Source: an uncultured Porphyromonadaceae bacterium (lineage in GTDB: Bacteria; Bacteroidota; Bacteroidia; Bacteroidales; Muribaculaceae). From it: a stretch of 64,000 nucleotides of DNA. Each line of letters starts with the position of its first letter. The first letter of the stretch is position 1. Both the position numbers and the translations under genes were made by a program. The notes under the pieces are model-generated. The model ran no database searches, was not told where the DNA came from, and worked only from the letters and a program-made list of their open reading frames with translations. The stretch covers positions 13,795-77,794 of the forward strand of contig CAMWXJ010000005.1 in the NCBI GenBank assembly GCA_947178215.1, read 5' to 3'. This document shows, one piece after another, positions 1-64,000 of the stretch.

Positions 1-1105
1 CCACATAGGCAACAACTACACTCTCGCCAAGCTCATCAACCGCAGCATGGCAGTAGACTCCGTAAACATCGACGTAGCAATGGTACCCGGCACACGCGCT
101 CAGATTGACTCTGTCGTAGCCGGCCTCAACGACGGCTCAATCTCACTCGCCTCAGTCACCGAGACCATGGGCGCTCAGGTCAACGACTCTGTCTGGGTAA
201 CCCTCACCGACGCCCAGATGGCCGAGCTCCGCAACACCCTCACCACCGCTTCGACCGGCAAATACTTCACCCCCGACACCCTCGCCAACGCTACCCAGGG
301 CCGCATCTTCCGTGTAAAGAGCCGCAAGGCTCCCGTGCAGACCATGGATCTCGCCGTGGTGACTTTCACCGCCGAGCCCTCCAAGGCCACCGTCAACAGC
401 CTTGACGCCGCCCTCCGTACTTATATTGCCAATAACAACAACGCTGCTGCATTCAACGAAAACGCCGCATCCGCCGGCTACACCCCCGTGCCCCAGCTTG
501 TCACCGCCTCCACTCCCCTTCTCGGCAACTACGACGATACCCGCGAGGCCATTGTCTGGGCCCTCGGCGCCAAGAAAGGCGCAGTAAGCCCCATTTACGG
601 CGACGAGACCACAGGCCAGTTCATCGCCGTGGCGCTCGATGACACCTACAACGACTATCTCCCCGCTTCGGCTCCCCAGATAGAACCCGCTCTCCGCGCA
701 CAGGCTCTCGCCACAAAGAAAGGCAATGCCCTCATGGAGCAGACCGCAGGCAAAGCCAACGACCTCGCCGGCTACGCTCAGCTCCTCGGCTCGGAAATCG
801 ACACCACCAGTGTGGCTTTCGGCCAGAACGCAATCCCCCGCATCGGCGCACGTGAGAGTGCTGTCGCCGCTCAGGTGGCCGTGGCTCAGCCCGGCACTCT
901 CGTAGGTCCCGTGAAAGCCAACGACGCTATCGTGGTGCTTCAAGTACTCGACATCGACCCCATCGGCCGTCCGTTCAACCTCCGCGAAAGCTCGTCTAAC
1001 TTCATGCGTGCCCGCGGCGGCTCGGCTCTCTCGCAGATGCTCCCCGCCATCCTGATGGGCAACAAGAAGGTCGACAACCGCCTCTCGCAATTCTACCGCG
1101 ACTGA
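1..1105 (+). CDS. SurA N-terminal/PpiD-like periplasmic chaperone (peptidyl-prolyl isomerase family), 5'-truncated by window edge
   Basis: Frame of ORF 47..1105 stays open back to base 2 (HIGNNYTLAKLINRSMAVDS). C-terminal features (VSPIYGDE, VGPVKANDAIVVLQV, VDNRLSQFY) resemble Bacteroidetes PpiD-like proteins. Confidence 0.6.
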   Translation, partial: HIGNNYTLAKLINRSMAVDSVNIDVAMVPGTRAQIDSVVAGLNDGSISLASVTETMGAQVNDSVWVTLTDAQMAELRNTLTTASTGKYFTPDTLANATQGRIFRVKSRKAPVQTMDLAVVTFTAEPSKATVNSLDAALRTYIANNNNAAAFNENAASAGYTPVPQLVTASTPLLGNYDDTREAIVWALGAKKGAVSPIYGDETTGQFIAVALDDTYNDYLPASAPQIEPALRAQALATKKGNALMEQTAGKANDLAGYAQLLGSEIDTTSVAFGQNAIPRIGARESAVAAQVAVAQPGTLVGPVKANDAIVVLQVLDIDPIGRPFNLRESSSNFMRARGGSALSQMLPAILMGNKKVDNRLSQFYRD

Positions 1106-1125
1106 TACGCTCACACAATATAAAA

Positions 1126-1170
1126 TGCAGCCCGATGATAGCCCCGCTAAGGGCGATGCATCGGGCTGCA
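1126..1170. terminator. Hairpin / probable terminator after the PpiD-like gene
   Basis: 12-bp perfect inverted repeat TGCAGCCCGATG (1126-1137) / CATCGGGCTGCA (1159-1170) with an inner GCCC/GGGC stem; weak U-tract. Confidence 0.5.
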
Positions 1171-1223
1171 ATCGTTATTCATCTCACCTTTACACACCAT
1201 CTCTACATTATCAATCGCAAGCC

Positions 1224-2462
1224 ATGAAATCTATCCGCGAACTTTACCGCATAGGCACAGGCCCCTCATCGTCACACACAATGGGTCCGCGCCACGCAGC
1301 CACAATATTCGGCAACGACCACAAGGACGCCGCCGCATTCCGTGTCACCCTCTATGGCGCACTCGCCGGCACCGGCAAAGGCCACATGACCGACCAGGCT
1401 ATCCTTGAAACACTCAACCCCATAGCAGGCACCGAAATAGTGTGGGAGCCAACCGTCTTCCTCCCCTTTCATCCCAACGGCATGAAATTCGAGGCGCTCG
1501 ACGCCGACGGAAATGTGACCGACACCCGAACAATATACAGCGTAGGTGGCGGCCAGATAGCAGAAGAGGGCGAATCGGCCCTCGAAACACCCGAAGTCTA
1601 CACCATGAACACCATGACCGAAATCATGGAGTGGTGTGAGGAGACCGGCAAAAGCTACTGGGAGTATGTGGAGGAATGCGAGGGTAAAGAAATATGGGAC
1701 TATCTCCACGAGGTGTGGATGACAATGCGCGCCGCCGTGGAACGAGGCCTCGACAGCGAAGGCGTGCTTCCCGGCCCGCTCGGACTCAAACGCCGCGCCG
1801 TGTCCTACAATGTAAGAGCTTCCGGCTACAAGACCAATCTCCAAAGCCGCGGCCTGGTGTTCAGCTATGCCCTGGCAGTGAGTGAGGAAAACGCGTCGGG
1901 AGGCGTCATCGTCACGGCCCCCACATGCGGCTCATGCGGCGTAGTGCCCGCCGTGCTCTATCACCTGTGGAAGAGCCGCGACTTCTCAGAAGCCCGCATA
2001 CTCCGCGCCCTTGCCACAGCCGGACTCATCGGCAACATCGTAAAGACCAACGCCTCGATTGCCGGAGCCGAAGTAGGCTGTCAAGGCGAAGTGGGCGTAG
2101 CGTGCGCAATGGCCGCCGCCGCCGCCAACCAGCTTTTCGGCGGCTCCGTCGCCCAGATTGAATATGCCGCCGAAATGGGCCTCGAACACCACCTCGGCAT
2201 GACGTGCGACCCCGTGTGCGGCCTCGTACAGATACCCTGCATCGAGCGTAACGCCTACGCCGCCGCCCGCGCACTCGATTCCAACATTTACTCGGCTTTC
2301 ACCGACGGTAGCCACCGTGTGTCATTTGACCGCGTGGTGGAGGTGATGAAGCAGACCGGTCATGACCTCCCCTCTATATATAAGGAGACAGGCGAAGGCG
2401 GACTTGCCCGCTCATGGACCCCGCGCGTAAGCCGCCTCAACAACAAATCAGCCGACAAATGA
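1224..2462 (+). CDS. sdaA: L-serine dehydratase (Fe-S dependent, single chain)
   Basis: MKSIRELYRIGTGPSSSHTMGP N-terminus, APTCGSCGVVPAV, GAEVGCQGEVG, GMTCDPVCGLVQIPCIERN. True start is ATG 1224, not the 1125 extension. Confidence 0.95.
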   Translation: MKSIRELYRIGTGPSSSHTMGPRHAATIFGNDHKDAAAFRVTLYGALAGTGKGHMTDQAILETLNPIAGTEIVWEPTVFLPFHPNGMKFEALDADGNVTDTRTIYSVGGGQIAEEGESALETPEVYTMNTMTEIMEWCEETGKSYWEYVEECEGKEIWDYLHEVWMTMRAAVERGLDSEGVLPGPLGLKRRAVSYNVRASGYKTNLQSRGLVFSYALAVSEENASGGVIVTAPTCGSCGVVPAVLYHLWKSRDFSEARILRALATAGLIGNIVKTNASIAGAEVGCQGEVGVACAMAAAAANQLFGGSVAQIEYAAEMGLEHHLGMTCDPVCGLVQIPCIERNAYAAARALDSNIYSAFTDGSHRVSFDRVVEVMKQTGHDLPSIYKETGEGGLARSWTPRVSRLNNKSADK

Positions 2463-3055
2463 TTGAATACATCACCGGCAGGCTCACACAGCTCACTCCT
2501 ACGTTTGCCGTAGTCGAGGCCGCAGGCGTGGGCTACCACATCGAAATATCACTCACAACCTTCACGCAACTCGAACAAGCGGTAGACACCGACGTGAAGC
2601 TGCTTGTCTACGAGATAATCCGTGAAGACACCCACGACCTGTTTGGCTTCGCCGAAGAGGGCGAGCGCACTCTCTTCGCCGCACTCATCGGCGTGAGTGG
2701 CGTCGGGGCCAACACAGCCCGCATGATTCTCTCTTCTATCAAACCGGCCGACCTCGAACAAGTGATAGCGTCGGGCGACGTAAGGCGCCTTAAAGCGGTC
2801 AAAGGCATCGGTGCCAAAACAGCCGAGCGAATCATCGTCGACCTTCGCGACAAAATAAAGCTTGTGGCGGCCAAGACCGACAATGTCATAGCCGCTGGGC
2901 GCCAGTCGTCGGCCAACTACGACGAGGCTCTCGCCGCACTCGTCATGCTCGGCTTCACGCGCCAGCAGAGTCAGAAAGCGCTCGACAAGCTCTTCGCCTC
3001 CGACCCCGCCATGACCGTCGAGACGGCTATCAAGCGCTCGTTCACCATGATGTAA
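2459..3055 (+). CDS. ruvA: Holliday junction branch migration protein RuvA
   Basis: MIEYITGRL, GVGYHIEIS, LIGVSGVGANTA, VKGIGAKTAERIIVDLRDK, C-terminal EALAALVMLGF. ATGA overlap with the sdaA stop. Confidence 0.95.
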   Translation: MIEYITGRLTQLTPTFAVVEAAGVGYHIEISLTTFTQLEQAVDTDVKLLVYEIIREDTHDLFGFAEEGERTLFAALIGVSGVGANTARMILSSIKPADLEQVIASGDVRRLKAVKGIGAKTAERIIVDLRDKIKLVAAKTDNVIAAGRQSSANYDEALAALVMLGFTRQQSQKALDKLFASDPAMTVETAIKRSFTMM

Positions 3056-3126
3056 GCCACGTCATCAGCCCCTGCGACCTAACCTATCCTATCACATACA
3101 ATTACCTTATTCTGCCTTAAAGCCTT

Positions 3127-4716
3127 ATGTCAAAGTCACAACTTCTCTACCTGACCGGCACGCTTGGTGCATCTGCCGCTGCCGCCGCCGTGGCCGCCCT
3201 CCCGGGCTGCACCTCGGCACGCCAGACCGAAGCCGACAAGCCGATGAACATCGTCTATATCATGACCGACGACCACACGTCGCAAATGATGAGCGCCTAC
3301 GATACGCGCAACATCAGCACCCCCAACCTCGACCGCATAGCCGCCGACGGCGTGAAGTTCACACGCTCGTTTGTGGCCAACTCGCTGTCGGGTCCCTCGC
3401 GCGCATGCATGCTCACCGGCAAACACTCGCACGCCAACGGCTTCACCGACAACACTACATGCGTGTTCGACGCCTCGCAGCCCACATGGCCACGCTATCT
3501 CCGCGACGCAGGCTATGAGACAGCCATTGTCGGCAAATGGCACCTCGAAAGCCTGCCCCAGGGCTTCGACTACTGGGAGATTGTACCGGGCCAGGGCGAC
3601 TACTGGAACCCCGACTTCATCAAGCAGAACGGCGACACCGTGACCGAACGCGGCTATCTCACGCACATGATAACCGACAAGAGCCTCCGCTGGCTCGACG
3701 AGCGAAAGGACCCGTCGAAGCCGTTTGCACTCATCATCCACCACAAGGCCATACACCGCAACTGGCTACCCGACACCGCCGACCTCGACCTGTACGAGGA
3801 TGTCACCTTCCCCCTGCCCGAGACCTTCTATGACGACTACGCCGGACGCCTGGCCGCCTCGACCGCCGAGATGCGCATACTCGACCACATGGATGCAATC
3901 TATGACCTCAAAATGGACCATCCCGACTCTACCTCGGCCCTCAAAGAGCGTTACCTGAGCTATGTAGACCGCATGGACCCCGACGCGCGCGAAAAGTTCG
4001 AGAAATTCTATCAGCCTATACGCGACGACTTCCACGCCCGCAAGCTCAAAGGCTCCGAACTCGCCGAGTGGAAATATCAGCGCTACATGCGCGACTACGC
4101 CAAAGTCGTGAAGAGCCTTGACGACAATGTAGGCCGTGTGCTCGACTACCTCAAAGAGCACGATATGCTCGACAACACTCTCGTTGTCTACACCTCCGAC
4201 CAGGGTTTCTACATGGGTGAACACGGCTGGTTTGACAAGCGGTTCATGTATGAGGAGAGTCTCAACACTCCACTCGTGATGATGCTTCCCAAGGGCCTCA
4301 ACGCCCGCGGCGACATCGACGAAATGGTACAAAACATTGACTACGCGCCTACCTTCCTTGAACTCGCGGGAGTAGACGTGCCCGCCGACATCCAGGGCCG
4401 CTCGCTCCTCCCCCTCCTCAAAGGCGAGCATCCCGCCGACTGGCGCGACGCCATCTACTATCATTACCACGAATATCCCGCCGAACACTCAGTGAAGCGT
4501 CACTACGGCGTACGCGACAGCAGATACAAGCTCATACATTTCTACAACGACATCGACAGCTGGGAGCTCTATGACCTCCAGGAGGATCCACGCGAACTCA
4601 ACAACCTATACGGAAAGTCCGGCTACGAGAAGCTTACCACCGAGATGATGGGCAAACTCAAGGTTCTCCAAGAACAGTATGACGACCCCATCCGCCATAA
4701 CGTAAAATCTGAATGA
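3127..4716 (+). CDS. Ser-type formylglycine sulfatase, lipoprotein (N-acetylglucosamine-6-sulfatase-like)
   Basis: NIVYIMTDDH, SLSGPSRACMLTG (S-x-P-x-R, Ser88), VGKWHL, YTSDQGFYMGEHGWFDKRFMYEES, WELYDLQEDPRELNNLY. Hydrophobic signal ending LPGC. Confidence 0.9.
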   Translation: MSKSQLLYLTGTLGASAAAAAVAALPGCTSARQTEADKPMNIVYIMTDDHTSQMMSAYDTRNISTPNLDRIAADGVKFTRSFVANSLSGPSRACMLTGKHSHANGFTDNTTCVFDASQPTWPRYLRDAGYETAIVGKWHLESLPQGFDYWEIVPGQGDYWNPDFIKQNGDTVTERGYLTHMITDKSLRWLDERKDPSKPFALIIHHKAIHRNWLPDTADLDLYEDVTFPLPETFYDDYAGRLAASTAEMRILDHMDAIYDLKMDHPDSTSALKERYLSYVDRMDPDAREKFEKFYQPIRDDFHARKLKGSELAEWKYQRYMRDYAKVVKSLDDNVGRVLDYLKEHDMLDNTLVVYTSDQGFYMGEHGWFDKRFMYEESLNTPLVMMLPKGLNARGDIDEMVQNIDYAPTFLELAGVDVPADIQGRSLLPLLKGEHPADWRDAIYYHYHEYPAEHSVKRHYGVRDSRYKLIHFYNDIDSWELYDLQEDPRELNNLYGKSGYEKLTTEMMGKLKVLQEQYDDPIRHNVKSE

Positions 4717-6758
4717 ACAATCGACAGAAACATTTACTTGTACTCATCGGAGCAGCGACAGCCTTTACGGCAGCCGCTGCTCCTTTTGACCGCGACGGCC
4801 TGATAGTGCCCTACGCCGAGGACAATTTCCCCGACATAGCATCTATGCGCTACGACCGCTCTCCGTTCTATCGCGCCATTGAGGCCGTATCCGACTCTGC
4901 CACTATCGTCATACCCGTCGAATGGGCCGGCAAGCGAATTGTGGTGGGTGTGGGCTATCCGTCCGACAGTTACACCATCCCCGACCTTACCATCAACGGC
5001 GAGCGTCCCGGCCCCGGAGTGCGCCCGCTGCGGTGGGATGTCACGTCGTCGCTGAAAGCAAGCGGTGCCGGCAGCATCACCCTGCGCGGACTTGGGCACA
5101 AGCCGCAACGCGTGTATGCCTACGCCACCCCAACCCGCGTCTATGTCGACCGCTACCACATCACCTCGTGCCTCGACTCCGCCAACCTTGACACCGGATT
5201 GTTTGAGCTCGACATTGATCTCGGCGGAATAAAGAAGCGCGATCCGTCGGTAGCTGTCGAATACATGCTCTTCGACGCGAGCCGTCACCAGGTGGCGGCA
5301 GGCAGGGCCGAGGCCGCGCCGCATATCCGCTTCAAGGCGCGCATCCCCGACATACACCGTTGGAGCACCGACGACCCCTACCGCTACATGATTGCCATAA
5401 TCCTGCTCGACGACCGCACGGGCAGGCATATAATGACCGTGGGCTCGCCCATGCGCTTCGCCAACTACACGGCCAACAAAGTGGAGGGCCCTGTGCTTAA
5501 CAATGTGGCAATGCAACCGCTCGCCCTCGCTCAGCTCGACAGCATCCCGGCGTCGCCCGACGACCGACGCGCACTCGCCGCCGCACTACGCGCCGCCGGC
5601 GCCAACGCCGTGATTGCACCGCCGGGGTGTGACCCCGACACCGACTGGCGCAACTTCTGCGCCGACGACGGCATACTGTGCTATGCCGACGGCTCACTCG
5701 ACCCGATGACACTATTTGCCGCCGACCCGGCCGAGGCGGAGCGCCCGCAACAGCCCGACGGCTTCGCCCGCATGGCGCATCGCTTTGCCCGCGTGAGCAC
5801 CGAACTGGCCGACACCTCCACCGTGACTATCGCCGCGACGACACGCAGCCCGTTTGCCCCGCTGAGCGACTTCGCCCTCGACTATGAGATTGTGACACCC
5901 GAGGGGCGTCGCCTCACTTCAAGCGAATATGTCGTGACACCTGGCGAGCCACGCGAGCGCACCCTTATCACGCTCATGCCGCGACTGCCGGGGCAGACTT
6001 CGGCCACCGGACCGCTGCCCGACGACGTTTCCGAAGCCTACGTCAACATAGCATGGCGTCCGATACGTCCCATGGCGGGTGCGACTGAGGGTGTTGTTAG
6101 CGACCGTGCACAGTTTGTGATAGGTCACCCACAAGTTGCCGCCCCTCTTGACGCTCGCAAAATCAAGCGTAAGAAAGATGTGTGGCGCGCCCGCAAGACC
6201 GATCTGTTGCTCTCGCCGGTGTCGGGACTCCCCGAAACTCTCACTATCGAAGGGAAGCAGATGCTGAGCGGCCCCGTGTCGGTCACTATCGACGGCATGG
6301 CTACCAGAGCCCGCGCGGCATCGGTGCATTACGACAGCGGCAGCCGCAGCGTCATCGCCGACATAAGTCTCGAAAATCCTGTTAGCGACATGCCAGTAGG
6401 CAACATCCGCCTCGCATATCTCATAGGCCAGAACAATGAGATTGAGATAAGGATTATTCAGGCCACGCCCGGTACAGCCCTTGTGTTTGACTCTCCCGGC
6501 GAACGCCTCTACCTCGGACGCGGCCCGGGCGATTCTCCGGCCTCCGAATGGAGCTGGGCGCGTATAGCCCTCTATTCGTCAAAGCCGGTGACAGAAACGG
6601 CGGCTCACGCCGACACACGCTACGTCACGCTCCGCGACAAAGGGCTCGAAATACGGCTCGGCACCCCCGCCGACGTGACCTTTTGCGGCACTCAGGCGCG
6701 TGTGTCAACCGCCGCTTCGACCCTCCGGCTGAGAGCCACATCGAGTTTGGTTCGTTAA
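4713..6758 (+). CDS. Divergent LacZ/GH2-like secreted protein with internally deleted catalytic TIM barrel
   Basis: Colinear GH2 landmarks: EWAGKRIVV, RWDVTSSLK, HRWSTDDPYRY, AGANAVI, WRNFCADDGILCY, PFAPLSDFALDYEI, SPVSGLPETLTIEGKQML. Signal peptide present; ATGA-coupled to the sulfatase. Confidence 0.65.
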   Translation: MNNRQKHLLVLIGAATAFTAAAAPFDRDGLIVPYAEDNFPDIASMRYDRSPFYRAIEAVSDSATIVIPVEWAGKRIVVGVGYPSDSYTIPDLTINGERPGPGVRPLRWDVTSSLKASGAGSITLRGLGHKPQRVYAYATPTRVYVDRYHITSCLDSANLDTGLFELDIDLGGIKKRDPSVAVEYMLFDASRHQVAAGRAEAAPHIRFKARIPDIHRWSTDDPYRYMIAIILLDDRTGRHIMTVGSPMRFANYTANKVEGPVLNNVAMQPLALAQLDSIPASPDDRRALAAALRAAGANAVIAPPGCDPDTDWRNFCADDGILCYADGSLDPMTLFAADPAEAERPQQPDGFARMAHRFARVSTELADTSTVTIAATTRSPFAPLSDFALDYEIVTPEGRRLTSSEYVVTPGEPRERTLITLMPRLPGQTSATGPLPDDVSEAYVNIAWRPIRPMAGATEGVVSDRAQFVIGHPQVAAPLDARKIKRKKDVWRARKTDLLLSPVSGLPETLTIEGKQMLSGPVSVTIDGMATRARAASVHYDSGSRSVIADISLENPVSDMPVGNIRLAYLIGQNNEIEIRIIQATPGTALVFDSPGERLYLGRGPGDSPASEWSWARIALYSSKPVTETAAHADTRYVTLRDKGLEIRLGTPADVTFCGTQARVSTAASTLRLRATSSLVR

Positions 6759-6790
6759 TAAAGTTTAAAATCAGAACAGATTGTGTTAAT

Positions 6791-6846
6791 GTTACAACAT
6801 TGTAACGTCGCCGACACTGCTGTGTTGCAAACACGTTATAACTTTG
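6791..6846 (+). promoter_or_regulatory. Bacteroidetes sigma-A promoter (-7 TAACTTTG 6839-6846) with an upstream palindrome
   Basis: Matches the TAnnTTTG consensus. GTTACAA-CA-TTGTAAC palindrome at 6791-6806 lies near the -33 position. Confidence 0.6.
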
Positions 6847-6850
6847 CAGC

Positions 6851-7043
6851 ACAATCGGACGAAACGACTACGCTCGCTTCAACATCCTGATTGTTCTTCT
6901 CGCTTAGATAATAGCCAATCCAAATCAATCAACCTATCACGATACATCACTATCTTACGCCGAGAAAGGCGCAGTGTAAAAAATAATTATTGATGAGTAA
7001 AGCCACCGAGTTGCTGTCGACCGACAGCAACTCGGTTTTCTTT
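6851..7043 (+). ncRNA. Candidate small RNA (or sORF transcript) between promoter and terminator
   Basis: Bounded by the TAACTTTG promoter and a 15-bp terminator. No ATG-started ORF of note inside; asd has its own promoter downstream. Confidence 0.35.
7005..7043 (+). terminator. Intrinsic terminator
   Basis: ACCGAGTTGCTGTCG (7005-7019) / CGACAGCAACTCGGT (7022-7036) perfect stem followed by TTTCTTT. Confidence 0.85.
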
Positions 7044-7145
7044 CATCATGTAGGCTCAGACGCCACGACGCTGACATAGTGCCGCCTCAGCCCCCCGCAA
7101 GGCGACAAAGTGGCGGCATAACGCGGTCGGTCAACAGATTTTTTG

Positions 7146-7153
7146 TAATTTTG
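7146..7153 (+). promoter_or_regulatory. -7 promoter element for asd
   Basis: TAATTTTG 35 nt upstream of the asd ATG. Confidence 0.65.
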
Positions 7154-7187
7154 CGACCACAAACATCACAACATATAAGCACCTGAC

Positions 7188-8213
7188 ATGAATGTAGCAA
7201 TCGTCGGCGCTTCGGGCGCCGTGGGCCAGGAGTTCCTCAGAGTTCTTGACCAGCAAAATTTCCCCTTAACCTCACTACGCCTTTTCGGCTCCAAGCGTAG
7301 CGCCGGCCGTAAGTACTCCTTTCGCGGCAAAGAAATCGAGGTGGAGGAGCTAACACACGATCCCGAACTTTTCCGCGGCATCGACATTGCCTTTACATCG
7401 GCAGGGGCCGGCACCTCACGCGAGTTCGCCGACAACATCACCCGCCATGGCGCCATAATGATTGACAATTCAAGCGCGTTCCGTATGGACAAAGACGTGC
7501 CCCTTGTGGTGCCCGAAGTAAACGGCGACGACGCATTCGACACACCGCGCAACATCATAGCCAACCCCAACTGCACAACAATCCTCATGTTGGTAGTGTT
7601 GAAGCCTATCAACGACCTGTCGCCCGTCACCAACGTGCATGTGGCGTCATACCAGGCCGCAAGCGGCGCCGGAGCAACAGCCATGGCCGAGCTGGAAGCG
7701 CAGTACGGCCAGATTTCGCGCGGCGAGGAAGTAGTCGTTGAAAAGTTTGCCTACCAGCTTGCCGACAACGTGATACCCCACATCGACGTGTTCCTCGACA
7801 ACGACTATACCAAGGAGGAGATGAAGATGTTTCACGAGACAAAGAAAATCATGCACGCTCCCGACCTCAACGTGTCGGCCACATGCGTGCGCGTACCGGT
7901 GATGCGCGCCCACTCCGAAGCCGTGTGGATCCGCACCGAGAAGCCCGTGTCGCCCGCCGAAGCACGCGCCGCCCTTGAAAAAGCACCCGGCGTGGTGGTC
8001 ATCGACGAGCCGGCCGAAAAGAAGTATCCCATGCCGCTCGACGCCGCAGGCGCCGACCCCGTGTTCGTGGGCCGCATACGCGAAGATATAGCCGACCCCA
8101 ACGGCCTCACCCTTTGGCTCGTAGGCGACCAGATAAAGAAGGGCGCGGCTCTCAATGCAGTGCAGATAGCTCAGTATCTCATCGCCCACGGCAAGAAGTT
8201 TGCCAACTCATAA
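7188..8213 (+). CDS. asd: Aspartate-semialdehyde dehydrogenase
   Basis: [39 protein letters not shown] (catalytic Cys), [36 protein letters not shown]. Confidence 0.97.
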
Positions 8214-8232
8214 ACACAACACCTCGGAATAA

Positions 8233-8262
8233 GCGGAGAGGCGGCACACGTCGCCTCCCCGC
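8233..8262 (+). terminator. GC hairpin after asd
   Basis: GCGGAGAGGCGGC-ACAC-GTCGCCTCCCCGC imperfect stem; no U-tract. Confidence 0.35.
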
Positions 8263-8283
8263 GCTCAGAGGCTACAACAGGCA

Positions 8284-10473
8284 ATGACTTTAGCCCTCGC
8301 CATACACGCAACGCAACCGCTGGTCACGTCGCCGGTGCCAATCTTCCTGATGGTACTGGCTATCATCCTGCTTGTTCCTCTGCTGCTCAACCGCCTCAAA
8401 ATTCCCTCGATAATAGGCTTCATTGTCGCGGGCGTGATAGTAGGGCCCTACGGGCTCAACTGGCTCGCCCGCGATATGAGTTTCGAAGTGTTTGGTCAGG
8501 TGGGCATCCTCTACCTCATGTTTCTCGCGGGTCTTGAAATAGACCTCTTCAACCTACGCAAGAACCTGAAAAAAGGAGTGGTGTTTGGCCTGCTCACCTT
8601 TGCCGTGCCGCTTGTGCTCGGCACCGTGTCGGCGCTCGCTGCCCTCGACCTCAGCTTCCTCGCGGCTCTGCTGCTTGCATCGATGTTTGCCGCGCACACG
8701 CTCATAGGCTACCCGATAGTGGCGCGTTTCGGCCTCACCAAAAATCCGGCGGTAGTGATAGCCGTGGCGGGCACAATCTTCACCGTACTCGGCTCGCTGC
8801 TCGTGCTCGCCGGAGTAATGGGAGTGGTGGAGAGCGGACACTTCTCCGTTCTCGACATGCTGAGGCTACTCGGCTCACTCGCAGTCTACTCCATAGCCGT
8901 AGCGTGGCTTTACCCCAAAATAACACGCTGGTTTTTCAGGCATTACACCGACGGCATCCTGCAATTCGTCTACATCCTTGCCATGACATTTCTCGCGGCT
9001 CAGGCCGCAGTATGGATAGGTCTCGAAGGCGTTTTCGGCGCGTTCTATGCCGGTATAGTGCTTGGGCGCTACGTACCGGCGCGCTCCACCCTTATGGGGC
9101 GCCTCGAATTTGTGGGCAACGCGCTTTTCATCCCCTACTTCCTCATCGGCGTGGGCATGCTCATCAACGTCAAGGTACTCACCACGTCGTGGAGCACGGT
9201 ATATGTCGCTGCGGTAATGTCGGCCACAGCCATGACATTCAAGTGGATAGCGGCCTATATCACCCAGCGCATCTATCACCTGAGCGGCCCCGACCGTTCC
9301 ATGCTCTATCAGCTGTCAAATGCCCACACCGCCGTAGCGCTCGCAGTGGTGATGATTGGCTTCTCGACCGGCATTTTCGGTGAAGAGATACTCAACGGCA
9401 CCGTGGTGATGATACTCGTCACCTGCACCGTAAGCTCGATAGGCGTGGGCCGGGCCGCTTCGCGCATCAAGCTACAACAGCTCGAACGCGAGGAGCTGAC
9501 CGTGGAGCCGGCCGACAATGCCGACAAGCCTGTCAACACGCTGATACCGATAGCCAACCCCGCCACAGCCAAGGAGCTTGTGAGCCTCGCCATACTCATG
9601 CGCGGTGAGAAGTCGGCACCCGGCTCGCTCTATGCCCTCCACGTGCGCACCGACAACAGCCCTTCATCGCGCTCAATATCGCGCAACTCGCTCGACGTAG
9701 CCCGCCGCGTAGCCGCCTCAGTCGAGGCCACGGTGCAGCCGATAGAGCGCTACGACCTCAATTTCGTCACCGGTACCATCAACGTCATCGAGGAGCGCGA
9801 CATATCGCAGGTCATCATCGGCCTCCATCGCCGCACCCAGTTCATCGACTCGTTCTTCGGAGAAAAGCTGAGCCAGATGCTCAAAGCCACAAGCCTTATG
9901 GTGGTGATTACACGCCTGTTTGTACCCGCCGCCACACTCATGCGCATCATCGTGGCAGTCCCCGAAAAGGCGCAGTTTGAGGTGGGCTTCACCAAATGGG
10001 TGCGCGCCCTGGGCAATCTCACCGCACAGATAGGCTGCCCCATTGTGTTCTGCTGCTACGACGACACACACCGCGCCATAGAGACCGTGATGCAGATTTA
10101 CCGCTACGACATCAACCGCAGCTACCGCACCATAGAGTCGTACGACGACTTTATACTGCTCGCCAACAAGGTGATGCCCGACGACCTCTTCGTCAACGTC
10201 ACCGCGCGCCGCGGCTCCATATCGTTTACCTCCGACATGGACACACTCCCCGACTTCCTCAGCCACAACTTCGCCGCCAACAACCTCATGGTAATCTACC
10301 CCGAACAAAGCGCCAACGCCGCAGCAGCCGATGTGGCCACACTTGCCGACCAGATGCTCGCCGATATCACCGTGGCACCCACGCCGATATGGCTGCGCCT
10401 GCGCGGCTGGGCACGCTCGGCGGCCGACCGCCTCAGCGGACGCCGCCGCACACACGACCGTCTTGACCTCTGA
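8284..10473 (+). CDS. Cation:proton antiporter (CPA2 / Na+/H+ exchanger) with USP-like C-terminal region
   Basis: About 12-13 hydrophobic segments, GILYLMFLAGLEID, EGVFGAFYAG, FIPYFLIGVGMLIN; soluble tail beginning TLIPIANPAT. Confidence 0.85.
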   Translation: MTLALAIHATQPLVTSPVPIFLMVLAIILLVPLLLNRLKIPSIIGFIVAGVIVGPYGLNWLARDMSFEVFGQVGILYLMFLAGLEIDLFNLRKNLKKGVVFGLLTFAVPLVLGTVSALAALDLSFLAALLLASMFAAHTLIGYPIVARFGLTKNPAVVIAVAGTIFTVLGSLLVLAGVMGVVESGHFSVLDMLRLLGSLAVYSIAVAWLYPKITRWFFRHYTDGILQFVYILAMTFLAAQAAVWIGLEGVFGAFYAGIVLGRYVPARSTLMGRLEFVGNALFIPYFLIGVGMLINVKVLTTSWSTVYVAAVMSATAMTFKWIAAYITQRIYHLSGPDRSMLYQLSNAHTAVALAVVMIGFSTGIFGEEILNGTVVMILVTCTVSSIGVGRAASRIKLQQLEREELTVEPADNADKPVNTLIPIANPATAKELVSLAILMRGEKSAPGSLYALHVRTDNSPSSRSISRNSLDVARRVAASVEATVQPIERYDLNFVTGTINVIEERDISQVIIGLHRRTQFIDSFFGEKLSQMLKATSLMVVITRLFVPAATLMRIIVAVPEKAQFEVGFTKWVRALGNLTAQIGCPIVFCCYDDTHRAIETVMQIYRYDINRSYRTIESYDDFILLANKVMPDDLFVNVTARRGSISFTSDMDTLPDFLSHNFAANNLMVIYPEQSANAAAADVATLADQMLADITVAPTPIWLRLRGWARSAADRLSGRRRTHDRLDL

Positions 10474-10566
10474 CATTCGTTGGTAAAAAAGTCGAAAAAT
10501 GAGGTGACAATCGGCTAACTCATGAACTCAGATTAGACATTTAGGCGACAAAAAAGCATTTTTTAC

Positions 10567-10574
10567 TAATTTTG
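10567..10574 (+). promoter_or_regulatory. -7 promoter element for the RND operon
   Basis: TAATTTTG in an AT-rich intergenic region. Confidence 0.6.
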
Positions 10575-10675
10575 CAGCCGGAAAAATAGGTTTATATCGC
10601 AAAACAAGTATAAAGCGGTAGTAACGAACAAGTACAATTTACGACAATAACGATTCAATAGATACAAGTCAACCA

Positions 10676-11860
10676 ATGATCAACAGCAACCTTATCAAGT
10701 CGACCGGCTTCTTCGCTGCCGGCTCGCTGATGATTTTAGCAGCGGCCTGTGGCAGCGGCGACAACAGCGCAATGCAACAGCAGGCTCCCTCGCTGCAAGT
10801 CATCACCCTCTCACCCTCAAATTCAGCGTCGGAAACCACCTTCCCCGCCCAGATCAAGGGTAAGACCGATATTGAAATCCGCCCACAGGTTACAGGTTTC
10901 ATCACCAAGGTCCATGTCGACGAAGGTCAGCATGTGCGCAAGGGTCAGCCACTCTTCACCCTCGATCAGGTAACCTTCCAGGCCGCCGTCGACCAGGCCC
11001 AGGCCGCCGTCAACTCCGCCGCGACTTCAGCGTCGACCGCACAGCGCACCGTTGATACCAAACGCGCACTCCTCGATAAAAACATCATCTCACAGTTTGA
11101 ATATCAGACCGCTGTCGACGATCTCGCCCGCGCCAACGCACAGCTCGCACAGGCCAAGGCAAGCCTTGTCAGCGCCCGCAAGAATCTCGCATACACTGTT
11201 GTGACATCGCCCAGCGACGGCGTAGTAGGCACAATCCCCCAGCGCGAGGGCTCACTCGCCTCGCCTTCGTCGGTACAGCCTCTCACCACCGTGAGCGATA
11301 ACTCGCAGGTTTACGCTTACTTCTCTCTTACTGAGCTCGACCTGCTCAATCTCTCAAAGGAAGGCGAGCAGACCGTCAACGGCGCTATCGCCGCCATGCC
11401 CGAAGTACGACTCCGTCTTGCCGACGGCACACTCTACCCTCTCTCGGGTAAGGTAGCCACAGTGAGCGGCGTCATCGACACATCCACCGGCGCTGCTTCC
11501 GTTCGCGCACTCTTCGACAACACCAACGGCATGCTCCGCTCTGGCTCCACCGGCACCATCGTCATCCCCGACAATCAGAGCGACGTGCTCGTGATTCCGC
11601 AGAAAGCAACCTACGAGCTTCAAGACCGCCGCTTCGTTTATGTGGTCAACGACTCCAACAAACTCGTGTCGACCCCCGTCGACGTAACCCCCATAAGCGG
11701 CGGCATGGACTTCGTGGTCAACAGCGGCCTCAATCCCGGTCAGCGCATCGTTGTGGAGGGTGTGGGCACACAATCAGTACGTCCCGGCATCGTAATCAAT
11801 CCCGTGTCGGCTTCGGCGCCCGCAACATCGCCTGTCGCCGCAACCGAGACAAAGGAGTAA
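10676..11860 (+). CDS. RND efflux periplasmic adaptor (MFP), lipoprotein
   Basis: Lipobox LAAAC, IEIRPQVTGFITKVHVDEGQHVRKGQPLF, YTVVTSPSDGVVG, GLNPGQRIVVEG. Confidence 0.93.
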   Translation: MINSNLIKSTGFFAAGSLMILAAACGSGDNSAMQQQAPSLQVITLSPSNSASETTFPAQIKGKTDIEIRPQVTGFITKVHVDEGQHVRKGQPLFTLDQVTFQAAVDQAQAAVNSAATSASTAQRTVDTKRALLDKNIISQFEYQTAVDDLARANAQLAQAKASLVSARKNLAYTVVTSPSDGVVGTIPQREGSLASPSSVQPLTTVSDNSQVYAYFSLTELDLLNLSKEGEQTVNGAIAAMPEVRLRLADGTLYPLSGKVATVSGVIDTSTGAASVRALFDNTNGMLRSGSTGTIVIPDNQSDVLVIPQKATYELQDRRFVYVVNDSNKLVSTPVDVTPISGGMDFVVNSGLNPGQRIVVEGVGTQSVRPGIVINPVSASAPATSPVAATETKE

Positions 11861-11911
11861 TCTCTCATCCGTCACAACTCTACTGTAATAAACAGCATTA
11901 TCGCATAGCGA

Positions 11912-14900
11912 ATGAAACTAGATACATTTATTAATCGTCCTGTACTCTCGACGGTTATATCAATATTCATCGTCCTGCTGGGTATTATCGGCCTCACGTC
12001 GCTCCCTGTGACCCAGTTCCCGGACATTGCGCCACCCACCATTTCGGTGACAACCACCTATCAGGGTGCCAACGCACAGGCCGTGCTCAACTCGGTCATC
12101 GCCCCTCTCGAAGAGTCAATCAACGGCGCCGAGGGCATGACCTACATGGAGTCGACCGCCACCAACACCGGCTCGGCGACAATCAACGTATACTTCGAGC
12201 AGGGCTTTGACCCCGACATGGCCGCCGTTGACGTACAGAACCGCGTAGCCAAGGCACAGAGCCTCCTGCCTGCCGAAGTAACCAGAGTGGGCGTGCTGAC
12301 ACAGAAGCGTCAGACCTCCATGCTCGTTGCCGTGGCACTCTACGACGAATCGGGCAACTACCCCGAGACTTTCGTAGAAAACTACATGAAAATCAACCTT
12401 GTGCCGCCTATGCAGCGTATCTCGGGCGTGGGCGACGTAATGGTTATGGGCGCTGACTACTCCATGCGTATCTGGCTCAAACCCGACGTAATGTCCCAGT
12501 ATCAGCTCATGCCTTCCGACATATCCGCCGTACTGGCCGAACAGAACATCGAGGCCGCTCCGGGTGCTTTCGGCGAACAGGGCAACCAGACTTTCCAGTA
12601 CACAATGAAGTACAAGGGCCGCCTCGTGCAGCCCGAGGAGTTTGAGGATATTGTGGTGCGCGCCACACCCAACGGCGAGGTACTCCGCCTCAAAGACGTA
12701 GCCGACATTGAGCTCGGCCGCGTGACCTATGGATTCCACGGCAAGCTCAACGGCAAGACCGGTGTCAACGCCATCGTGTTCCAGACAGCCGGCTCCAACG
12801 CAACACAGATCATCAACGACGTGCTCGCGTTTGTCGACGACGCCAAAAAGGATCTCCCCGACGGACTGGCTATCGCCATCCCGATGAACAACAACGACTT
12901 CCTTTATGCCTCGATACACCATGTGCTCATGACGCTCCTCGAAGCGTTCATCCTCGTGTTCCTCGTGACATATATCTTCCTCCAAGACTTCCGATCCACC
13001 ATCATTCCCGCCATCGCCATCCCCGTGGCCCTTATCGGTACGTTCTTCGGCATGAACCTCATCGGCTTCTCGGTCAACCTCATCACCCTCTCGGCTCTCG
13101 TGCTCGCGATTGCGATTGTGGTCGATGACGCGATTGTGGTGGTCGAGGCGGTGCACGCCAAGCTCGACGTGGGCTACAAGAGCTCCCGCAAGGCTGCAAT
13201 CGACGCCATGAACGAGATAGGCGGCGCCATCGTGTCGATCACGCTCGTGATGATGCTCGTGTTCATACCGGTGTCGTTCATGCCCGGCACTTCGGGTGTG
13301 TTCTACCGCCAGTTCGGTCTTACAATGGCAATGGCTATCGGCTTCTCGGCCATCAACGCGCTTACCCTCTCGCCGGCCCTCTGCGCGGTGTTCCTCAAAC
13401 CCCACAACACCGACGCATCGCTCAAGGAGCGCATGGGCGCAGCCTACTCCGAGGCCGCAGGCACCATGAAGAAGCGTTATTTCGGCCGCCTGCGCATGAA
13501 CTTCCACCCGCTCATCACTCTCCTCCTGCTCATCATCACCGTCACCCTGATGGTGCTTGGCTGGTTCAGCTTCGAGAACATCACCGAGGGTCTCGTGGCC
13601 GTAGCGTTCGGCATCCTGACACTCATGGGCCTTTTCGGCAAGCGTTTCCACGCCGCCTTTGAGAACGCCTACAACAAGATGCTCGACGGCTACCGCAAAG
13701 GCGTCAACCTCCTTACGCGCCACAAAATATCGGCCTTTATTCTCGTGGCCGCCGCCACAGTGGTACTCGTGTGGCTCATGAGAATCACCCCCTCGACCCT
13801 CGTGCCAAACGAAGACACCGGCACAGTGTTCTGTATGCTTGACATGCCTCCCGGCACGTCGCAGGAGCGTACCGGCCGCACTCTCGCACAAATCGACTCT
13901 CTCATCGGCACCATCCCCGGTGTGGATATGCGAATGATGATTGACGGCTACTCGTTCATGGCAGGCCAAGGCGCCACTTACGGCACATTTATCGTGAAGC
14001 TCAAAAACTGGAGCGAGCGCGACGAATCGCAAAGCTCCGACGCCATAATCCAACAGCTCTATGCCCTGACCGGCCAGTATGTGAAAGACGGCCGTGTGAT
14101 GATTTTCGCTCCGCCTATGATTTCGGGTTACTCCATGACCAACGGCTTCGAGCTGAAAATGCAGGACAAGACCGGCGGCGACATCAACGAGTTCTTCGCC
14201 ATAGTGCAGGCCTTCCTCGGTGCCCTCAACCAGCAGCCGGAAATCCAGATGGCTTACACCACCTTCAACCCTACCTTCCCCCAGTATATGATTGACATCG
14301 ACGCCGCAAAAGCCAAGCAGGCCGGTCTCTCGCCACAGACCATTCTCTCGACGCTCCAGGGCTATTACGGCGGTATGTATGTGTCAAACTTCAACCGCTT
14401 CGGCAAGCTCTACCGCGTAATGATGCAGGCCTCGCCCGAAGCCCGCGTAAGCCCCGAGACACTCAACTCTATCAAGGTGCGCAACGGATCGGAAATGGCC
14501 TCAATCTCCAACTTCGTCACACTCAAACGTGTCTACGGTCCTGACCTTCTCAACCGTTTCAACATGTTCCAGAGCATATCGGTAACGGGTCAGCCCGCTC
14601 CGGGCTACTCGTCGGGCGACGCCCTCGCCGCCGTGGAACGCGTGGCCGCCCAGACACTCCCCTCCGGTTTCGGCTACGAGTACGCCGGCATGACTCGTGA
14701 GGAAGCCTCAACCGGCGCCGGCTCGACCACTGCCGTCATCTTCGGTCTCTGTCTGCTCTTCGTCTACCTCCTCCTCTCGGCACAGTATGAGAGCTACTCG
14801 CTGCCGCTGGCTGTAATCCTCTCGATTCCCTTCGGCCTCATGGGCACCTTCATCTTCGCCAAGATAGGTGACATCGCCAACTCTATATACCTCCAGATCG

Positions 14901-15286
14901 CGCTCATCATGCTAATCGGCCTTCTGGCCAAGAACGCAATTCTTATCGTAGAGTTCGCACTCGAACGCCGCCGCACGGGCATGTCAATCTACAACTCGGC
15001 CGTCAACGGCGCCGTAGCCCGTCTGCGTCCTATCCTCATGACATCGCTCGCGCTCATCATCGGTCTTCTGCCCATGATGTTTGCCCACGGCGTAGGCGCC
15101 AATGGTAACCGCGCCCTCGGCGCCGGCTCGGTAGGCGGTATGCTTATCGGCATGGTGTTCCAGATATTCGTGGTGCCGGCGCTCTTCGTAGTGTTCCAGT
15201 TCCTCCAGGAGAAGATTACGCCCATCAAGTGGGAGGACACCGACAACGAGGGCATCGAAAGCGAAATCGAGCAATACTCACGTTAA
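11912..15286 (+). CDS. RND efflux permease (HAE1/AcrB-like) with an insertion after TM6
   Basis: FINRPVLSTVISI, QFPDIAPP, AIAIVVDDAIVVVE (proton-relay DD), GLLAKNAILIVEF, ARLRPILMTS. Confidence 0.95.
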   Translation: MKLDTFINRPVLSTVISIFIVLLGIIGLTSLPVTQFPDIAPPTISVTTTYQGANAQAVLNSVIAPLEESINGAEGMTYMESTATNTGSATINVYFEQGFDPDMAAVDVQNRVAKAQSLLPAEVTRVGVLTQKRQTSMLVAVALYDESGNYPETFVENYMKINLVPPMQRISGVGDVMVMGADYSMRIWLKPDVMSQYQLMPSDISAVLAEQNIEAAPGAFGEQGNQTFQYTMKYKGRLVQPEEFEDIVVRATPNGEVLRLKDVADIELGRVTYGFHGKLNGKTGVNAIVFQTAGSNATQIINDVLAFVDDAKKDLPDGLAIAIPMNNNDFLYASIHHVLMTLLEAFILVFLVTYIFLQDFRSTIIPAIAIPVALIGTFFGMNLIGFSVNLITLSALVLAIAIVVDDAIVVVEAVHAKLDVGYKSSRKAAIDAMNEIGGAIVSITLVMMLVFIPVSFMPGTSGVFYRQFGLTMAMAIGFSAINALTLSPALCAVFLKPHNTDASLKERMGAAYSEAAGTMKKRYFGRLRMNFHPLITLLLLIITVTLMVLGWFSFENITEGLVAVAFGILTLMGLFGKRFHAAFENAYNKMLDGYRKGVNLLTRHKISAFILVAAATVVLVWLMRITPSTLVPNEDTGTVFCMLDMPPGTSQERTGRTLAQIDSLIGTIPGVDMRMMIDGYSFMAGQGATYGTFIVKLKNWSERDESQSSDAIIQQLYALTGQYVKDGRVMIFAPPMISGYSMTNGFELKMQDKTGGDINEFFAIVQAFLGALNQQPEIQMAYTTFNPTFPQYMIDIDAAKAKQAGLSPQTILSTLQGYYGGMYVSNFNRFGKLYRVMMQASPEARVSPETLNSIKVRNGSEMASISNFVTLKRVYGPDLLNRFNMFQSISVTGQPAPGYSSGDALAAVERVAAQTLPSGFGYEYAGMTREEASTGAGSTTAVIFGLCLLFVYLLLSAQYESYSLPLAVILSIPFGLMGTFIFAKIGDIANSIYLQIALIMLIGLLAKNAILIVEFALERRRTGMSIYNSAVNGAVARLRPILMTSLALIIGLLPMMFAHGVGANGNRALGAGSVGGMLIGMVFQIFVVPALFVVFQFLQEKITPIKWEDTDNEGIESEIEQYSR

Positions 15287-15298
15287 TCCCGACCAACA

Positions 15299-16687
15299 AT
15301 GAAATCACGCAAATATATTATCCTCCCGGTGGTGGCCGCTCTTGCGGCTACCACCTTAGGGAGTTGCAATATCTACTCCAAGTTCAAGATGCCTACCGAC
15401 ACGGCTCTCACCGAGGAGTATGTCAAGGCACGCGACGCCGAAGCCGACACTGCCGCGTTCGGCAACCTCCGCTGGCAGGAGGTGTTCACCGATCCCGTGC
15501 TCGTCGACCTCATCTACCAGGCCCTCGACAACAACAAGGACCTCGCCAACGCCAAACTCAACGTCGACATAGCCCACGCACAGCTTCTCGGTGCCAAGCT
15601 CTCCTATCTCCCGTCGGTAGCACTCGCTCCCAACGTCGCCGGCGCCTCCTACGACCACAGCCATATCAACTGGACCTACCAGATACCTATGGCCGTAAGT
15701 TGGGAAATAGACATCTTCGGCAAGATTCTCAATACCAAGCGCGGCGCTGAGGCCTCATATCAGATGTCGCAGGCCGCCGAGCAGGCCACCCGCTCGCAGA
15801 TAATCGCCGCCGTAGCCAACACCTACTACGCCATAGGCACCACCAAGCGCACTCTCGACCTGCAACGCGAGACGTCGGTAAAATGGGCCGAAACCGTGCA
15901 GACGATGAAAGACCTCAAAGAGGCCGGCAAGTCGACAGAGGCGTCGGTAGTGCAGGCACAGGCCCAGTATATGAGCATTCTCGCATCGATTACCGACACC
16001 GAGGCCCAGCTCCACGAGCTCTACAACACCATGTCGCTCCTCCAGACCGTGGAGCCGCGCGAGTGGACCGTCAGCGATATACCCGTGCTTGACGTGCCTA
16101 TGCTCACACGCGACGAGATACCCATGCGTGAGCTCGCATCACGCCCCGACGTTCGCGCCGCCGAATACTCGCTCGCCGCGGCCTACTACGCCACAGCCGG
16201 CGCACGCTCCAACTTCTATCCCGCGCTCTCAATCGCCAGCAACGGCGGCTTCACCAATCTTCTCGGCTCAATCATCACCAACCCAGGCAAGTGGTTCATC
16301 CAGCTTTCGGGTCAGCTCACCGCGCCCCTCTTCGCACGCGGCGCCAACATCTCGCGCCTCAAAGCCGCCAAGGCACAGCAGGAGCAGGCGATGAACAACT
16401 TCGAGAAGACACTTCTTTCGGCATCGTCGGAAGTGAGCAACGCCATGACCACATACGCCAAGGCCACACAGAAGAGCGAATATCTCGCCGGCCAGGTTGA
16501 AAACCTCGAACAGAGCGTGGAAATCACCCAGACACTGCTCAAACTCGGAGGCTACAACACTACCTATCTCGAAGTGATAACCGCCCAGCAAAGCCTGCTC
16601 GGAGCCCAGATGAGCGCGTTAGCCTGCGACCTTACACGCTCGCGCGCACTCATCAACCTCTACCAGAGCCTCGGCGGCGGCCGATAA
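15299..16687 (+). CDS. Outer membrane efflux factor (TolC/NodT/OprM family), lipoprotein
   Basis: Lipobox LGSC, WQEVFTDPVL, WEIDIFGK, RPDVRAAE, YLEVITAQQSL, LYQSLGGG. Confidence 0.93.
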   Translation: MKSRKYIILPVVAALAATTLGSCNIYSKFKMPTDTALTEEYVKARDAEADTAAFGNLRWQEVFTDPVLVDLIYQALDNNKDLANAKLNVDIAHAQLLGAKLSYLPSVALAPNVAGASYDHSHINWTYQIPMAVSWEIDIFGKILNTKRGAEASYQMSQAAEQATRSQIIAAVANTYYAIGTTKRTLDLQRETSVKWAETVQTMKDLKEAGKSTEASVVQAQAQYMSILASITDTEAQLHELYNTMSLLQTVEPREWTVSDIPVLDVPMLTRDEIPMRELASRPDVRAAEYSLAAAYYATAGARSNFYPALSIASNGGFTNLLGSIITNPGKWFIQLSGQLTAPLFARGANISRLKAAKAQQEQAMNNFEKTLLSASSEVSNAMTTYAKATQKSEYLAGQVENLEQSVEITQTLLKLGGYNTTYLEVITAQQSLLGAQMSALACDLTRSRALINLYQSLGGGR

Positions 16688-16721
16688 TCACCATCCCTGT
16701 CAAATCCCAAATATCACTACC

Positions 16722-17507
16722 ATGATTTCCCCGCTTGCCTATGTCGATTCCTCGGCCAAGATAGCCGACGGTGTCACCATCCATCCTTTCGCCTACATCG
16801 ACGCCGACGTAGAAATCGGCGAGGGAACCGAGATAATGCCCTACACCAGCATTATACGCGGTACCCGAATCGGCCGCAACAACCGCATCTACCAGGGTTC
16901 GATAATCGGTGCCGATCCCCAGGACTTCCGCTGGAAAGGCGAGAAGACCTATTGCTTCATCGGCGACAACAACACCATCCGCGAGCATGTCATAATCAAC
17001 CGTGGCATCGCTTCCGAGGGCGGCACAAGCATAGGCTCCGATTCATTCATCATGGCCGAGACACACATCGGCCACGACAGCCACATCGCCGACAAGTGCG
17101 TGCTCGGCAACGACGTGTCAATCGCCGGCGACGTCGAGATAGGAGCCTGCTCGATTCTCTCGTCGGGCGTAATCCTCCACGAGCGTTCCAAGCTCGGCGA
17201 ATGGACGCTCATCAAGGGCGGCTGCCGCATCACCGGCAATGTGCCACCCTTCGTGATTATGGCCCACAACCCCGCCAGCTACTTTGGCGTCAATGCCTTC
17301 GTGATGCGCAAAAACGGTTTTACCGACGACGAGATTGACGATGTGGCGAAAGCCTACCGCCACGTATATCAGACCGGCACATCCGTGTTCAATGCGCTCA
17401 AACGCATCGAGTCCGACCTCAACCCCTCACGCGTCCGCGAGGAGATTATCGGATTCATCCGCGGCTGCAACCTCAAAATCGTCGCTATACCGCGCGACCT
17501 CGAATAA
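16722..17507 (+). CDS. lpxA: Acyl-ACP--UDP-N-acetylglucosamine O-acyltransferase (LpxA paralog)
   Basis: Hexapeptide repeats, IGADPQD, IGDNNTIREHVIINRG, THIGHDS (catalytic His region), VPPF, helical C-terminus. Confidence 0.8.
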   Translation: MISPLAYVDSSAKIADGVTIHPFAYIDADVEIGEGTEIMPYTSIIRGTRIGRNNRIYQGSIIGADPQDFRWKGEKTYCFIGDNNTIREHVIINRGIASEGGTSIGSDSFIMAETHIGHDSHIADKCVLGNDVSIAGDVEIGACSILSSGVILHERSKLGEWTLIKGGCRITGNVPPFVIMAHNPASYFGVNAFVMRKNGFTDDEIDDVAKAYRHVYQTGTSVFNALKRIESDLNPSRVREEIIGFIRGCNLKIVAIPRDLE

Positions 17508-17558
17508 ATCATCCTGCCGGTGTGCCTCCGCAGTGTCGGCGGCACACATACCGCTTCG

Positions 17559-17597
17559 GCCCCGCGCTCCTCTAAGTGAGGATGCGCGGGGCTTTTT
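17559..17597 (+). terminator. Intrinsic terminator ending the RND-lpxA operon
   Basis: GCCCCGCGC-TCCTC...GAGGA-T-GCGCGGGGC followed by TTTTT. Confidence 0.85.
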
Positions 17598-17741
17598 GCT
17601 GCCTTCTTATAACAATTTCAATATTATTCTACGTATTTGCGCAAATTTTGTTACACAAAATTTGCGGCTATGCAGAAATTTGCCTACATTCGCCGAATAC
17701 TAACTCTACCTCCTGAAAATCAAAATACCATAATATACAAC

Positions 17742-19688
17742 ATGAGCTACCTGAAATTTGATAAAAACCTCATGATTAACTTGGAGCAATCGCTCAAAAA
17801 AGAGATGCTCCGCACAAATCAGTCAGGCGCTTATCACTGTACGACGGTCGTCGACTGCAACACACGCAAGCAACACGGCCTACTTGTCATCCCCATCCCC
17901 GAGTTTGACAACACTCCACATGTGCTTCTGTCGTCGATGGATGTCACTGTCATACAGCACGGCGCCCCCTTCAACCTGGGACTTCACCGCTATCAGGGCG
18001 GAGTTTACAGCCCCAACGGTCACAAGTACATCCGTGAGTTTGATTGTGAAAGCGTGCCCCGCACCACCTATCGCGTAGGCGGTGTGATTCTCACAAAGGA
18101 GAAAATGTTCATCTCCCACGAAAACCGCTTCCTTATCCGTTACACCCTCGTCGACGCACACTCGGAGACCACACTGCGTTTCAAGCCGCATCTCGCGTTC
18201 CGCGAGGCCAACTCGCTTGTGATGGCCAACGACAACATTAACACCGGGATGACTCCGGTGCCCAATGGCGAGAGCTGCTGCCTCTACCCGGGCTACCCCA
18301 CCCTCTATATGCAGTACAACCACGAGCCTAAGTGGGTGAGCGACCCCAACTGGTACAAAGGCTTCGAATATATCAAGGATATGGAGCGCGGCGTGCCCTA
18401 CCTCGAAGACCTCTGGGTGCCCGGCTACTTCGAGATGCCTATCAAGAAAGGCGAGAGCATTATCTTCTCGGCAGGCATCTCTGAGATTGATCCTGCGTCG
18501 CTCGAAGAGATGTGGGAGAAGGAAATCGCCACCCGCACTTGCCGCACCTCGTTCTTCAACTGCCTTAAAAATGCCGCCAAGCAGTGCTACCTCAAAGATA
18601 AAGACGGAATGTTCATCATCTCGTCGTATCCCTGGGGCAAGGTTCGCGCCCGCGACACCTTCATGGCGCTTCCCGGCTCAACCATAACCATCGACCACCG
18701 CGCCGACTACGAAGCCATAATGTCGACCGCCGCAAAGGCGCTCCGCCGCTACATGGACACCGGCGCACTCGACAACCGCATTCACGGCATCGACCTCCCC
18801 GACGTGGGCCTGTGGGCAATCTGGGCCATACAGCAGTATGGCAAAGCCTACGGCGCTGACGCGTGCGCCGAACGCTACATGTCGCTCGTGGCGAGCATCG
18901 TCAACTATTATCTCGACAACCGCCACCCCAACATGAACGTCAACCGCGAAAACGGCCTTATCGAGACCCTCGGCACCACTACCCCGGCTTCGTGGATGAA
19001 CTCCACCCTCAACGGCCGCCCGGTAGTGCCCCGCACAGGCTATCTCGTGGAGTTCAACGCCATGTGGTACAACGCACTGATGTTTGCCTCGGCGCTCGCT
19101 GAAGGCCGCGACGGCTACGGCGAGGCCCGCACACGCTGGACTGATACCGCCGAGCGCCTGAAACCCGCTTTCGTATCGACATTCCTCAACGACTACGGCT
19201 ATCTCTACGACTATGTTACCGGCAACTACGCCGACCCCTCGGTGCGCCCCAACATGGCCGTGGCGATCGGACTCGACTATTGCCCGCTCGACCGCCGTCA
19301 GCGCAAGGGCGTGCTTGATGTAGTGACACGCGAACTCCTCACACCAAAGGGACTCCGCACCCTCTCGCCGAAGAGCTTCGGCTACCGTCCGTTCTACCTC
19401 GGTTCGCCTGAAGAACGCGAGATGGCTCTCCACAACGGCCCGTCGCGCCCCTGGCTCTTCGGCTTCTACACCGACGCATATATACGAGTCTTCGGCCTCT
19501 CCGGAGTAAGCTACCTCGACCGCATGCTCATAGGCTACGAAGACGAGATGACACAAGGATGCATAGGCTCCCTCTCACAGCTTTACGACGGCAACCCGCC
19601 CTTCACCGGCCGCGGTGCCGTGAGCCACGCCGTCAACGTAGCCGAGATTCTCCGCGCCCTCACCACCCTTAAAAAAATCAATAAATAA
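17742..19688 (+). CDS. Glycogen debranching enzyme-like amylo-alpha-1,6-glucosidase (GH133-type, GDE_N + GDE_C)
   Basis: MSYLKFDK, NTRKQHGLL, RDTFMALPG, VEFNAMWYNAL, SVRPNMAVA, LLTPKGLRTLSP. Start at ATG 17742. Confidence 0.85.
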   Translation: MSYLKFDKNLMINLEQSLKKEMLRTNQSGAYHCTTVVDCNTRKQHGLLVIPIPEFDNTPHVLLSSMDVTVIQHGAPFNLGLHRYQGGVYSPNGHKYIREFDCESVPRTTYRVGGVILTKEKMFISHENRFLIRYTLVDAHSETTLRFKPHLAFREANSLVMANDNINTGMTPVPNGESCCLYPGYPTLYMQYNHEPKWVSDPNWYKGFEYIKDMERGVPYLEDLWVPGYFEMPIKKGESIIFSAGISEIDPASLEEMWEKEIATRTCRTSFFNCLKNAAKQCYLKDKDGMFIISSYPWGKVRARDTFMALPGSTITIDHRADYEAIMSTAAKALRRYMDTGALDNRIHGIDLPDVGLWAIWAIQQYGKAYGADACAERYMSLVASIVNYYLDNRHPNMNVNRENGLIETLGTTTPASWMNSTLNGRPVVPRTGYLVEFNAMWYNALMFASALAEGRDGYGEARTRWTDTAERLKPAFVSTFLNDYGYLYDYVTGNYADPSVRPNMAVAIGLDYCPLDRRQRKGVLDVVTRELLTPKGLRTLSPKSFGYRPFYLGSPEEREMALHNGPSRPWLFGFYTDAYIRVFGLSGVSYLDRMLIGYEDEMTQGCIGSLSQLYDGNPPFTGRGAVSHAVNVAEILRALTTLKKINK

Positions 19689-19717
19689 ATCACCCCATTC
19701 CCGCATCTAAATACATC

Positions 19718-20977
19718 ATGAAAGCTTTAATGTTTGGGTGGGAGTTTCCCCCTCATATCCTGGGCGGCCTCGGCACTGCCAGCTACGGCCTCACACGCGG
19801 CATGTGGCAATGCGGCGACATGGACATCACATTCGTCATCCCCAAACCCTGGGGCGACGAAGACCGCTCGTTTGCTCATATCATAGGCGCGTCGCAAGTG
19901 CCGGTGGCATGGCGCGACCCCTCGCGCGAGTACGTCGAGAGCCGGATAGGCAACCTCATGGACCCTGACCTCTACTTCAAGCTGCGCTCCAACATATACG
20001 CCGACTTCAATTACATGCGCACCAACGACTTGGGCTGCATCGAGTTCTCGGGCCGTTATCCCGACAATCTGCTTGAAGAAATCAACAATTACTCGATAAT
20101 GGCCGGCGTTGTGGCCCGCACTCTCGACTTTGACATCATCCACTCACACGACTGGCTCACCTATCCCGCCGGCATACACGCCAAGCAGGTCACCGGCAAG
20201 CCCCTGGTGATTCACGTACACGCAACCGACTTTGATCGTTCGCGCGGCAACGTCAACCCCACGGTGTTCGGCATCGAGAAAGACGGAATGACCCATGCCG
20301 ACCATATCATCACCGTATCGAATCTCACCCGCGATACCGTGATAAACAAGTATGGCATCGACCCGGCCAAGGTCACCACCGTACACAACGCCGTGACCCC
20401 CCTCTCGGAGGAGCTGCTTAACGTCAATCCTCCCCGCGCCAAGGAAAAAGTAGTTACCTTCCTCGGGCGCATCACCATGCAGAAAGGTCCCGAATACTTC
20501 GTCGAGGCCGCGGCCAAGGTGCTCCGCAACAACCATAACGTGCGCTTCGTAATGGCCGGCTCCGGCGACATGATGGACAAGATGATACTGCTGGCCGCCG
20601 AGCGCGGCATCGCCGACCGCTTCCACTTCCCTGGATTCCAGAAAGGCAAGCAGGTCTACGAGATGCTCAAAGCCAGCGACGTGTATATCATGCCCTCGGT
20701 ATCAGAGCCTTTCGGCATCTCTCCACTGGAAGCGATGCAGATGGGCGTGCCCTCGATAATATCGAAGCAGAGCGGCTGCGCCGAAATCCTCACCAACGTG
20801 ATAAAGACCGACTACTGGGACATAGACGCTATGGCCGATGCCATCAACTCTATCGTGACCTATCCGGCCATGTACGAGCAGCTTCGTGAAGACGGCCTCG
20901 AAGAGGTCAACCGCATCACATGGGACAAAGCCGGCCAGAAAGTAATCGACATCTACAACAAGGTTCTCGGCCGCTGA
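19718..20977 (+). CDS. GT4-family glycosyltransferase (alpha-glucan/glycogen synthesis locus)
   Basis: GWEFPPHILGGLG, HSHDWLT, FLGRITMQKGPEYF, PSVSEPFGISPLEAM (E-x7-E). Confidence 0.9.
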   Translation: MKALMFGWEFPPHILGGLGTASYGLTRGMWQCGDMDITFVIPKPWGDEDRSFAHIIGASQVPVAWRDPSREYVESRIGNLMDPDLYFKLRSNIYADFNYMRTNDLGCIEFSGRYPDNLLEEINNYSIMAGVVARTLDFDIIHSHDWLTYPAGIHAKQVTGKPLVIHVHATDFDRSRGNVNPTVFGIEKDGMTHADHIITVSNLTRDTVINKYGIDPAKVTTVHNAVTPLSEELLNVNPPRAKEKVVTFLGRITMQKGPEYFVEAAAKVLRNNHNVRFVMAGSGDMMDKMILLAAERGIADRFHFPGFQKGKQVYEMLKASDVYIMPSVSEPFGISPLEAMQMGVPSIISKQSGCAEILTNVIKTDYWDIDAMADAINSIVTYPAMYEQLREDGLEEVNRITWDKAGQKVIDIYNKVLGR

Positions 20978-21037
20978 GCCACGCCCGTCTCCTCTTAAAT
21001 CATATCCATCTAAAAAAAAGCCTCCTCCAACATAGCA

Positions 21038-22510
21038 ATGAAAGCAATCTGTTTCTACTTCCAGATCCACCAGCCTTTCCGCCTCAAGCGCTACCGCTTC
21101 TTCGACATAGGCAACGACCACTACTACTACGACGACTTCGCCAACGAGGACATCGTGACCCGCATCGCGCGCAACTCTTACATCCCCGCCGCCGAGAGCC
21201 TGCTACGCATGATTGAGCAGAGCGAAGGACGCTTCCGCTGCGCTATCTCCGTAACCGGCGTAGCGCTCGAACAGTTCGAGCAGTATGTGCCCGAGTTCAT
21301 CGACATCCTCAAAAAGCTCGCCGCCACAGGCAAGGTGGAGTTCCTCGCCGAGACCTACTCCCACTCGCTCGCCTCACTCACCGACCCCGACGAGTTCGCC
21401 GAGCAGGTACGCCTCCACGACGAAAAGATACAGCTCATCTTCGGCCAGAAACCCACCGTGCTCCGCAACACCGAGCTCATCTACTGCGACGAGCTCGCCC
21501 CGCAGATTTACTCCATGGGCTACAAGGCAGTGATTACCGAGGGCGCGAAACACATCCTCGGCTGGAAGTCGCCCAACTACGTATATTCGGCTGCAGACTG
21601 CCCCGCACTCAAACTCCTCCTCAAAAACTCGAAGCTTTCCGACGACATCTCCTTCCGCTTCTCCAACGCCGACTGGGACGCATATCCCCTTACCGCCGAC
21701 AAGTACATCGACTGGATTGCCCAGACACCTCCCGAGGAGCAGATTGTCAACCTCTTCATGAATCTCGAAACATTCGGCGAGCTCCAGCACCGCGATTCGG
21801 GCATCTTCCAGTTCCTCGAAGCTCTTCCCCGCTTCGCCGCCGAAAAGGGCATCGAGTTCATCACCCCGTCCGACGCCGTTGCCAAGCTCAAACCTGTGGG
21901 CGAGCTCACCGTGCTCCATCCCATTTCATGGGCCGACGAAGCCCGCGACACATCGGCATGGCTCGGCAACAAGCTCCAGCGCGAGGCTTTCGACAAGCTC
22001 TACTCCGTATCCGAGCGCGTACGCCTCTGTGACGACCGCCGCCTCAAACAGGACTGGAACTATCTCCAGGCATCCGACCACCTCTTCTATATGTCGACCA
22101 AGCACATGGCCGACGGCGACATGCACTCGCACTTCTCTCCATACGAAACTCCTTTCCAGGCATTTACAAACTACATGAACGTCCTCGCCGACTTCATCGT
22201 GCGCGTGGAGGAGCAGTACCCCCTCTCCATCGAGAACGAAGAGCTCAACTCGCTGCTTACCACTATCCGCAACCAGGCCACAGAAATCGAGACGCTCAAC
22301 AAGGAGGTTAACTCAATGCGCAAGAACATCGAGCACTACAACGAAGAGCACCTGCTCCGCGAGCCAAAGGCCGAAGAGCCCAAGAAGCCCGGACGCAAAC
22401 CCCGCGCCAAAAAGGCCGACGACGCCGTAGAGCCTAAGGCCGCCAAGAAGCCGGGACGCAAGCCCCGCGCCAAGAAAACCGACACTCCCGCCGAAACCCC
22501 GGAGGCCTGA
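21038..22510 (+). CDS. GH57 alpha-amylase/glucanotransferase family protein with coiled coil and Lys/Pro-rich tail
   Basis: YFQIHQP, ETYSHSL, RNTELIY, LFMNLETFGE, QASDHLFYM. Confidence 0.9.
   Translation: MKAICFYFQIHQPFRLKRYRFFDIGNDHYYYDDFANEDIVTRIARNSYIPAAESLLRMIEQSEGRFRCAISVTGVALEQFEQYVPEFIDILKKLAATGKVEFLAETYSHSLASLTDPDEFAEQVRLHDEKIQLIFGQKPTVLRNTELIYCDELAPQIYSMGYKAVITEGAKHILGWKSPNYVYSAADCPALKLLLKNSKLSDDISFRFSNADWDAYPLTADKYIDWIAQTPPEEQIVNLFMNLETFGELQHRDSGIFQFLEALPRFAAEKGIEFITPSDAVAKLKPVGELTVLHPISWADEARDTSAWLGNKLQREAFDKLYSVSERVRLCDDRRLKQDWNYLQASDHLFYMSTKHMADGDMHSHFSPYETPFQAFTNYMNVLADFIVRVEEQYPLSIENEELNSLLTTIRNQATEIETLNKEVNSMRKNIEHYNEEHLLREPKAEEPKKPGRKPRAKKADDAVEPKAAKKPGRKPRAKKTDTPAETPEA
22382..22483 (+). 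repeat. Imperfect coding direct repeat (2 x 39 nt, 63-nt period) encoding KKPGRKPRAKK
   Basis: AAGAAGCCCGGACGCAAACCCCGCGCCAAAAAGGCCGAC at 22382 and AAGAAGCCGGGACGCAAGCCCCGCGCCAAGAAAACCGAC at 22445. Confidence 0.9.
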
Positions 22511-22540
22511 GCTGCCCGCCGGTAAAGCGATAAACATTAC

Positions 22541-22595
22541 AGCCGCTGTAGCTGTCGCACCCATTTGAAAGGTGCTACAGTTACGGCGGCTTTTT
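22541..22595 (+). terminator. Intrinsic terminator after the alpha-glucan operon
   Basis: AGCCGCTGTAGCTGT...ACAGTTACGGCGGCT stem followed by a T-tract. Confidence 0.75.
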
Positions 22596-22634
22596 GTTGA
22601 CGTGCCGCATTTTGCCCGATTGAAATATTTTGCG

Positions 22635-22642
22635 TAATTTTG
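22635..22642 (+). promoter_or_regulatory. -7 promoter element for the DUF2723 operon
   Basis: TAATTTTG preceded by TTTTG. Confidence 0.6.
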
Positions 22643-22707
22643 CGACCGCGGTATGCAGTCCGGTGCGATACCGGCACTGTGCAACGCGCCATTTTTTCAT
22701 CCTTGCA

Positions 22708-25700
22708 ATGAAACGTTACAACCTTATCAACAACCTCCTCGGCTGGCTCTGTTTCATCATAGCCGCCGTGACCTACCTGCTCACCATCGAGCCGACGGCG
22801 AGTTTCTGGGACTGCCCCGAGTTTATCCTTCAAGCCTTCAAGCTTGAAGTAGGACATCCGCCGGGCAACCCTGTGTTCATGCTTGCCGCACGCTTTTTCA
22901 GCAACTTCGCCGGCGGCGACATCACCAAAGTCGCTGCTTGCGTCAACACTATGTCGGCCCTCCTGTCGGCAGGCACTATCCTGCTGCTGTTCTGGACCAT
23001 AACACACCTCGTAAAACGCCTTATAGTCAAGGATGACGCCGATTCGGTATCGCTCACGCAGATGCTCGCCATCTTCGGCTCAGGCATTTGCGGCTCTCTT
23101 GTCTACACTTGGAGCGACACATTCTGGTTCTCGGCCGTCGAGGGTGAGGTCTACGCCTTCTCGTCGTTCTGCACCGCCCTTGTGTTCTGGCTTATCCTCA
23201 AATGGGAAAACCGCGCCGACGAGCCTCACAGCGCCAAGTATCTCACGCTTATCGCCTACGTGATAGGTATATCCATAGCCGTACACCTGCTCAACCTGCT
23301 CTGTATTCCCGCCATTGTGCTGGTAATCTACTACCGCCGCACGGCGCGCCCCAACGCCAAGGGCTCGCTCATCGCGTTGCTCGTGTCGTTTGTAGTAGTG
23401 GCACTGATACTCTTCGGCCTCGTGCCGGGCTTTATCGCCATGGCGCAGAAGTTCGAACTCATGTTTGTCAACGGCATGGGCCTGAGCTTCAATTCAGGCA
23501 CACTCATCTACGCCGTCCTGCTTGTTGCGTCGTTCGTGTGGTCGATGACCATGCTCTACCGAGGCAAGTCGAGGCTCATGATCGCCATATCGTTTACCGT
23601 GATGTGCTTCATGTCGGGCATCTTCCTCCTCGGCGGCCGCTGGTGGCTCAACATCCTGCTGCTTGCCGGACTGTTTGCATATATCCTCCTCGCCAAGAAG
23701 ATGCCTCGCCGCTGGCTCACGCTCGCGTCAATCAGCATATTCCTTATCTTCGTCGGCTACTCGTCGTATGCGCTGCTGCTCATCCGCTCCACCGCATCGA
23801 CCCCGATGAACCAGAATGCCCCCGACAACGTGTTCGCTCTTTCGTCGTACCTCAACCGCGAGCAATACGGTGAGACGCCGCTCCTCTACGGCCAGACCGT
23901 CAACAGCCGTCCGCTCTATGAAGTGGCCGACGACGGCCGTACCACGACCCCAATCGTGAGCGAAGGCGCCGAACTTTACTCCAAGACCGTGAAGACCGAT
24001 CCGTCGGAGCCCGACTCCTACACAATGACGGGCCGCAAGAAGAACTATAAGATGACGCCCGAGCTCAACATGCTCTTCCCCCGCATTTACAGCAACGTGG
24101 AGGGTCATCCCCAAGGCTACGCCGACTGGAGCGGCTTCCGCGGCACCCCCGTGGAGGCCACCGTATATGTCGACAAGAACGGCGAGGCGATACAAAAACA
24201 GCTCATGAGCAAACCCACATTTGCCGAGAACATGAGCTACTTCCTCAACTATCAGCTCAACCACATGTACTGGCGTTACTTCATGTGGAATTTCGCCGGA
24301 CGCCAGAACGACATCCAGGGCAACGGAGAGGTGAACCACGGCAACTGGATTTCCGGCATACCCTTCATCGACAATCCCCGTCTTGGCGACCAAAGCCTTC
24401 TTCCGCCCAGCGAGGGCAGCGACAACAAGGGCCACAACGTGTTCTTCATGCTTCCACTTCTGCTCGGCATCATAGGTCTCGGCTGGCAGGCCTTCACCTC
24501 CAACCGCGGCATCGAGCAGTTCTGGGTCATCTTCTTCCTCTTCTTCATGACCGGCATCGCAATCGTGCTTTACCTCAACCAGACCCCGGGTCAGGTGCGT
24601 GAGCGCGACTATGCCTACGCCGGCTCATTCTATGCCTACGCAATCTGGGTGGGCATGGGTGTGGCCGCTCTGTGGCGTGCATTCATCGCCCTCATCGGCG
24701 ACAAGAAGAAAAAAGGACAGGAAGGCGATGCCGAAGCGGCCAACACTTCGCTCTGGGCCGCAATCGGTGCATGCGTCATTGGCCTGTTCGTGCCGCTCCA
24801 AATGGTGAGCCAGACATGGGACGACCATGACCGCTCCGGACGCTTCGCCGCCCGCGACTTCGGCATGAACTATCTCAACTCGCTCGACGAAAACGCCATA
24901 GTGTTTACCAACGGCGACAACGACACCTTCCCGCTCTGGTATGCCCAGGAGGTGGAAGGCACCCGCACCGACGTAAAGGTGGTCAACCTGTCGTATCTCA
25001 CCACCGACTGGTACGCCAACCAGATTGTGCGCCCCTCATATGAGGCTCCGAAAATCGAGACACTCGCCACTCCGGCCGATTATGCCTACGACAAGATGCA
25101 ATACAGCTATTTCATCGACCCCGACACAAGCCTCGTGCCCGCTCTTGCATCGCTCGCCGAGCTATATTCGCCCCGCGCTACCGCCAACGTGCATGGTGTC
25201 AAGGAAATGAAGTATCCCCGCGTCTATATACCCGTTGACACCGCCGCCCTAATCAAGGCCGGCAAGATGACGCCTGAACAGGCCCGTGAAGCCGTGCCGG
25301 CGCTTGTGACCGACCTCTCCAACCGCGGTTCCTCGTCGGGTGTGACACTCAGTCAGGTACTCTCGCTCGATATGCTTGCCACTTCGGCCGACAACAACTG
25401 GAACCGCCCCGTCTATTTCGCCATGACTGTGCCCGAAAGCTATTATCTCGGCCTCCAGCCCTACATGAAGTCGACCGGTCTGGCATATCAGATCACACCC
25501 TACCTCAACCCCACCAACCGTACGGGCGTGGATATCGACCGCATGTACCGCAACATCACCGAGCGCTTCCGCTGGGGTGGCCTCGACGCCGACAATCCGG
25601 AGAATCTCTATCTCGATGAAACGGTGCGCCGCATGGTGACCACCAACCGCTCGGCCATGCTCGACCTCGCAACAGAGCTCTATAACCGCGCCGTGTCGAC

Positions 25701-26199
25701 TGACTCCCTCACCGACCCCGAGGGCCGCAAACGCGACTTCGACCGCTCGATAGAGATTCTCGACCTGATGCGCGAAAAGCTACCCGAGGCCGCTCAGCCC
25801 TGGGGTATACAGATTGGCTCCGAGACCGCCGAGCTCTACCTGCGCACGGGACTCATCGACAACCGTCCCGAAGCATCGAAAATAGGCATGGAGATACTCG
25901 AAAGCGAAATCGACCGCTATGCGCGCAACATCGTCTATTACCAGAGCCTCAACCCCGTCCAGTACTCGACCCTGCAAAACACCGACAAGTACATCGACCG
26001 CTACTTCTTCTGGGATTTACTGCAAACCTACGTGGACTTCGGCGGCGACACCGACAAGCTCGAGAAATCGCTTGCCGCACTCGGCGTGAACCTCAACCGC
26101 CTCGCAGCAATGCAGGATCAGAACTCCCAGGCGGCTAAATTGCAGGCAGCCGAGCCGGCCGACGCGGCTCCCGCACCATTCCCTGCCGATGCTGATTGA
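22708..26199 (+). CDS. DUF2723 (TMEM260-like) multi-pass membrane GT-C-type glycosyltransferase
   Basis: EPTASFWDCPEF, VGHPPGNP, FWFSAVEGEVYA, WNFAGRQND, RERDYAYAGS, FTNGDNDTFPLWYAQEVEG. Start at ATG 22708. Confidence 0.85.
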   Translation: MKRYNLINNLLGWLCFIIAAVTYLLTIEPTASFWDCPEFILQAFKLEVGHPPGNPVFMLAARFFSNFAGGDITKVAACVNTMSALLSAGTILLLFWTITHLVKRLIVKDDADSVSLTQMLAIFGSGICGSLVYTWSDTFWFSAVEGEVYAFSSFCTALVFWLILKWENRADEPHSAKYLTLIAYVIGISIAVHLLNLLCIPAIVLVIYYRRTARPNAKGSLIALLVSFVVVALILFGLVPGFIAMAQKFELMFVNGMGLSFNSGTLIYAVLLVASFVWSMTMLYRGKSRLMIAISFTVMCFMSGIFLLGGRWWLNILLLAGLFAYILLAKKMPRRWLTLASISIFLIFVGYSSYALLLIRSTASTPMNQNAPDNVFALSSYLNREQYGETPLLYGQTVNSRPLYEVADDGRTTTPIVSEGAELYSKTVKTDPSEPDSYTMTGRKKNYKMTPELNMLFPRIYSNVEGHPQGYADWSGFRGTPVEATVYVDKNGEAIQKQLMSKPTFAENMSYFLNYQLNHMYWRYFMWNFAGRQNDIQGNGEVNHGNWISGIPFIDNPRLGDQSLLPPSEGSDNKGHNVFFMLPLLLGIIGLGWQAFTSNRGIEQFWVIFFLFFMTGIAIVLYLNQTPGQVRERDYAYAGSFYAYAIWVGMGVAALWRAFIALIGDKKKKGQEGDAEAANTSLWAAIGACVIGLFVPLQMVSQTWDDHDRSGRFAARDFGMNYLNSLDENAIVFTNGDNDTFPLWYAQEVEGTRTDVKVVNLSYLTTDWYANQIVRPSYEAPKIETLATPADYAYDKMQYSYFIDPDTSLVPALASLAELYSPRATANVHGVKEMKYPRVYIPVDTAALIKAGKMTPEQAREAVPALVTDLSNRGSSSGVTLSQVLSLDMLATSADNNWNRPVYFAMTVPESYYLGLQPYMKSTGLAYQITPYLNPTNRTGVDIDRMYRNITERFRWGGLDADNPENLYLDETVRRMVTTNRSAMLDLATELYNRAVSTDSLTDPEGRKRDFDRSIEILDLMREKLPEAAQPWGIQIGSETAELYLRTGLIDNRPEASKIGMEILESEIDRYARNIVYYQSLNPVQYSTLQNTDKYIDRYFFWDLLQTYVDFGGDTDKLEKSLAALGVNLNRLAAMQDQNSQAAKLQAAEPADAAPAPFPADAD

Positions 26200-26806
26200 G
26201 CAACCGCCACTGCTTTATCGCCTTCTCTTTCCTGAGGCGATATGGCGTATCAAGCGCCGCGGCCGCAAGGTATGCTACATCACCTTCGACGACGGCCCGA
26301 TACCCGAAGTAACTCCATGGGTCCTTGACCTCCTCGCTTCCGAGGGGGTCAAGGCCACATTTTTCCTCGTGGGCGACAATGTACGCCGACATCCCGAGCT
26401 GCTTGAACGCATCAAGGCCGAGGGCCACTCCTACGGCAACCACACGATGCACCACATGCAGGGCCGAATCTCGACCAAGCGCCGATATCTGCGCGACGTC
26501 AGCGAGGCCCACGCCCTCATTAACTCCCCGCTGTTCCGCCCTCCACACGGACTTCTCCGCTGGGGTCAGTCGGCGGCAATACGAAAGCACTTCAACCTTG
26601 TGATGTACGACCTCGTGACGCGCGACTACTCATGGCGCCTCACTACCGAACAAGTCAAGGCCAATGTACGCCGCTATGTGCGCAACGGCTCGATAATAGT
26701 GTTCCACGACTCGCTCAAAGCCGAAACAAAACTGCGCGAAGTGCTCCCGTGGGCCCTGCGCTATCTGCGCGACGAAGGTTATGAGATGCTCCCTATCCCG
26801 ATGTGA
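26189..26806 (+). CDS. Polysaccharide deacetylase (CE4/NodB)
   Basis: ITFDDGP, GNHTMHH, FRPPHG, IIVFHD motifs all intact. Confidence 0.92.
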   Translation: MLIEQPPLLYRLLFPEAIWRIKRRGRKVCYITFDDGPIPEVTPWVLDLLASEGVKATFFLVGDNVRRHPELLERIKAEGHSYGNHTMHHMQGRISTKRRYLRDVSEAHALINSPLFRPPHGLLRWGQSAAIRKHFNLVMYDLVTRDYSWRLTTEQVKANVRRYVRNGSIIVFHDSLKAETKLREVLPWALRYLRDEGYEMLPIPM

Positions 26807-27710
26807 GGTCGACCGGCTCATGACCTCGACGGGAGCCGCCGCATGGCGCGTGGCACGGTGCGGCACCGTGAGCGACAAGGCCGACAGCGACTTCCGTTCA
26901 TGGCTCGCCGACGGTTGCAACGCCTCCATGACGTGGCTTGCCGACAAAGCTGATATGCGTCGCGACCCGTCGCTGCTGCTCTCCGGCGCAACCTCAGTGA
27001 TAGTGGCCGCGTTTCCCTACCGTCCGGCAGGAGAATCGCCCCGTCCGCGCATGGCAATATCGCTCTACGCCCTCGGGCGCGACTACCACGCCGTACTGCG
27101 CGAACGCCTCGCGCCGGTGGCCGAAGCCATTGATGCCGCCTGCGGCTCACAAAGCCGTATATGCGTCGACTCGGCACCACTCCGCGAACGTTACTGGGCC
27201 GTGGAGGCCGGACTCGGCCGGATAGGCCGCAACAACCTGCTCCTCGTGCCGGAACTCGGCTCAATGCTCTTCCTCGGCTCGATACTCACCACCGCCCGCA
27301 TTGAGCCCGACTCACCACTTCCTCCGTCGGCTCACCCCTGCGCCGACTGCGACGCCCCGTGTGTCAGAGCGTGCCCCACACACGCCATACGCCCCGACTC
27401 GACAGTCGATGCACGCCGCTGCCTCGCCTACCTCACCATTGAGCACCGCGGACAGCTCCCCGAGGGCACCCGCCTCCACGGCCGGGTGTTTGGCTGCGAC
27501 GCCTGCGCCCTCGCCTGCCCCCACAACCGGCAACCGCTCCCTCCCGGTCAGCCGCTGCCCGACTTCGCTCCACTGCCCGAGACAATGAGTCTCGACGCCG
27601 ACGAGCTCACGACCATGAGCCGGCGCGCTTTCGCCCGCCGGTTTGCCCACTCACCCCTCAGCCGCGCCCGTACAGAGACGCTGCTGCGTAATCTGCGCCA
27701 CGATGATTGA
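26781..27710 (+). CDS. queG: Epoxyqueuosine reductase QueG (start uncertain, 26781 or 26820)
   Basis: ISLYALGRDYH, CVDSAPLRERYWA, CADCDAPCVRACPT, RCLAYLTIEHRG, FGCDACALACPHN. Confidence 0.85.
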   Translation: MRCSLSRCEVDRLMTSTGAAAWRVARCGTVSDKADSDFRSWLADGCNASMTWLADKADMRRDPSLLLSGATSVIVAAFPYRPAGESPRPRMAISLYALGRDYHAVLRERLAPVAEAIDAACGSQSRICVDSAPLRERYWAVEAGLGRIGRNNLLLVPELGSMLFLGSILTTARIEPDSPLPPSAHPCADCDAPCVRACPTHAIRPDSTVDARRCLAYLTIEHRGQLPEGTRLHGRVFGCDACALACPHNRQPLPPGQPLPDFAPLPETMSLDADELTTMSRRAFARRFAHSPLSRARTETLLRNLRHDD

Positions 27711-28530
27711 CAAAGACCTCATACCACAATCCCACCTATGGACCCTCGGCCTCCTTATCGGACGCCGGAGTATTGACGCTGTGTTCTTTCCACCGGAACA
27801 CACCGACGACATCATCGTGCGCTCCATAACCCTTGACCCCGCCGCACCGTCGCATCTTAAAGCCATAGAGGAAGCGGTCTACGACAATCCCGCTCTCCTC
27901 AATCCCTACCGCGCCGTGTTCGCCCTTGTCGACGGCGACTGCTTCACCATACTTCCCGACGCACTCGGCGACAACTCGGCCGACCTCGCGGCAAAGGCAA
28001 TAGAGCTGACCTCGGGCAACCCCTCCTGCCCACGCATGTGCATCACCGGCATCCCCCTCGACGGCTGCGGCGCGACCCTGTATTTCGGCATGGAAGCAGA
28101 CCTCGCCGGCTTCCTGCGCCGAACCTTTTTCAACATATCCCTCGCCCACCCGCTCAAACCGCTCATTGAGAGCATGACCTCGCGCGAGGAGCCGTCTCCG
28201 GCAGTAGCGGTGTCATTGCACGACGGCCGTCTGACCCTCGTGTGCGCCGACGCGTCAGGACTGCGCGTCGCCAATATGTTCAGTTGTGCCGCCGTAGCCG
28301 ACGCAGCCTATTACACCCTCGCCGCGCGCAGAGCCGCCGCTTTCGACTCCGACGCACCTATACTCGTCGCCGCCGACCCGTCGGAGCGCGACGCTGTCAC
28401 GGCCATGATAGCGCAGGCCGACCCGCAGGCATCCACAGCCCCGCTTCCTCTCCCACCCTCACTGTGGCGTGCAGGCACCGCCATAGCCTCAGCGCCGCTG
28501 TCTTTACTCATCAATCACACCCGCTCATGA
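27703..28530 (+). CDS. DUF3822-like protein
   Basis: LKAIEEAVYDNPALLNPY, FLRRTFFNISLAHPL, LRVANMFSC...DAAYYTL. Position immediately before rsmD is typical of Bacteroidetes. Confidence 0.65.
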   Translation: MIDKDLIPQSHLWTLGLLIGRRSIDAVFFPPEHTDDIIVRSITLDPAAPSHLKAIEEAVYDNPALLNPYRAVFALVDGDCFTILPDALGDNSADLAAKAIELTSGNPSCPRMCITGIPLDGCGATLYFGMEADLAGFLRRTFFNISLAHPLKPLIESMTSREEPSPAVAVSLHDGRLTLVCADASGLRVANMFSCAAVADAAYYTLAARRAAAFDSDAPILVAADPSERDAVTAMIAQADPQASTAPLPLPPSLWRAGTAIASAPLSLLINHTRS

Positions 28531-29069
28531 GAATCATCCGAGGCAAATACGGCCACCGACGTTTCACGGTGCCGACAGCCATAACCGCCCGCCCCACAAC
28601 CGACTTCGCCCGCGAAAACATATTCAACGTCATCGAAAACATGATTGACATCGAGGGCATCAACGCACTCGACCTCTTCGCCGGAACCGGCGCAGTGTCG
28701 TTCGAGCTGCTGTCGCGAGGCGCTGCGTCGGTCACATCGGTTGAAAAGGCTCCGGTCCAGGGACGTTTCATCACCGATACCGCCCGCAAGCTCGGCGACA
28801 GCAATCTGCACCTTGTCCGCGGCGACGCGCTGCGCTACATCTCCGCCGCACCGCGCAAGTTTGACTTCATTTTCGCCGACCCGCCCTACGACATGGACGG
28901 CTTCGGGGATATACCCGGCAAAATCCTCGCCTCCGGACTCATCGCCCCCGGCGGCATCTTCATCATGGAGCACTCAGCCAAATACGACTTCTCGGCCCTC
29001 CCACATTTCCACTCCCACCGCGCCTACGGCTCCGTCAATTTCTCTATCTTCCGCCTACCCCCGGAATAA
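28527..29069 (+). CDS. rsmD: 16S rRNA (guanine966-N2)-methyltransferase RsmD
   Basis: MRIIRGKYG, RPTTDFARENIFN, LDLFAGTGAVSFE, FIFADPPY. Confidence 0.93.
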   Translation: MRIIRGKYGHRRFTVPTAITARPTTDFARENIFNVIENMIDIEGINALDLFAGTGAVSFELLSRGAASVTSVEKAPVQGRFITDTARKLGDSNLHLVRGDALRYISAAPRKFDFIFADPPYDMDGFGDIPGKILASGLIAPGGIFIMEHSAKYDFSALPHFHSHRAYGSVNFSIFRLPPE

Positions 29070-29137
29070 TCCACAAGCTGCAAAGCACAAATAGCAGGCG
29101 TTGCGGGGCAAGATTTGTGCATCTTCGGATTTTTGAC

Positions 29138-29145
29138 TATATTTG
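29138..29145 (+). promoter_or_regulatory. -7 promoter element for galK
   Basis: TATATTTG, with TTTG about 24 nt upstream. Confidence 0.6.
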
Positions 29146-29209
29146 CCATGTAATGCCCCGGCGAAATCGCCACTGGGGTAAAACAGACTATTATAACCCT
29201 CTACATATC

Positions 29210-30355
29210 ATGGAAATGAAAGAAAAAATCCAGAAGGCTTTCGCCGACAAGTTCGGCGGCAAGGGCATTCTGTTTGTAAGCCCCGGACGCTTTAACCTTA
29301 TCGGCGAACACACCGACTACAACGGCGGCTTCGTATTCCCCGGCGCCATCGACAAGCTAATCATGGCCGAGATTCGTCCCAACGGCACCGACCGCTGCCG
29401 CGTGTTCTCGATTGACATTGACGAATACGTAGAGTTCGGTCTGAAAGAGGAGGACGCTCCTTCGCAGCAGTGGGCCCGCTACATCTTCGGCGTATGCCGC
29501 GAAGTAATCAAGCGTGGCGGCAAGGTCGAGGGATTCGACGCCGTATTCGCCGGCAATGTGCCCCTCGGCGCCGGTCTCAGCTCGAGCGCCGCTCTCGAAA
29601 GCTGCTTCGCTTTCGCCCTCAACGACCTTTTCAACGACAACAAGTTCCCCAAAATGGAGCTTGCCAAGATAGGCCAGTCGACCGAACACAACTACTGCGG
29701 CGTAAACTGCGGCATAATGGACCAGTTTGCTTCCGTACACGGCAAGAAAGACCACCTCATGCGCCTCGACTGCCGCTCGGGCGAATTTGAATACTTCCCC
29801 TTCAAGCTCGACGGCTACCGCCTGGTGCTCGTCGACTCGCGCGTGAAGCACGAGCTCGTCGACTCACCCTACAACAAGCGCCGCGAGAGCTGCGAGCGCG
29901 TGGCCAAGACCCTCGGCGTAGAGACCCTGCGTGACGCCGACATGGAGATGCTCAACGCCGCCAAGGACAAAATCTCGGAAGAGGACTACCGTCGCGCCAA
30001 GTATGTGATTGAAGAGAAGCAGCGCGTGCTCGACGTGTGCGAGGCACTTCTGCGCCACGACTACGACAAGGTGGGCGACCGCATGTACCGCACCCACGAG
30101 GGCCTCTCGAAAGACTACGAGGTATCGTGTGAGGAGCTTGACTTCCTCAACGACATAGCCCGCGAGTGCGGCGTCACCGGCTCGCGCATCATGGGCGGCG
30201 GCTTCGGCGGCTGCACCGTCAACCTCGTCGCCGACGAGAAGTACGACACTTTCGTAGCCACCGCCATTGCCCGCTTCAACGAGAAGTATGGCCACGAACC
30301 CAAGATTTATCCCGTGATTGTGAGCGACGGCTCGCGCCGCTACGAGGAGCAGTAA
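29210..30355 (+). CDS. galK: Galactokinase
   Basis: SPGRFNLIGEHTDYNGG, VPLGAGLSSSAA, CGIMDQF, GSRIMGGGFGGCT. Start at ATG 29210. Confidence 0.96.
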   Translation: MEMKEKIQKAFADKFGGKGILFVSPGRFNLIGEHTDYNGGFVFPGAIDKLIMAEIRPNGTDRCRVFSIDIDEYVEFGLKEEDAPSQQWARYIFGVCREVIKRGGKVEGFDAVFAGNVPLGAGLSSSAALESCFAFALNDLFNDNKFPKMELAKIGQSTEHNYCGVNCGIMDQFASVHGKKDHLMRLDCRSGEFEYFPFKLDGYRLVLVDSRVKHELVDSPYNKRRESCERVAKTLGVETLRDADMEMLNAAKDKISEEDYRRAKYVIEEKQRVLDVCEALLRHDYDKVGDRMYRTHEGLSKDYEVSCEELDFLNDIARECGVTGSRIMGGGFGGCTVNLVADEKYDTFVATAIARFNEKYGHEPKIYPVIVSDGSRRYEEQ

Positions 30356-30417
30356 TCTCCCGGCCCACAACACGACAACAACAACCGTCATCCCCCCGAT
30401 AAACCACCCGACAGTCA

Positions 30418-31395
30418 ATGATTAAAGTAGGAATAGCCGGAGGCGCAAGCGACGCCGCAGGCGAAGTGGTGCGCATACTTATAAGCCATCCCGATGTGGA
30501 ATTAGTGTGGATTCATGAGCCTGAACTCGAAGGCACCCCCATAGCCGACATCCACCGCGGCTTGCGAGGCGACACCTATATGCGTTTCGCGGCTCATCCC
30601 GACTTATCCTCCATCAACTTGCTCATGCTCTGCTACTCCTCGCCCGAAGAGAGCGAGCGCTTCATGCGACGTTTCAGCGTGCCGGCCGACATGCGCGTCA
30701 TTGACTTCTCCGACAGGTTTATCGCCGAAGCCTTCAAGTCACACCCTTCGCCGGATGCTCCCGCGCATCCCGGCGAATGGGTCTTCGGGCTTCCGGAGCT
30801 CTACCGCAAGCCGCTCGTGCGCGGCGCCACACGCGCGATAGTGCCGTCGCCAATAGCTTCGGCCATAACGATTGGGCTGCTCCCGCTCGCCAAGGCCGGA
30901 CTGCTCAACGCCCCCGTCACGGTCGCCGCCACTGTATCGGCCAGTGAGGGAGCCGCCGGAGAGACAGTAGCCCTCATCGACCACGAGGCCGTGGACCACT
31001 GCCGCCTTGCTCTGGGCTCGCTTCTACCCGAGGGCGCGCCTGAGATTCCCGACTTCCGAGTACTCATCACCTCAGGTGGCTGGCAGCGCGGCATAGCCGC
31101 AACGGCATTTCTCGCCGCACCCGCCGCGCCAAGCGAGATAGCGCGCCTCTACGACGAGTTTTTCGACGACCACAACTTCACTTTTGTCATCGACGAGCTC
31201 CCGATACTCGCCGACGTCGCCGGCACCAACAAGACACTCATCCATCTCGACGAAGTGTCGGGCATGACCACCGTAACCGTAGTCATGGACGACAGCCTCA
31301 AAGGCTCGGCCGGCAACGCCGTGCACCTGATGAACCTCATCTTCGGCCTCCAGGAGCGCGTGGGCCTCACCCTCAAAGCCAGCCCGCTCGCCTGA
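30418..31395 (+). CDS. argC: Degenerate N-acetyl-gamma-glutamyl-phosphate reductase (ArgC-like; catalytic Cys absent)
   Basis: MIKVGIAGGAS..AGE, FGLPEL, GLLPLAK, RGIAAT, TNKTLIHL, LKGSAGNAVHLMNLIFG align with Bacteroides ArgC. NPGC is replaced by VPSP. Confidence 0.75.
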   Translation: MIKVGIAGGASDAAGEVVRILISHPDVELVWIHEPELEGTPIADIHRGLRGDTYMRFAAHPDLSSINLLMLCYSSPEESERFMRRFSVPADMRVIDFSDRFIAEAFKSHPSPDAPAHPGEWVFGLPELYRKPLVRGATRAIVPSPIASAITIGLLPLAKAGLLNAPVTVAATVSASEGAAGETVALIDHEAVDHCRLALGSLLPEGAPEIPDFRVLITSGGWQRGIAATAFLAAPAAPSEIARLYDEFFDDHNFTFVIDELPILADVAGTNKTLIHLDEVSGMTTVTVVMDDSLKGSAGNAVHLMNLIFGLQERVGLTLKASPLA

Positions 31396-31447
31396 CAATT
31401 GCTGTCGGCTACTGACGTCAGTTGCTCTGCCCACTTAATCATCACTC

Positions 31448-34417
31448 ATGCCCTTATTGACTCGACTTTCCGGACTTTTTCTCTTAACCATATCCCTACT
31501 TCCGCTTATCGGATATACGTCAACCGCAAAAGCCGCCGACCTTGAGAAATTCATGATCCGCGGACGTATTATGGACGAGAAATACCAGACTGTTGACAGC
31601 GTCGAGGTAAGCATCACGCTCAACGATACTGCAAAAGTACCGTTCAAGCTACTCGTCGGCAACGACGAAAAGCGCCTCGCCACGGGAGGACAACTCCGCG
31701 CCATGGTAAACGGAGGGATGGGCAACTATACTCTCACGCTCTACAAGGATGGCTTCGAGCCGCTGATGCGTGAGTTCAAGATAGCCTCGGTCAGCGAGGA
31801 CGTCAAGTATATCCCCGACCTCATCATGAAGCCCGAACGTTTTCGGCAGCTCGATGAAGTGACCGTGCAAGCCACACGAATCAAGATGGTGATGAAGGGC
31901 GACACCATAATCTACGATGCGGGAGCATTCAACCTGTCGGAAGGCTCGATGCTCGACGCCCTCGTACGTCAACTCCCGGGAGCGACACTATCGCCCGACG
32001 GAGTCATAGAAGTCAACGGACGCAAAATCAACGAGCTTCTTGTCAATGGCAAGGACTTCTTCAAGGGCGATCCTAAGGTAGCGCTCCAGAATCTACCGTC
32101 GTACACTGTCAAAAACCTGAAAGTCTACGACAAAGCTGACAAAGACGCCTACCTCACCCACTCTGACGCACGCCTCGACAAGCGCGAGGAGGACGAGAAT
32201 CTGGTGATGGATATCGTGCTGAAAAAAGAGTATGACACCGGTTGGCTCGCCAATGCCGAAGCCGGCTACGGCACTCACGATCTTTACCTCGGCAGGGCGT
32301 TCGGTCTCGGCTACACCGACAAGCTGCGTATCGGCGCGTTTGTCAATGGCAACAATACCGGCGACCACACCCAGGGAGGCACATCGGGCCAGTGGCGTGG
32401 AGCCTCAGCTACCGAAAACGGCCGTCAGGACATATTCATGACCGGCATCGACTACACATACGATGACAAGAAACGCATAGAAATGAACGGATCGGCGACA
32501 TACAACGACAACACCGACCGCAACTACGACATCGCAGCATCGACACGCTTCTTCCCCTCCGGCGATATCTTCGGCCGCAACGAAAGCCGTCGTCGCAGCC
32601 GTAGCCGCTCCTTCTCCACCGACCACTATCTCAGAATCAAAGGAGACAACGTTTATGCCTACATAATGCCGGCGTTCAACTGGAACCGCAACGACAACCG
32701 GTCATACGGTCGATCGGCCACATTCACGACGCCACCAGCCGAAACCTATCGCGGCGAGGCGCTCGACTCACTGTTTTCCTCGCGAGGTTCAATTAATTAT
32801 TCGCGCAACCTGCTCACAAAGTTGCTCAAGAATTCCGACGCGGCCTCCCGTGACCTCAGCGGACGTCTACATACCAATTTAACCATCCGCCCCGCCAAAT
32901 GGAAAGGTATGCTTCTTGTCGGCGTCAATGGCAACCTCCAGCGTTCCACCAACGATACTCGAACACTTTACGACCAGACGTATGGCCCGCAAAGCACAGC
33001 TGACAGCGAGCCGCTACGCTCATACAAATACAACCCGTCTGTAAAGCACTCCCGCAACATAGACGGCTCAGTCGAGTACCGCCGCGACATACGCCGCTTC
33101 GGCGAAAAACGCACTACCAACTTCTTGTATGCCATTAGAGCCAACTTCGCCCATTCCCACAACGATAACGACGACAAGCTATACTCCACCGACTCAATAG
33201 ACAATACAAGCACGCCTCCCTCGGCGATAAGCATCGAACGCATGATGCTCGACCGTGCCAACTCCCCTTATACATCTACATACAGCAATACCGGCTATGG
33301 CATCGTATGGCTCGGCTACGGGTCCGAGCCTACCGCGCCCGGCGACTCAACACTCAATCCGTCGTTCAACATTCACTTCAATCTCCAGTACCACCACAAC
33401 CACGAGAGCTACCTGCTCGACAAGCCCGAGATAACCCGTCAGCGACTCAGCCGCTCCACCGATTTCATGTTGCCGATGGTACAGATGTCGTTCAATTCCT
33501 CCAACCGCATACGCAACATCTTCTCCTATCTCTTCTATCAGCGCACGCCATCGGCACCCTCGCTCTCATATTTTGTCGACAATACCAATTCGAGTAATCC
33601 CCTCGACATATACACGGGCAATCCCGACGGCCTCGACAATTCAGTCAACCACATTATAGGATTCGGCATGGGACGCTATTCGCGCGGGGCCACCAACTCG
33701 ATGTTCAACCTCAACGGCAATTGGAACATCATGACCAACTCCGTGGCCTACGCCGTACGCTACAATCCACAGACGGGCGTATCGGTTCACACACCCGAAA
33801 ACATATCGGGCAACTGGAGCGCCAATTTGCAGGCAAGCTACTCCTGCTCATTCGGCTCACGCCGTCAGACCACCGTCAACCTCTCCATGTCGACCGACTT
33901 CACCAACTCGGCTGATTACACCGCCATCAATGCGACCCCGGTACGTAGTTCAGTGCTATCAGCCAACTATCGCCCGAGAGTATCTCTCAACTATACCCTC
34001 AAAAACGGCTCCTCGCTTGAAACCGGACTCACCACCGCAATCGGACATCAGCACTCGCAGCGCGAGAACTTCAACAACATGACATGGTATGAGTACTGGC
34101 CGTTTATCCGTGCCTTCCTCAAACTGCCGGCTGACATCGAGCTCAACACACAGTTCAATCCCTACTTCCGCCGCGGCTATGCCGACGACGTGATGAACAC
34201 CTCAGAATATGTGTGGAACGCGACACTGACCAAGAGCTTCAAGCGCCCTGCCATCGCTCTCAAACTCACCGCTGCCGACATCCTCGGCTCTGCCAAGCAT
34301 GTCTATACCTCGGTTGACGCACAAGGACGAGTCGAGACCTGGCGCCAGACCATGCCGCGCTACGTCATGCTCAGCGTCATTTACCGCCTCGACATGAAAC
34401 CCCGCAAAGAGCGCTGA
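31448..34417 (+). CDS. Outer membrane beta-barrel protein (TonB-receptor-like / OMP_b-brl_3 with N-terminal CarboxypepD-like domain)
   Basis: Signal peptide, LDEVTVQA, MKGDTIIYDAGAF, LVRQLPG, INELLVNGKDFF, alternating beta strands, C-terminal PRYVMLSVIYRL. Confidence 0.8.
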   Translation: MPLLTRLSGLFLLTISLLPLIGYTSTAKAADLEKFMIRGRIMDEKYQTVDSVEVSITLNDTAKVPFKLLVGNDEKRLATGGQLRAMVNGGMGNYTLTLYKDGFEPLMREFKIASVSEDVKYIPDLIMKPERFRQLDEVTVQATRIKMVMKGDTIIYDAGAFNLSEGSMLDALVRQLPGATLSPDGVIEVNGRKINELLVNGKDFFKGDPKVALQNLPSYTVKNLKVYDKADKDAYLTHSDARLDKREEDENLVMDIVLKKEYDTGWLANAEAGYGTHDLYLGRAFGLGYTDKLRIGAFVNGNNTGDHTQGGTSGQWRGASATENGRQDIFMTGIDYTYDDKKRIEMNGSATYNDNTDRNYDIAASTRFFPSGDIFGRNESRRRSRSRSFSTDHYLRIKGDNVYAYIMPAFNWNRNDNRSYGRSATFTTPPAETYRGEALDSLFSSRGSINYSRNLLTKLLKNSDAASRDLSGRLHTNLTIRPAKWKGMLLVGVNGNLQRSTNDTRTLYDQTYGPQSTADSEPLRSYKYNPSVKHSRNIDGSVEYRRDIRRFGEKRTTNFLYAIRANFAHSHNDNDDKLYSTDSIDNTSTPPSAISIERMMLDRANSPYTSTYSNTGYGIVWLGYGSEPTAPGDSTLNPSFNIHFNLQYHHNHESYLLDKPEITRQRLSRSTDFMLPMVQMSFNSSNRIRNIFSYLFYQRTPSAPSLSYFVDNTNSSNPLDIYTGNPDGLDNSVNHIIGFGMGRYSRGATNSMFNLNGNWNIMTNSVAYAVRYNPQTGVSVHTPENISGNWSANLQASYSCSFGSRRQTTVNLSMSTDFTNSADYTAINATPVRSSVLSANYRPRVSLNYTLKNGSSLETGLTTAIGHQHSQRENFNNMTWYEYWPFIRAFLKLPADIELNTQFNPYFRRGYADDVMNTSEYVWNATLTKSFKRPAIALKLTAADILGSAKHVYTSVDAQGRVETWRQTMPRYVMLSVIYRLDMKPRKER

Positions 34418-34517
34418 CCCGACCATCTTACGCATACCAAATGCTGACAGATTACAGTTATTTCGCGGGCGCGCGTATAATAAACCCGCTTACGACTCGT
34501 TAAAAAAATGGCGTCAA

Positions 34518-37500
34518 ATGCTATCGGGCGCCACTTTTTTAGTGAGCCGTTTCATTATCACCCACATAAACCGTCTTATCAAGTGCTTGCCACCCCTCCG
34601 GCCGGGGGTTGGGGGCACTGTGATTCTGCTTATGATGATGTGCGGCATCGCAGCCATGGCCCAGTCAGTGCTACCGCTCCCCACCTTCATAGGGCCGCCC
34701 CCGGTAAGCCTCGGCTCCAACAGCCTCACGGCCGGGGCCGACAGCATCATGCTCCCGTTCCCGATACGCCAGGCCTTTCCGCAGACCTACGAGGATATGA
34801 TTGCCGACGAGTTTGCCGCCGACCTCGACAACCCAAAAAACATACGCACGGTAGTGGAATATGACCCCTCGACCGGGTGCTATCTGCTGAGCACCAAGCT
34901 TGGCGACACCACCGTCTACACCCCCATACTCCTCACTCCGGCGCAATACAACGCCTGGCAGACCCGCAAAGAAATGGGCGCATATTACCGGCGTCGCAAC
35001 TCCGCGTTTCTCACCGGCGACGATGACGGTGCCGGCCGCCAGCCGTTCAACGTGCTCGACATGAGCTTCGCACTTGGCCCCCTCGAAAAGATTTTCGGTC
35101 CGGGAGGACTGGCGCTGCGCACACAGGGCTCGGTGCAGATTGACATGGGCATCAAGAGCAATTTCACCGACAACCCGGCGCTGTCGCTCACCTCGCGGCG
35201 AAAGACATATTTCGATTTCGACCAGAAAATTCAGGCCAACGTGCAGGCATCGGTAGGCGACCGCCTCAACTTCAACCTCAACTACAACACCGACGCCACA
35301 TTCGCTTTCGACTCCAAGAACCTGAAACTGCAATATGAGGGCAAGGAAGACGACATAGTGAAGAGCATAGAAGCGGGCAACGTCAGCCTCACTACCGGCT
35401 CGTCGCTCATACGCGGCTCGGCGGCGCTGTTTGGCGTCAAGTCTAAACTGCAATTCGGCAAGCTCACCGCAACGGCACTTGTGAGCCAGCAGAACTCCGT
35501 CACCCGGTCAGTCAACACCAAAGGCGGCGTGCAGACGACACCTTTCTCGATTAATGCCGACAACTATCAGGCCAACAGCTATTTCTTTCTCTCGCAATGG
35601 TTCCGCGACAACTACGACAGCTTTGCGGCGCGCCTGCCCTACGTTAGCTCAGGCGTGCAGATAACACGCATCGAGGTATGGGTCACCAACAAGAACAGCA
35701 CCTACAATCAAAGCCGCAACCTCGTGGCATTCATGGACCTCGGCGAAGCGTCGCACCTCGCGTCAGACTACTGGGTGCCCGACCATGCACTGCTCAATCC
35801 TGCCAACCGCAGCAACAATCTGCTCGACGTAATCAAGAGCGACTATCCCGGCGCCCGCAACATAAACACCGTGACACAGGCCCTCGCACCGCTCGCGGCA
35901 TTCGGCATCGAGGGTGGCCGCGCCTTTGAAAAGGTTGAGAGCGCCCGCCTGCTGTCGGCCAACGAATATACCCTCAACACCACTCTCGGCTACATATCGC
36001 TACGAAACCGCCTCAACGCCGACCAGGTACTCGCCGTTGCTTTTGAGTACACCTACCGAGGCCAGGTGTATCAGGTGGGCGAGTTCTCGGCCGACATCAC
36101 TTCTACCGACCAGTCGCTCTATGTCAAGATGCTCAAAAGCACCACACAGGAGCCGCGGCTGCCCATGTGGCGCCTAATGATGAAAAACGTGTATCCGCTC
36201 GGAGCCACCAACATCCAGCGCAACAACTTCAAGCTCAACATCAAATATCTATCCGACACCACGGGGACGGAGATAAGCTACCTCCCGGTGACAGGGCTCT
36301 ACGACAAGACGCTGCTTCAAGTCATGAACCTCGACCGCCTCGACTCCAACCAAGAAAGCAACTCCGACGGCTTTTTCGACTTCATCGAGGGCTACACCAT
36401 TGACGCCGACCGCGGCATGATTATCTTCCCTGTGGCCGAACCGTTCGGCTCGCATCTCGCCAAGGCCATCGGCAATCCGGCTATCGCCGGGAAATATACC
36501 TACACCGAGCTTTACGACTCCACGCTGACCGTGGCGCGACAGTATGCCGACAAGAACAAGTTCATGCTCACGGGCGAGTATCAGGCAAGCTCAGGCAGCC
36601 GCATATCGCTCGGGGCTTACAATGTGCCTCGCGGCTCGGTGGTGGTAATGGCCGGAGGCGTGCGCCTCACCGAAAACAGCGACTACACCGTAGACTATGC
36701 CATGGGCTATGTCACCATCACCAACCAGAGTATTCTCGACTCGGGGCAAAACGTGTCGGTTACACTTGAAGACCAGAGCGACCTCTTCGCCACACAGCGC
36801 AAGAGCCTCGTAGGCCTCGACCTCAACTATGCTTTCAACAGAAATTTCAATCTCGGCGCAACACTCCTCCACTACGGCGAGAAAGCTCTCATCGAAAAAG
36901 TCAACATAGGCGACGAGACCGTCAACAACACCATGCTCGGCGCCAACTTCGGCTACTCCACCGAGTTCCTGTGGCTCACCAGTCTGCTCAACAAGATACC
37001 TACGGTCAACGCTACCGCACCGTCTCGCATTGCCCTCCAAGGCGAGATAGCGCGCCTCATACCGGCGAGGCAGCGCACCGGAAGCAACAAAGGCAGCTCA
37101 TATATCGACGACTTCGAGACGGCGCAGCGAGGGCTCGACCTCCGCAGCCCCTACAACTGGTTTCTCGCGTCAACGCCCTACGACCCGTCGGGCGATGCAC
37201 TCTTCCCCGAAGCGGCGCTGAGCAACAACGTCGCCTACGGACGCAACCGCGCCCTGCTCAACTGGTACTACATCGACCGCCTATTCACCAACCGCAACTC
37301 ATCGCTCGCACCGGGATATATCAAAAGCGACCTCAAACAGCTCTCCAACCCCTATGTGCGCGAGGTCAAGACCTACGAGATATTTCCCGGCCGCCAACAG
37401 ACCTATGGCGAAAGCAACATAATACAGACCCTCAATCTCAGCTTCTACCCCACGGAGCGCGGACCATACAACCTCGACGCCACGGATATTGACGACGAAG

Positions 37501-40500
37501 GCAATCTGCTCAACCCCGAGAAACGATGGGGAGGCATCATGCGCCGCCTCGACGTGACCGACTTCGAGTCGACCAACATCGAGTATATCCAGTTCTGGAT
37601 GATGGACCCGTTTCTCGACCCCGACAACCCAAACCGCGAGGGTGGCGACCTGTATATCAACCTCGGCGAAATATCGGAGGATATACTCAAAGACGGATTG
37701 AAGACCTATGAGAACGGCAACCCCGTAGACGGCAATAACCAATATATGCGCGAGACGGTGTGGGGACGCACGAGCTCGCAGAACTCCCTCACTTACGCGT
37801 TCGATAACGCCAACTCCGCGCGCCTGATTCAGGACACCGGACTCGACGGCCTGCTCAACGCCGACGAGTTCAATTTCAGCTCTTACGCCGACTATCTCTC
37901 ACGCCTGCGCTCGCGACTCTCCCCGGCGGCGACAGAGCGAATGCTCGCCGACGCATTCTCGCCGCTCAATGACCCCGCCGGCGACAACTACCACTTTTAT
38001 CGCGGTTACGACTACGACGAACAGCGACTGTCGATACTGGAACGCTACAAGCGCTACAATGGCGTGGAGGGCAACTCGCTCTCGCCCGAGGATGCCGGTG
38101 AGCCGCTCTACCAGAGCTCGCGCTCTCTGCCCGACGTTGAGGACATCAACCAGGACAATACCCTCAACGAATACGAGCGATATTTCCAATACCGCATATC
38201 TATCCGCCCGGAGGACCTCGAAGTAGGCCGCAACTATGTGACCGACAAGCAGACATCGCTCGTCTACACCCCCGACGGCCAGACTCCCGAAGTGACATGG
38301 TACCAATTCAAGATACCACTTGAAGAGTTCGAGAAAGCCGTCGGCTCGATAAGCGACTTCTCGACCGTGAGGTTCATGCGTATGTTCATGACCGGCTTCC
38401 GGAAGACCACACACCTCCGCTTCGCCACACTCGAACTGGTGGAGGGCGACTGGCGCACCTACGACTTCAATCTCAACAACCGCGGCGACGCTCCGGCCGA
38501 GGGGCAGCTCGACGTTTCAGTCGTAAACATCGAGGAGAATTCTTCGCGCCAACCCGTCAACTATCTCCTACCCCCGGGCGTCACCCGCATATCCGACCCG
38601 TCGCAGAGCCAGATAGTACTTGAAAACGAGCAGTCGATGTCGATGAAAGTAACAGGACTCCAGGCCGGCGACGCGCGAGGAGTGTACCGCAACACGCGCC
38701 AGGACCTGCGCAACTACAAGCGGCTACAAATGTGGACCCACGCCGAAGCACTCATCGACAACACCACATTTCTCAAATCGGGTGAGCTGTCGATATTCAT
38801 CCGTATAGGCTCCGACGTCAAAAACAATTTCTACGAGTACGAGATTCCGCTCACGCTCACTCCACCGTGGAGCGGAGCGCGCTATCCCGACACCTCCGAG
38901 GGGCGCGCAATCGTATGGCCGGCCGACAATTTCATGGACCTGAACCTACAAAACCTCGTCGACCTTAAAATCGAACGCAACCGCGCCCGTCGCGCCGAAG
39001 AGCAGGGTGTGGGCTACGGTATACTCTTCACCGCCCGCGACCCTGAACACCCGCGCAACACCATGGGCGTAATGGGCAACCCCACTCTCGGCGACATACG
39101 CGTGATGCTGATAGGCATACGCAACAACAGCTCGACCGTAAAAGACGGCACTGTGTGGGTCAACGAGCTCAAAGTGACAGAGTTTGACAGCGAGGGCGGT
39201 TGGGCGGCCAAGGGGTCGGCCAATCTTGCTGTCAGCGACATAGCCACCTTAAACCTCGCCGGGCATTATGAGTCGACCGGTTTCGGGGGTGTGGATCAGG
39301 GGCTCAATCAGCGACGCCTCGACGACTACTCGCGCTACGACATGGCGTTTCAGGTCGACCTCGGGCGCTTCCTGCCCCCGGCCTCGAAGATGCACATACC
39401 GGTGTTTTATTCCTACTCCAAGGAGACCACCACCCCCAAGTATAATCCGCTCGACACCGACGTAAGGCTCAAAGATGCACTCGACGCCGTGGAGACCCAA
39501 GCCGAACGCGACTCAATCAGCGGCTTTGCCGTAGAGCGCGCCACCACGCAGAATTTCTCTATCTCCAATCTCCGTTCCGACGTGCGCAGCAAGAATCCCA
39601 TGCCGTGGGATCCGGCCAACTTCGGCGCTTCGTTCTCGTTCTCCAAACTCAGCAAAAGCAATCCCACCACCGAATACGAGAACAGCAACGACTACCGCGG
39701 GTCGTTGCTCTACACCTACAACCCCTATTTCAAGCCGGCCAAGCCCTTTGCGTTTGTCAAGAGTAAGAACAGGAATCTCGCGTTCATACGCGACTGGCAG
39801 CTCAACTGGCTACCCACCTCAATCAGCTTCAACACATATATCAGCCGCTTTTATTACGAACAGCAGATACGCTCGGAAGTCGACGAGATGTTCCGGCTGC
39901 CGGTGTCGGTGAGCAAAAACTTCCTGTGGGACCGCCAGCTCAACATCACATGGTCGCTCACCAAGACCCTCAATTTCACTTTCATGTCCAACACGTCGGC
40001 ACGCATCGACGAGCCGGTCGGGGCTGTCAACCGAAAGCTCTTCCCCGACAAGTACCGCGAGTGGAAAGACACCGTGATGCAGAGCATACTCCACCTCGGT
40101 ACCCCGTGGTCCTACAATCAGACCGCTACCGCGACATACACCGCGCCATTCGCCAGGATACCCGCACTCGACTTCATCAACGGCTCGCTCAACTACAACT
40201 CCACCTACCGCTGGGACCGCGGCGCCACGGTCGACGGCGTGGATATGGGCAACACTATCTCAAATCAGACCACCTATGGCGCCGACGGCACTCTCAACTT
40301 CGAAAATATCTACAACAAGGTGCCGTGGCTCAAAGAGGTCAACGGGCGATTCACAACGTCGAAGCGCAACAATACACGCGAGCGCAAGGCGCGACGCATG
40401 GAACGCAACATGGCTCTGCTGCCCGACACGTCCATAACCTTACGCCACAATCTGCGCACCCGCAAGATACGTGTCACCGCCACCGATCCTGCCGACCCGT

Positions 40501-42062
40501 CGCGCAAGCCCGTGCGAGTGCGTACCCGCGTCATAGACCAGAACAATGTTGAGGTGCTCGACACCGGCAGCCGCACACTTAAATTTACGGTTGTCGAGGT
40601 GCTGAAAGAGAAGCGCACACTGCTCGGCGAGATAGGACAGTATGCGGCGCGCGTTGCCATGTCGCCGCGTCGCGTGGCGGTGCGCTACCGCTCCACACGG
40701 TCGCTCTCGCTACCCCTCTTCATCCCCGACATAGGCGACATATTCGGACAGGGGCGCGACAACGGTCCCCTCGCTCCCGGCCTCGGCTTTGCATTTGGCT
40801 TCTACGGAGACAACTATGTGGCCCGCGCCAAGGAGCGGGGCTGGCTCATGACCGACGACGGCCAGACCACCCCGGCCAACCTGTCGCGCACATCGGAGCT
40901 AAACATTGAGCTTAACCTCGAACCGATACCCGGCTTGAAAATTCAGCTCACCACCAACCGCACCGACAACCGCACCAGCCAGGTACAGTTTATGTTCGAC
41001 AATATGCCTACGGCCTATGCCGGATCGTTTACCATGACGCATGTGGCGATAGGCACCGCGCTCCGCGGCTCTACCGCCGAGACAGGCTACCGGTCCGACG
41101 CTTTCGACCGGCTCATAGCCAACATCCCCGTCATTGCCGGCCGCATAGAAAACAGTTATGCCGGCACCACCTATCCCACCGGCGGCTTCATGGAGGGCAA
41201 CATACACGCAGGCATGCCATATGACCCCAAGGTGGGCACAGTGTCGCGCACCGGCTCCGACGTGCTCATCCCCGCTTTCCTGTCGGCCTACACCGGCACC
41301 AACGCGGCACGCCAGTGGCTCAATCCGTTCCCGTCGTTCGGCGCGGCGCGTCCCAACTGGCGCGTCACCTACGACGGCTTCATCAACCTCGGAAACATGC
41401 GCAACATCTTCAAGAGCCTCACCGTAACCCATGCCTACCAATGCACCTACACCGTGGGCTCCTACTCGTCGTATCTCAACTGGGTGGGCATCGACGGCAG
41501 CGACACACGCGGATTCACCCTCGACGAGCTCACCGGCGAGCCTATACCCTCGTCGCCGTTCAATATCTCGTCGGTTGCCATTACCGAACGCTTCGCCCCG
41601 CTCATAGGCGCGTCGGCGACACTCAATAACGGCATGACCGTCAACGCCGAGTGGCGCGACCAGCGCACCCTCACCCTCAACACCTCGGCCGGACAGGTAG
41701 TCGAGGCATCATCGCGCGGAATCACCTGCGGCCTCGGATACAAGATTGTCGACTTCGGCACCGTGCTGAGGCTGCCACGCCAACGCCGGACAGCTGTGAG
41801 CAACGACCTCAACATCACCGGCGACCTATCCTATGCCCTCAACAGCGCCCTCATACGACGCATAGAGAGCAACTACACCCAGGCCACCTCAGGCACCCGC
41901 ACCATACACTTCAATCTGGCGGCCAAATACCAGATGAGTCGCCGCCTCAACATAGGAGCTTATCTCGAACATCAGATTAACATCCCCGTGGTAAGCTCCA
42001 ACTCCTACCCCACTTCATCGACCGCTTTCGGTCTTAGTTTCAACCTCTCCCTGTCACGTTAA
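34518..42062 (+). CDS. sprA: Type IX secretion system translocon SprA/Sov
   Basis: 2514 aa. FDFDQKIQANV, EDDIVKSIEAGNVS, WRLMMKNVY, WGGIMRRL, DGTVWVNEL, C-terminal FGLSFNLSLSR. Signal cleavage AMA-Q; exact start uncertain. Confidence 0.93.
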   Translation: MLSGATFLVSRFIITHINRLIKCLPPLRPGVGGTVILLMMMCGIAAMAQSVLPLPTFIGPPPVSLGSNSLTAGADSIMLPFPIRQAFPQTYEDMIADEFAADLDNPKNIRTVVEYDPSTGCYLLSTKLGDTTVYTPILLTPAQYNAWQTRKEMGAYYRRRNSAFLTGDDDGAGRQPFNVLDMSFALGPLEKIFGPGGLALRTQGSVQIDMGIKSNFTDNPALSLTSRRKTYFDFDQKIQANVQASVGDRLNFNLNYNTDATFAFDSKNLKLQYEGKEDDIVKSIEAGNVSLTTGSSLIRGSAALFGVKSKLQFGKLTATALVSQQNSVTRSVNTKGGVQTTPFSINADNYQANSYFFLSQWFRDNYDSFAARLPYVSSGVQITRIEVWVTNKNSTYNQSRNLVAFMDLGEASHLASDYWVPDHALLNPANRSNNLLDVIKSDYPGARNINTVTQALAPLAAFGIEGGRAFEKVESARLLSANEYTLNTTLGYISLRNRLNADQVLAVAFEYTYRGQVYQVGEFSADITSTDQSLYVKMLKSTTQEPRLPMWRLMMKNVYPLGATNIQRNNFKLNIKYLSDTTGTEISYLPVTGLYDKTLLQVMNLDRLDSNQESNSDGFFDFIEGYTIDADRGMIIFPVAEPFGSHLAKAIGNPAIAGKYTYTELYDSTLTVARQYADKNKFMLTGEYQASSGSRISLGAYNVPRGSVVVMAGGVRLTENSDYTVDYAMGYVTITNQSILDSGQNVSVTLEDQSDLFATQRKSLVGLDLNYAFNRNFNLGATLLHYGEKALIEKVNIGDETVNNTMLGANFGYSTEFLWLTSLLNKIPTVNATAPSRIALQGEIARLIPARQRTGSNKGSSYIDDFETAQRGLDLRSPYNWFLASTPYDPSGDALFPEAALSNNVAYGRNRALLNWYYIDRLFTNRNSSLAPGYIKSDLKQLSNPYVREVKTYEIFPGRQQTYGESNIIQTLNLSFYPTERGPYNLDATDIDDEGNLLNPEKRWGGIMRRLDVTDFESTNIEYIQFWMMDPFLDPDNPNREGGDLYINLGEISEDILKDGLKTYENGNPVDGNNQYMRETVWGRTSSQNSLTYAFDNANSARLIQDTGLDGLLNADEFNFSSYADYLSRLRSRLSPAATERMLADAFSPLNDPAGDNYHFYRGYDYDEQRLSILERYKRYNGVEGNSLSPEDAGEPLYQSSRSLPDVEDINQDNTLNEYERYFQYRISIRPEDLEVGRNYVTDKQTSLVYTPDGQTPEVTWYQFKIPLEEFEKAVGSISDFSTVRFMRMFMTGFRKTTHLRFATLELVEGDWRTYDFNLNNRGDAPAEGQLDVSVVNIEENSSRQPVNYLLPPGVTRISDPSQSQIVLENEQSMSMKVTGLQAGDARGVYRNTRQDLRNYKRLQMWTHAEALIDNTTFLKSGELSIFIRIGSDVKNNFYEYEIPLTLTPPWSGARYPDTSEGRAIVWPADNFMDLNLQNLVDLKIERNRARRAEEQGVGYGILFTARDPEHPRNTMGVMGNPTLGDIRVMLIGIRNNSSTVKDGTVWVNELKVTEFDSEGGWAAKGSANLAVSDIATLNLAGHYESTGFGGVDQGLNQRRLDDYSRYDMAFQVDLGRFLPPASKMHIPVFYSYSKETTTPKYNPLDTDVRLKDALDAVETQAERDSISGFAVERATTQNFSISNLRSDVRSKNPMPWDPANFGASFSFSKLSKSNPTTEYENSNDYRGSLLYTYNPYFKPAKPFAFVKSKNRNLAFIRDWQLNWLPTSISFNTYISRFYYEQQIRSEVDEMFRLPVSVSKNFLWDRQLNITWSLTKTLNFTFMSNTSARIDEPVGAVNRKLFPDKYREWKDTVMQSILHLGTPWSYNQTATATYTAPFARIPALDFINGSLNYNSTYRWDRGATVDGVDMGNTISNQTTYGADGTLNFENIYNKVPWLKEVNGRFTTSKRNNTRERKARRMERNMALLPDTSITLRHNLRTRKIRVTATDPADPSRKPVRVRTRVIDQNNVEVLDTGSRTLKFTVVEVLKEKRTLLGEIGQYAARVAMSPRRVAVRYRSTRSLSLPLFIPDIGDIFGQGRDNGPLAPGLGFAFGFYGDNYVARAKERGWLMTDDGQTTPANLSRTSELNIELNLEPIPGLKIQLTTNRTDNRTSQVQFMFDNMPTAYAGSFTMTHVAIGTALRGSTAETGYRSDAFDRLIANIPVIAGRIENSYAGTTYPTGGFMEGNIHAGMPYDPKVGTVSRTGSDVLIPAFLSAYTGTNAARQWLNPFPSFGAARPNWRVTYDGFINLGNMRNIFKSLTVTHAYQCTYTVGSYSSYLNWVGIDGSDTRGFTLDELTGEPIPSSPFNISSVAITERFAPLIGASATLNNGMTVNAEWRDQRTLTLNTSAGQVVEASSRGITCGLGYKIVDFGTVLRLPRQRRTAVSNDLNITGDLSYALNSALIRRIESNYTQATSGTRTIHFNLAAKYQMSRRLNIGAYLEHQINIPVVSSNSYPTSSTAFGLSFNLSLSR

Positions 42063-42076
42063 CAACACATATCATC

Positions 42077-43951
42077 ATGGCTGTATATCTGCAAATCGAC
42101 GACCTCACCAAGAGCTATTCCGAAGAGCTGCTGTTTGAATCGGTGACTTTCGGCATCAACGAAGGCGACAAGATAGGCATCGTGGCGCGCAACGGCACCG
42201 GCAAGTCCACTCTACTGCGCATAATAGCGGGCGAAGAAGCCCCCGACAGCGGCACGGTGACTTTCCGTGCCGACATCCGCGTAGGCTTCCTCGCCCAAAT
42301 ACCCGAGTTTACCCCAGGCTCGACTGTGCTGGAAAGCTGTCTGGCGCACACCGCCGGATCGACGGCACGTGCCGTCACCGACTATGAGGCAGCGCTCGCA
42401 ACCGGCGACACCGACGCAATCAACTCCGCAGCAGCCGAAATGGACGCCGCGGGAGCATGGGACTACGAGGATCGCCTCGGACAGCTGCTCACTCAGCTTC
42501 ACATAGGCGACATGTCGGCAAAAGTCGACACCCTGTCGGGCGGTCAGCGCAAACGTGTGGCGCTGGCGCGCCTCATTCTCGAACGCCCCGACCTGATGAT
42601 ACTCGACGAACCGACCAATCATCTCGATATCGAGGTGATTGAATGGCTCGAAAACTATCTGTCGCACTCGCGCGTGACGCTGCTTCTGGTGACCCACGAC
42701 CGCTACTTCCTCGACCGCGTGTGCAACCGCATTATAGAGCTCGACAACCGCCGGGCATATTTCCACGTCGGCAACTTCGACTACTACCTCCGACGCCGTG
42801 CCGAACGCATCGAGGCCATGGCCGCCGAGCAGGAACGACTCCGCAACACGCTGCGACGCGAGACGGAGTGGATGCGCCGGCAGCCACAGGCCCGCGCCGG
42901 CAAAGCCAAATACCGCATCGACGCGTACTATGACCTGAAAGAGCGCACGCGGGTCGACCTTACGGAGCGTAACGTAAACCTCGACATCGCCGCAGGATAT
43001 ATAGGCTCGAAGATTTTCGAAGCTCACGACGTGACGAAAGCCTACGGCGACAAAAAGGTGCTTGACCGGTTCACCTACACTTTCGCCCGCTATGAGAAGG
43101 TAGGCATCATAGGCCCCAACGGCGTGGGCAAGTCTACGTTTATCAAGATGCTCCAAGGGCTTGTAAAACCCGACTCCGGCAGCATCGACGTTGGCCAGAC
43201 GGTGCGCTTCGGCTACTACTCGCAGGACGGCATCAAGTTTGACGAAAGCAAAAAGGTGATTGACGCCGTGACCGACATACTCGAAGACGTGAGCCTTGAT
43301 GACGGAGGCCGCCACTATTCACCCATGCAGTTTCTCACCCGCTTCCTCTTCTCGCCACCCGACCAGCAGAAATATATCCACACATTGTCGGGAGGCGAAA
43401 AAGCGCGTCTGCATCTCGCCACTGTGCTTATGCGCCAGCCCAACTTCCTGATTCTTGACGAGCCAACCAACGACCTCGACATCGTGACCCTCGGGCTGCT
43501 TGAAGAGTATCTGGCAGAGTTCGAGGGGTGCGTAATCGTGGTGAGCCACGACCGCTTTTTCCTTGACTCCATAGTCGACCACCTGTTTGTATTTGAGGGC
43601 GAGGGGCGCGTGAGCGACTTCCCGGGCAACTACTCCGACTATCGCGCACGTCTGCGCGATACGGTGCGCGAAGAGAAGCAGCAGGCAGCCGCCACAGCAA
43701 CCGCCGCCGACACCAAGCCGCGCCGCAACACCGAGCGCAAGCGCCGCATGACCTTCAAGGAGCAACGCGAGTTTGAGGCCCTCACCGAGTCAATTGACCG
43801 GCTCACCGCTGAGAAAAAGGCTATCGACGAGCGTTTTGCCTCAGGCGAGGTGATTGACGACGCCGCCGCGCTGTCGGCGCGCTACGCTGAGCTGAGCGAC
43901 CTGCTCGACGAGCAGGAGATGCGCTGGCTCGAACTCTCGGAACTTCAATAA
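42077..43951 (+). CDS. ABC-F family ATP-binding protein (Uup-like, with C-terminal domain)
   Basis: Two NBDs (ARNGTGKST / GPNGVGKST; LSGGQ / LSGGE; LDEPTN twice), inter-domain linker, C-terminal KRRMTFKEQREFEAL. Confidence 0.92.
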   Translation: MAVYLQIDDLTKSYSEELLFESVTFGINEGDKIGIVARNGTGKSTLLRIIAGEEAPDSGTVTFRADIRVGFLAQIPEFTPGSTVLESCLAHTAGSTARAVTDYEAALATGDTDAINSAAAEMDAAGAWDYEDRLGQLLTQLHIGDMSAKVDTLSGGQRKRVALARLILERPDLMILDEPTNHLDIEVIEWLENYLSHSRVTLLLVTHDRYFLDRVCNRIIELDNRRAYFHVGNFDYYLRRRAERIEAMAAEQERLRNTLRRETEWMRRQPQARAGKAKYRIDAYYDLKERTRVDLTERNVNLDIAAGYIGSKIFEAHDVTKAYGDKKVLDRFTYTFARYEKVGIIGPNGVGKSTFIKMLQGLVKPDSGSIDVGQTVRFGYYSQDGIKFDESKKVIDAVTDILEDVSLDDGGRHYSPMQFLTRFLFSPPDQQKYIHTLSGGEKARLHLATVLMRQPNFLILDEPTNDLDIVTLGLLEEYLAEFEGCVIVVSHDRFFLDSIVDHLFVFEGEGRVSDFPGNYSDYRARLRDTVREEKQQAAATATAADTKPRRNTERKRRMTFKEQREFEALTESIDRLTAEKKAIDERFASGEVIDDAAALSARYAELSDLLDEQEMRWLELSELQ

Positions 43952-43977
43952 GCCCACATTCGTTTTAACAGCTGAGA

Positions 43978-45849
43978 ATGGCCCGACATATCTCCACATT
44001 AATAAAGCAGATGCTCCGTTGGCTACACGACAACATGCAACGCTGGCGCCGTATGAACCACCGCTTCGTCGGCGCGGTCCACACGATGTCGGGATGTCTG
44101 CGCGGCTTGTCGATGATTGCGTCGGTGCTGCTGCTCGGAGCTCTCGTCGTCTACTTCGGCTTCGACCACTCCGCGGATGAAGTCGTGATTATCCGGCGTG
44201 TGATACGCGCCGCGCAATTGATATTCCTGACCGACATCTTCTACGGCTTCATATTCGACCCCCACTCCACTTTTCGACAACGCGGCATAGTCAAGAAGAT
44301 AGTCGACGCAGCGATAGTGGTGACGCTCCTGCCGCTCATTTACCCTCTGCCGGTCCACCCGTGGCTGCCGTGGCTCGAACGGCTGCTCTACTCCTTCCGC
44401 TTCCTCACCGGAGTGCTCACCGCCTACGCTATCGTAGACGTGAGCTATGCGGTGATGATGCTCGTGGGGAGGCGCACCAACCCGTCGCTGCTGCTGTCGT
44501 CGAGCTTCCTTGCAGTCATCTTCATCGGCTCGCTGCTGCTGATGCTACCGAAATGTACCTACGGCCCGATTCAGTATGTCGACGCCCTTTTTGTGTCGAC
44601 ATCGGCCGTGTGCATCACAGGCCTGAGCACTATCGACGTCTATGTCAACTTCACTCCGCTCGGCATGATAGTGCTTGCGGTGTTGATACAGATAGGCGGC
44701 CTCGGCCTCATGACGTTCACGTCGTTTTTCGCGCTGTTTTTCTCGGGCCGCACGTCGATTTACAGTCACCTCGTGCTCCGCGACATGATTTACTCCAAGT
44801 CGATGAGCAACCTCTTCCCCACGCTGCTCTATATCCTGTCGTTCTCGCTCATAGTCGAACTGATAGGCGCCGTAGTGGTCTACGGTACGATAGAAGAGGC
44901 TTTCGGGCTCCCTTTCCTCCCCACGGTCGCCATATCGTTTTTCCACTCGCTATCGTCATTCTGCAACGCCGGCTTCTGCGTGATGCCCGGCGGCATGTCG
45001 AATCCACTGCTGCTCTACGGCGGCGGCTCTATCTACTGGATAACTTCGGTGATAGTCATCGCCGGTGCCATAGGCTTTCCTATCCTCGTCAACTTCAAGG
45101 ACGCGCTGATGCTTCACCTGCGCCGGTTCTGGCTCTTAGTCACCATGCGGCGCGACACGGAGCCGCGCAACGTCCACCCTTTCGACATGAACACCAAGAT
45201 TGTGCTTACCACGTTCTTCATACTGTTTTTCGGGGGAGCGGTACTGTTCGGACTTCTGGAATGGAACAATTCGCTCGCAGGATTCAGCGCGGGCGATAAA
45301 ATCACACAGTCGGTGTTCAATTCCGTCACTCCGCGCTCGGCGGGCTTCGCGTCAGTCAATCCGGCGGGCTTCCTCAACGTCACGCTCATCATGGTGATGT
45401 TTCTCATGTGGGTGGGCGGCGGCTCACAGTCCACGGCCGGCGGCATCAAGGTCAACACCTTCGCAGCCATCTGCCTCAATCTGCGCTGCATCATCCTGGG
45501 TCGCGATAAAGTGACTGCGTTCCGGCGCACGATAGCCGTGTGGTCAATCCGTCGCGCCAATGCCGTGGTGTGTATCTCAATCATCAGCTATCTGCTCTAC
45601 TCCATGACAATCCTGGCGCTCGAACCCGCGCTCCCTACGCGCGACCTTCTTTTCGAGACCCTCTCGGCCCTCTTCACTATCGGCTCGTCGCTCGGCGTCA
45701 CTCCCCTCCTCTCGCCCGCCTCCAAGCTCATACTCTGCTCGGCCATGTTTCTCGGCCGCGTGGGGCTCGTGTCGCTCATGAGCGGGCTCGCGGGCCGACG
45801 CCACGACTCCCCCGTATCATATCCCACCGACAATCTCATCATCAACTGA
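43978..45849 (+). CDS. trkH: Trk/Ktr potassium uptake membrane subunit
   Basis: STSAVCITGL, IQIGGLGLMT, SSFCNAGF, PRSAGF, GGGSQSTAGGIKV, MFLGRVG. Confidence 0.9.
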   Translation: MARHISTLIKQMLRWLHDNMQRWRRMNHRFVGAVHTMSGCLRGLSMIASVLLLGALVVYFGFDHSADEVVIIRRVIRAAQLIFLTDIFYGFIFDPHSTFRQRGIVKKIVDAAIVVTLLPLIYPLPVHPWLPWLERLLYSFRFLTGVLTAYAIVDVSYAVMMLVGRRTNPSLLLSSSFLAVIFIGSLLLMLPKCTYGPIQYVDALFVSTSAVCITGLSTIDVYVNFTPLGMIVLAVLIQIGGLGLMTFTSFFALFFSGRTSIYSHLVLRDMIYSKSMSNLFPTLLYILSFSLIVELIGAVVVYGTIEEAFGLPFLPTVAISFFHSLSSFCNAGFCVMPGGMSNPLLLYGGGSIYWITSVIVIAGAIGFPILVNFKDALMLHLRRFWLLVTMRRDTEPRNVHPFDMNTKIVLTTFFILFFGGAVLFGLLEWNNSLAGFSAGDKITQSVFNSVTPRSAGFASVNPAGFLNVTLIMVMFLMWVGGGSQSTAGGIKVNTFAAICLNLRCIILGRDKVTAFRRTIAVWSIRRANAVVCISIISYLLYSMTILALEPALPTRDLLFETLSALFTIGSSLGVTPLLSPASKLILCSAMFLGRVGLVSLMSGLAGRRHDSPVSYPTDNLIIN

Positions 45850-45852
45850 TAT

Positions 45853-46551
45853 ATGCGCTATCTCATAATAGGCCTCGGCATCTACGGCACCAACCTTGCA
45901 ATCGACCTCACCGACATGGGTCATGAGGTAATCGGCGCCGACATATCGGCCAATCTCGTAGAATCAATCAAAGACTACATCTCCACAGCCTACATAGTCG
46001 ACTCAACTGAGCGGCTGGCGCTGTCGGCGCTGCCGCTCGCCAACGTCGACACCGTCATCGTGGCTATCGGCGAGAACTTCGGCGCTTCGATACGCACGGT
46101 GGCGCTGCTGAAAGAGCTGGGCGTGAAGCGCATCTACGCACGCGCAATCGACCGCCTGCATGAATCGATACTCGAAGGCTTCCACATCGACCGCATCATC
46201 ACTCCGGAGCAGCGCGCCGCCATGGACCTCACACGCGACATGGCTATCGGGGGCAGCACCGAAAGCATCTCGCTTGAAGACGACGGCGAACACTTCGTGA
46301 TTCGCTTTACACTGCCGCCGGTGTTTGAGGGCCTGCGTTACGACGAGATACCGGTGCTGCGTACTCCGGAGATGCGTCTTATCGCCGTGACAAGGCCCTC
46401 GTCAGGACGCAACCGCCTCGGCATCATCCGCACCACGCGCACCATAATCGACACGGGCGAGGACGGCGAGAAAGCCGTTGCCGTCAAAGGCGACCTCGTG
46501 ACAGTCTACACATCAAAAAAAGCATTCCGCGAACTCTCATCATCATTATGA
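45853..46551 (+). CDS. trkA: Trk/Ktr potassium uptake NAD-binding (RCK) subunit
   Basis: IIGLGIYG Rossmann motif, VIVAIGENFGASI, RIITPEQRAA. Confidence 0.88.
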   Translation: MRYLIIGLGIYGTNLAIDLTDMGHEVIGADISANLVESIKDYISTAYIVDSTERLALSALPLANVDTVIVAIGENFGASIRTVALLKELGVKRIYARAIDRLHESILEGFHIDRIITPEQRAAMDLTRDMAIGGSTESISLEDDGEHFVIRFTLPPVFEGLRYDEIPVLRTPEMRLIAVTRPSSGRNRLGIIRTTRTIIDTGEDGEKAVAVKGDLVTVYTSKKAFRELSSSL

Positions 46552-47222
46552 ACATAGTTTACGAAGACAATCATATCATAGTAGTCGACAAGGCGCCCGG
46601 AGAGATAGTACAGGGCGACAAGACCGGCGACACCCCACTGGTCGAGACAGTGCGACAGTACATCAAAGAGCGCTACAACAAGCCGGGCAACGTGTTTTGC
46701 GGCGTGGTACACCGCCTCGACCGCCCCGTTGGCGGCCTGGTGATTTTCGCCAAGACATCGAAGGCGCTGAGCCGCCTCAACGAGATGCTGCGCCTCGGCC
46801 AGATACACAAGACCTACCGCGCGCTGACACGCAACATGCCCGACCCGACCGAGGGACGTATCGAGAGCTACATCACTTCGGTGGAGCGCAACAACAAAAG
46901 CTATTCATGGCCCGCGCCCAGGGATGGCGCGAAAAAATCATCGCTGACATATCGCGTGACAGGGCGCACCGACCGCTTCAACCTCCTGGAAATAAACCTC
47001 GAAACGGGCCGCAAGCATCAGATACGCGTACAGCTCGCCTCGATAGGATGCCCCATACGCGGCGACCTGAAATATGGCGACAAGCGGTCGAATCCCGACG
47101 GGTCAATCTCGCTCCAGGCGTTCAGGCTCCAATTCGTACACCCCGTGAGCAAGCAGCCCGTCGACCTCACGGCGCCCTATCCGGAAAGCTGGCCCGCCCT
47201 CAGCGACGGCGCGGCAGATTAA
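46548..47222 (+). CDS. RluA-family RNA pseudouridine synthase
   Basis: IVYEDNHIIVVDK, VHRLDRPVGG (catalytic Asp), ETGRKHQIRVQL, PIRGDLKYG. Confidence 0.92.
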   Translation: MNIVYEDNHIIVVDKAPGEIVQGDKTGDTPLVETVRQYIKERYNKPGNVFCGVVHRLDRPVGGLVIFAKTSKALSRLNEMLRLGQIHKTYRALTRNMPDPTEGRIESYITSVERNNKSYSWPAPRDGAKKSSLTYRVTGRTDRFNLLEINLETGRKHQIRVQLASIGCPIRGDLKYGDKRSNPDGSISLQAFRLQFVHPVSKQPVDLTAPYPESWPALSDGAAD

Positions 47223-48510
47223 GGCACTCCACACGCACAAAACGGCGCGTAAGCGGCCCCACTGCGTAGCGGCTCGACGCGCGCACGCCTCCGGCAAAAA
47301 GTATCTCCTCGTCGTCGGCGAGCAACAGGCTCACGTAGGGGCGGTCGTCGGCGTCGACGCGCGCCTCGACAAAGAGGTCGCTCAGCAGCTTGGAGCCGCG
47401 CATGCCGTAGGGGTGCATGCGGTCGCCGCGGCGCCACGTGCGCGAAGTGAGGCGGCGTTTCAGCACATCCTCGTCAAAGTAGGCCACGCCGTCGTTGCGC
47501 TCCGGCGCGAACTCCTCGATTGGATGCACCGTAATCTCAAATGGAAAATCGGGGATCTCACGGCGTCCGCGGTCACGGGCCGAGAGATAGCCGTCGACAC
47601 CCACGGTATATATTTTCAGCGTGCCCTCGAAGCGTGCGCCGGGGGCGGCGGCGACAATATCTTCGGCCGCCGAGCGGGATATGCCGTCGGAGCGCAGATA
47701 CTCATAGAGTATCAGGCCGGCGCTGTCGGCCCAGCGCGTACGCAGCGTGCGCAGGTCGATACGCGGGTCGTCGGGCTCCGTGACCCCGGCTATGGCCACG
47801 GTTACGGCGCGGCGGTAGAAGCGCTCCGCCTCGTCGAGCTGCACGGCGGTAGTCATGATTCCGTCCTTGGCCGAGGGTACGGCCTGTGTCAAGGCCGGCA
47901 GGGCGATGTTGCGCAGGCGGTTGCGCACATAGTCATTCTCGTGGTTGGTCGAGTCGGTCACATAGTCGAGCCCGCGCTGTTTCAGATAATCAAGAATCTC
48001 GCGGCGGCTCGACGTGAGCAGCGGCCTCACTATGTCGGCGCGGCGCAGGCCCATGCCGGTGAGGCCAGAGATACCGGTGCCTCGGGTGAGGTTGAGCATT
48101 ATGGTCTCTACATTATCGTCGCGGTGGTGACCCACGGCAATGGCCTGGGCGCCGCGTTCGGCGGCGACAGAGCGCATCCACTCGTAACGTGTGGTGCGAC
48201 ACGCCATTTCCAGCGAACCGCCGTTGTCGCGCCGCCACGCCGCAATGTCGAAGTCGGTCGAGACAAACGGCGCTCCGAGGCGCAACGCCATGCGGCGTGC
48301 GAACGAAGCATCGCGGTCACTCTCGTCGCCGCGCAGATGGAAGTTGGCGTGCGCGGCTATACACCCGTAGTCAAGCTCGCGCAGCAGAGCAAGCAGCGCC
48401 ACGGAGTCGGGGCCTCCGCTAAGGCCCACCACTACCGGTCCGGCCGTCGGGTCGAGAATACCTTTTTCGGCTATGATAGCCTCTACGCGTTCTTTCAATG
48501 GATTTTTCAT
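47200..48510 (-). CDS. tilS: tRNA(Ile)-lysidine synthetase
   Basis: VGLSGGPDSVAL (PP-loop), AHANFHLRG, AVGHHRDDNVET, VRPLL, NDYVRNRLRN, C-terminal WRRGDRMHPYG. Confidence 0.93.
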   Translation of the reverse strand: MKNPLKERVEAIIAEKGILDPTAGPVVVGLSGGPDSVALLALLRELDYGCIAAHANFHLRGDESDRDASFARRMALRLGAPFVSTDFDIAAWRRDNGGSLEMACRTTRYEWMRSVAAERGAQAIAVGHHRDDNVETIMLNLTRGTGISGLTGMGLRRADIVRPLLTSSRREILDYLKQRGLDYVTDSTNHENDYVRNRLRNIALPALTQAVPSAKDGIMTTAVQLDEAERFYRRAVTVAIAGVTEPDDPRIDLRTLRTRWADSAGLILYEYLRSDGISRSAAEDIVAAAPGARFEGTLKIYTVGVDGYLSARDRGRREIPDFPFEITVHPIEEFAPERNDGVAYFDEDVLKRRLTSRTWRRGDRMHPYGMRGSKLLSDLFVEARVDADDRPYVSLLLADDEEILFAGGVRASSRYAVGPLTRRFVRVECLNLPRRR

Positions 48511-48553
48511 CGTCGTGGAGCTTTATTACAGGTGATTGTTTCTAAATGAAATG

Positions 48554-48561
48554 CAAAGTTA
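48554..48561 (-). promoter_or_regulatory. -7 promoter element for tilS
   Basis: CAAAGTTA on + = TAACTTTG on -. Confidence 0.6.
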
Positions 48562-48717
48562 TACATTTTCTTTCAATCAGTAGCCAAAACTCGGTCGGCG
48601 ATTACACTTTTGATATCGTAAAGCGATTGACAGCATAATGTGACGATTGATGCAAACAATTATCGTTCATGCCTGAAAATAAATATCGAAATGCTTGGAA
48701 AGGGCTTGTTAATTGCC

Positions 48718-48725
48718 TAATTTTG
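48718..48725 (+). promoter_or_regulatory. -7 promoter element for the propeller lipoprotein
   Basis: TAATTTTG 21 nt before ATG 48747. Confidence 0.6.
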
Positions 48726-48746
48726 CAACCATCACCTTTCCAACCA

Positions 48747-49976
48747 ATGAAAACGACCATGAACAGAATCATCACACAATCGGCCATAGGGCTGATTATT
48801 GCCGGAGCGATGGCATCGTGCGGCGAAAGCAACAGCTCGGAAGGTACACCATCGGCAGTTGCGGTATTCGACGACATGCCGGTCATAGCCGAGCGCGTCG
48901 AGCTCTCCTCCGGTGGCAGCGTCATCGTAGCTCACCCCGAGAAATCCGACGATGTCAGGATTCTGAAGTTGTCGGATCTCACGGATGACGTCAGGATAGT
49001 GCGCCTCGAAAAATCCGACGAAGCGCTAATCGGCGCAGGACAGTCATGGATCACCGGCGACCGCATCGTGATTTACAGCAATGGCGTCGTCAAGCAATTT
49101 GACTTCGACGGCAAATATCTCGGGGAGATAGGCGGCAAAGGCAACGGCCCCGGAGAATACACCATCGCCCCTTACGACATCTATGTTGACTCCAAGGCCG
49201 GACGCATCTACATGGTATCATATAATGCGGATAAAGTAATGAGCTACGACTCCGACGGCACTTTCATCGAGAACATACCTTTAGCGCAGAAGATGCCTAA
49301 AGGCTGCATCAGAGTCGACACAGAAAAGAAGTCGATCACAGCCGTAGCCATGTGCTTCGAAGGCACCGACGCCGACAAGCAGGTTTGGACGCAGGATTTC
49401 GAGGGCAATATTCTGTCGAGTGTGTCGAAACCATGGCTCAAGGTGCCGATGGACTTCAGCAACGAGGTGATGAGCAATATCGGCGGTCATGCCGACGGCT
49501 TCAGCTACTCGCTGTTCCGTTGGGAGCCCGCTCCCGACTCTGTCTATGAATACGATGGTACGGCGCTCAATCCCGTATTCACCGTTACTAAAAAATCGGG
49601 AGAACGGTCCCACATAGACAAACTCGGAAGCAAGTATGTAGCAGCGGTCTACGGCGATCCGCAACAGACTTCAGAAAATACGTTCGTAGTATCCCCCGGC
49701 ACTCCTATGCTGGTTGATCAGGAAAGTCTGCGCGGAGGATACTGCAATATCCTTGTCGACTGCATCGGTGAGCTCATATGGGAAAACGGATGGTGCATGT
49801 CAAAGAGTCCCGACTACTTTGTGATGAACTCAAGCCCCGGCTCTATATCTTCTTGGATAGAAAGCAGCATCAAGAAACATGGTATCACAGGTGACGCCTT
49901 GAAGAAGCTTCAGGACTTCCAGGCCACTCTTGACGAGGACGACAACAACATCGTCATCTTCGCCCGCTGGAAATAA
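48747..49976 (+). CDS. 6-bladed beta-propeller lipoprotein (DUF4934/BF3164-like family)
   Basis: Lipobox AMASC, LKLSDLTDDVRIVRLE, QFDFDGKYLGEIGGKGNGPGEY, C-terminal DEDDNNIVIFARWK. Start 48747 or 48759. Confidence 0.8.
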   Translation: MKTTMNRIITQSAIGLIIAGAMASCGESNSSEGTPSAVAVFDDMPVIAERVELSSGGSVIVAHPEKSDDVRILKLSDLTDDVRIVRLEKSDEALIGAGQSWITGDRIVIYSNGVVKQFDFDGKYLGEIGGKGNGPGEYTIAPYDIYVDSKAGRIYMVSYNADKVMSYDSDGTFIENIPLAQKMPKGCIRVDTEKKSITAVAMCFEGTDADKQVWTQDFEGNILSSVSKPWLKVPMDFSNEVMSNIGGHADGFSYSLFRWEPAPDSVYEYDGTALNPVFTVTKKSGERSHIDKLGSKYVAAVYGDPQQTSENTFVVSPGTPMLVDQESLRGGYCNILVDCIGELIWENGWCMSKSPDYFVMNSSPGSISSWIESSIKKHGITGDALKKLQDFQATLDEDDNNIVIFARWK

Positions 49977-49990
49977 ATTCCTCCCACCAA

Positions 49991-50038
49991 AGCGCCCGGC
50001 ATATTCGGAAGATTCCGAGTGTGCCGGACGCTCGTTTT
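49991..50038 (+). terminator. Probable intrinsic terminator
   Basis: AGCGCCCGGCATATTCGGAA / TTCCGAGTGTGCCGGACGCT stem with G-U pairs, followed by CGTTTT. Confidence 0.65.
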
Positions 50039-50074
50039 CGATACTGCGAAGGGGTGCGGAACGGGCGTTTTTAA

Positions 50075-50082
50075 TACCTTTG
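50075..50082 (+). promoter_or_regulatory. -7 promoter element for the beta-helix gene
   Basis: TACCTTTG. Confidence 0.55.
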
Positions 50083-50144
50083 CAGAAATAGTGGCCCGCA
50101 CATCGCCGGGCCTTACGACATAAAACCAATCATACAGAGATATC

Positions 50145-52307
50145 ATGAGACTGCTGAAGCTGATTGCTATCTGCTCATTCGTTTTAACAACACTGCATCT
50201 ACCGGCACAAACGGCACGACACATCTACGTATCGCCTGCCGGCAACGACAAAAATCCGGGCACCGAGGCCGCACCGCTACGTTCCATTCAGTCGGCTATC
50301 AGGCTTTCCTTTGCCATAGAATCCGACTCTACTGAAATAATCCTGCGCGACGGCATCTATCAACTCGAATCCACACTGGAAATAGGTAACGAAAAGGGTA
50401 AGGGGACGCTCATAATCAAGGCCGAGCATCCCGGTAAAGCGAGACTTTCGGGTGGAAGGAAACTTAGCCGGAAAGCGATACGCCGACTGACAGACCGAAC
50501 GGTTGCCGACCGTCTGCAGCCCCATGTGAAAGACAGCATATATGAGATTGATTTACGCAGTGCCGGCATCCCGGTACATGGACTGCGCCCATCGGGATTC
50601 GGACGTCCGAGCCTGTCAGCGTGGACCGAACTGTTTGAGGACGGCACGCCATTCCATATAGCCCGCTGGCCCAATGACACGACGGTGCTTATCGGAAAAA
50701 TCCATGAGTCGGGTATCGGCGAGACACGTGAGGAAGCGCCTTATCCGGTATTTGAATACCTGGAATCACGGCCCGAACGCTGGGCCGGCGTCGACAGCTT
50801 CTGGATTGGCGGCTATTTCGCGCACGGATATGCCGACGACATGATAAAGGCAGCAAGGGTAGATACAGCCACCCACACCATCCATGCAGCCCAGCACACT
50901 GTATATGGCTTTATGACCGGAGCGCCGTGGCGACGGTGGTATGCCCTCAATCTTGTTGAGGAGCTTGACCGTCCCGGCGAATATGTGCTCGACGACCGCA
51001 ACGGGAAAATTTACTTTTACCCGACAGGGCGTAAGCCGGGCGACATCAGCGTATCGGTACTCGACGCGCCCCTTCTCGCTGTGGAAAACTGCGATGACGT
51101 GAGGATAGAAGGACTCGTGCTGGAATGCGGACGCTCGATGGGTATATATATGGAGAATACCCGCAACGTGCTTGTCACCGGCTGCACCATCCACAATATG
51201 GGAGGAGTAGGCGTATGTGTGGGCCACGGTTCGTATGCCGCCGACAAGAAAAGCCTGAAGCCCCACTCGGCCGAAGCGGGAGGTACGATAGCCCACCGTA
51301 TGATAGGCGACCTTCAGGGCAAAGTCTACGAAGATGTGCTCTTCAACCGTAACGCCGGCCATAACAACGGCATAGTCAACTGCAGAATTTACAACGTAGG
51401 CGCCGGAGGAATAAGTCTGGGCGGCGGTGACCGCGCCACACTCGACCCGTCAGGTAATTATGTGGAGAACTGCCGTATCCACGACTTCAACCGTATCGAG
51501 AAATCATACAGAGCCGCAGTGTGGATGGACGGGACAGGCTGCCGGGTGTCGGGCTGCGACATATACAACGCACCGAGCATGGCCATACTATTTCACGGCA
51601 ACAACCACATAATCGAGAAATGCCGAATCACCAACGTGTGCGGCGAAGTGGATGACCAGGGGGCGGTGTACTACGGCCGCGACCCGTCGGAACGCGGCCA
51701 CATAATCCGCTACAACTACTTCCACCGCCTCAGCCCCCGCCACAGAGTCACGGCAACATACCACGACGACGGCGCATGCGGCGCAGAAGTCTATGGCAAC
51801 ATATACCATCAGGCCGGTTCGATGCCTGTGCTTATCGGAGGCGGCCACGACATAACCTACCGCAACAATATCTTCATCGACTGTCCGCTGGCCATACATA
51901 TCGACAACCGCATGCAGGGATGGGGAGCTAATATGGTCGCCCGTGACGGAATAGCCGACCAACGCCTGAAGCGGGTGCGGTACGACGAACCGCCTTATAG
52001 CACGGCATATCCCGAACTTAAAGCTTACTGGGAGGAGAATCCCGCCTATCCGAAACGCAATCTTTTCGAAGGCAACCTGTTTTACCGCATCGGAAATCTG
52101 CTGAGCGGACGCACGGAATGGGCCGAATTTGTCAACAACTGGGCCACGGCGTCAGACCCCGGCTTTATTGACCCGGACGAGCCACTGAAAGGATTCCGCG
52201 AGGACGCTCAGGTATTCACCCGCATCAAGGATTATCCGACCATTCCGTTCGATGAGATAGGGTGCAGTCTTCCCGCCAACCCAAGTGACAATCTCCCGAT
52301 ACCGTAA
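50145..52307 (+). CDS. Secreted right-handed parallel beta-helix protein (putative glycan hydrolase or lyase)
   Basis: Signal peptide LPA-Q, IYVSPAGNDKNPGTEAAPLRSI, IILRDGIY, ARWPN, beta-helix repeats (ITNVCGEVDDQGAVY, YHDDGACG). Confidence 0.75.
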   Translation: MRLLKLIAICSFVLTTLHLPAQTARHIYVSPAGNDKNPGTEAAPLRSIQSAIRLSFAIESDSTEIILRDGIYQLESTLEIGNEKGKGTLIIKAEHPGKARLSGGRKLSRKAIRRLTDRTVADRLQPHVKDSIYEIDLRSAGIPVHGLRPSGFGRPSLSAWTELFEDGTPFHIARWPNDTTVLIGKIHESGIGETREEAPYPVFEYLESRPERWAGVDSFWIGGYFAHGYADDMIKAARVDTATHTIHAAQHTVYGFMTGAPWRRWYALNLVEELDRPGEYVLDDRNGKIYFYPTGRKPGDISVSVLDAPLLAVENCDDVRIEGLVLECGRSMGIYMENTRNVLVTGCTIHNMGGVGVCVGHGSYAADKKSLKPHSAEAGGTIAHRMIGDLQGKVYEDVLFNRNAGHNNGIVNCRIYNVGAGGISLGGGDRATLDPSGNYVENCRIHDFNRIEKSYRAAVWMDGTGCRVSGCDIYNAPSMAILFHGNNHIIEKCRITNVCGEVDDQGAVYYGRDPSERGHIIRYNYFHRLSPRHRVTATYHDDGACGAEVYGNIYHQAGSMPVLIGGGHDITYRNNIFIDCPLAIHIDNRMQGWGANMVARDGIADQRLKRVRYDEPPYSTAYPELKAYWEENPAYPKRNLFEGNLFYRIGNLLSGRTEWAEFVNNWATASDPGFIDPDEPLKGFREDAQVFTRIKDYPTIPFDEIGCSLPANPSDNLPIP

Positions 52308-52416
52308 CCTGATATACGGTGTCGAAAAGAGTGACTCTGACCTGTACAATCAAGGAGACGACACACCGTAACCGGATTTTTATAGGGTTGTGGCGCGGAA
52401 ATCATCCGTTTTTGTG

Positions 52417-52424
52417 TAATTTTG
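52417..52424 (+). promoter_or_regulatory. -7 promoter element
   Basis: TAATTTTG 30 nt before ATG 52454. Confidence 0.6.
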
Positions 52425-52453
52425 CAAGCTATAACACCCAATTCCCAAAAATA

Positions 52454-53560
52454 ATGAACCGTAAATCATTCAAGATATTCATTGCCGCCACAGCGGCTGT
52501 GGTGCTCGCCGCCTGCGGCGAGCGCAACTCATGGACTGTTGATGGACGCATCGAGGGCGCCGACAACAAGACTCTCATCCTCGAAGCTTCATCCAACGGC
52601 CGCTGGTACCCGCTCGACACCGTCACCCTCACCGGCGGGGGCAACTTCAAGTTCACCCACGAGGCTGCGGGTTATCCCGACATCTACCGTCTGCGCCTCA
52701 ACGACCGCTCGCTCTACTTCCCTATCGACTCGATAGAGACAGTGACGGTGGTGGCTCGCGCAGACGCTTTCGACACCAACTACACTCTGTCGGGCAGCAC
52801 TCACGCCGTGCAGCTCATGACGGTAGAGCAGAAACTCCAAGACGCCGCCTCACATCTCGGTGCAGCTACAGCCACTGACTCGATTCTGAAACGCGAACTC
52901 GCCGGCGAGCTCCTCAATGACCCGTCGGGCATCGTGGCCTACTACATCATCAACAAGAAGATTGGCGGTCGCTCGCTGTTTGACCCGGCCAACAAAGGCG
53001 ACCTGCGCATCATAGGCGCAGTTGCAAACGCATTTCATGAGCGCCGTCCCGGCGACCCGCGCACAGCCTATCTCACCCAACTGTTTACCAGCAACCACGC
53101 CAACAACCGCCCCGCAGTATCGTCGGCCGCAACTGACACCATCATGGCCGCCGCGATAGGCGTGCTCGACATTCAGCTTTACGACGACAAGGGCACGCTC
53201 CACAGCCTCGCCGAAGAGTGCTCCAAGGGGCATCCGGTGATTCTCAACTTCACGAGCTATACAGCCGAGGCATCACCCGCAGTCAATCTCGCTCTCAACA
53301 AGGTGTATGAGCAGTATGCGTCGCGCGGACTCCAGATTTTCCAAGTGGCTTTTGACGCCGACGAATACACCTGGAAGCAGAGCGCCCGCAATCTACCCTG
53401 GATAACCGTCTACAACAGCGCCCACGACGGCACAGAAGCCCTCATGAAATATAACGTAGGCTCACTTCCCGCCACATTCGTAATAGGCGCTGACGGCGAA
53501 ATCAAATCGCGCGTAGACAACCTCGCCGAGCTTAACGCGGCTGTGGCCCGCGCTTTCTGA
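52454..53560 (+). CDS. DUF4369 + TlpA/AhpC-TSA-like thioredoxin-fold lipoprotein lacking CxxC
   Basis: Lipobox LAAC, WTVDGRIEG, DIQLYDDKG, PVILNF, LQIFQVAFD, YNVGSLPATFVIG. Start at ATG 52454. Confidence 0.75.
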   Translation: MNRKSFKIFIAATAAVVLAACGERNSWTVDGRIEGADNKTLILEASSNGRWYPLDTVTLTGGGNFKFTHEAAGYPDIYRLRLNDRSLYFPIDSIETVTVVARADAFDTNYTLSGSTHAVQLMTVEQKLQDAASHLGAATATDSILKRELAGELLNDPSGIVAYYIINKKIGGRSLFDPANKGDLRIIGAVANAFHERRPGDPRTAYLTQLFTSNHANNRPAVSSAATDTIMAAAIGVLDIQLYDDKGTLHSLAEECSKGHPVILNFTSYTAEASPAVNLALNKVYEQYASRGLQIFQVAFDADEYTWKQSARNLPWITVYNSAHDGTEALMKYNVGSLPATFVIGADGEIKSRVDNLAELNAAVARAF

Positions 53561-53630
53561 GCAACGACATTGCCGGCATCGGCCGCCCGACGACGGGCCG
53601 CATGTTGCCCTGCACACCGATGCCCGTAAT

Positions 53631-53674
53631 TGACATTAGCCCCGCCTGAACGATCTCAGGCGGGGCTAATGTCA
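53631..53674. terminator. Bidirectional terminator between convergent genes
   Basis: 19-bp perfect inverted repeat TGACATTAGCCCCGCCTGA / TCAGGCGGGGCTAATGTCA. Confidence 0.8.
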
Positions 53675-53696
53675 TATATCGCGGAAGCCGGATTGA

Positions 53697-54989
53697 TTAC
53701 TTGGCGATGAGCAGGAAATGGTTTTTCTTGCCGCGAGTGACGAGCAGATAACGGCCCTGCAAAAGATTGTCGGGAGTGATGAGGGCGTTGGGGTCGGTGG
53801 CGCGCTCCTTGTTGACCGACAGGCCGCCTTGCTGGGCCATCTTGCGCATCTCGCCCTTAGAGGGAAAGACGGGGGCGCCATCGGTGAGCAGCTCGATAAG
53901 CTTCACACCCTCGGCGGGTATCTCCACTTCGTGGCGCTCCACGCCCTCTGTAATGTCGAGTAGTGTGGCCTCGTCAATGGCACGGAGGGCATCGGCAGCT
54001 TTCGGGTCAAAGAGTATGCGCGACGCCTCTACGGCACGCTCGTAGTCCTCGGCACTGTGTACCATGATGGTTATCTCCTTTGCCAGACGATGCTGGAGGG
54101 GACGGCGGCCCGGGTCGGCCTTCTGCTCCTCAACAAGAGCCTCCACCTCCTCGCGCGTGAGGGTGGTGAAAATCTTGATATACTTCTCGGCATCATCGTC
54201 GGCCACATTAAGCCAGAACTGATAGAAGCGGTAGGGTGAAGTGCGTTTGGGGTCGAGCCACACGTTGCCGCTCTCGGTCTTGCCAAACTTCTTGCCGTCG
54301 GCCTTGGTTATTAGTGGGCAGGTAAGGGCGAAAGCCTCGCCGCCTTCGGTGCGACGTATAAGCTCGGTGCCGGTGGTGATGTTGCCCCACTGGTCGGAGC
54401 CGCCGAGTTGCAGACGGCAGTCCTTGGTGCGGTAAAGATAGAGGAAGTCGTAGCCTTGGAGCAGCTGATAGCTGAACTCGGTAAACGACATGCCCTGCTG
54501 GCTCTCGCCTGAAAGACGCTTCTTTACCGAATCCTTTGCCATCATATAGTTGACGGTGATGTGCTTGCCTATGTCGCGGATGAAGTCGAGGAAACCGTAG
54601 TCTTTCATCCAGTCGTAGTTGTTGACCATCTCTGCGGCGTTGGGCGCGTCGCTCTCGAAGTCGAGAAACTTGGCGAGCTGCTTCTTGATAGCCTCCTGAT
54701 TGTGGCGGAGCGTGGTCTCGTCGATGAGCTTGCGCTCCTGGCTCTTCATAGATGGGTCGCCAATCATGCCGGTAGCGCCTCCTACGAGCGCCAGGGGCTT
54801 GTGGCCCGCGCGTTGGAAGTGACGGAGCATCATCACGCCCACAAGGTGACCGATGTGGAGCGAATCGGCTGTCGGGTCGATGCCGAGGTAGGCGGTAGTT
54901 ATACCGCCGGCAAGCTTCTCGTCGGTGCCCGGCATCATCTGGTGAATCATGCCGCGCCACGTGAGCTCTTCAATAAATTTCGATGCCAT
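53697..54989 (-). CDS. tyrS: Tyrosine--tRNA ligase
   Basis: [32 protein letters not shown]4-like C-terminus. Confidence 0.97.
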
Positions 54990-55038
54990 AATATATATCT
55001 ATGGTGGTGATATTCGGAAAACAAATATACTGAGTGGA

Positions 55039-57660
55039 TTACTTTGAGAGGGCCTCGATTGAGCGCGTGAGGGTCTCTATCTTGGCCTCGGCGTCGGCGA
55101 GCTTGCGGCGTTCGCCGTCGACAACGGCTACCGGAGCCTTGCTGACAAAGCGCTCGTTGCCGAGCTTTTTGAGCACACTCTCGCGGAAGCCCTGGTAGTA
55201 TTCAAGGTCTTTGCGCAGACGACCGAGTTCGGCCTCGGTGTCGACAGCGTCGGTGAGAGGCACGCACACCTCCACTGCGCCGGCCATGAACGAGGCGGCG
55301 GCAGGGTCGGAGGGCTGATTGTGGTTGATTTCACCCACTCCGGCGAGCTTGGCGATGACGGCGTCCTGCTCGACGGGCCATGTGCCAACTACATTGAGCA
55401 CGAGGAGCTGCTTGGGCGAGATGCCCTTTGAGGCGCGCACGTTGCGTACACCATTGACAATCTCCTTGGCGCCCTCGACGATGCCGAGAGCCACGGTGTC
55501 GACCTCGCCGGCGGCGGGTGTGGGGGCATACATGATCGACTCGCCCTCACGACGCTCGGTGAGATGCTGCCAGAGCTCTTCGGTGATGAAGGGCATGAAG
55601 GGGTGGAGCAGACGCAGGAGCTGGTCGAAGAAGCCGAGAGTGGCACGCATAGTAGCGGAATCGACAGGCGAACCGTAGGCCGGCTTGACTAGTTCGAGGT
55701 ACCATGACGAGAACTCGTCCCAGAAAAGGCGGTAGAGCTCACGGAGTGCTTCGGAGATGCGGAACTTCGACATGAGGCTGCTCACCTCGGCGGCAGCCTG
55801 CGAAATCTTTGCTTCCATCCACGCTATGGCGCGGGCCGATGCCTCGGGCTGAGCAGCTGCTTCGTCGACCTCCCAGCCTTTGACGAGACGGAAAGCGTTC
55901 CATATCTTGTTGCAGAAGTTGCGGCCGGTCTCGCACAGCTTGGTGTCGAAGAGAATGTCGTTGCCTGCGGGGGCGCATAGCATGATGCCCACGCGAACGC
56001 CGTCGGCGCCGTACTGCTCGATGAGCTTCAGGGGATCGGGCGAGTTGCCGAGCTGCTTCGACATCTTTCGGCCCAGCTCGTCGCGCACGATGCCTGTGAA
56101 ATATACATTGTCGAAGGGTTGCTTGCCGGCGTACTCATATCCGGCCATTATCATGCGGGCCACCCAAAAGAAGATGATGTCGGGACCGGTGACGAGTGTG
56201 GCAGTGGGATAATAGTACTCCATTTCGGGGTTGCCCGGGTCGAGAATGCCGTTGAAGAGCGACAGCGGCCAGAGCCACGAGCTGAACCAGGTGTCGAAGC
56301 AATCGTCGTCCTGGCGCAGGTCGGCGGGGGTGAGCGAGGGGTCTTTCTCGCGTGCGAGGGCAAGAGCCTCCTCCTCGGTCTCGGCCACGATGTATGAGCC
56401 GTCGGGCAGATACCAGGCGGGGATGCGGTGGCCCCACCAGAGCTGACGCGAGATGCACCAGTCGCGGATTTCGGTCATCCAGCGGCGGTAAGTGTTCTTG
56501 AACTTGTCGGGGACGAAACGTATCACATCATCCTCGACGGCGTCGAGGGCGGGACGCGCCATGCTGTCCATTTTGAGGAACCACTGGTCGGAGAGGCGCG
56601 GCTCGACAGCGGTATCGGGGTTGCGCTCCGAGTAGCCTACCTTGTTATCGTAGTCCTCGACCTTTTCGAGCAAGCCGGCGGCTTCCAGGTCGCGGGCTAT
56701 CTGCTTGCGCACCTCGAAGCGGTCCATGCCCACATACATACCGGCGGCTTCGGATATTGTGGCGTCGTCGTTGAATATGTCGATTGTTTCGAGATTATGC
56801 TTCTGGCCGAGCATGTTGTCGTTGACGTCATGTGCCGGTGTAACTTTGAGGCAGCCGGTGCCGAACTCAATGTCGACATAATCATCCTCGATGACGGGAA
56901 TCTCGCGGCCCACAAGTGGCACTATAACGCGCTTGCCGCGCAGATGCTGATTCTTGGGATCGGCGGGATTGATACACATTGCGGTGTCGCCCATGATAGT
57001 CTCCGGACGGGTGGTCGCCACGACGGCATAACCCTCCTCACCCACAATGTAATAGCGGAGATAGTAGAGCTTGCTGTGCTCTTCCTTGTAGACGACCTCG
57101 ATGTCGGACAGTGCGGTGCGGGCCTTGGGATCCCAGCTTACCATGCGCTTGCCGCGGTAGACGAGGCCCTTGCGGTAGAGGTCGACAAACACACGGATTA
57201 CGCTGCGCGAACGCAGGTCGTCCATGGTAAACGCCGTGCGGTCCCAGTCGCACGAAGCACCGAGCTTTTTGAGCTGTTCGAGGATGATACCGCCGTACTG
57301 GTGGGTCCAGTCCCAAGCGTGTTTGAGGAACTCTTCGCGGCCGAGATCGGTTTTCTTGATACCCTGTGCGGCGAGGCGGGCCACCACTTTGGCTTCGGTG
57401 GCGATAGCGGCATGGTCGGTGCCGGGCACCCAGAGCGCGTTTTTGCCGTCCATGCGGGCACGGCGTATGAGGATGTCCTGGATGGTGTTGTTGAGCATGT
57501 GGCCCATGTGGAGCACACCCGTCACATTTGGCGGCGGGATAACGATTGTGTACGGCTCACGGGCATCCGGCTTGCTGGCAAAGAGCTTGTGCTCCATCCA
57601 GTAAGCATACCATTTATCCTCTACCTCGGCAGGGGAATATTTGGTAGCAAGCTGATTCAT
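55039..57660 (-). CDS. valS: Valine--tRNA ligase
   Basis: [47 protein letters not shown]-terminal coiled coil. Start MNQLATKY at 57660. Confidence 0.97.
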
Positions 57661-57728
57661 AGAGTTATATATAGTCTTGTTATTGTTTTCGGCAATCAGG
57701 GGCGCCCTAATCCGGCGCTTTTGCGCCG

Positions 57729-57736
57729 CAAAGGTA
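57729..57736 (-). promoter_or_regulatory. -7 promoter element for valS-tyrS
   Basis: CAAAGGTA on + = TACCTTTG on -. Confidence 0.6.
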
Positions 57737-57910
57737 CGAATTTTCCGTCTAATAAGCACACACAGGCCAAATAAGCTGTCGACTTCAAAACGCCTTAACG
57801 AAAGCCTGCGCCGGCCGCCTGCCTTTGTTAAAAACCCTTACCGGCAGTAATCTTGCCTTACTGCCGTTAAACCATAGCTTGGCGCACGCGGTTACTCCAT
57901 AAAAAAACGC

Positions 57911-57918
57911 TAACTTTG
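57911..57918 (+). promoter_or_regulatory. -7 promoter element for pduO
   Basis: TAACTTTG 8 nt before the ATG. Confidence 0.6.
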
Positions 57919-57926
57919 CAACCGTC

Positions 57927-58490
57927 ATGACCAAATCAAACCTATATACCCGCACAGGCGACGACGGCACAACCGGCCTCGTCGGGGGAACGCGCGAGCT
58001 GAAGACTGCTCCGCGCATCGAAGCCTACGGCACTGTCGACGAGCTCAACTCGTGGCTCGGACTCGTAGCCTCACAACCTGCACTTCCGCCCGAAGACCAC
58101 GAGCTGATAATCTGGGTCCAGAAACGACTCTTTGACATCGGATCATATCTCGCCTGCCCCGCGCCCGCTCCCGGCGAGCAGCCCATACTCGGGCCGGGAG
58201 TAGATACTGAAGCTATCGGCCGACTTGAAGGGGCAATCGATCGCCTCGACGCCGCCACCCCCAAAGTAAAAAAATTCGTACTGCCGGGAGGATGTCAGGC
58301 GTCAGCCATGGCACAGGTAGCGCGAACGGTGTGCCGCCGCGCCGAGCGCCGCATCCTGACACTCCACGCCCTCAGCCCCGTCGACGCTTTCGCGCGACGC
58401 TTCGTCAACCGCCTCTCCGACTACCTCTTCATCCTCGGCCGTCACCTGAACTATGCAGCGGGCAGCGAGGAAATATTCTGGAGCCGCTGA
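57927..58490 (+). CDS. pduO: ATP:cob(I)alamin adenosyltransferase (PduO type)
   Basis: LYTRTGDDGTTGL, IEAYGTVDELNSWLG, FVLPGG, ARTVCRRAERR, NRLSDYLF. Confidence 0.93.
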   Translation: MTKSNLYTRTGDDGTTGLVGGTRELKTAPRIEAYGTVDELNSWLGLVASQPALPPEDHELIIWVQKRLFDIGSYLACPAPAPGEQPILGPGVDTEAIGRLEGAIDRLDAATPKVKKFVLPGGCQASAMAQVARTVCRRAERRILTLHALSPVDAFARRFVNRLSDYLFILGRHLNYAAGSEEIFWSR

Positions 58491-58558
58491 CAACGCCTCT
58501 GAGCCCGGCGATTTGAAAAAATTTCAGGCTCACTGACGACTAATTGACACATTTTTTA

Positions 58559-58566
58559 TAATTTTG
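58559..58566 (+). promoter_or_regulatory. -7 promoter element for the DUF2795 gene
   Basis: TAATTTTG. Confidence 0.6.
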
Positions 58567-58642
58567 CGCTCCCTCGGGCGCGACAGCCCCATCATATAGC
58601 ACAATAACATACAATCAACCAGCCAAATATACGCACAACGCC

Positions 58643-58864
58643 ATGTATTGGACACTTGAATTGGCCTCGAAGCTCGAAGACGCACCCTGGCCCGCCACCA
58701 AAGATGAGCTCATCGACTTTGCCATGCGCTCAGGCGCTCCCCTTGAAGTAATCGAAAACCTCCAGGAGATAGAAGACGAAGGCGATATCTACGAATCTAT
58801 CGAAGATATCTGGCCCGACTACCCCACCAAAGACGACTTCCTCTTCAACGAGGACGAATACTAA
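58643..58864 (+). CDS. DUF2795 family small acidic protein
   Basis: MYWTLELASKLEDAPWPATKDELIDFAMRSGAPLEVIENLQ, the highly conserved Bacteroidetes/Chlorobi sequence. Confidence 0.9.
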   Translation: MYWTLELASKLEDAPWPATKDELIDFAMRSGAPLEVIENLQEIEDEGDIYESIEDIWPDYPTKDDFLFNEDEY

Positions 58865-58894
58865 GCGATAAATTTCACATAACCACTTAATAAC

Positions 58895-58930
58895 CAATGG
58901 CTGAGAAAATTATTCTTTTCTCAGCCATTG
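58895..58930 (+). terminator. Terminator after DUF2795; marks the core/island boundary
   Basis: 15-bp perfect stem CAATGGCTGAGAAAA / TTTTCTCAGCCATTG followed by CTGTTTT. Confidence 0.8.
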
Positions 58931-59168
58931 CTGTTTTACACCGTTTTGCCCCATAGATTTCTTTGCCAAAAGAAAGCGCCGAGGCGATGACTTGGGTAAA
59001 TTACGTTTTCTTGGCCAACTTCAGCGATATTCTTGGCTAAAATCCCATTATCCTCTGAGGTTTGTGAGTATGGGAGGAATGCATACTACTTGGGGCATCG
59101 ACGAGTGAAAAGTCCGCAATTTAATATTTATTAGTATTATGTGTTATATTAATGAACATCTCCAGAGT

Positions 59169-59176
59169 TAAATTTG
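59169..59176 (+). promoter_or_regulatory. -7 promoter element for the island operon
   Basis: TAAATTTG only 4 nt before ATG 59181. Confidence 0.55.
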
Positions 59177-59180
59177 CACC

Positions 59181-60269
59181 ATGAAAAACGAAAAGATAAA
59201 ACTTACATTAGATGACGGCAATATTGTCGATGCTCAGGCGCCGGTGATTGTGTCGGCAAGCAGGAGCACGGATATTCCGGCTTTCTATGCGGAGTGGTTT
59301 TTTGAGAGATTGAAACGTGGTTACTCTGCATGGACTAATCCGTTCAATGGTGCTACCTCGTATGTAACTTATAGCAATACCAGATTTATAGTGTTCTGGT
59401 CGAAGAATCCAAGGCCGCTCATAGAGCATCTTGACTATCTTTCAGAAAGGAATATTGGATGCTACATACAATACACTTTGAATGATTACGAAGCGGAGGG
59501 ACTGGAAAAAGGAGTGCCACCTTTGGCTCAGCGAGTTGAGACATTCAAAATGCTTGTAGACAAGTTAGGCAAAGGTCGCGTAATATGGCGGTTTGACCCT
59601 ATGATTATTACTGATAAAATAGGTATTGATGATTTAATCAATAAAGTCAGAAATATAGGTGACCAGCTTAAGGATTGCACTGAGAAACTTGTATTCAGCT
59701 TCGCTGATATAGTATCGTATCGCAAGGTCAAGGCCAATCTTGAAAAGAATGGTGTCAACTATATTGAGTGGGATGAGGCATCAATGATTGAGTTTGCCGC
59801 GAGACTTTCAGAAATGAATAAGCAGCGTGGATGGAATTTTAAACTTGCCACTTGTGGCGAGAAAATTGACATTGAGCAATATGGTATTGAACACAACCGT
59901 TGCGTAGATGACGACCTTATGATTCGATTTGCATACCACGATAAGGAATTGATGGATTTCTTGAAAGTGGATGTCAGAAAGGTTCAGCCATCTGCCCCAT
60001 CTATGTTTGAAGAGTTCGAAGACAGTCCACAGATTCCGGAAGGAGCCATAATGGTAGCATCCGATACCTATGCCATAAAGCGAAAGAATAATAAGGATAA
60101 GGGCCAACGTCAGTTCTGTGGTTGCATTATAAGTAAAGACATCGGCCAGTACAACACTTGTCCACATCTGTGTGAATACTGCTATGCAAATACGAGCAAA
60201 TATGCGGCAGTTGCTAATTGGAAGCGTCATAAATCAAATCCAAGCGGAGATAAAATTATTGGCATATGA
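59181..60269 (+). CDS. DUF1848 family protein (radical-SAM-like, C-terminal CxxxCxxC)
   Basis: IVSASRSTDIPAFYAEWF, IVFWSKNP, VIWRFDP, CGCIISKDIGQYNTCPHLCEYCYAN (C327/C331/C334). Confidence 0.88.
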   Translation: MKNEKIKLTLDDGNIVDAQAPVIVSASRSTDIPAFYAEWFFERLKRGYSAWTNPFNGATSYVTYSNTRFIVFWSKNPRPLIEHLDYLSERNIGCYIQYTLNDYEAEGLEKGVPPLAQRVETFKMLVDKLGKGRVIWRFDPMIITDKIGIDDLINKVRNIGDQLKDCTEKLVFSFADIVSYRKVKANLEKNGVNYIEWDEASMIEFAARLSEMNKQRGWNFKLATCGEKIDIEQYGIEHNRCVDDDLMIRFAYHDKELMDFLKVDVRKVQPSAPSMFEEFEDSPQIPEGAIMVASDTYAIKRKNNKDKGQRQFCGCIISKDIGQYNTCPHLCEYCYANTSKYAAVANWKRHKSNPSGDKIIGI

Positions 60270-62941
60270 CTTATCAAGAAAGAATAAGCAGCATTTGCAA
60301 CCTTACAATAGATGCAATTATAGATAATTGTAAGGCACATATACCAGCTCAGTTCCGTCATCGTCCATATGTACATCCCGAGCTTAATCATGGTTTGGAT
60401 TTACTCAAGAGCGATGAGGGCTTAGATTGCTATATTGGCGCATACGGAGAGATGCACAAGTCAAAATGCCGTGCCGCCTTACAAAATATGCCGTTCCCGC
60501 CTAAAGAGAATAGCGGATCGTTATCATTGGAAATCGTAGATTGGGGCTGTGGTCAAGGAATTGGGACGGTATGCGTAATAGACTTCCTTAAAGAAAGGGA
60601 TCTCACACAATGGCTTAAGAGAATTACGCTTATCGAACCATCGCAAGCGTCATTAGTCAGGGCTGTTGATAATGCGAAGAGAGCCACTAATAATGGCGTA
60701 CGTGTTGTACCGATTAATGAGTATCTTCCTTCGGTTTCAGATGGTAATGAAATTAGCAGTGTCTCCTATGAGCAGAATTATGTCATCCACATATTTTCCA
60801 ATATACTGGATGTAACAAATATTGATTTGGGTAAACTTGCAAAGTGTATGGCTATTCCGGGCCATACGCACTATATTCTATGCATGGGACCCTTGAATGC
60901 CAATGCATTCAGGATAGACCGGTTCAGTGAAATATTTCAGCCGGCAGAATATTTCTCAAATATCACCAGCAATAGTTATGGTCGGACTTCAGACACCAAT
61001 TATACTTTTACATGTAAGACCAAGGGCTTTGTATATAATGGCACGTCATTGGATTTATCAAAATATAACCCTCAGGAAAAAGCTCAAACTTCAGTATATG
61101 GAGAATATGATATTAATTTACAGATAAGCAACAAGCTTTTTTCATTGGAAAAAGGATGGGTATATTACAGGTTCCAAAGTATTCTTTCTCCATCTGATTT
61201 GATATTTCTTAATCCGGATTTAAACGGCACTACCCCCGATTTCGTAATAATACGACCAAATGTCGGGGTTATAGTCATTTCTGTATTTGAGGAACCATTG
61301 ACAAAGTGTAAGGTAAATGCTGATGATCATTGGTTAATAGATGTGGAAGATACGAATGGAGAAATCCGCACCATACAATCTCCTTATACAGCCCTTGAAA
61401 ATTCTCAGAATCTTATAATTGAAAACATTAAAGAGTTTACTGAGGCGGTAATAGATAATAGCCGCAATCTTTCACTTGTCAAGAAGGTTCTTATTTGTAC
61501 AAAAGGATCTCAAAAACAAGCAAAACAGATATTCGGGGATCAGCAATGGATACAAGTATATGGATCTGATTTCTTAAACACCACTAACGATTCTTCCAAT
61601 ACAGTCGCCATTCATTTTTTTGATGATTTGCGGTTCCATTATCGTTCCTCTGTTTTTGATGCGATTGTTCTTGAGCAATTAAAACAAGATTTATCTCCTG
61701 CGTGGCATTCCTACAGAGAGGGGGTTGAAGTTAAGTTGTCCACCCAACAAAAAAATCTTTCCAAAAGTGTAGCTGGTGGTCAACGAAAGATTAGTGGAGT
61801 TGCAGGCTCAGGAAAAACCCAAGTATTGGCAAACAGAGCCGTTAATGCACAAGTACGGACTGGGGGTAATATTCTGATTCTCACATTCAATATTTCATTG
61901 GTCAATTACATGAAAATGCGTCTATCGCAGGTTCGAGCTGATTTTCCATGGGATAAAATTCACATTGATTACTATCACAGATTTTTTCGCAAACATGCGA
62001 ATGCTAATAATCTTCATGTGTATTTTGAGTCATACGATGATGAGGAATTTTTTAAATCTGTTAAATCAAAGCTCCCAAAATATGATGCCATTTTGATAGA
62101 TGAGGTTCAGGACTATATGGCATCTTGGCTTCAAATAATTAGACGGAACTTTTTACAAGAAAACGGGGAGTTTGTTGTATTTGGAGATCCAAAGCAGAAT
62201 ATATACCATAGGGAAATCGATAGTCAAGGTAATATTTTACTTGGAGTTATTCCCGGTTTGTGGAATAAAGATTTGACAAAGAGCCATAGATTTTCCAATC
62301 CGTCTCTTGCCAATTTAGCGATGGAATTTCAAAGACAATTTATTGGGAATCCTGATGATATAGAAGAGGCAAATGAATCATCAAATCTGGACTCTGGCAT
62401 TCAATTTAATCTTATGCAATATCATAATGTCTCTAATGCAAGCGACTCTGTAGTATTAGCTGAAACTGTTTACTCAATATGTAAAGATTTTATTGAGGCT
62501 AACGATATAGATATTTCAGATGTAGCCATACTGGCACCTCAAACCAATTTGCTACGAGAATTGGATTATAAATATAGAGGTGAATCAGGTAAAAGAACAA
62601 CAACTACTTTTGTCTCTAAAGAAGGCATTGATAGGATATCACGTCAGAAGAGTCAAGCATCATACGGATACAAACAAGATCTGGAGAGGCTTGAAAAGGT
62701 ATTGAAGAATCGTTTTACGATAGTAACTCGTAATCTAAAAATATCGACGATTCAAAGCTTTAAAGGATGGGAGGCACCAACTATCATATGTATTATTCAA
62801 AATGACATATACAGTGATGAAAATATTGTAACCTCACCGGAACTTGTGTACACCGGCATCACGCGAGCAAAAGAGAACCTATTGGTAATCAATATCGGTA
62901 ACAATCAGTATCATGACTTTTTCAAATCACATCTTCAATAA
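60266..62941 (+). CDS. Fusion protein: SAM-methyltransferase-like domain + degenerate NERD/PD-(D/E)xK domain + SF1 (UvrD-like) helicase
   Basis: YIGAYGEMH and IVDWGCGQGIG (D92); PDLNGTTPDFVIIRPNVGVIVISVF (aa ~318-341); GVAGSGKT (511-518), IDEVQD (611-616), FGDPKQNIY, STIQSFKGWE, LVYTGITRAK. Confidence 0.85.
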   Translation: MTYQERISSICNLTIDAIIDNCKAHIPAQFRHRPYVHPELNHGLDLLKSDEGLDCYIGAYGEMHKSKCRAALQNMPFPPKENSGSLSLEIVDWGCGQGIGTVCVIDFLKERDLTQWLKRITLIEPSQASLVRAVDNAKRATNNGVRVVPINEYLPSVSDGNEISSVSYEQNYVIHIFSNILDVTNIDLGKLAKCMAIPGHTHYILCMGPLNANAFRIDRFSEIFQPAEYFSNITSNSYGRTSDTNYTFTCKTKGFVYNGTSLDLSKYNPQEKAQTSVYGEYDINLQISNKLFSLEKGWVYYRFQSILSPSDLIFLNPDLNGTTPDFVIIRPNVGVIVISVFEEPLTKCKVNADDHWLIDVEDTNGEIRTIQSPYTALENSQNLIIENIKEFTEAVIDNSRNLSLVKKVLICTKGSQKQAKQIFGDQQWIQVYGSDFLNTTNDSSNTVAIHFFDDLRFHYRSSVFDAIVLEQLKQDLSPAWHSYREGVEVKLSTQQKNLSKSVAGGQRKISGVAGSGKTQVLANRAVNAQVRTGGNILILTFNISLVNYMKMRLSQVRADFPWDKIHIDYYHRFFRKHANANNLHVYFESYDDEEFFKSVKSKLPKYDAILIDEVQDYMASWLQIIRRNFLQENGEFVVFGDPKQNIYHREIDSQGNILLGVIPGLWNKDLTKSHRFSNPSLANLAMEFQRQFIGNPDDIEEANESSNLDSGIQFNLMQYHNVSNASDSVVLAETVYSICKDFIEANDIDISDVAILAPQTNLLRELDYKYRGESGKRTTTTFVSKEGIDRISRQKSQASYGYKQDLERLEKVLKNRFTIVTRNLKISTIQSFKGWEAPTIICIIQNDIYSDENIVTSPELVYTGITRAKENLLVINIGNNQYHDFFKSHLQ

Positions 62942-62943
62942 TT

Positions 62944-63252
62944 ATGATGAACGAAATCTTTACAAGGCAAGAAAAATATGCTATTGTTTCAGTCTTGATT
63001 AAAATTATGGAGGCTGATGGTTTCATTGATCCTCATGAGGTAGAATTCTTGGATGGTGTTCTTGTCGACCTACACATTTCCGAACCTGAGATGGAAATTA
63101 TCCAAGAATATGATCTCGGTCAAGATGTCGCTATAATCAAGCAATTAAGTATTGAAAAATTAGACGCTGCAAAACGGTTATTTATAAATATGGCTAAATG
63201 TGACGGTTTTGCAGACCCAAGAGAATTGCATATTATCAATTCCTTAATGTAA
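62944..63252 (+). CDS. TerB/DjlA-N-like small helical protein
   Basis: Two copies of the TerB-type motif: IMEADGFIDPHE and MAKCDGFADPRE. 102 aa, acidic. Confidence 0.75.
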   Translation: MMNEIFTRQEKYAIVSVLIKIMEADGFIDPHEVEFLDGVLVDLHISEPEMEIIQEYDLGQDVAIIKQLSIEKLDAAKRLFINMAKCDGFADPRELHIINSLM

Positions 63253-63280
63253 TGTATGTTTGCGTTAAATCAATTTAATT

Positions 63281-64000
63281 ATGGACGATAACAACCGGAT
63301 AATAATATATCAGAGCGAGGACGGCGAGACCCGTATTGAGGTAAAGTTTACGGGGGAGACTGTGTGGCTCTCTCAGCAACAGCTCTGTGAGCTTTATAAT
63401 ACAAGCAAAGCCAATGTGAGTGAGCATATTAAGCATATATTTGAGGATGGCGAGCTTGATGAAGAGGCAGTTGTTCGGAAATTCCGAACAACTGCTGCAG
63501 ATGGCAAATCCTACAATGTGGCTTACTATAATCTCGACATGATTATCTCTTTGGGATATCGAATCCGGTCGGTTATTGCGACGCACTTCCGCCGGTGGGC
63601 CACGGAGCGGCTTAAGGAATATATCATCAAGGGGTTCACGATAGACGATGAGCGGCTTAAGGGCAATGGCGGCGGCGCTTATTGGCGTGAGCTGCTTGAC
63701 CGTATTCGCGATATCCGTTCGTCGGAGAAAGTCATGTACCGACAGGTGCTTGACTTATACGCTACTGCTGTTGACTATGACCCACGCTCTGAGATTTCGG
63801 TTGAGTTCTTCAAGATTGTGCAGAATAAGCTTCATTTCGCCGCGCATGGCAATACTGCCGCGGAGGTGATTTTCAAACGAGCCGATGCGGATGCCCCGAT
63901 GATGGGTCTGACGTCATTCAAAGGGGACCATCCGACACTGCGCGATGCACAGATTGCAAAGAATTATCTTAGCGAGAATGAACTGAAAATTCTCAACAAT
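63281..64000 (+). CDS. rhuM: RhuM-family (virulence_RhuM) DNA-binding protein, 3'-truncated by window edge; absent from the ORF track
   Basis: My translation: MDDNNRIIIYQSEDGETRIEVKFTGETVWLSQQQLCELY...YYNLDMIISLGYRIRSVIATHFRRWATERLKEYIIKGFTIDDERLK...IRDIRSSEK...QNKLHFA...IAKNYLSENELKILNN. 240 codons with no stop. Confidence 0.9.
   Translation, partial: MDDNNRIIIYQSEDGETRIEVKFTGETVWLSQQQLCELYNTSKANVSEHIKHIFEDGELDEEAVVRKFRTTAADGKSYNVAYYNLDMIISLGYRIRSVIATHFRRWATERLKEYIIKGFTIDDERLKGNGGGAYWRELLDRIRDIRSSEKVMYRQVLDLYATAVDYDPRSEISVEFFKIVQNKLHFAAHGNTAAEVIFKRADADAPMMGLTSFKGDHPTLRDAQIAKNYLSENELKILNN

Follow-up and report, generated by a model that had tools for sequence, protein, structure and literature searches.

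Do the three genes packed into a low-GC island of this uncultured Porphyromonadaceae bacterium work as one unit and, if so, what would such a unit do? In the window, i.e., the whole stretch of 64,000 nucleotides that was analyzed, three tightly coupled ORFs lie on the + strand: a DUF1848 gene (59181-60269, 362 aa), a gene fusing a methyltransferase (MTase)-like domain to a NERD domain and an SF1 helicase (60266-62941, 891 aa), and a TerB gene (62944-63252, 102 aa). The first two overlap by 4 nt (ATGA, 60266-60269), the last two are separated by 2 nt (62942-62943), and the GC content between about 59.0 and 63.5 kb is 0.34-0.42, compared to 0.56-0.62 at 53.5-57.5 kb, all of which agrees with the coupling and the AT-rich island described in the initial annotation. 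The GC drop starts at the left edge of the island, marked by an intrinsic-terminator-like hairpin detected by a terminator scan (58895..58930, + strand, 15-bp stem and T tail) that sits 3′ of a DUF2795 core gene. The promoter-like motif reported earlier is also present: TAAATTTG (59169..59176, + strand) matches TAnnTTTG, the Bacteroidota -7 promoter consensus, and ends only 4 nt before the DUF1848 ATG, so that the transcript would have a very short leader, if any. The window contains 27 TAnnTTTG copies versus 17.0 +/- 4.1 expected, a count reached in 1 of 100 shuffles, and several of them stand just 5′ of start codons. As a sequence match, this one copy is weak evidence for a candidate operon promoter.

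The arrangement recurs well beyond this contig. In 42 of 43 genome loci, a DUF1848 gene precedes the fusion in the same orientation, TerB follows the fusion directly in 32 of the 41 assessable loci, and the intergenic gaps mostly range from -4 to +5 nt; no further neighbor gene is conserved across the 43 fusion loci. The three genes are a real unit, and their proposed co-occurrence as an operon holds in many genomes. Within this unit, DUF1848 shows stronger conservation than the fusion at 41 of 42 loci (median 63% versus 43%).

The first ORF encodes a DUF1848 protein (PF08902, 2.6e-88 in Pfam) that also matches the PADLOC model RTasDUF1848 at 6.8e-37. It carries a C-terminal CX3CX2C motif (C327, C331, and C334) and four further invariant cysteines (C225, C241, C313, and C315), all of which are unchanged in an alignment of relatives down to 31% identity. 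Its AF2 model is a predicted beta/alpha barrel (pTM 0.81), for which Foldseek returned weak TIM-barrel and radical-SAM matches (best E value of 1e-3, TM about 0.25). A Pfam search gave no Radical_SAM match, no sequence homologue was found in the PDB, and the cysteine motif is located at the C terminus, in contrast to the N-terminal position usual for radical-SAM enzymes. Based on the motif and the weak fold match, DUF1848 is a putative radical-SAM-like Fe-S enzyme, which probably holds a second Fe-S cluster. The family is widespread, archaea included, and also occurs without a partner or beside AlkB (in an operon at L007 and nearby in Planktothrix), Sir2/macro (in Roseburia, Sir2 and an ADP-ribose hydrolase), or an endonuclease, settings that fit a role in repair or reversal as well as an effector role. 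One source labels a DUF1848 cluster “DNA repair photolyase,” an automatic and unverified annotation.

The second putative SAM-using module occupies residues 1 to 290 of the fusion (60266..61135, + strand). This N-domain was not detected by Pfam, which gave no DNA-methylase family match, and PADLOC holds no model that it matches. Structure prediction nonetheless confirmed a class I SAM-methyltransferase fold, as the AF2 model (pLDDT 89.8) matched TehB, NTMT1, and others in Foldseek with an E value of 1.5e-5 and a probability of 1.00. The closest structures are small-molecule or protein methyltransferases, with no DNA methyltransferases among them. The domain contains motif I (VDWGCGQGIG), invariant in the alignment, as well as LIEPS, HIFSNILD, and CMGPLNAN, preceded by a conserved N-terminal helical extension (HPELNHG and AYGEMH..KC). 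Both modules thus retain their diagnostic motifs, and the residues singled out in the initial annotation (C327/C331/C334 of DUF1848 and G94/G96 and K517 of the fusion) proved invariant.

The remainder of the fusion (residues 293 to 886) matches the PADLOC model C3a187, “NERD+UvrD,” at 9.2e-44. According to this match and the alignment, a NERD-type PD-(D/E)XK domain spans residues 291 to 480 approximately (61136..61705, + strand), in which the catalytic E-x-K is replaced by S-V-F (ISVFEE), whereas most stand-alone NERD-helicases retain IEVKDW. The domain had been marked as degenerate, and the loss of E-x-K bears this out; it is predicted to be catalytically dead and is probably a nucleic-acid-binding or structural module. 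Since the loss of the nuclease residues is confined to the MTase-fused family, the effector role may have moved to the SAM enzymes. Residues from about 481 to 891 (61706..62941, + strand) form an SF1 UvrD-like helicase, as indicated by Pfam (UvrD-helicase at 1.1e-13, AAA_19, UvrD_C_2, and Viral_helicase1) and by invariant columns in the fusion alignment, where the motifs are intact: Walker A GVAGSGKT (K517), DEVQD (D612/E613), FGDPKQN (Q644), and TRAKENL (R867).

The third ORF encodes a minimal TerB-fold protein of 102 aa (Pfam 3.5e-7, 30.9 bits against a cutoff of 24.4 bits) with two (A/C)DG..DP.E half-motifs, and its family profile matches PDB entries 2H5N at 5.6e-9 and 2OU3, a COG3793 tellurite-resistance protein, at 0.003. 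About one in five assessable fusion loci lacks TerB; a PD-(D/E)XK nuclease takes its place at L023 and L053, and a coiled-coil protein does so in SF2 variants. TerB is an optional accessory third module.

The helicase is exchangeable as well. At E<=1e-3, 1,110 representative proteins carry the MTase-like domain in several architectures, where its partners include UvrD, AAA_11/12 (SF1B), and DEAD (SF2) helicases, LRR_5, WG repeats, and HEPN; given the LRR and WG fusions, the substrate may be something other than nucleic acid. Of seven alternative architectures looked up, five carry a DUF1848 gene directly upstream and a sixth (L080) has only a DUF1848 fragment about 1.4 kb upstream; proteins that join the domain to another module (MTase-X) rarely lack DUF1848. 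Within a distant DUF1848 clade, a neighboring gene in 24 of the 62 loci with enough flank codes for a related stand-alone MTase-like protein (hhalign probability 80% and E value of 1.5e-5); L146 carries an MTase-RecQ-type helicase and L112 an Rsm22-like MTase. The conserved core is the pair of DUF1848 and the MTase-like domain, and the helicase is one of several swappable partners. The unit originally proposed, with a helicase, TerB, and two SAM enzymes, therefore stands for the enzyme pair but not for a fixed helicase or an obligatory TerB. These comparative data rule out a fortuitous adjacency of genes that do not cooperate: near-zero gaps in the 42 loci, the recurrence of DUF1848 in front of unrelated architectures, and a second clade with an MTase-like partner of its own all speak against it, and no point in its favor was found.

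The island is of foreign origin and was acquired horizontally. The cassette together with RhuM is 95.5% identical to L001, and the adjoining core gene is 83.6% identical. The cassette has a patchy distribution, and the fusion loci are flanked by RhuM/PDC-S05, HsdR-like genes, REase-ARP, AAA_15/21, Schlafen-AlbA_2, relaxases, and transposases; many of these loci have housekeeping genes as neighbors too, and the defence context is qualitative.

The combination had been put forward as one without a name, and literature searches found no description of DUF1848 with this fusion and TerB. PADLOC returned no named system, only component matches (RTasDUF1848, C3a187, and partial GajB/Nhi helicase cores). 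The genes do co-occur elsewhere and the locus matches no known system as a whole, the computational points on which the initial annotation could have failed. Stand-alone NERD-UvrD helicases (C3a187), found in many phyla, share the NERD-helicase body, but most keep the catalytic E-V-K and lack the MTase-like domain and an adjacent DUF1848 or TerB gene; at one such locus (L076), a DUF1848 gene lies about 2.7 kb upstream. The match to the Nhi model is confined to 89 residues in the helicase core (2.1e-6). Shango (a TerB protein, an ATPase, and a helicase) likewise combines TerB and a helicase and has a defence-island-type setting, yet it has a separate ATPase gene that is absent here, and TerB is dispensable in the present family. 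The 102-aa TerB had no PADLOC match at E<=0.1, and thus no Shango component model was matched; the Shango helicase model was absent among the helicase matches listed (25 of 29), which are of the UvrD/GajB type. Hma, DISARM, and BREX, which also reside in mobile islands, likewise bring together a helicase and a SAM-dependent methyltransferase, but theirs is a true DNA methyltransferase and a protein of its own. The MTase-like domain described here comes from another family, one without annotation, shares a polypeptide with the helicase, and has DUF1848 as its obligate partner. The only mention of DUF1848 that we found in the literature is its link to UG25, an MTase-RT fusion of the class 1 UG/Abi reverse transcriptases that is itself uncharacterised and has inconclusive defence-island scores (Mestre et al. 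2022, PMC9226505). By architecture, UG25 resembles the present operon in joining DUF1848 with a protein whose methyltransferase domain, at the N terminus, is followed by a nucleic-acid enzyme, namely a reverse transcriptase there and a dead NERD with an SF1 helicase, and no RT, here; in the related UG35, the partner of the MTase-RT is a UvrD-like helicase (Mestre et al. 2022, PMC9226505). Radical-SAM enzymes known from defence include the prokaryotic viperins, whose substrates are nucleotides, and OpnA, which in Ophion is accompanied by a PHP phosphatase and a PRTase rather than by an MTase-helicase (bioRxiv 10.1101/2025.09.30.679545). Like them, DUF1848 is a putative radical-SAM enzyme in a multigene defence candidate, but it has no detectable relation to either, consistent with its missing Radical_SAM match and C-terminal cysteine motif.

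What the unit would do can be read in several ways. The MTase-helicase may alkylate DNA or RNA harmfully while DUF1848 reverses the host lesion, a poison and its antidote akin to toxin-antitoxin or abortive-infection systems such as DarT/DarG, with a disturbed balance between the two leading to defence or addiction. An antitoxin-first layout, with DUF1848 leading and translationally coupled to the fusion, would suit this idea, as would the slower evolution of DUF1848, the rarity of MTase-X without it, and its occurrence alone or by reversal and repair enzymes (AlkB, Sir2 with ADP-ribose hydrolase). The AlkB association is based on two loci, however, the photolyase label that would also suit it is unverified, and we know of no radical-SAM nucleic-acid demethylase; we hold this reading to be unlikely, if worth keeping in view. 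DUF1848 could instead be a lyase-type direct-reversal enzyme, comparable to spore photoproduct lyase, that a UvrD-like helicase and TerB assist in DNA repair or stress tolerance. Repair is a known role of UvrD-type helicases, DUF1848 is widespread, and AlkB is a neighbor in two loci. The TerB family is also linked to stress responses (bioRxiv 10.1101/2025.09.30.679545). Nevertheless, the patchy distribution, foreign GC, recent transfer, and lack of conserved synteny to repair genes argue against it, and swappable partners that include LRR, HEPN, RT, and restriction-type nucleases are a trait of conflict systems rather than of housekeeping repair, making such a cassette rather improbable.

An action on small molecules or nucleotides appears about equally improbable. 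Here, SAM would be depleted, a nucleotide modified as by viperin, or a SAM-derived signal bound or processed, and helicase, LRR, or repeats would be the sensors that switch the enzymes on. The resemblance of the MTase-like domain to TehB and NTMT1, LRR/WG fusions reminiscent of sensor-effector immune proteins, and the precedent of viperins and OpnA point in this direction, but the majority of the partners are enzymes of nucleic acid (three helicase superfamilies, one RecQ type, RT, HEPN, and the dead NERD), and the operon has no conserved gene for a signal-receptor effector. Even less probable is a restriction-modification-like scheme, in which the host's DNA would bear a mark set by the MTase domain and DNA lacking it would be attacked by the helicase together with DUF1848. 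With its MTase, PD-(D/E)XK domain, and helicase in one chain, the fusion resembles the single polypeptides of Type I-SP and Type IIG, and R-M genes and RhuM are frequent neighbors; against this, there is no Pfam DNA-methylase match or target-recognition domain, the nuclease motif is dead, and the structural neighbors are not DNA methyltransferases.

We tentatively favor a mobile conflict system, most likely directed against phages or mobile elements, and infer SAM-dependent, in part radical-SAM, chemistry on nucleic acid. The DUF1848 barrel and the distinct class I methyltransferase-like domain would form a two-enzyme catalytic core. The dead NERD and active UvrD-like SF1 helicase would serve as a targeting module that recognizes and translocates on nucleic acid, bringing this chemistry to it, and the resulting covalent modification or lesion would block replication or expression of the invader. 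TerB may be an accessory metal or ligand sensor or a regulator. An enzyme pair that recurs across many bacteria with varied targeting modules would probably represent a new type of anti-invader system.

The cassette lies on the + strand and consists of three tightly packed genes. ORF1 (59181-60269) encodes a DUF1848 protein of 362 aa, ORF2 (60266-62941) an 891-aa fusion of a methyltransferase (MTase)-like domain, a NERD segment, and a helicase, and ORF3 (62944-63252) a 102-aa TerB protein. ORF1 and ORF2 share an ATGA overlap and ORF2 and ORF3 are separated by a 2-nt gap, so that the ORF listing gave the same coordinates and junctions as the three coupled ORFs described in the initial annotation. 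The AT-rich island described there was also recovered, with a GC content of 0.34-0.42 over approximately 59.0-63.5 kb versus 0.56-0.62 in the preceding tyrS/valS region. Core genes end, ahead of the island, with a gene for a 73-aa DUF2795 protein (58643-58864, + strand; Pfam, 2.7e-17), and a strong terminator-like hairpin with a 15-bp stem, located by a terminator scan 3′ of this gene (58895-58930), marks the left edge of the island. The promoter-like sequence reported earlier, TAAATTTG (59169-59176), fits the Bacteroidota TAnnTTTG motif, but this copy ends only 4 nt 5′ of the ORF1 ATG and is best kept as a candidate; the window has 27 occurrences of the motif versus approximately 17 expected. 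A sigma-70 promoter scan was set aside as not relevant to Bacteroidota. Upstream of the operon, the window also contains a very large ORF of 2514 aa (34518-42062, + strand).

Directly 3′ of the operon, a RhuM-family gene with its own TAnnTTTG motif (63255-63262) starts at 63281 on the + strand and runs past the window end at 64000 (PF13310, 6.2e-81; PADLOC candidate PDC-S05, 7e-125). The cassette and RhuM are 95.5% identical at the DNA level to L001, a locus from a related MAG, whereas the adjacent core DUF2795 gene is only 83.6% identical. Together with the GC contrast, this difference indicates that the cassette was acquired horizontally. Since RhuM lies within the shared block, the island reaches beyond the window, and its right border is outside it. 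No tRNA was found in the whole-window scan, hence no tRNA integration site could be placed, and no Rfam family was found in 58.4-64 kb.

To describe the fusion from its N terminus, residues 1 to 290 reached the threshold of no Pfam methyltransferase family, the isolated domain matched no PADLOC model, and PDB sequence and profile searches with the N-terminal 480 residues returned nothing significant. The AF2 model of this domain (pLDDT 89.8) adopts a Rossmann-like, seven-strand class I SAM methyltransferase fold, for which Foldseek returned 74 PDB matches at an E value of ≤1e-3, including TehB and NTMT1; the best 50 of these 74 were almost all methyltransferases, most with a probability of 1.00. 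Residues D92, G94, G96, and G98 of motif I (VDWGCGQGIG) are invariant, the acidic residue following strand 2 (E124 in LIEPS) is conserved at ≥90%, and two further motifs (HIFSNILD and CMGPLNAN) are invariant, while the N-terminal helical extension is also conserved. Residues 1 to 290 thus display the fold, motif I, and acidic residue after strand 2 of class I enzymes and are predicted to form a class I SAM-methyltransferase-like domain, in agreement with the N-terminal MTase proposed originally.

The following segment (residues ~291-480) aligns with relatives that match Pfam NERD, for instance at the L076 locus (8.5e-6), and the PADLOC model C3a187 NERD+UvrD matches residues 293-886 (9.2e-44). 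This segment therefore belongs to the NERD branch of the PD-(D/E)XK nucleases. No aligned MTase-fused protein retains the catalytic E-V-K or its lysine; S/N-V-F stands in its place in most and N-V-C, D-V-C, or D-I-F in a few, while IEVKDW is retained by most stand-alone NERD-helicase relatives. As suspected from the window alone, the NERD domain is degenerate, and the nuclease is predicted to be dead. The inactivation falls precisely on the lineage in which the MTase domain and DUF1848 were acquired. The remainder of the fusion (~481-891) has the Walker A, Walker B DExx, motif III glutamine, and arginine finger of SF1 UvrD-like helicases; the motifs GSGKT (K517), DEVQD, FGDPKQN, and TRAKENL are all invariant, and the Pfam UvrD-helicase match (1.1e-13) concurs with the SF1 assignment made before. 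A shorter fusion of 700 aa without the NERD segment was observed next to DUF1848 on a MAG contig labelled Helicobacter (L051:6913-10055), where the flanks resemble IDH (Pfam match), dnaN, and gyrB (the latter two judged by eye). Either the cassette has moved beyond Bacteroidota here or the contig was mis-binned.

ORF1 is a full-length DUF1848 protein (PF08902, 2.6e-88). Seven cysteines (C225, C241, C313, C315, C327, C331, and C334) are invariant in family members down to 31% identity, and the last three form a CX3CX2C motif (C327-PHL-C331-EY-C334, with a tyrosine after C334) that is invariant across 31-100% identity. Such an arrangement would be compatible with a radical-SAM-type cluster plus an auxiliary one, although the motif is C-terminal, whereas its usual position in radical-SAM proteins is N-terminal. 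Pfam gave only PF08902, without a match to Radical_SAM (PF04055), PDB phmmer and profile searches yielded nothing below an E value of 0.3, and NCBIfam had nothing useful for any operon protein. The AF2 model (pTM 0.81) folds as a barrel of alternating beta and alpha elements, and only the region of the Cys loop has low confidence. Its top Foldseek match was the radical-SAM protein GDGT-MAS, with a weak score (E value of 1e-3, TM of ~0.25), LipA ranked 41st, and generic TIM barrels scored alike. Foldseek thus found no close solved relative and, because its matches are weak and to generic barrels, the structure does not assign a function. From the radical-SAM-like cluster claimed initially, the invariant CX3CX2C motif stands and is the only clear feature of the superfamily, with no profile or PDB match beside it. 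A 255-aa DUF1848 homologue with 38.5% identity was also observed on a 735-kb megaphage sequence deposited as "uncultured phage" (GenBank LR756501; L087:7995-8762), surrounded by ORFs that, judged by eye, are sugar-modification and FkbM-type methyltransferase-like.

The assignment of ORF3 to TerB, as a minimal domain, was upheld by its Pfam score (30.9 bits versus a 24.4-bit cut-off) and by a profile of 21 family members, which matches the solved structures 2H5N (5.6e-9) and 2OU3 (0.003), the latter a COG3793 tellurite-resistance protein. Duplicated ADG..P.E and DG....E motifs are invariant in the family.

Homologues of the fusion number more than 1000, and, among the best 120 listed, most are full length until identity falls to approximately 43%. 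When each GTDB species was represented by one genome, a scan gave 76 loci, 43 of which encode an MTase-containing fusion. These are mostly from Bacteroidales of many genera, the other hosts being MAGs labelled Helicobacter and Clostridiales. At 42 of the 43 loci, DUF1848 precedes the fusion in the same orientation (immediately adjacent in 41), and a TerB-like gene lies immediately downstream in 32 of the 41 that are not cut by a contig end. The co-occurrence expected if the genes form one system is therefore clearly present across genomes. Intergenic distances within the cassette are mostly between -4 and +5 nt. The other 33 loci, distributed among many phyla, encode only a NERD-helicase without adjacent DUF1848 or TerB; in one of them (L076), a DUF1848 gene is found ~2.7 kb upstream. 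Clustering of all neighbours revealed no fourth conserved gene, and 129 flanking proteins matched 143 different Pfam families. A ~400-aa P-loop ATPase replaces or follows DUF1848 at two loci (L032:6561-7772 and L076:5291-6475) and a 365-aa ORF separates DUF1848 from the fusion at a third (L033:6767-7864); these are possibly selfish genes in or beside the cassette. AAA_14 matched two unidentified proteins in the Pfam scan of the flanks.

The third position is modular. TerB most often occupies it, yet at two loci (L023:10639-11616 and L053:10612-11589, + strand) a PDDEXK_13/REase-ARP nuclease gene (3.6e-78) that overlaps the fusion stop codon takes its place; a predicted active nuclease can thus be provided in trans from this position. 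In variants with an SF2 helicase the third gene encodes a protein with a coiled coil, after which one variant has a VWA protein; some loci have no third gene.

The MTase-like domain is itself found with many partners. An exhaustive HMMER search with residues 1 to 290 (E value of ≤1e-3) identified it in 1110 representative proteins, which include the UvrD type of ~880 aa. The domain also heads or tails SF1B helicases (AAA_11/AAA_12), SF2 DEAD/Helicase_C helicases (one bearing a restriction-endonuclease-like insert), BspA-type LRR proteins, one Fib_succ/WG-repeat protein, and one HEPN-MTase-SF1B protein. Among seven contigs with such alternative architectures, DUF1848 is directly upstream in five, overlapping or within ~10 nt; in another (L080), only a 76-aa DUF1848 fragment is found ~1.4 kb upstream with a 409-aa ORF in between, and the seventh contig is too short to inform. 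A distant DUF1848 clade, of apparently stand-alone type as exemplified by a Planktothrix plasmid, was sampled at 79 metagenomic loci. In 24 of the 62 with enough upstream sequence, an adjacent gene of ~290 aa with class I MTase motifs is present, usually upstream with a 4-nt overlap. The N-domain profile search left these partners undetected save for one weak match. A profile-profile comparison aligned the ~290-aa gene with the window domain over 174 columns that include the helix before motif I (probability of 80%, E value of 1.5e-5). Other genes upstream of this clade encode an MTase-RecQ-type helicase (L146) and an Rsm22-like MTase (L112). In the literature searched, DUF1848 is discussed by a single paper (PMC9226505), which reports that it pairs with the reverse transcriptase (RT) UG25, itself bearing an N-terminal methyltransferase domain, and the window DUF1848 matches the PADLOC model for this partner. 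Taken together, the linkage, the architectures, the distant clade, and the UG25 report point to DUF1848 and the MTase-like protein as a recurrent functional dyad, around which helicase, RT, LRR, and repeat modules appear to be interchangeable.

Proteins of the Trypsin_2 family (~200 aa) adjoin the cassette at several loci, L039 among them, and lie downstream in L031, L033, and L038 and upstream in L028, L053, and L085. In L039 (10953-13400), the Trypsin_2 protein is followed by an MTase-like paralogue fused to BspA-type LRRs, and L034 has only the MTase-like-LRR paralogue. These two genes may constitute a second, related system.

Across loci, the flanks contain relaxases, DDE transposases, RhuM, HsdR-like, REase-ARP, AAA_15/AAA_21, Schlafen/AlbA_2, Fic, and NsnB-like proteins, as well as ordinary metabolic genes, and PADLOC matches to flanking genes are dominated by redundant RhuM models. 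A phage-encoded (counter-defence) origin was rejected because an IMG/VR scan found the fusion on only 2 viral contigs, which argues for a cassette of cells and mobile elements rather than of phages. The GenBank "phage" matches comprise faecal contigs that are unverified and DUF1848 genes that stand alone. One such entry (L085; MT836254, "UNVERIFIED: Bacteriophage sp."), an 11.6-kb faecal contig carrying a trypsin-like gene, DUF1848, and the fusion, lacks obvious phage genes and may thus be a bacterial or mobile-element fragment.

The single domains match a class I MTase fold, an SF1 helicase, and TerB, but the operon as a whole corresponds to none of Shango, Gabija, Nhi, DRT-UG25, or restriction-modification (R-M). 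Unlike Shango, it has no ATPase gene, its TerB matches no PADLOC family at an E value of ≤0.1, and no Shango model is among the best 25 of the 29 matches of the fusion. The fusion has partial helicase-core matches to GajB (E value of 3e-11 and weaker), but no GajA-like ORF accompanies it. Similarity to Nhi covers only 89 residues (2.1e-6), and the NERD nuclease of the operon is probably dead. None of the three ORFs has the RT domain of DRT/UG25, of which the DUF1848 partner model alone is matched. Dionysus and Ophion, TerB and radical-SAM systems from a 2025 preprint (bioRxiv 10.1101/2025.09.30.679545), were rejected as having different gene sets. PADLOC v2.0.0 offers candidate models for two components and no system of this composition, and we found no named equivalent in the literature, in keeping with the initial view that the combination is not a named system; other work or newer DefenseFinder models could exist. 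We rate the operon as a putative multi-gene, helicase-centred system of the defence-island type.

Alignments place the helicase and both SAM-type sites under strong constraint, and DUF1848 is the slower-evolving partner of the fusion at 41 of 42 loci (median identities to the window of 63% for DUF1848 and 43% for the fusion). A slower and a faster partner is the usual contrast between a catalytic and a target-facing component. Combined with the dead nuclease of the MTase/DUF1848 lineage, these observations favour an effector-delivery reading, in which the helicase, as a nucleic-acid motor, would deliver a SAM-dependent enzyme pair that would then covalently modify or damage the invader nucleic acid. 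We favour this helicase-targeted modification or damage, though only tentatively. Its main rival is a poison-antidote arrangement, in which DUF1848 would reverse what the MTase does. The DUF1848-first gene order, the occurrence of stand-alone DUF1848 genes, and the automatic annotation of one DUF1848 cluster as "DNA repair photolyase" speak for it, as do neighbours such as Sir2 with an ADP-ribose hydrolase in Roseburia, a non-specific endonuclease in Parabacteroides, and AlkB. An AlkB-type 2OG-Fe(II) oxygenase gene overlaps the DUF1848 start within the operon of L007 (6362-6976, + strand; Pfam, 1.9e-35; PADLOC CARF_2OG, 6e-58), and an annotated AlkB lies beside the DUF1848/MTase-like pair on the Planktothrix plasmid (L081:7888-8571, - strand). 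These neighbours hint at nucleic-acid alkylation as a theme.

Three other explanations are possible but fit less well. One is a pure repair or stress role. Another is a small-molecule or SAM-pool mechanism, with which the LRR/WG fusions and the small-molecule MTases among the structural neighbours of the MTase-like domain are consistent. The last is an R-M-like system; compared with single-polypeptide MTase-nuclease-helicase enzymes, however, the operon lacks a DNA-methylase Pfam match, has lost the nuclease motif, and has an MTase whose Foldseek neighbours are non-DNA methyltransferases. Beyond helicase-targeted modification or damage, a broader proposal, which we regard as unlikely, would make DUF1848 and the MTase-like protein an ancient two-enzyme nucleic-acid effector combining radical and polar SAM chemistry. 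Such a pair would introduce a new modification or lesion in the base or backbone, or would both introduce and reverse one, and would have been plugged repeatedly into sensors (three helicase superfamilies, RT, LRR, WG, and HEPN); prokaryotic immunity would thereby gain a new mechanistic class and DUF1848 its first function.

DUF1848 is a large and widespread family without known function or solved structure and with almost no literature, and it now has a firm, testable functional partner in a distinct SAM-methyltransferase-like domain. The pair behaves as a portable module, associated with helicases of three superfamilies, repeat-type sensors, and a defence-related RT (PMC9226505). Should the pair prove to be an immune effector, it would bring SAM-radical chemistry on nucleic acid into the repertoire of known defence mechanisms, would explain UG25, and would bear on how phages and hosts interact among gut Bacteroidales, in which the cassette is common. 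If it is instead a repair or reversal set, it would represent a new oxygen-independent route of nucleic-acid repair in anaerobes.
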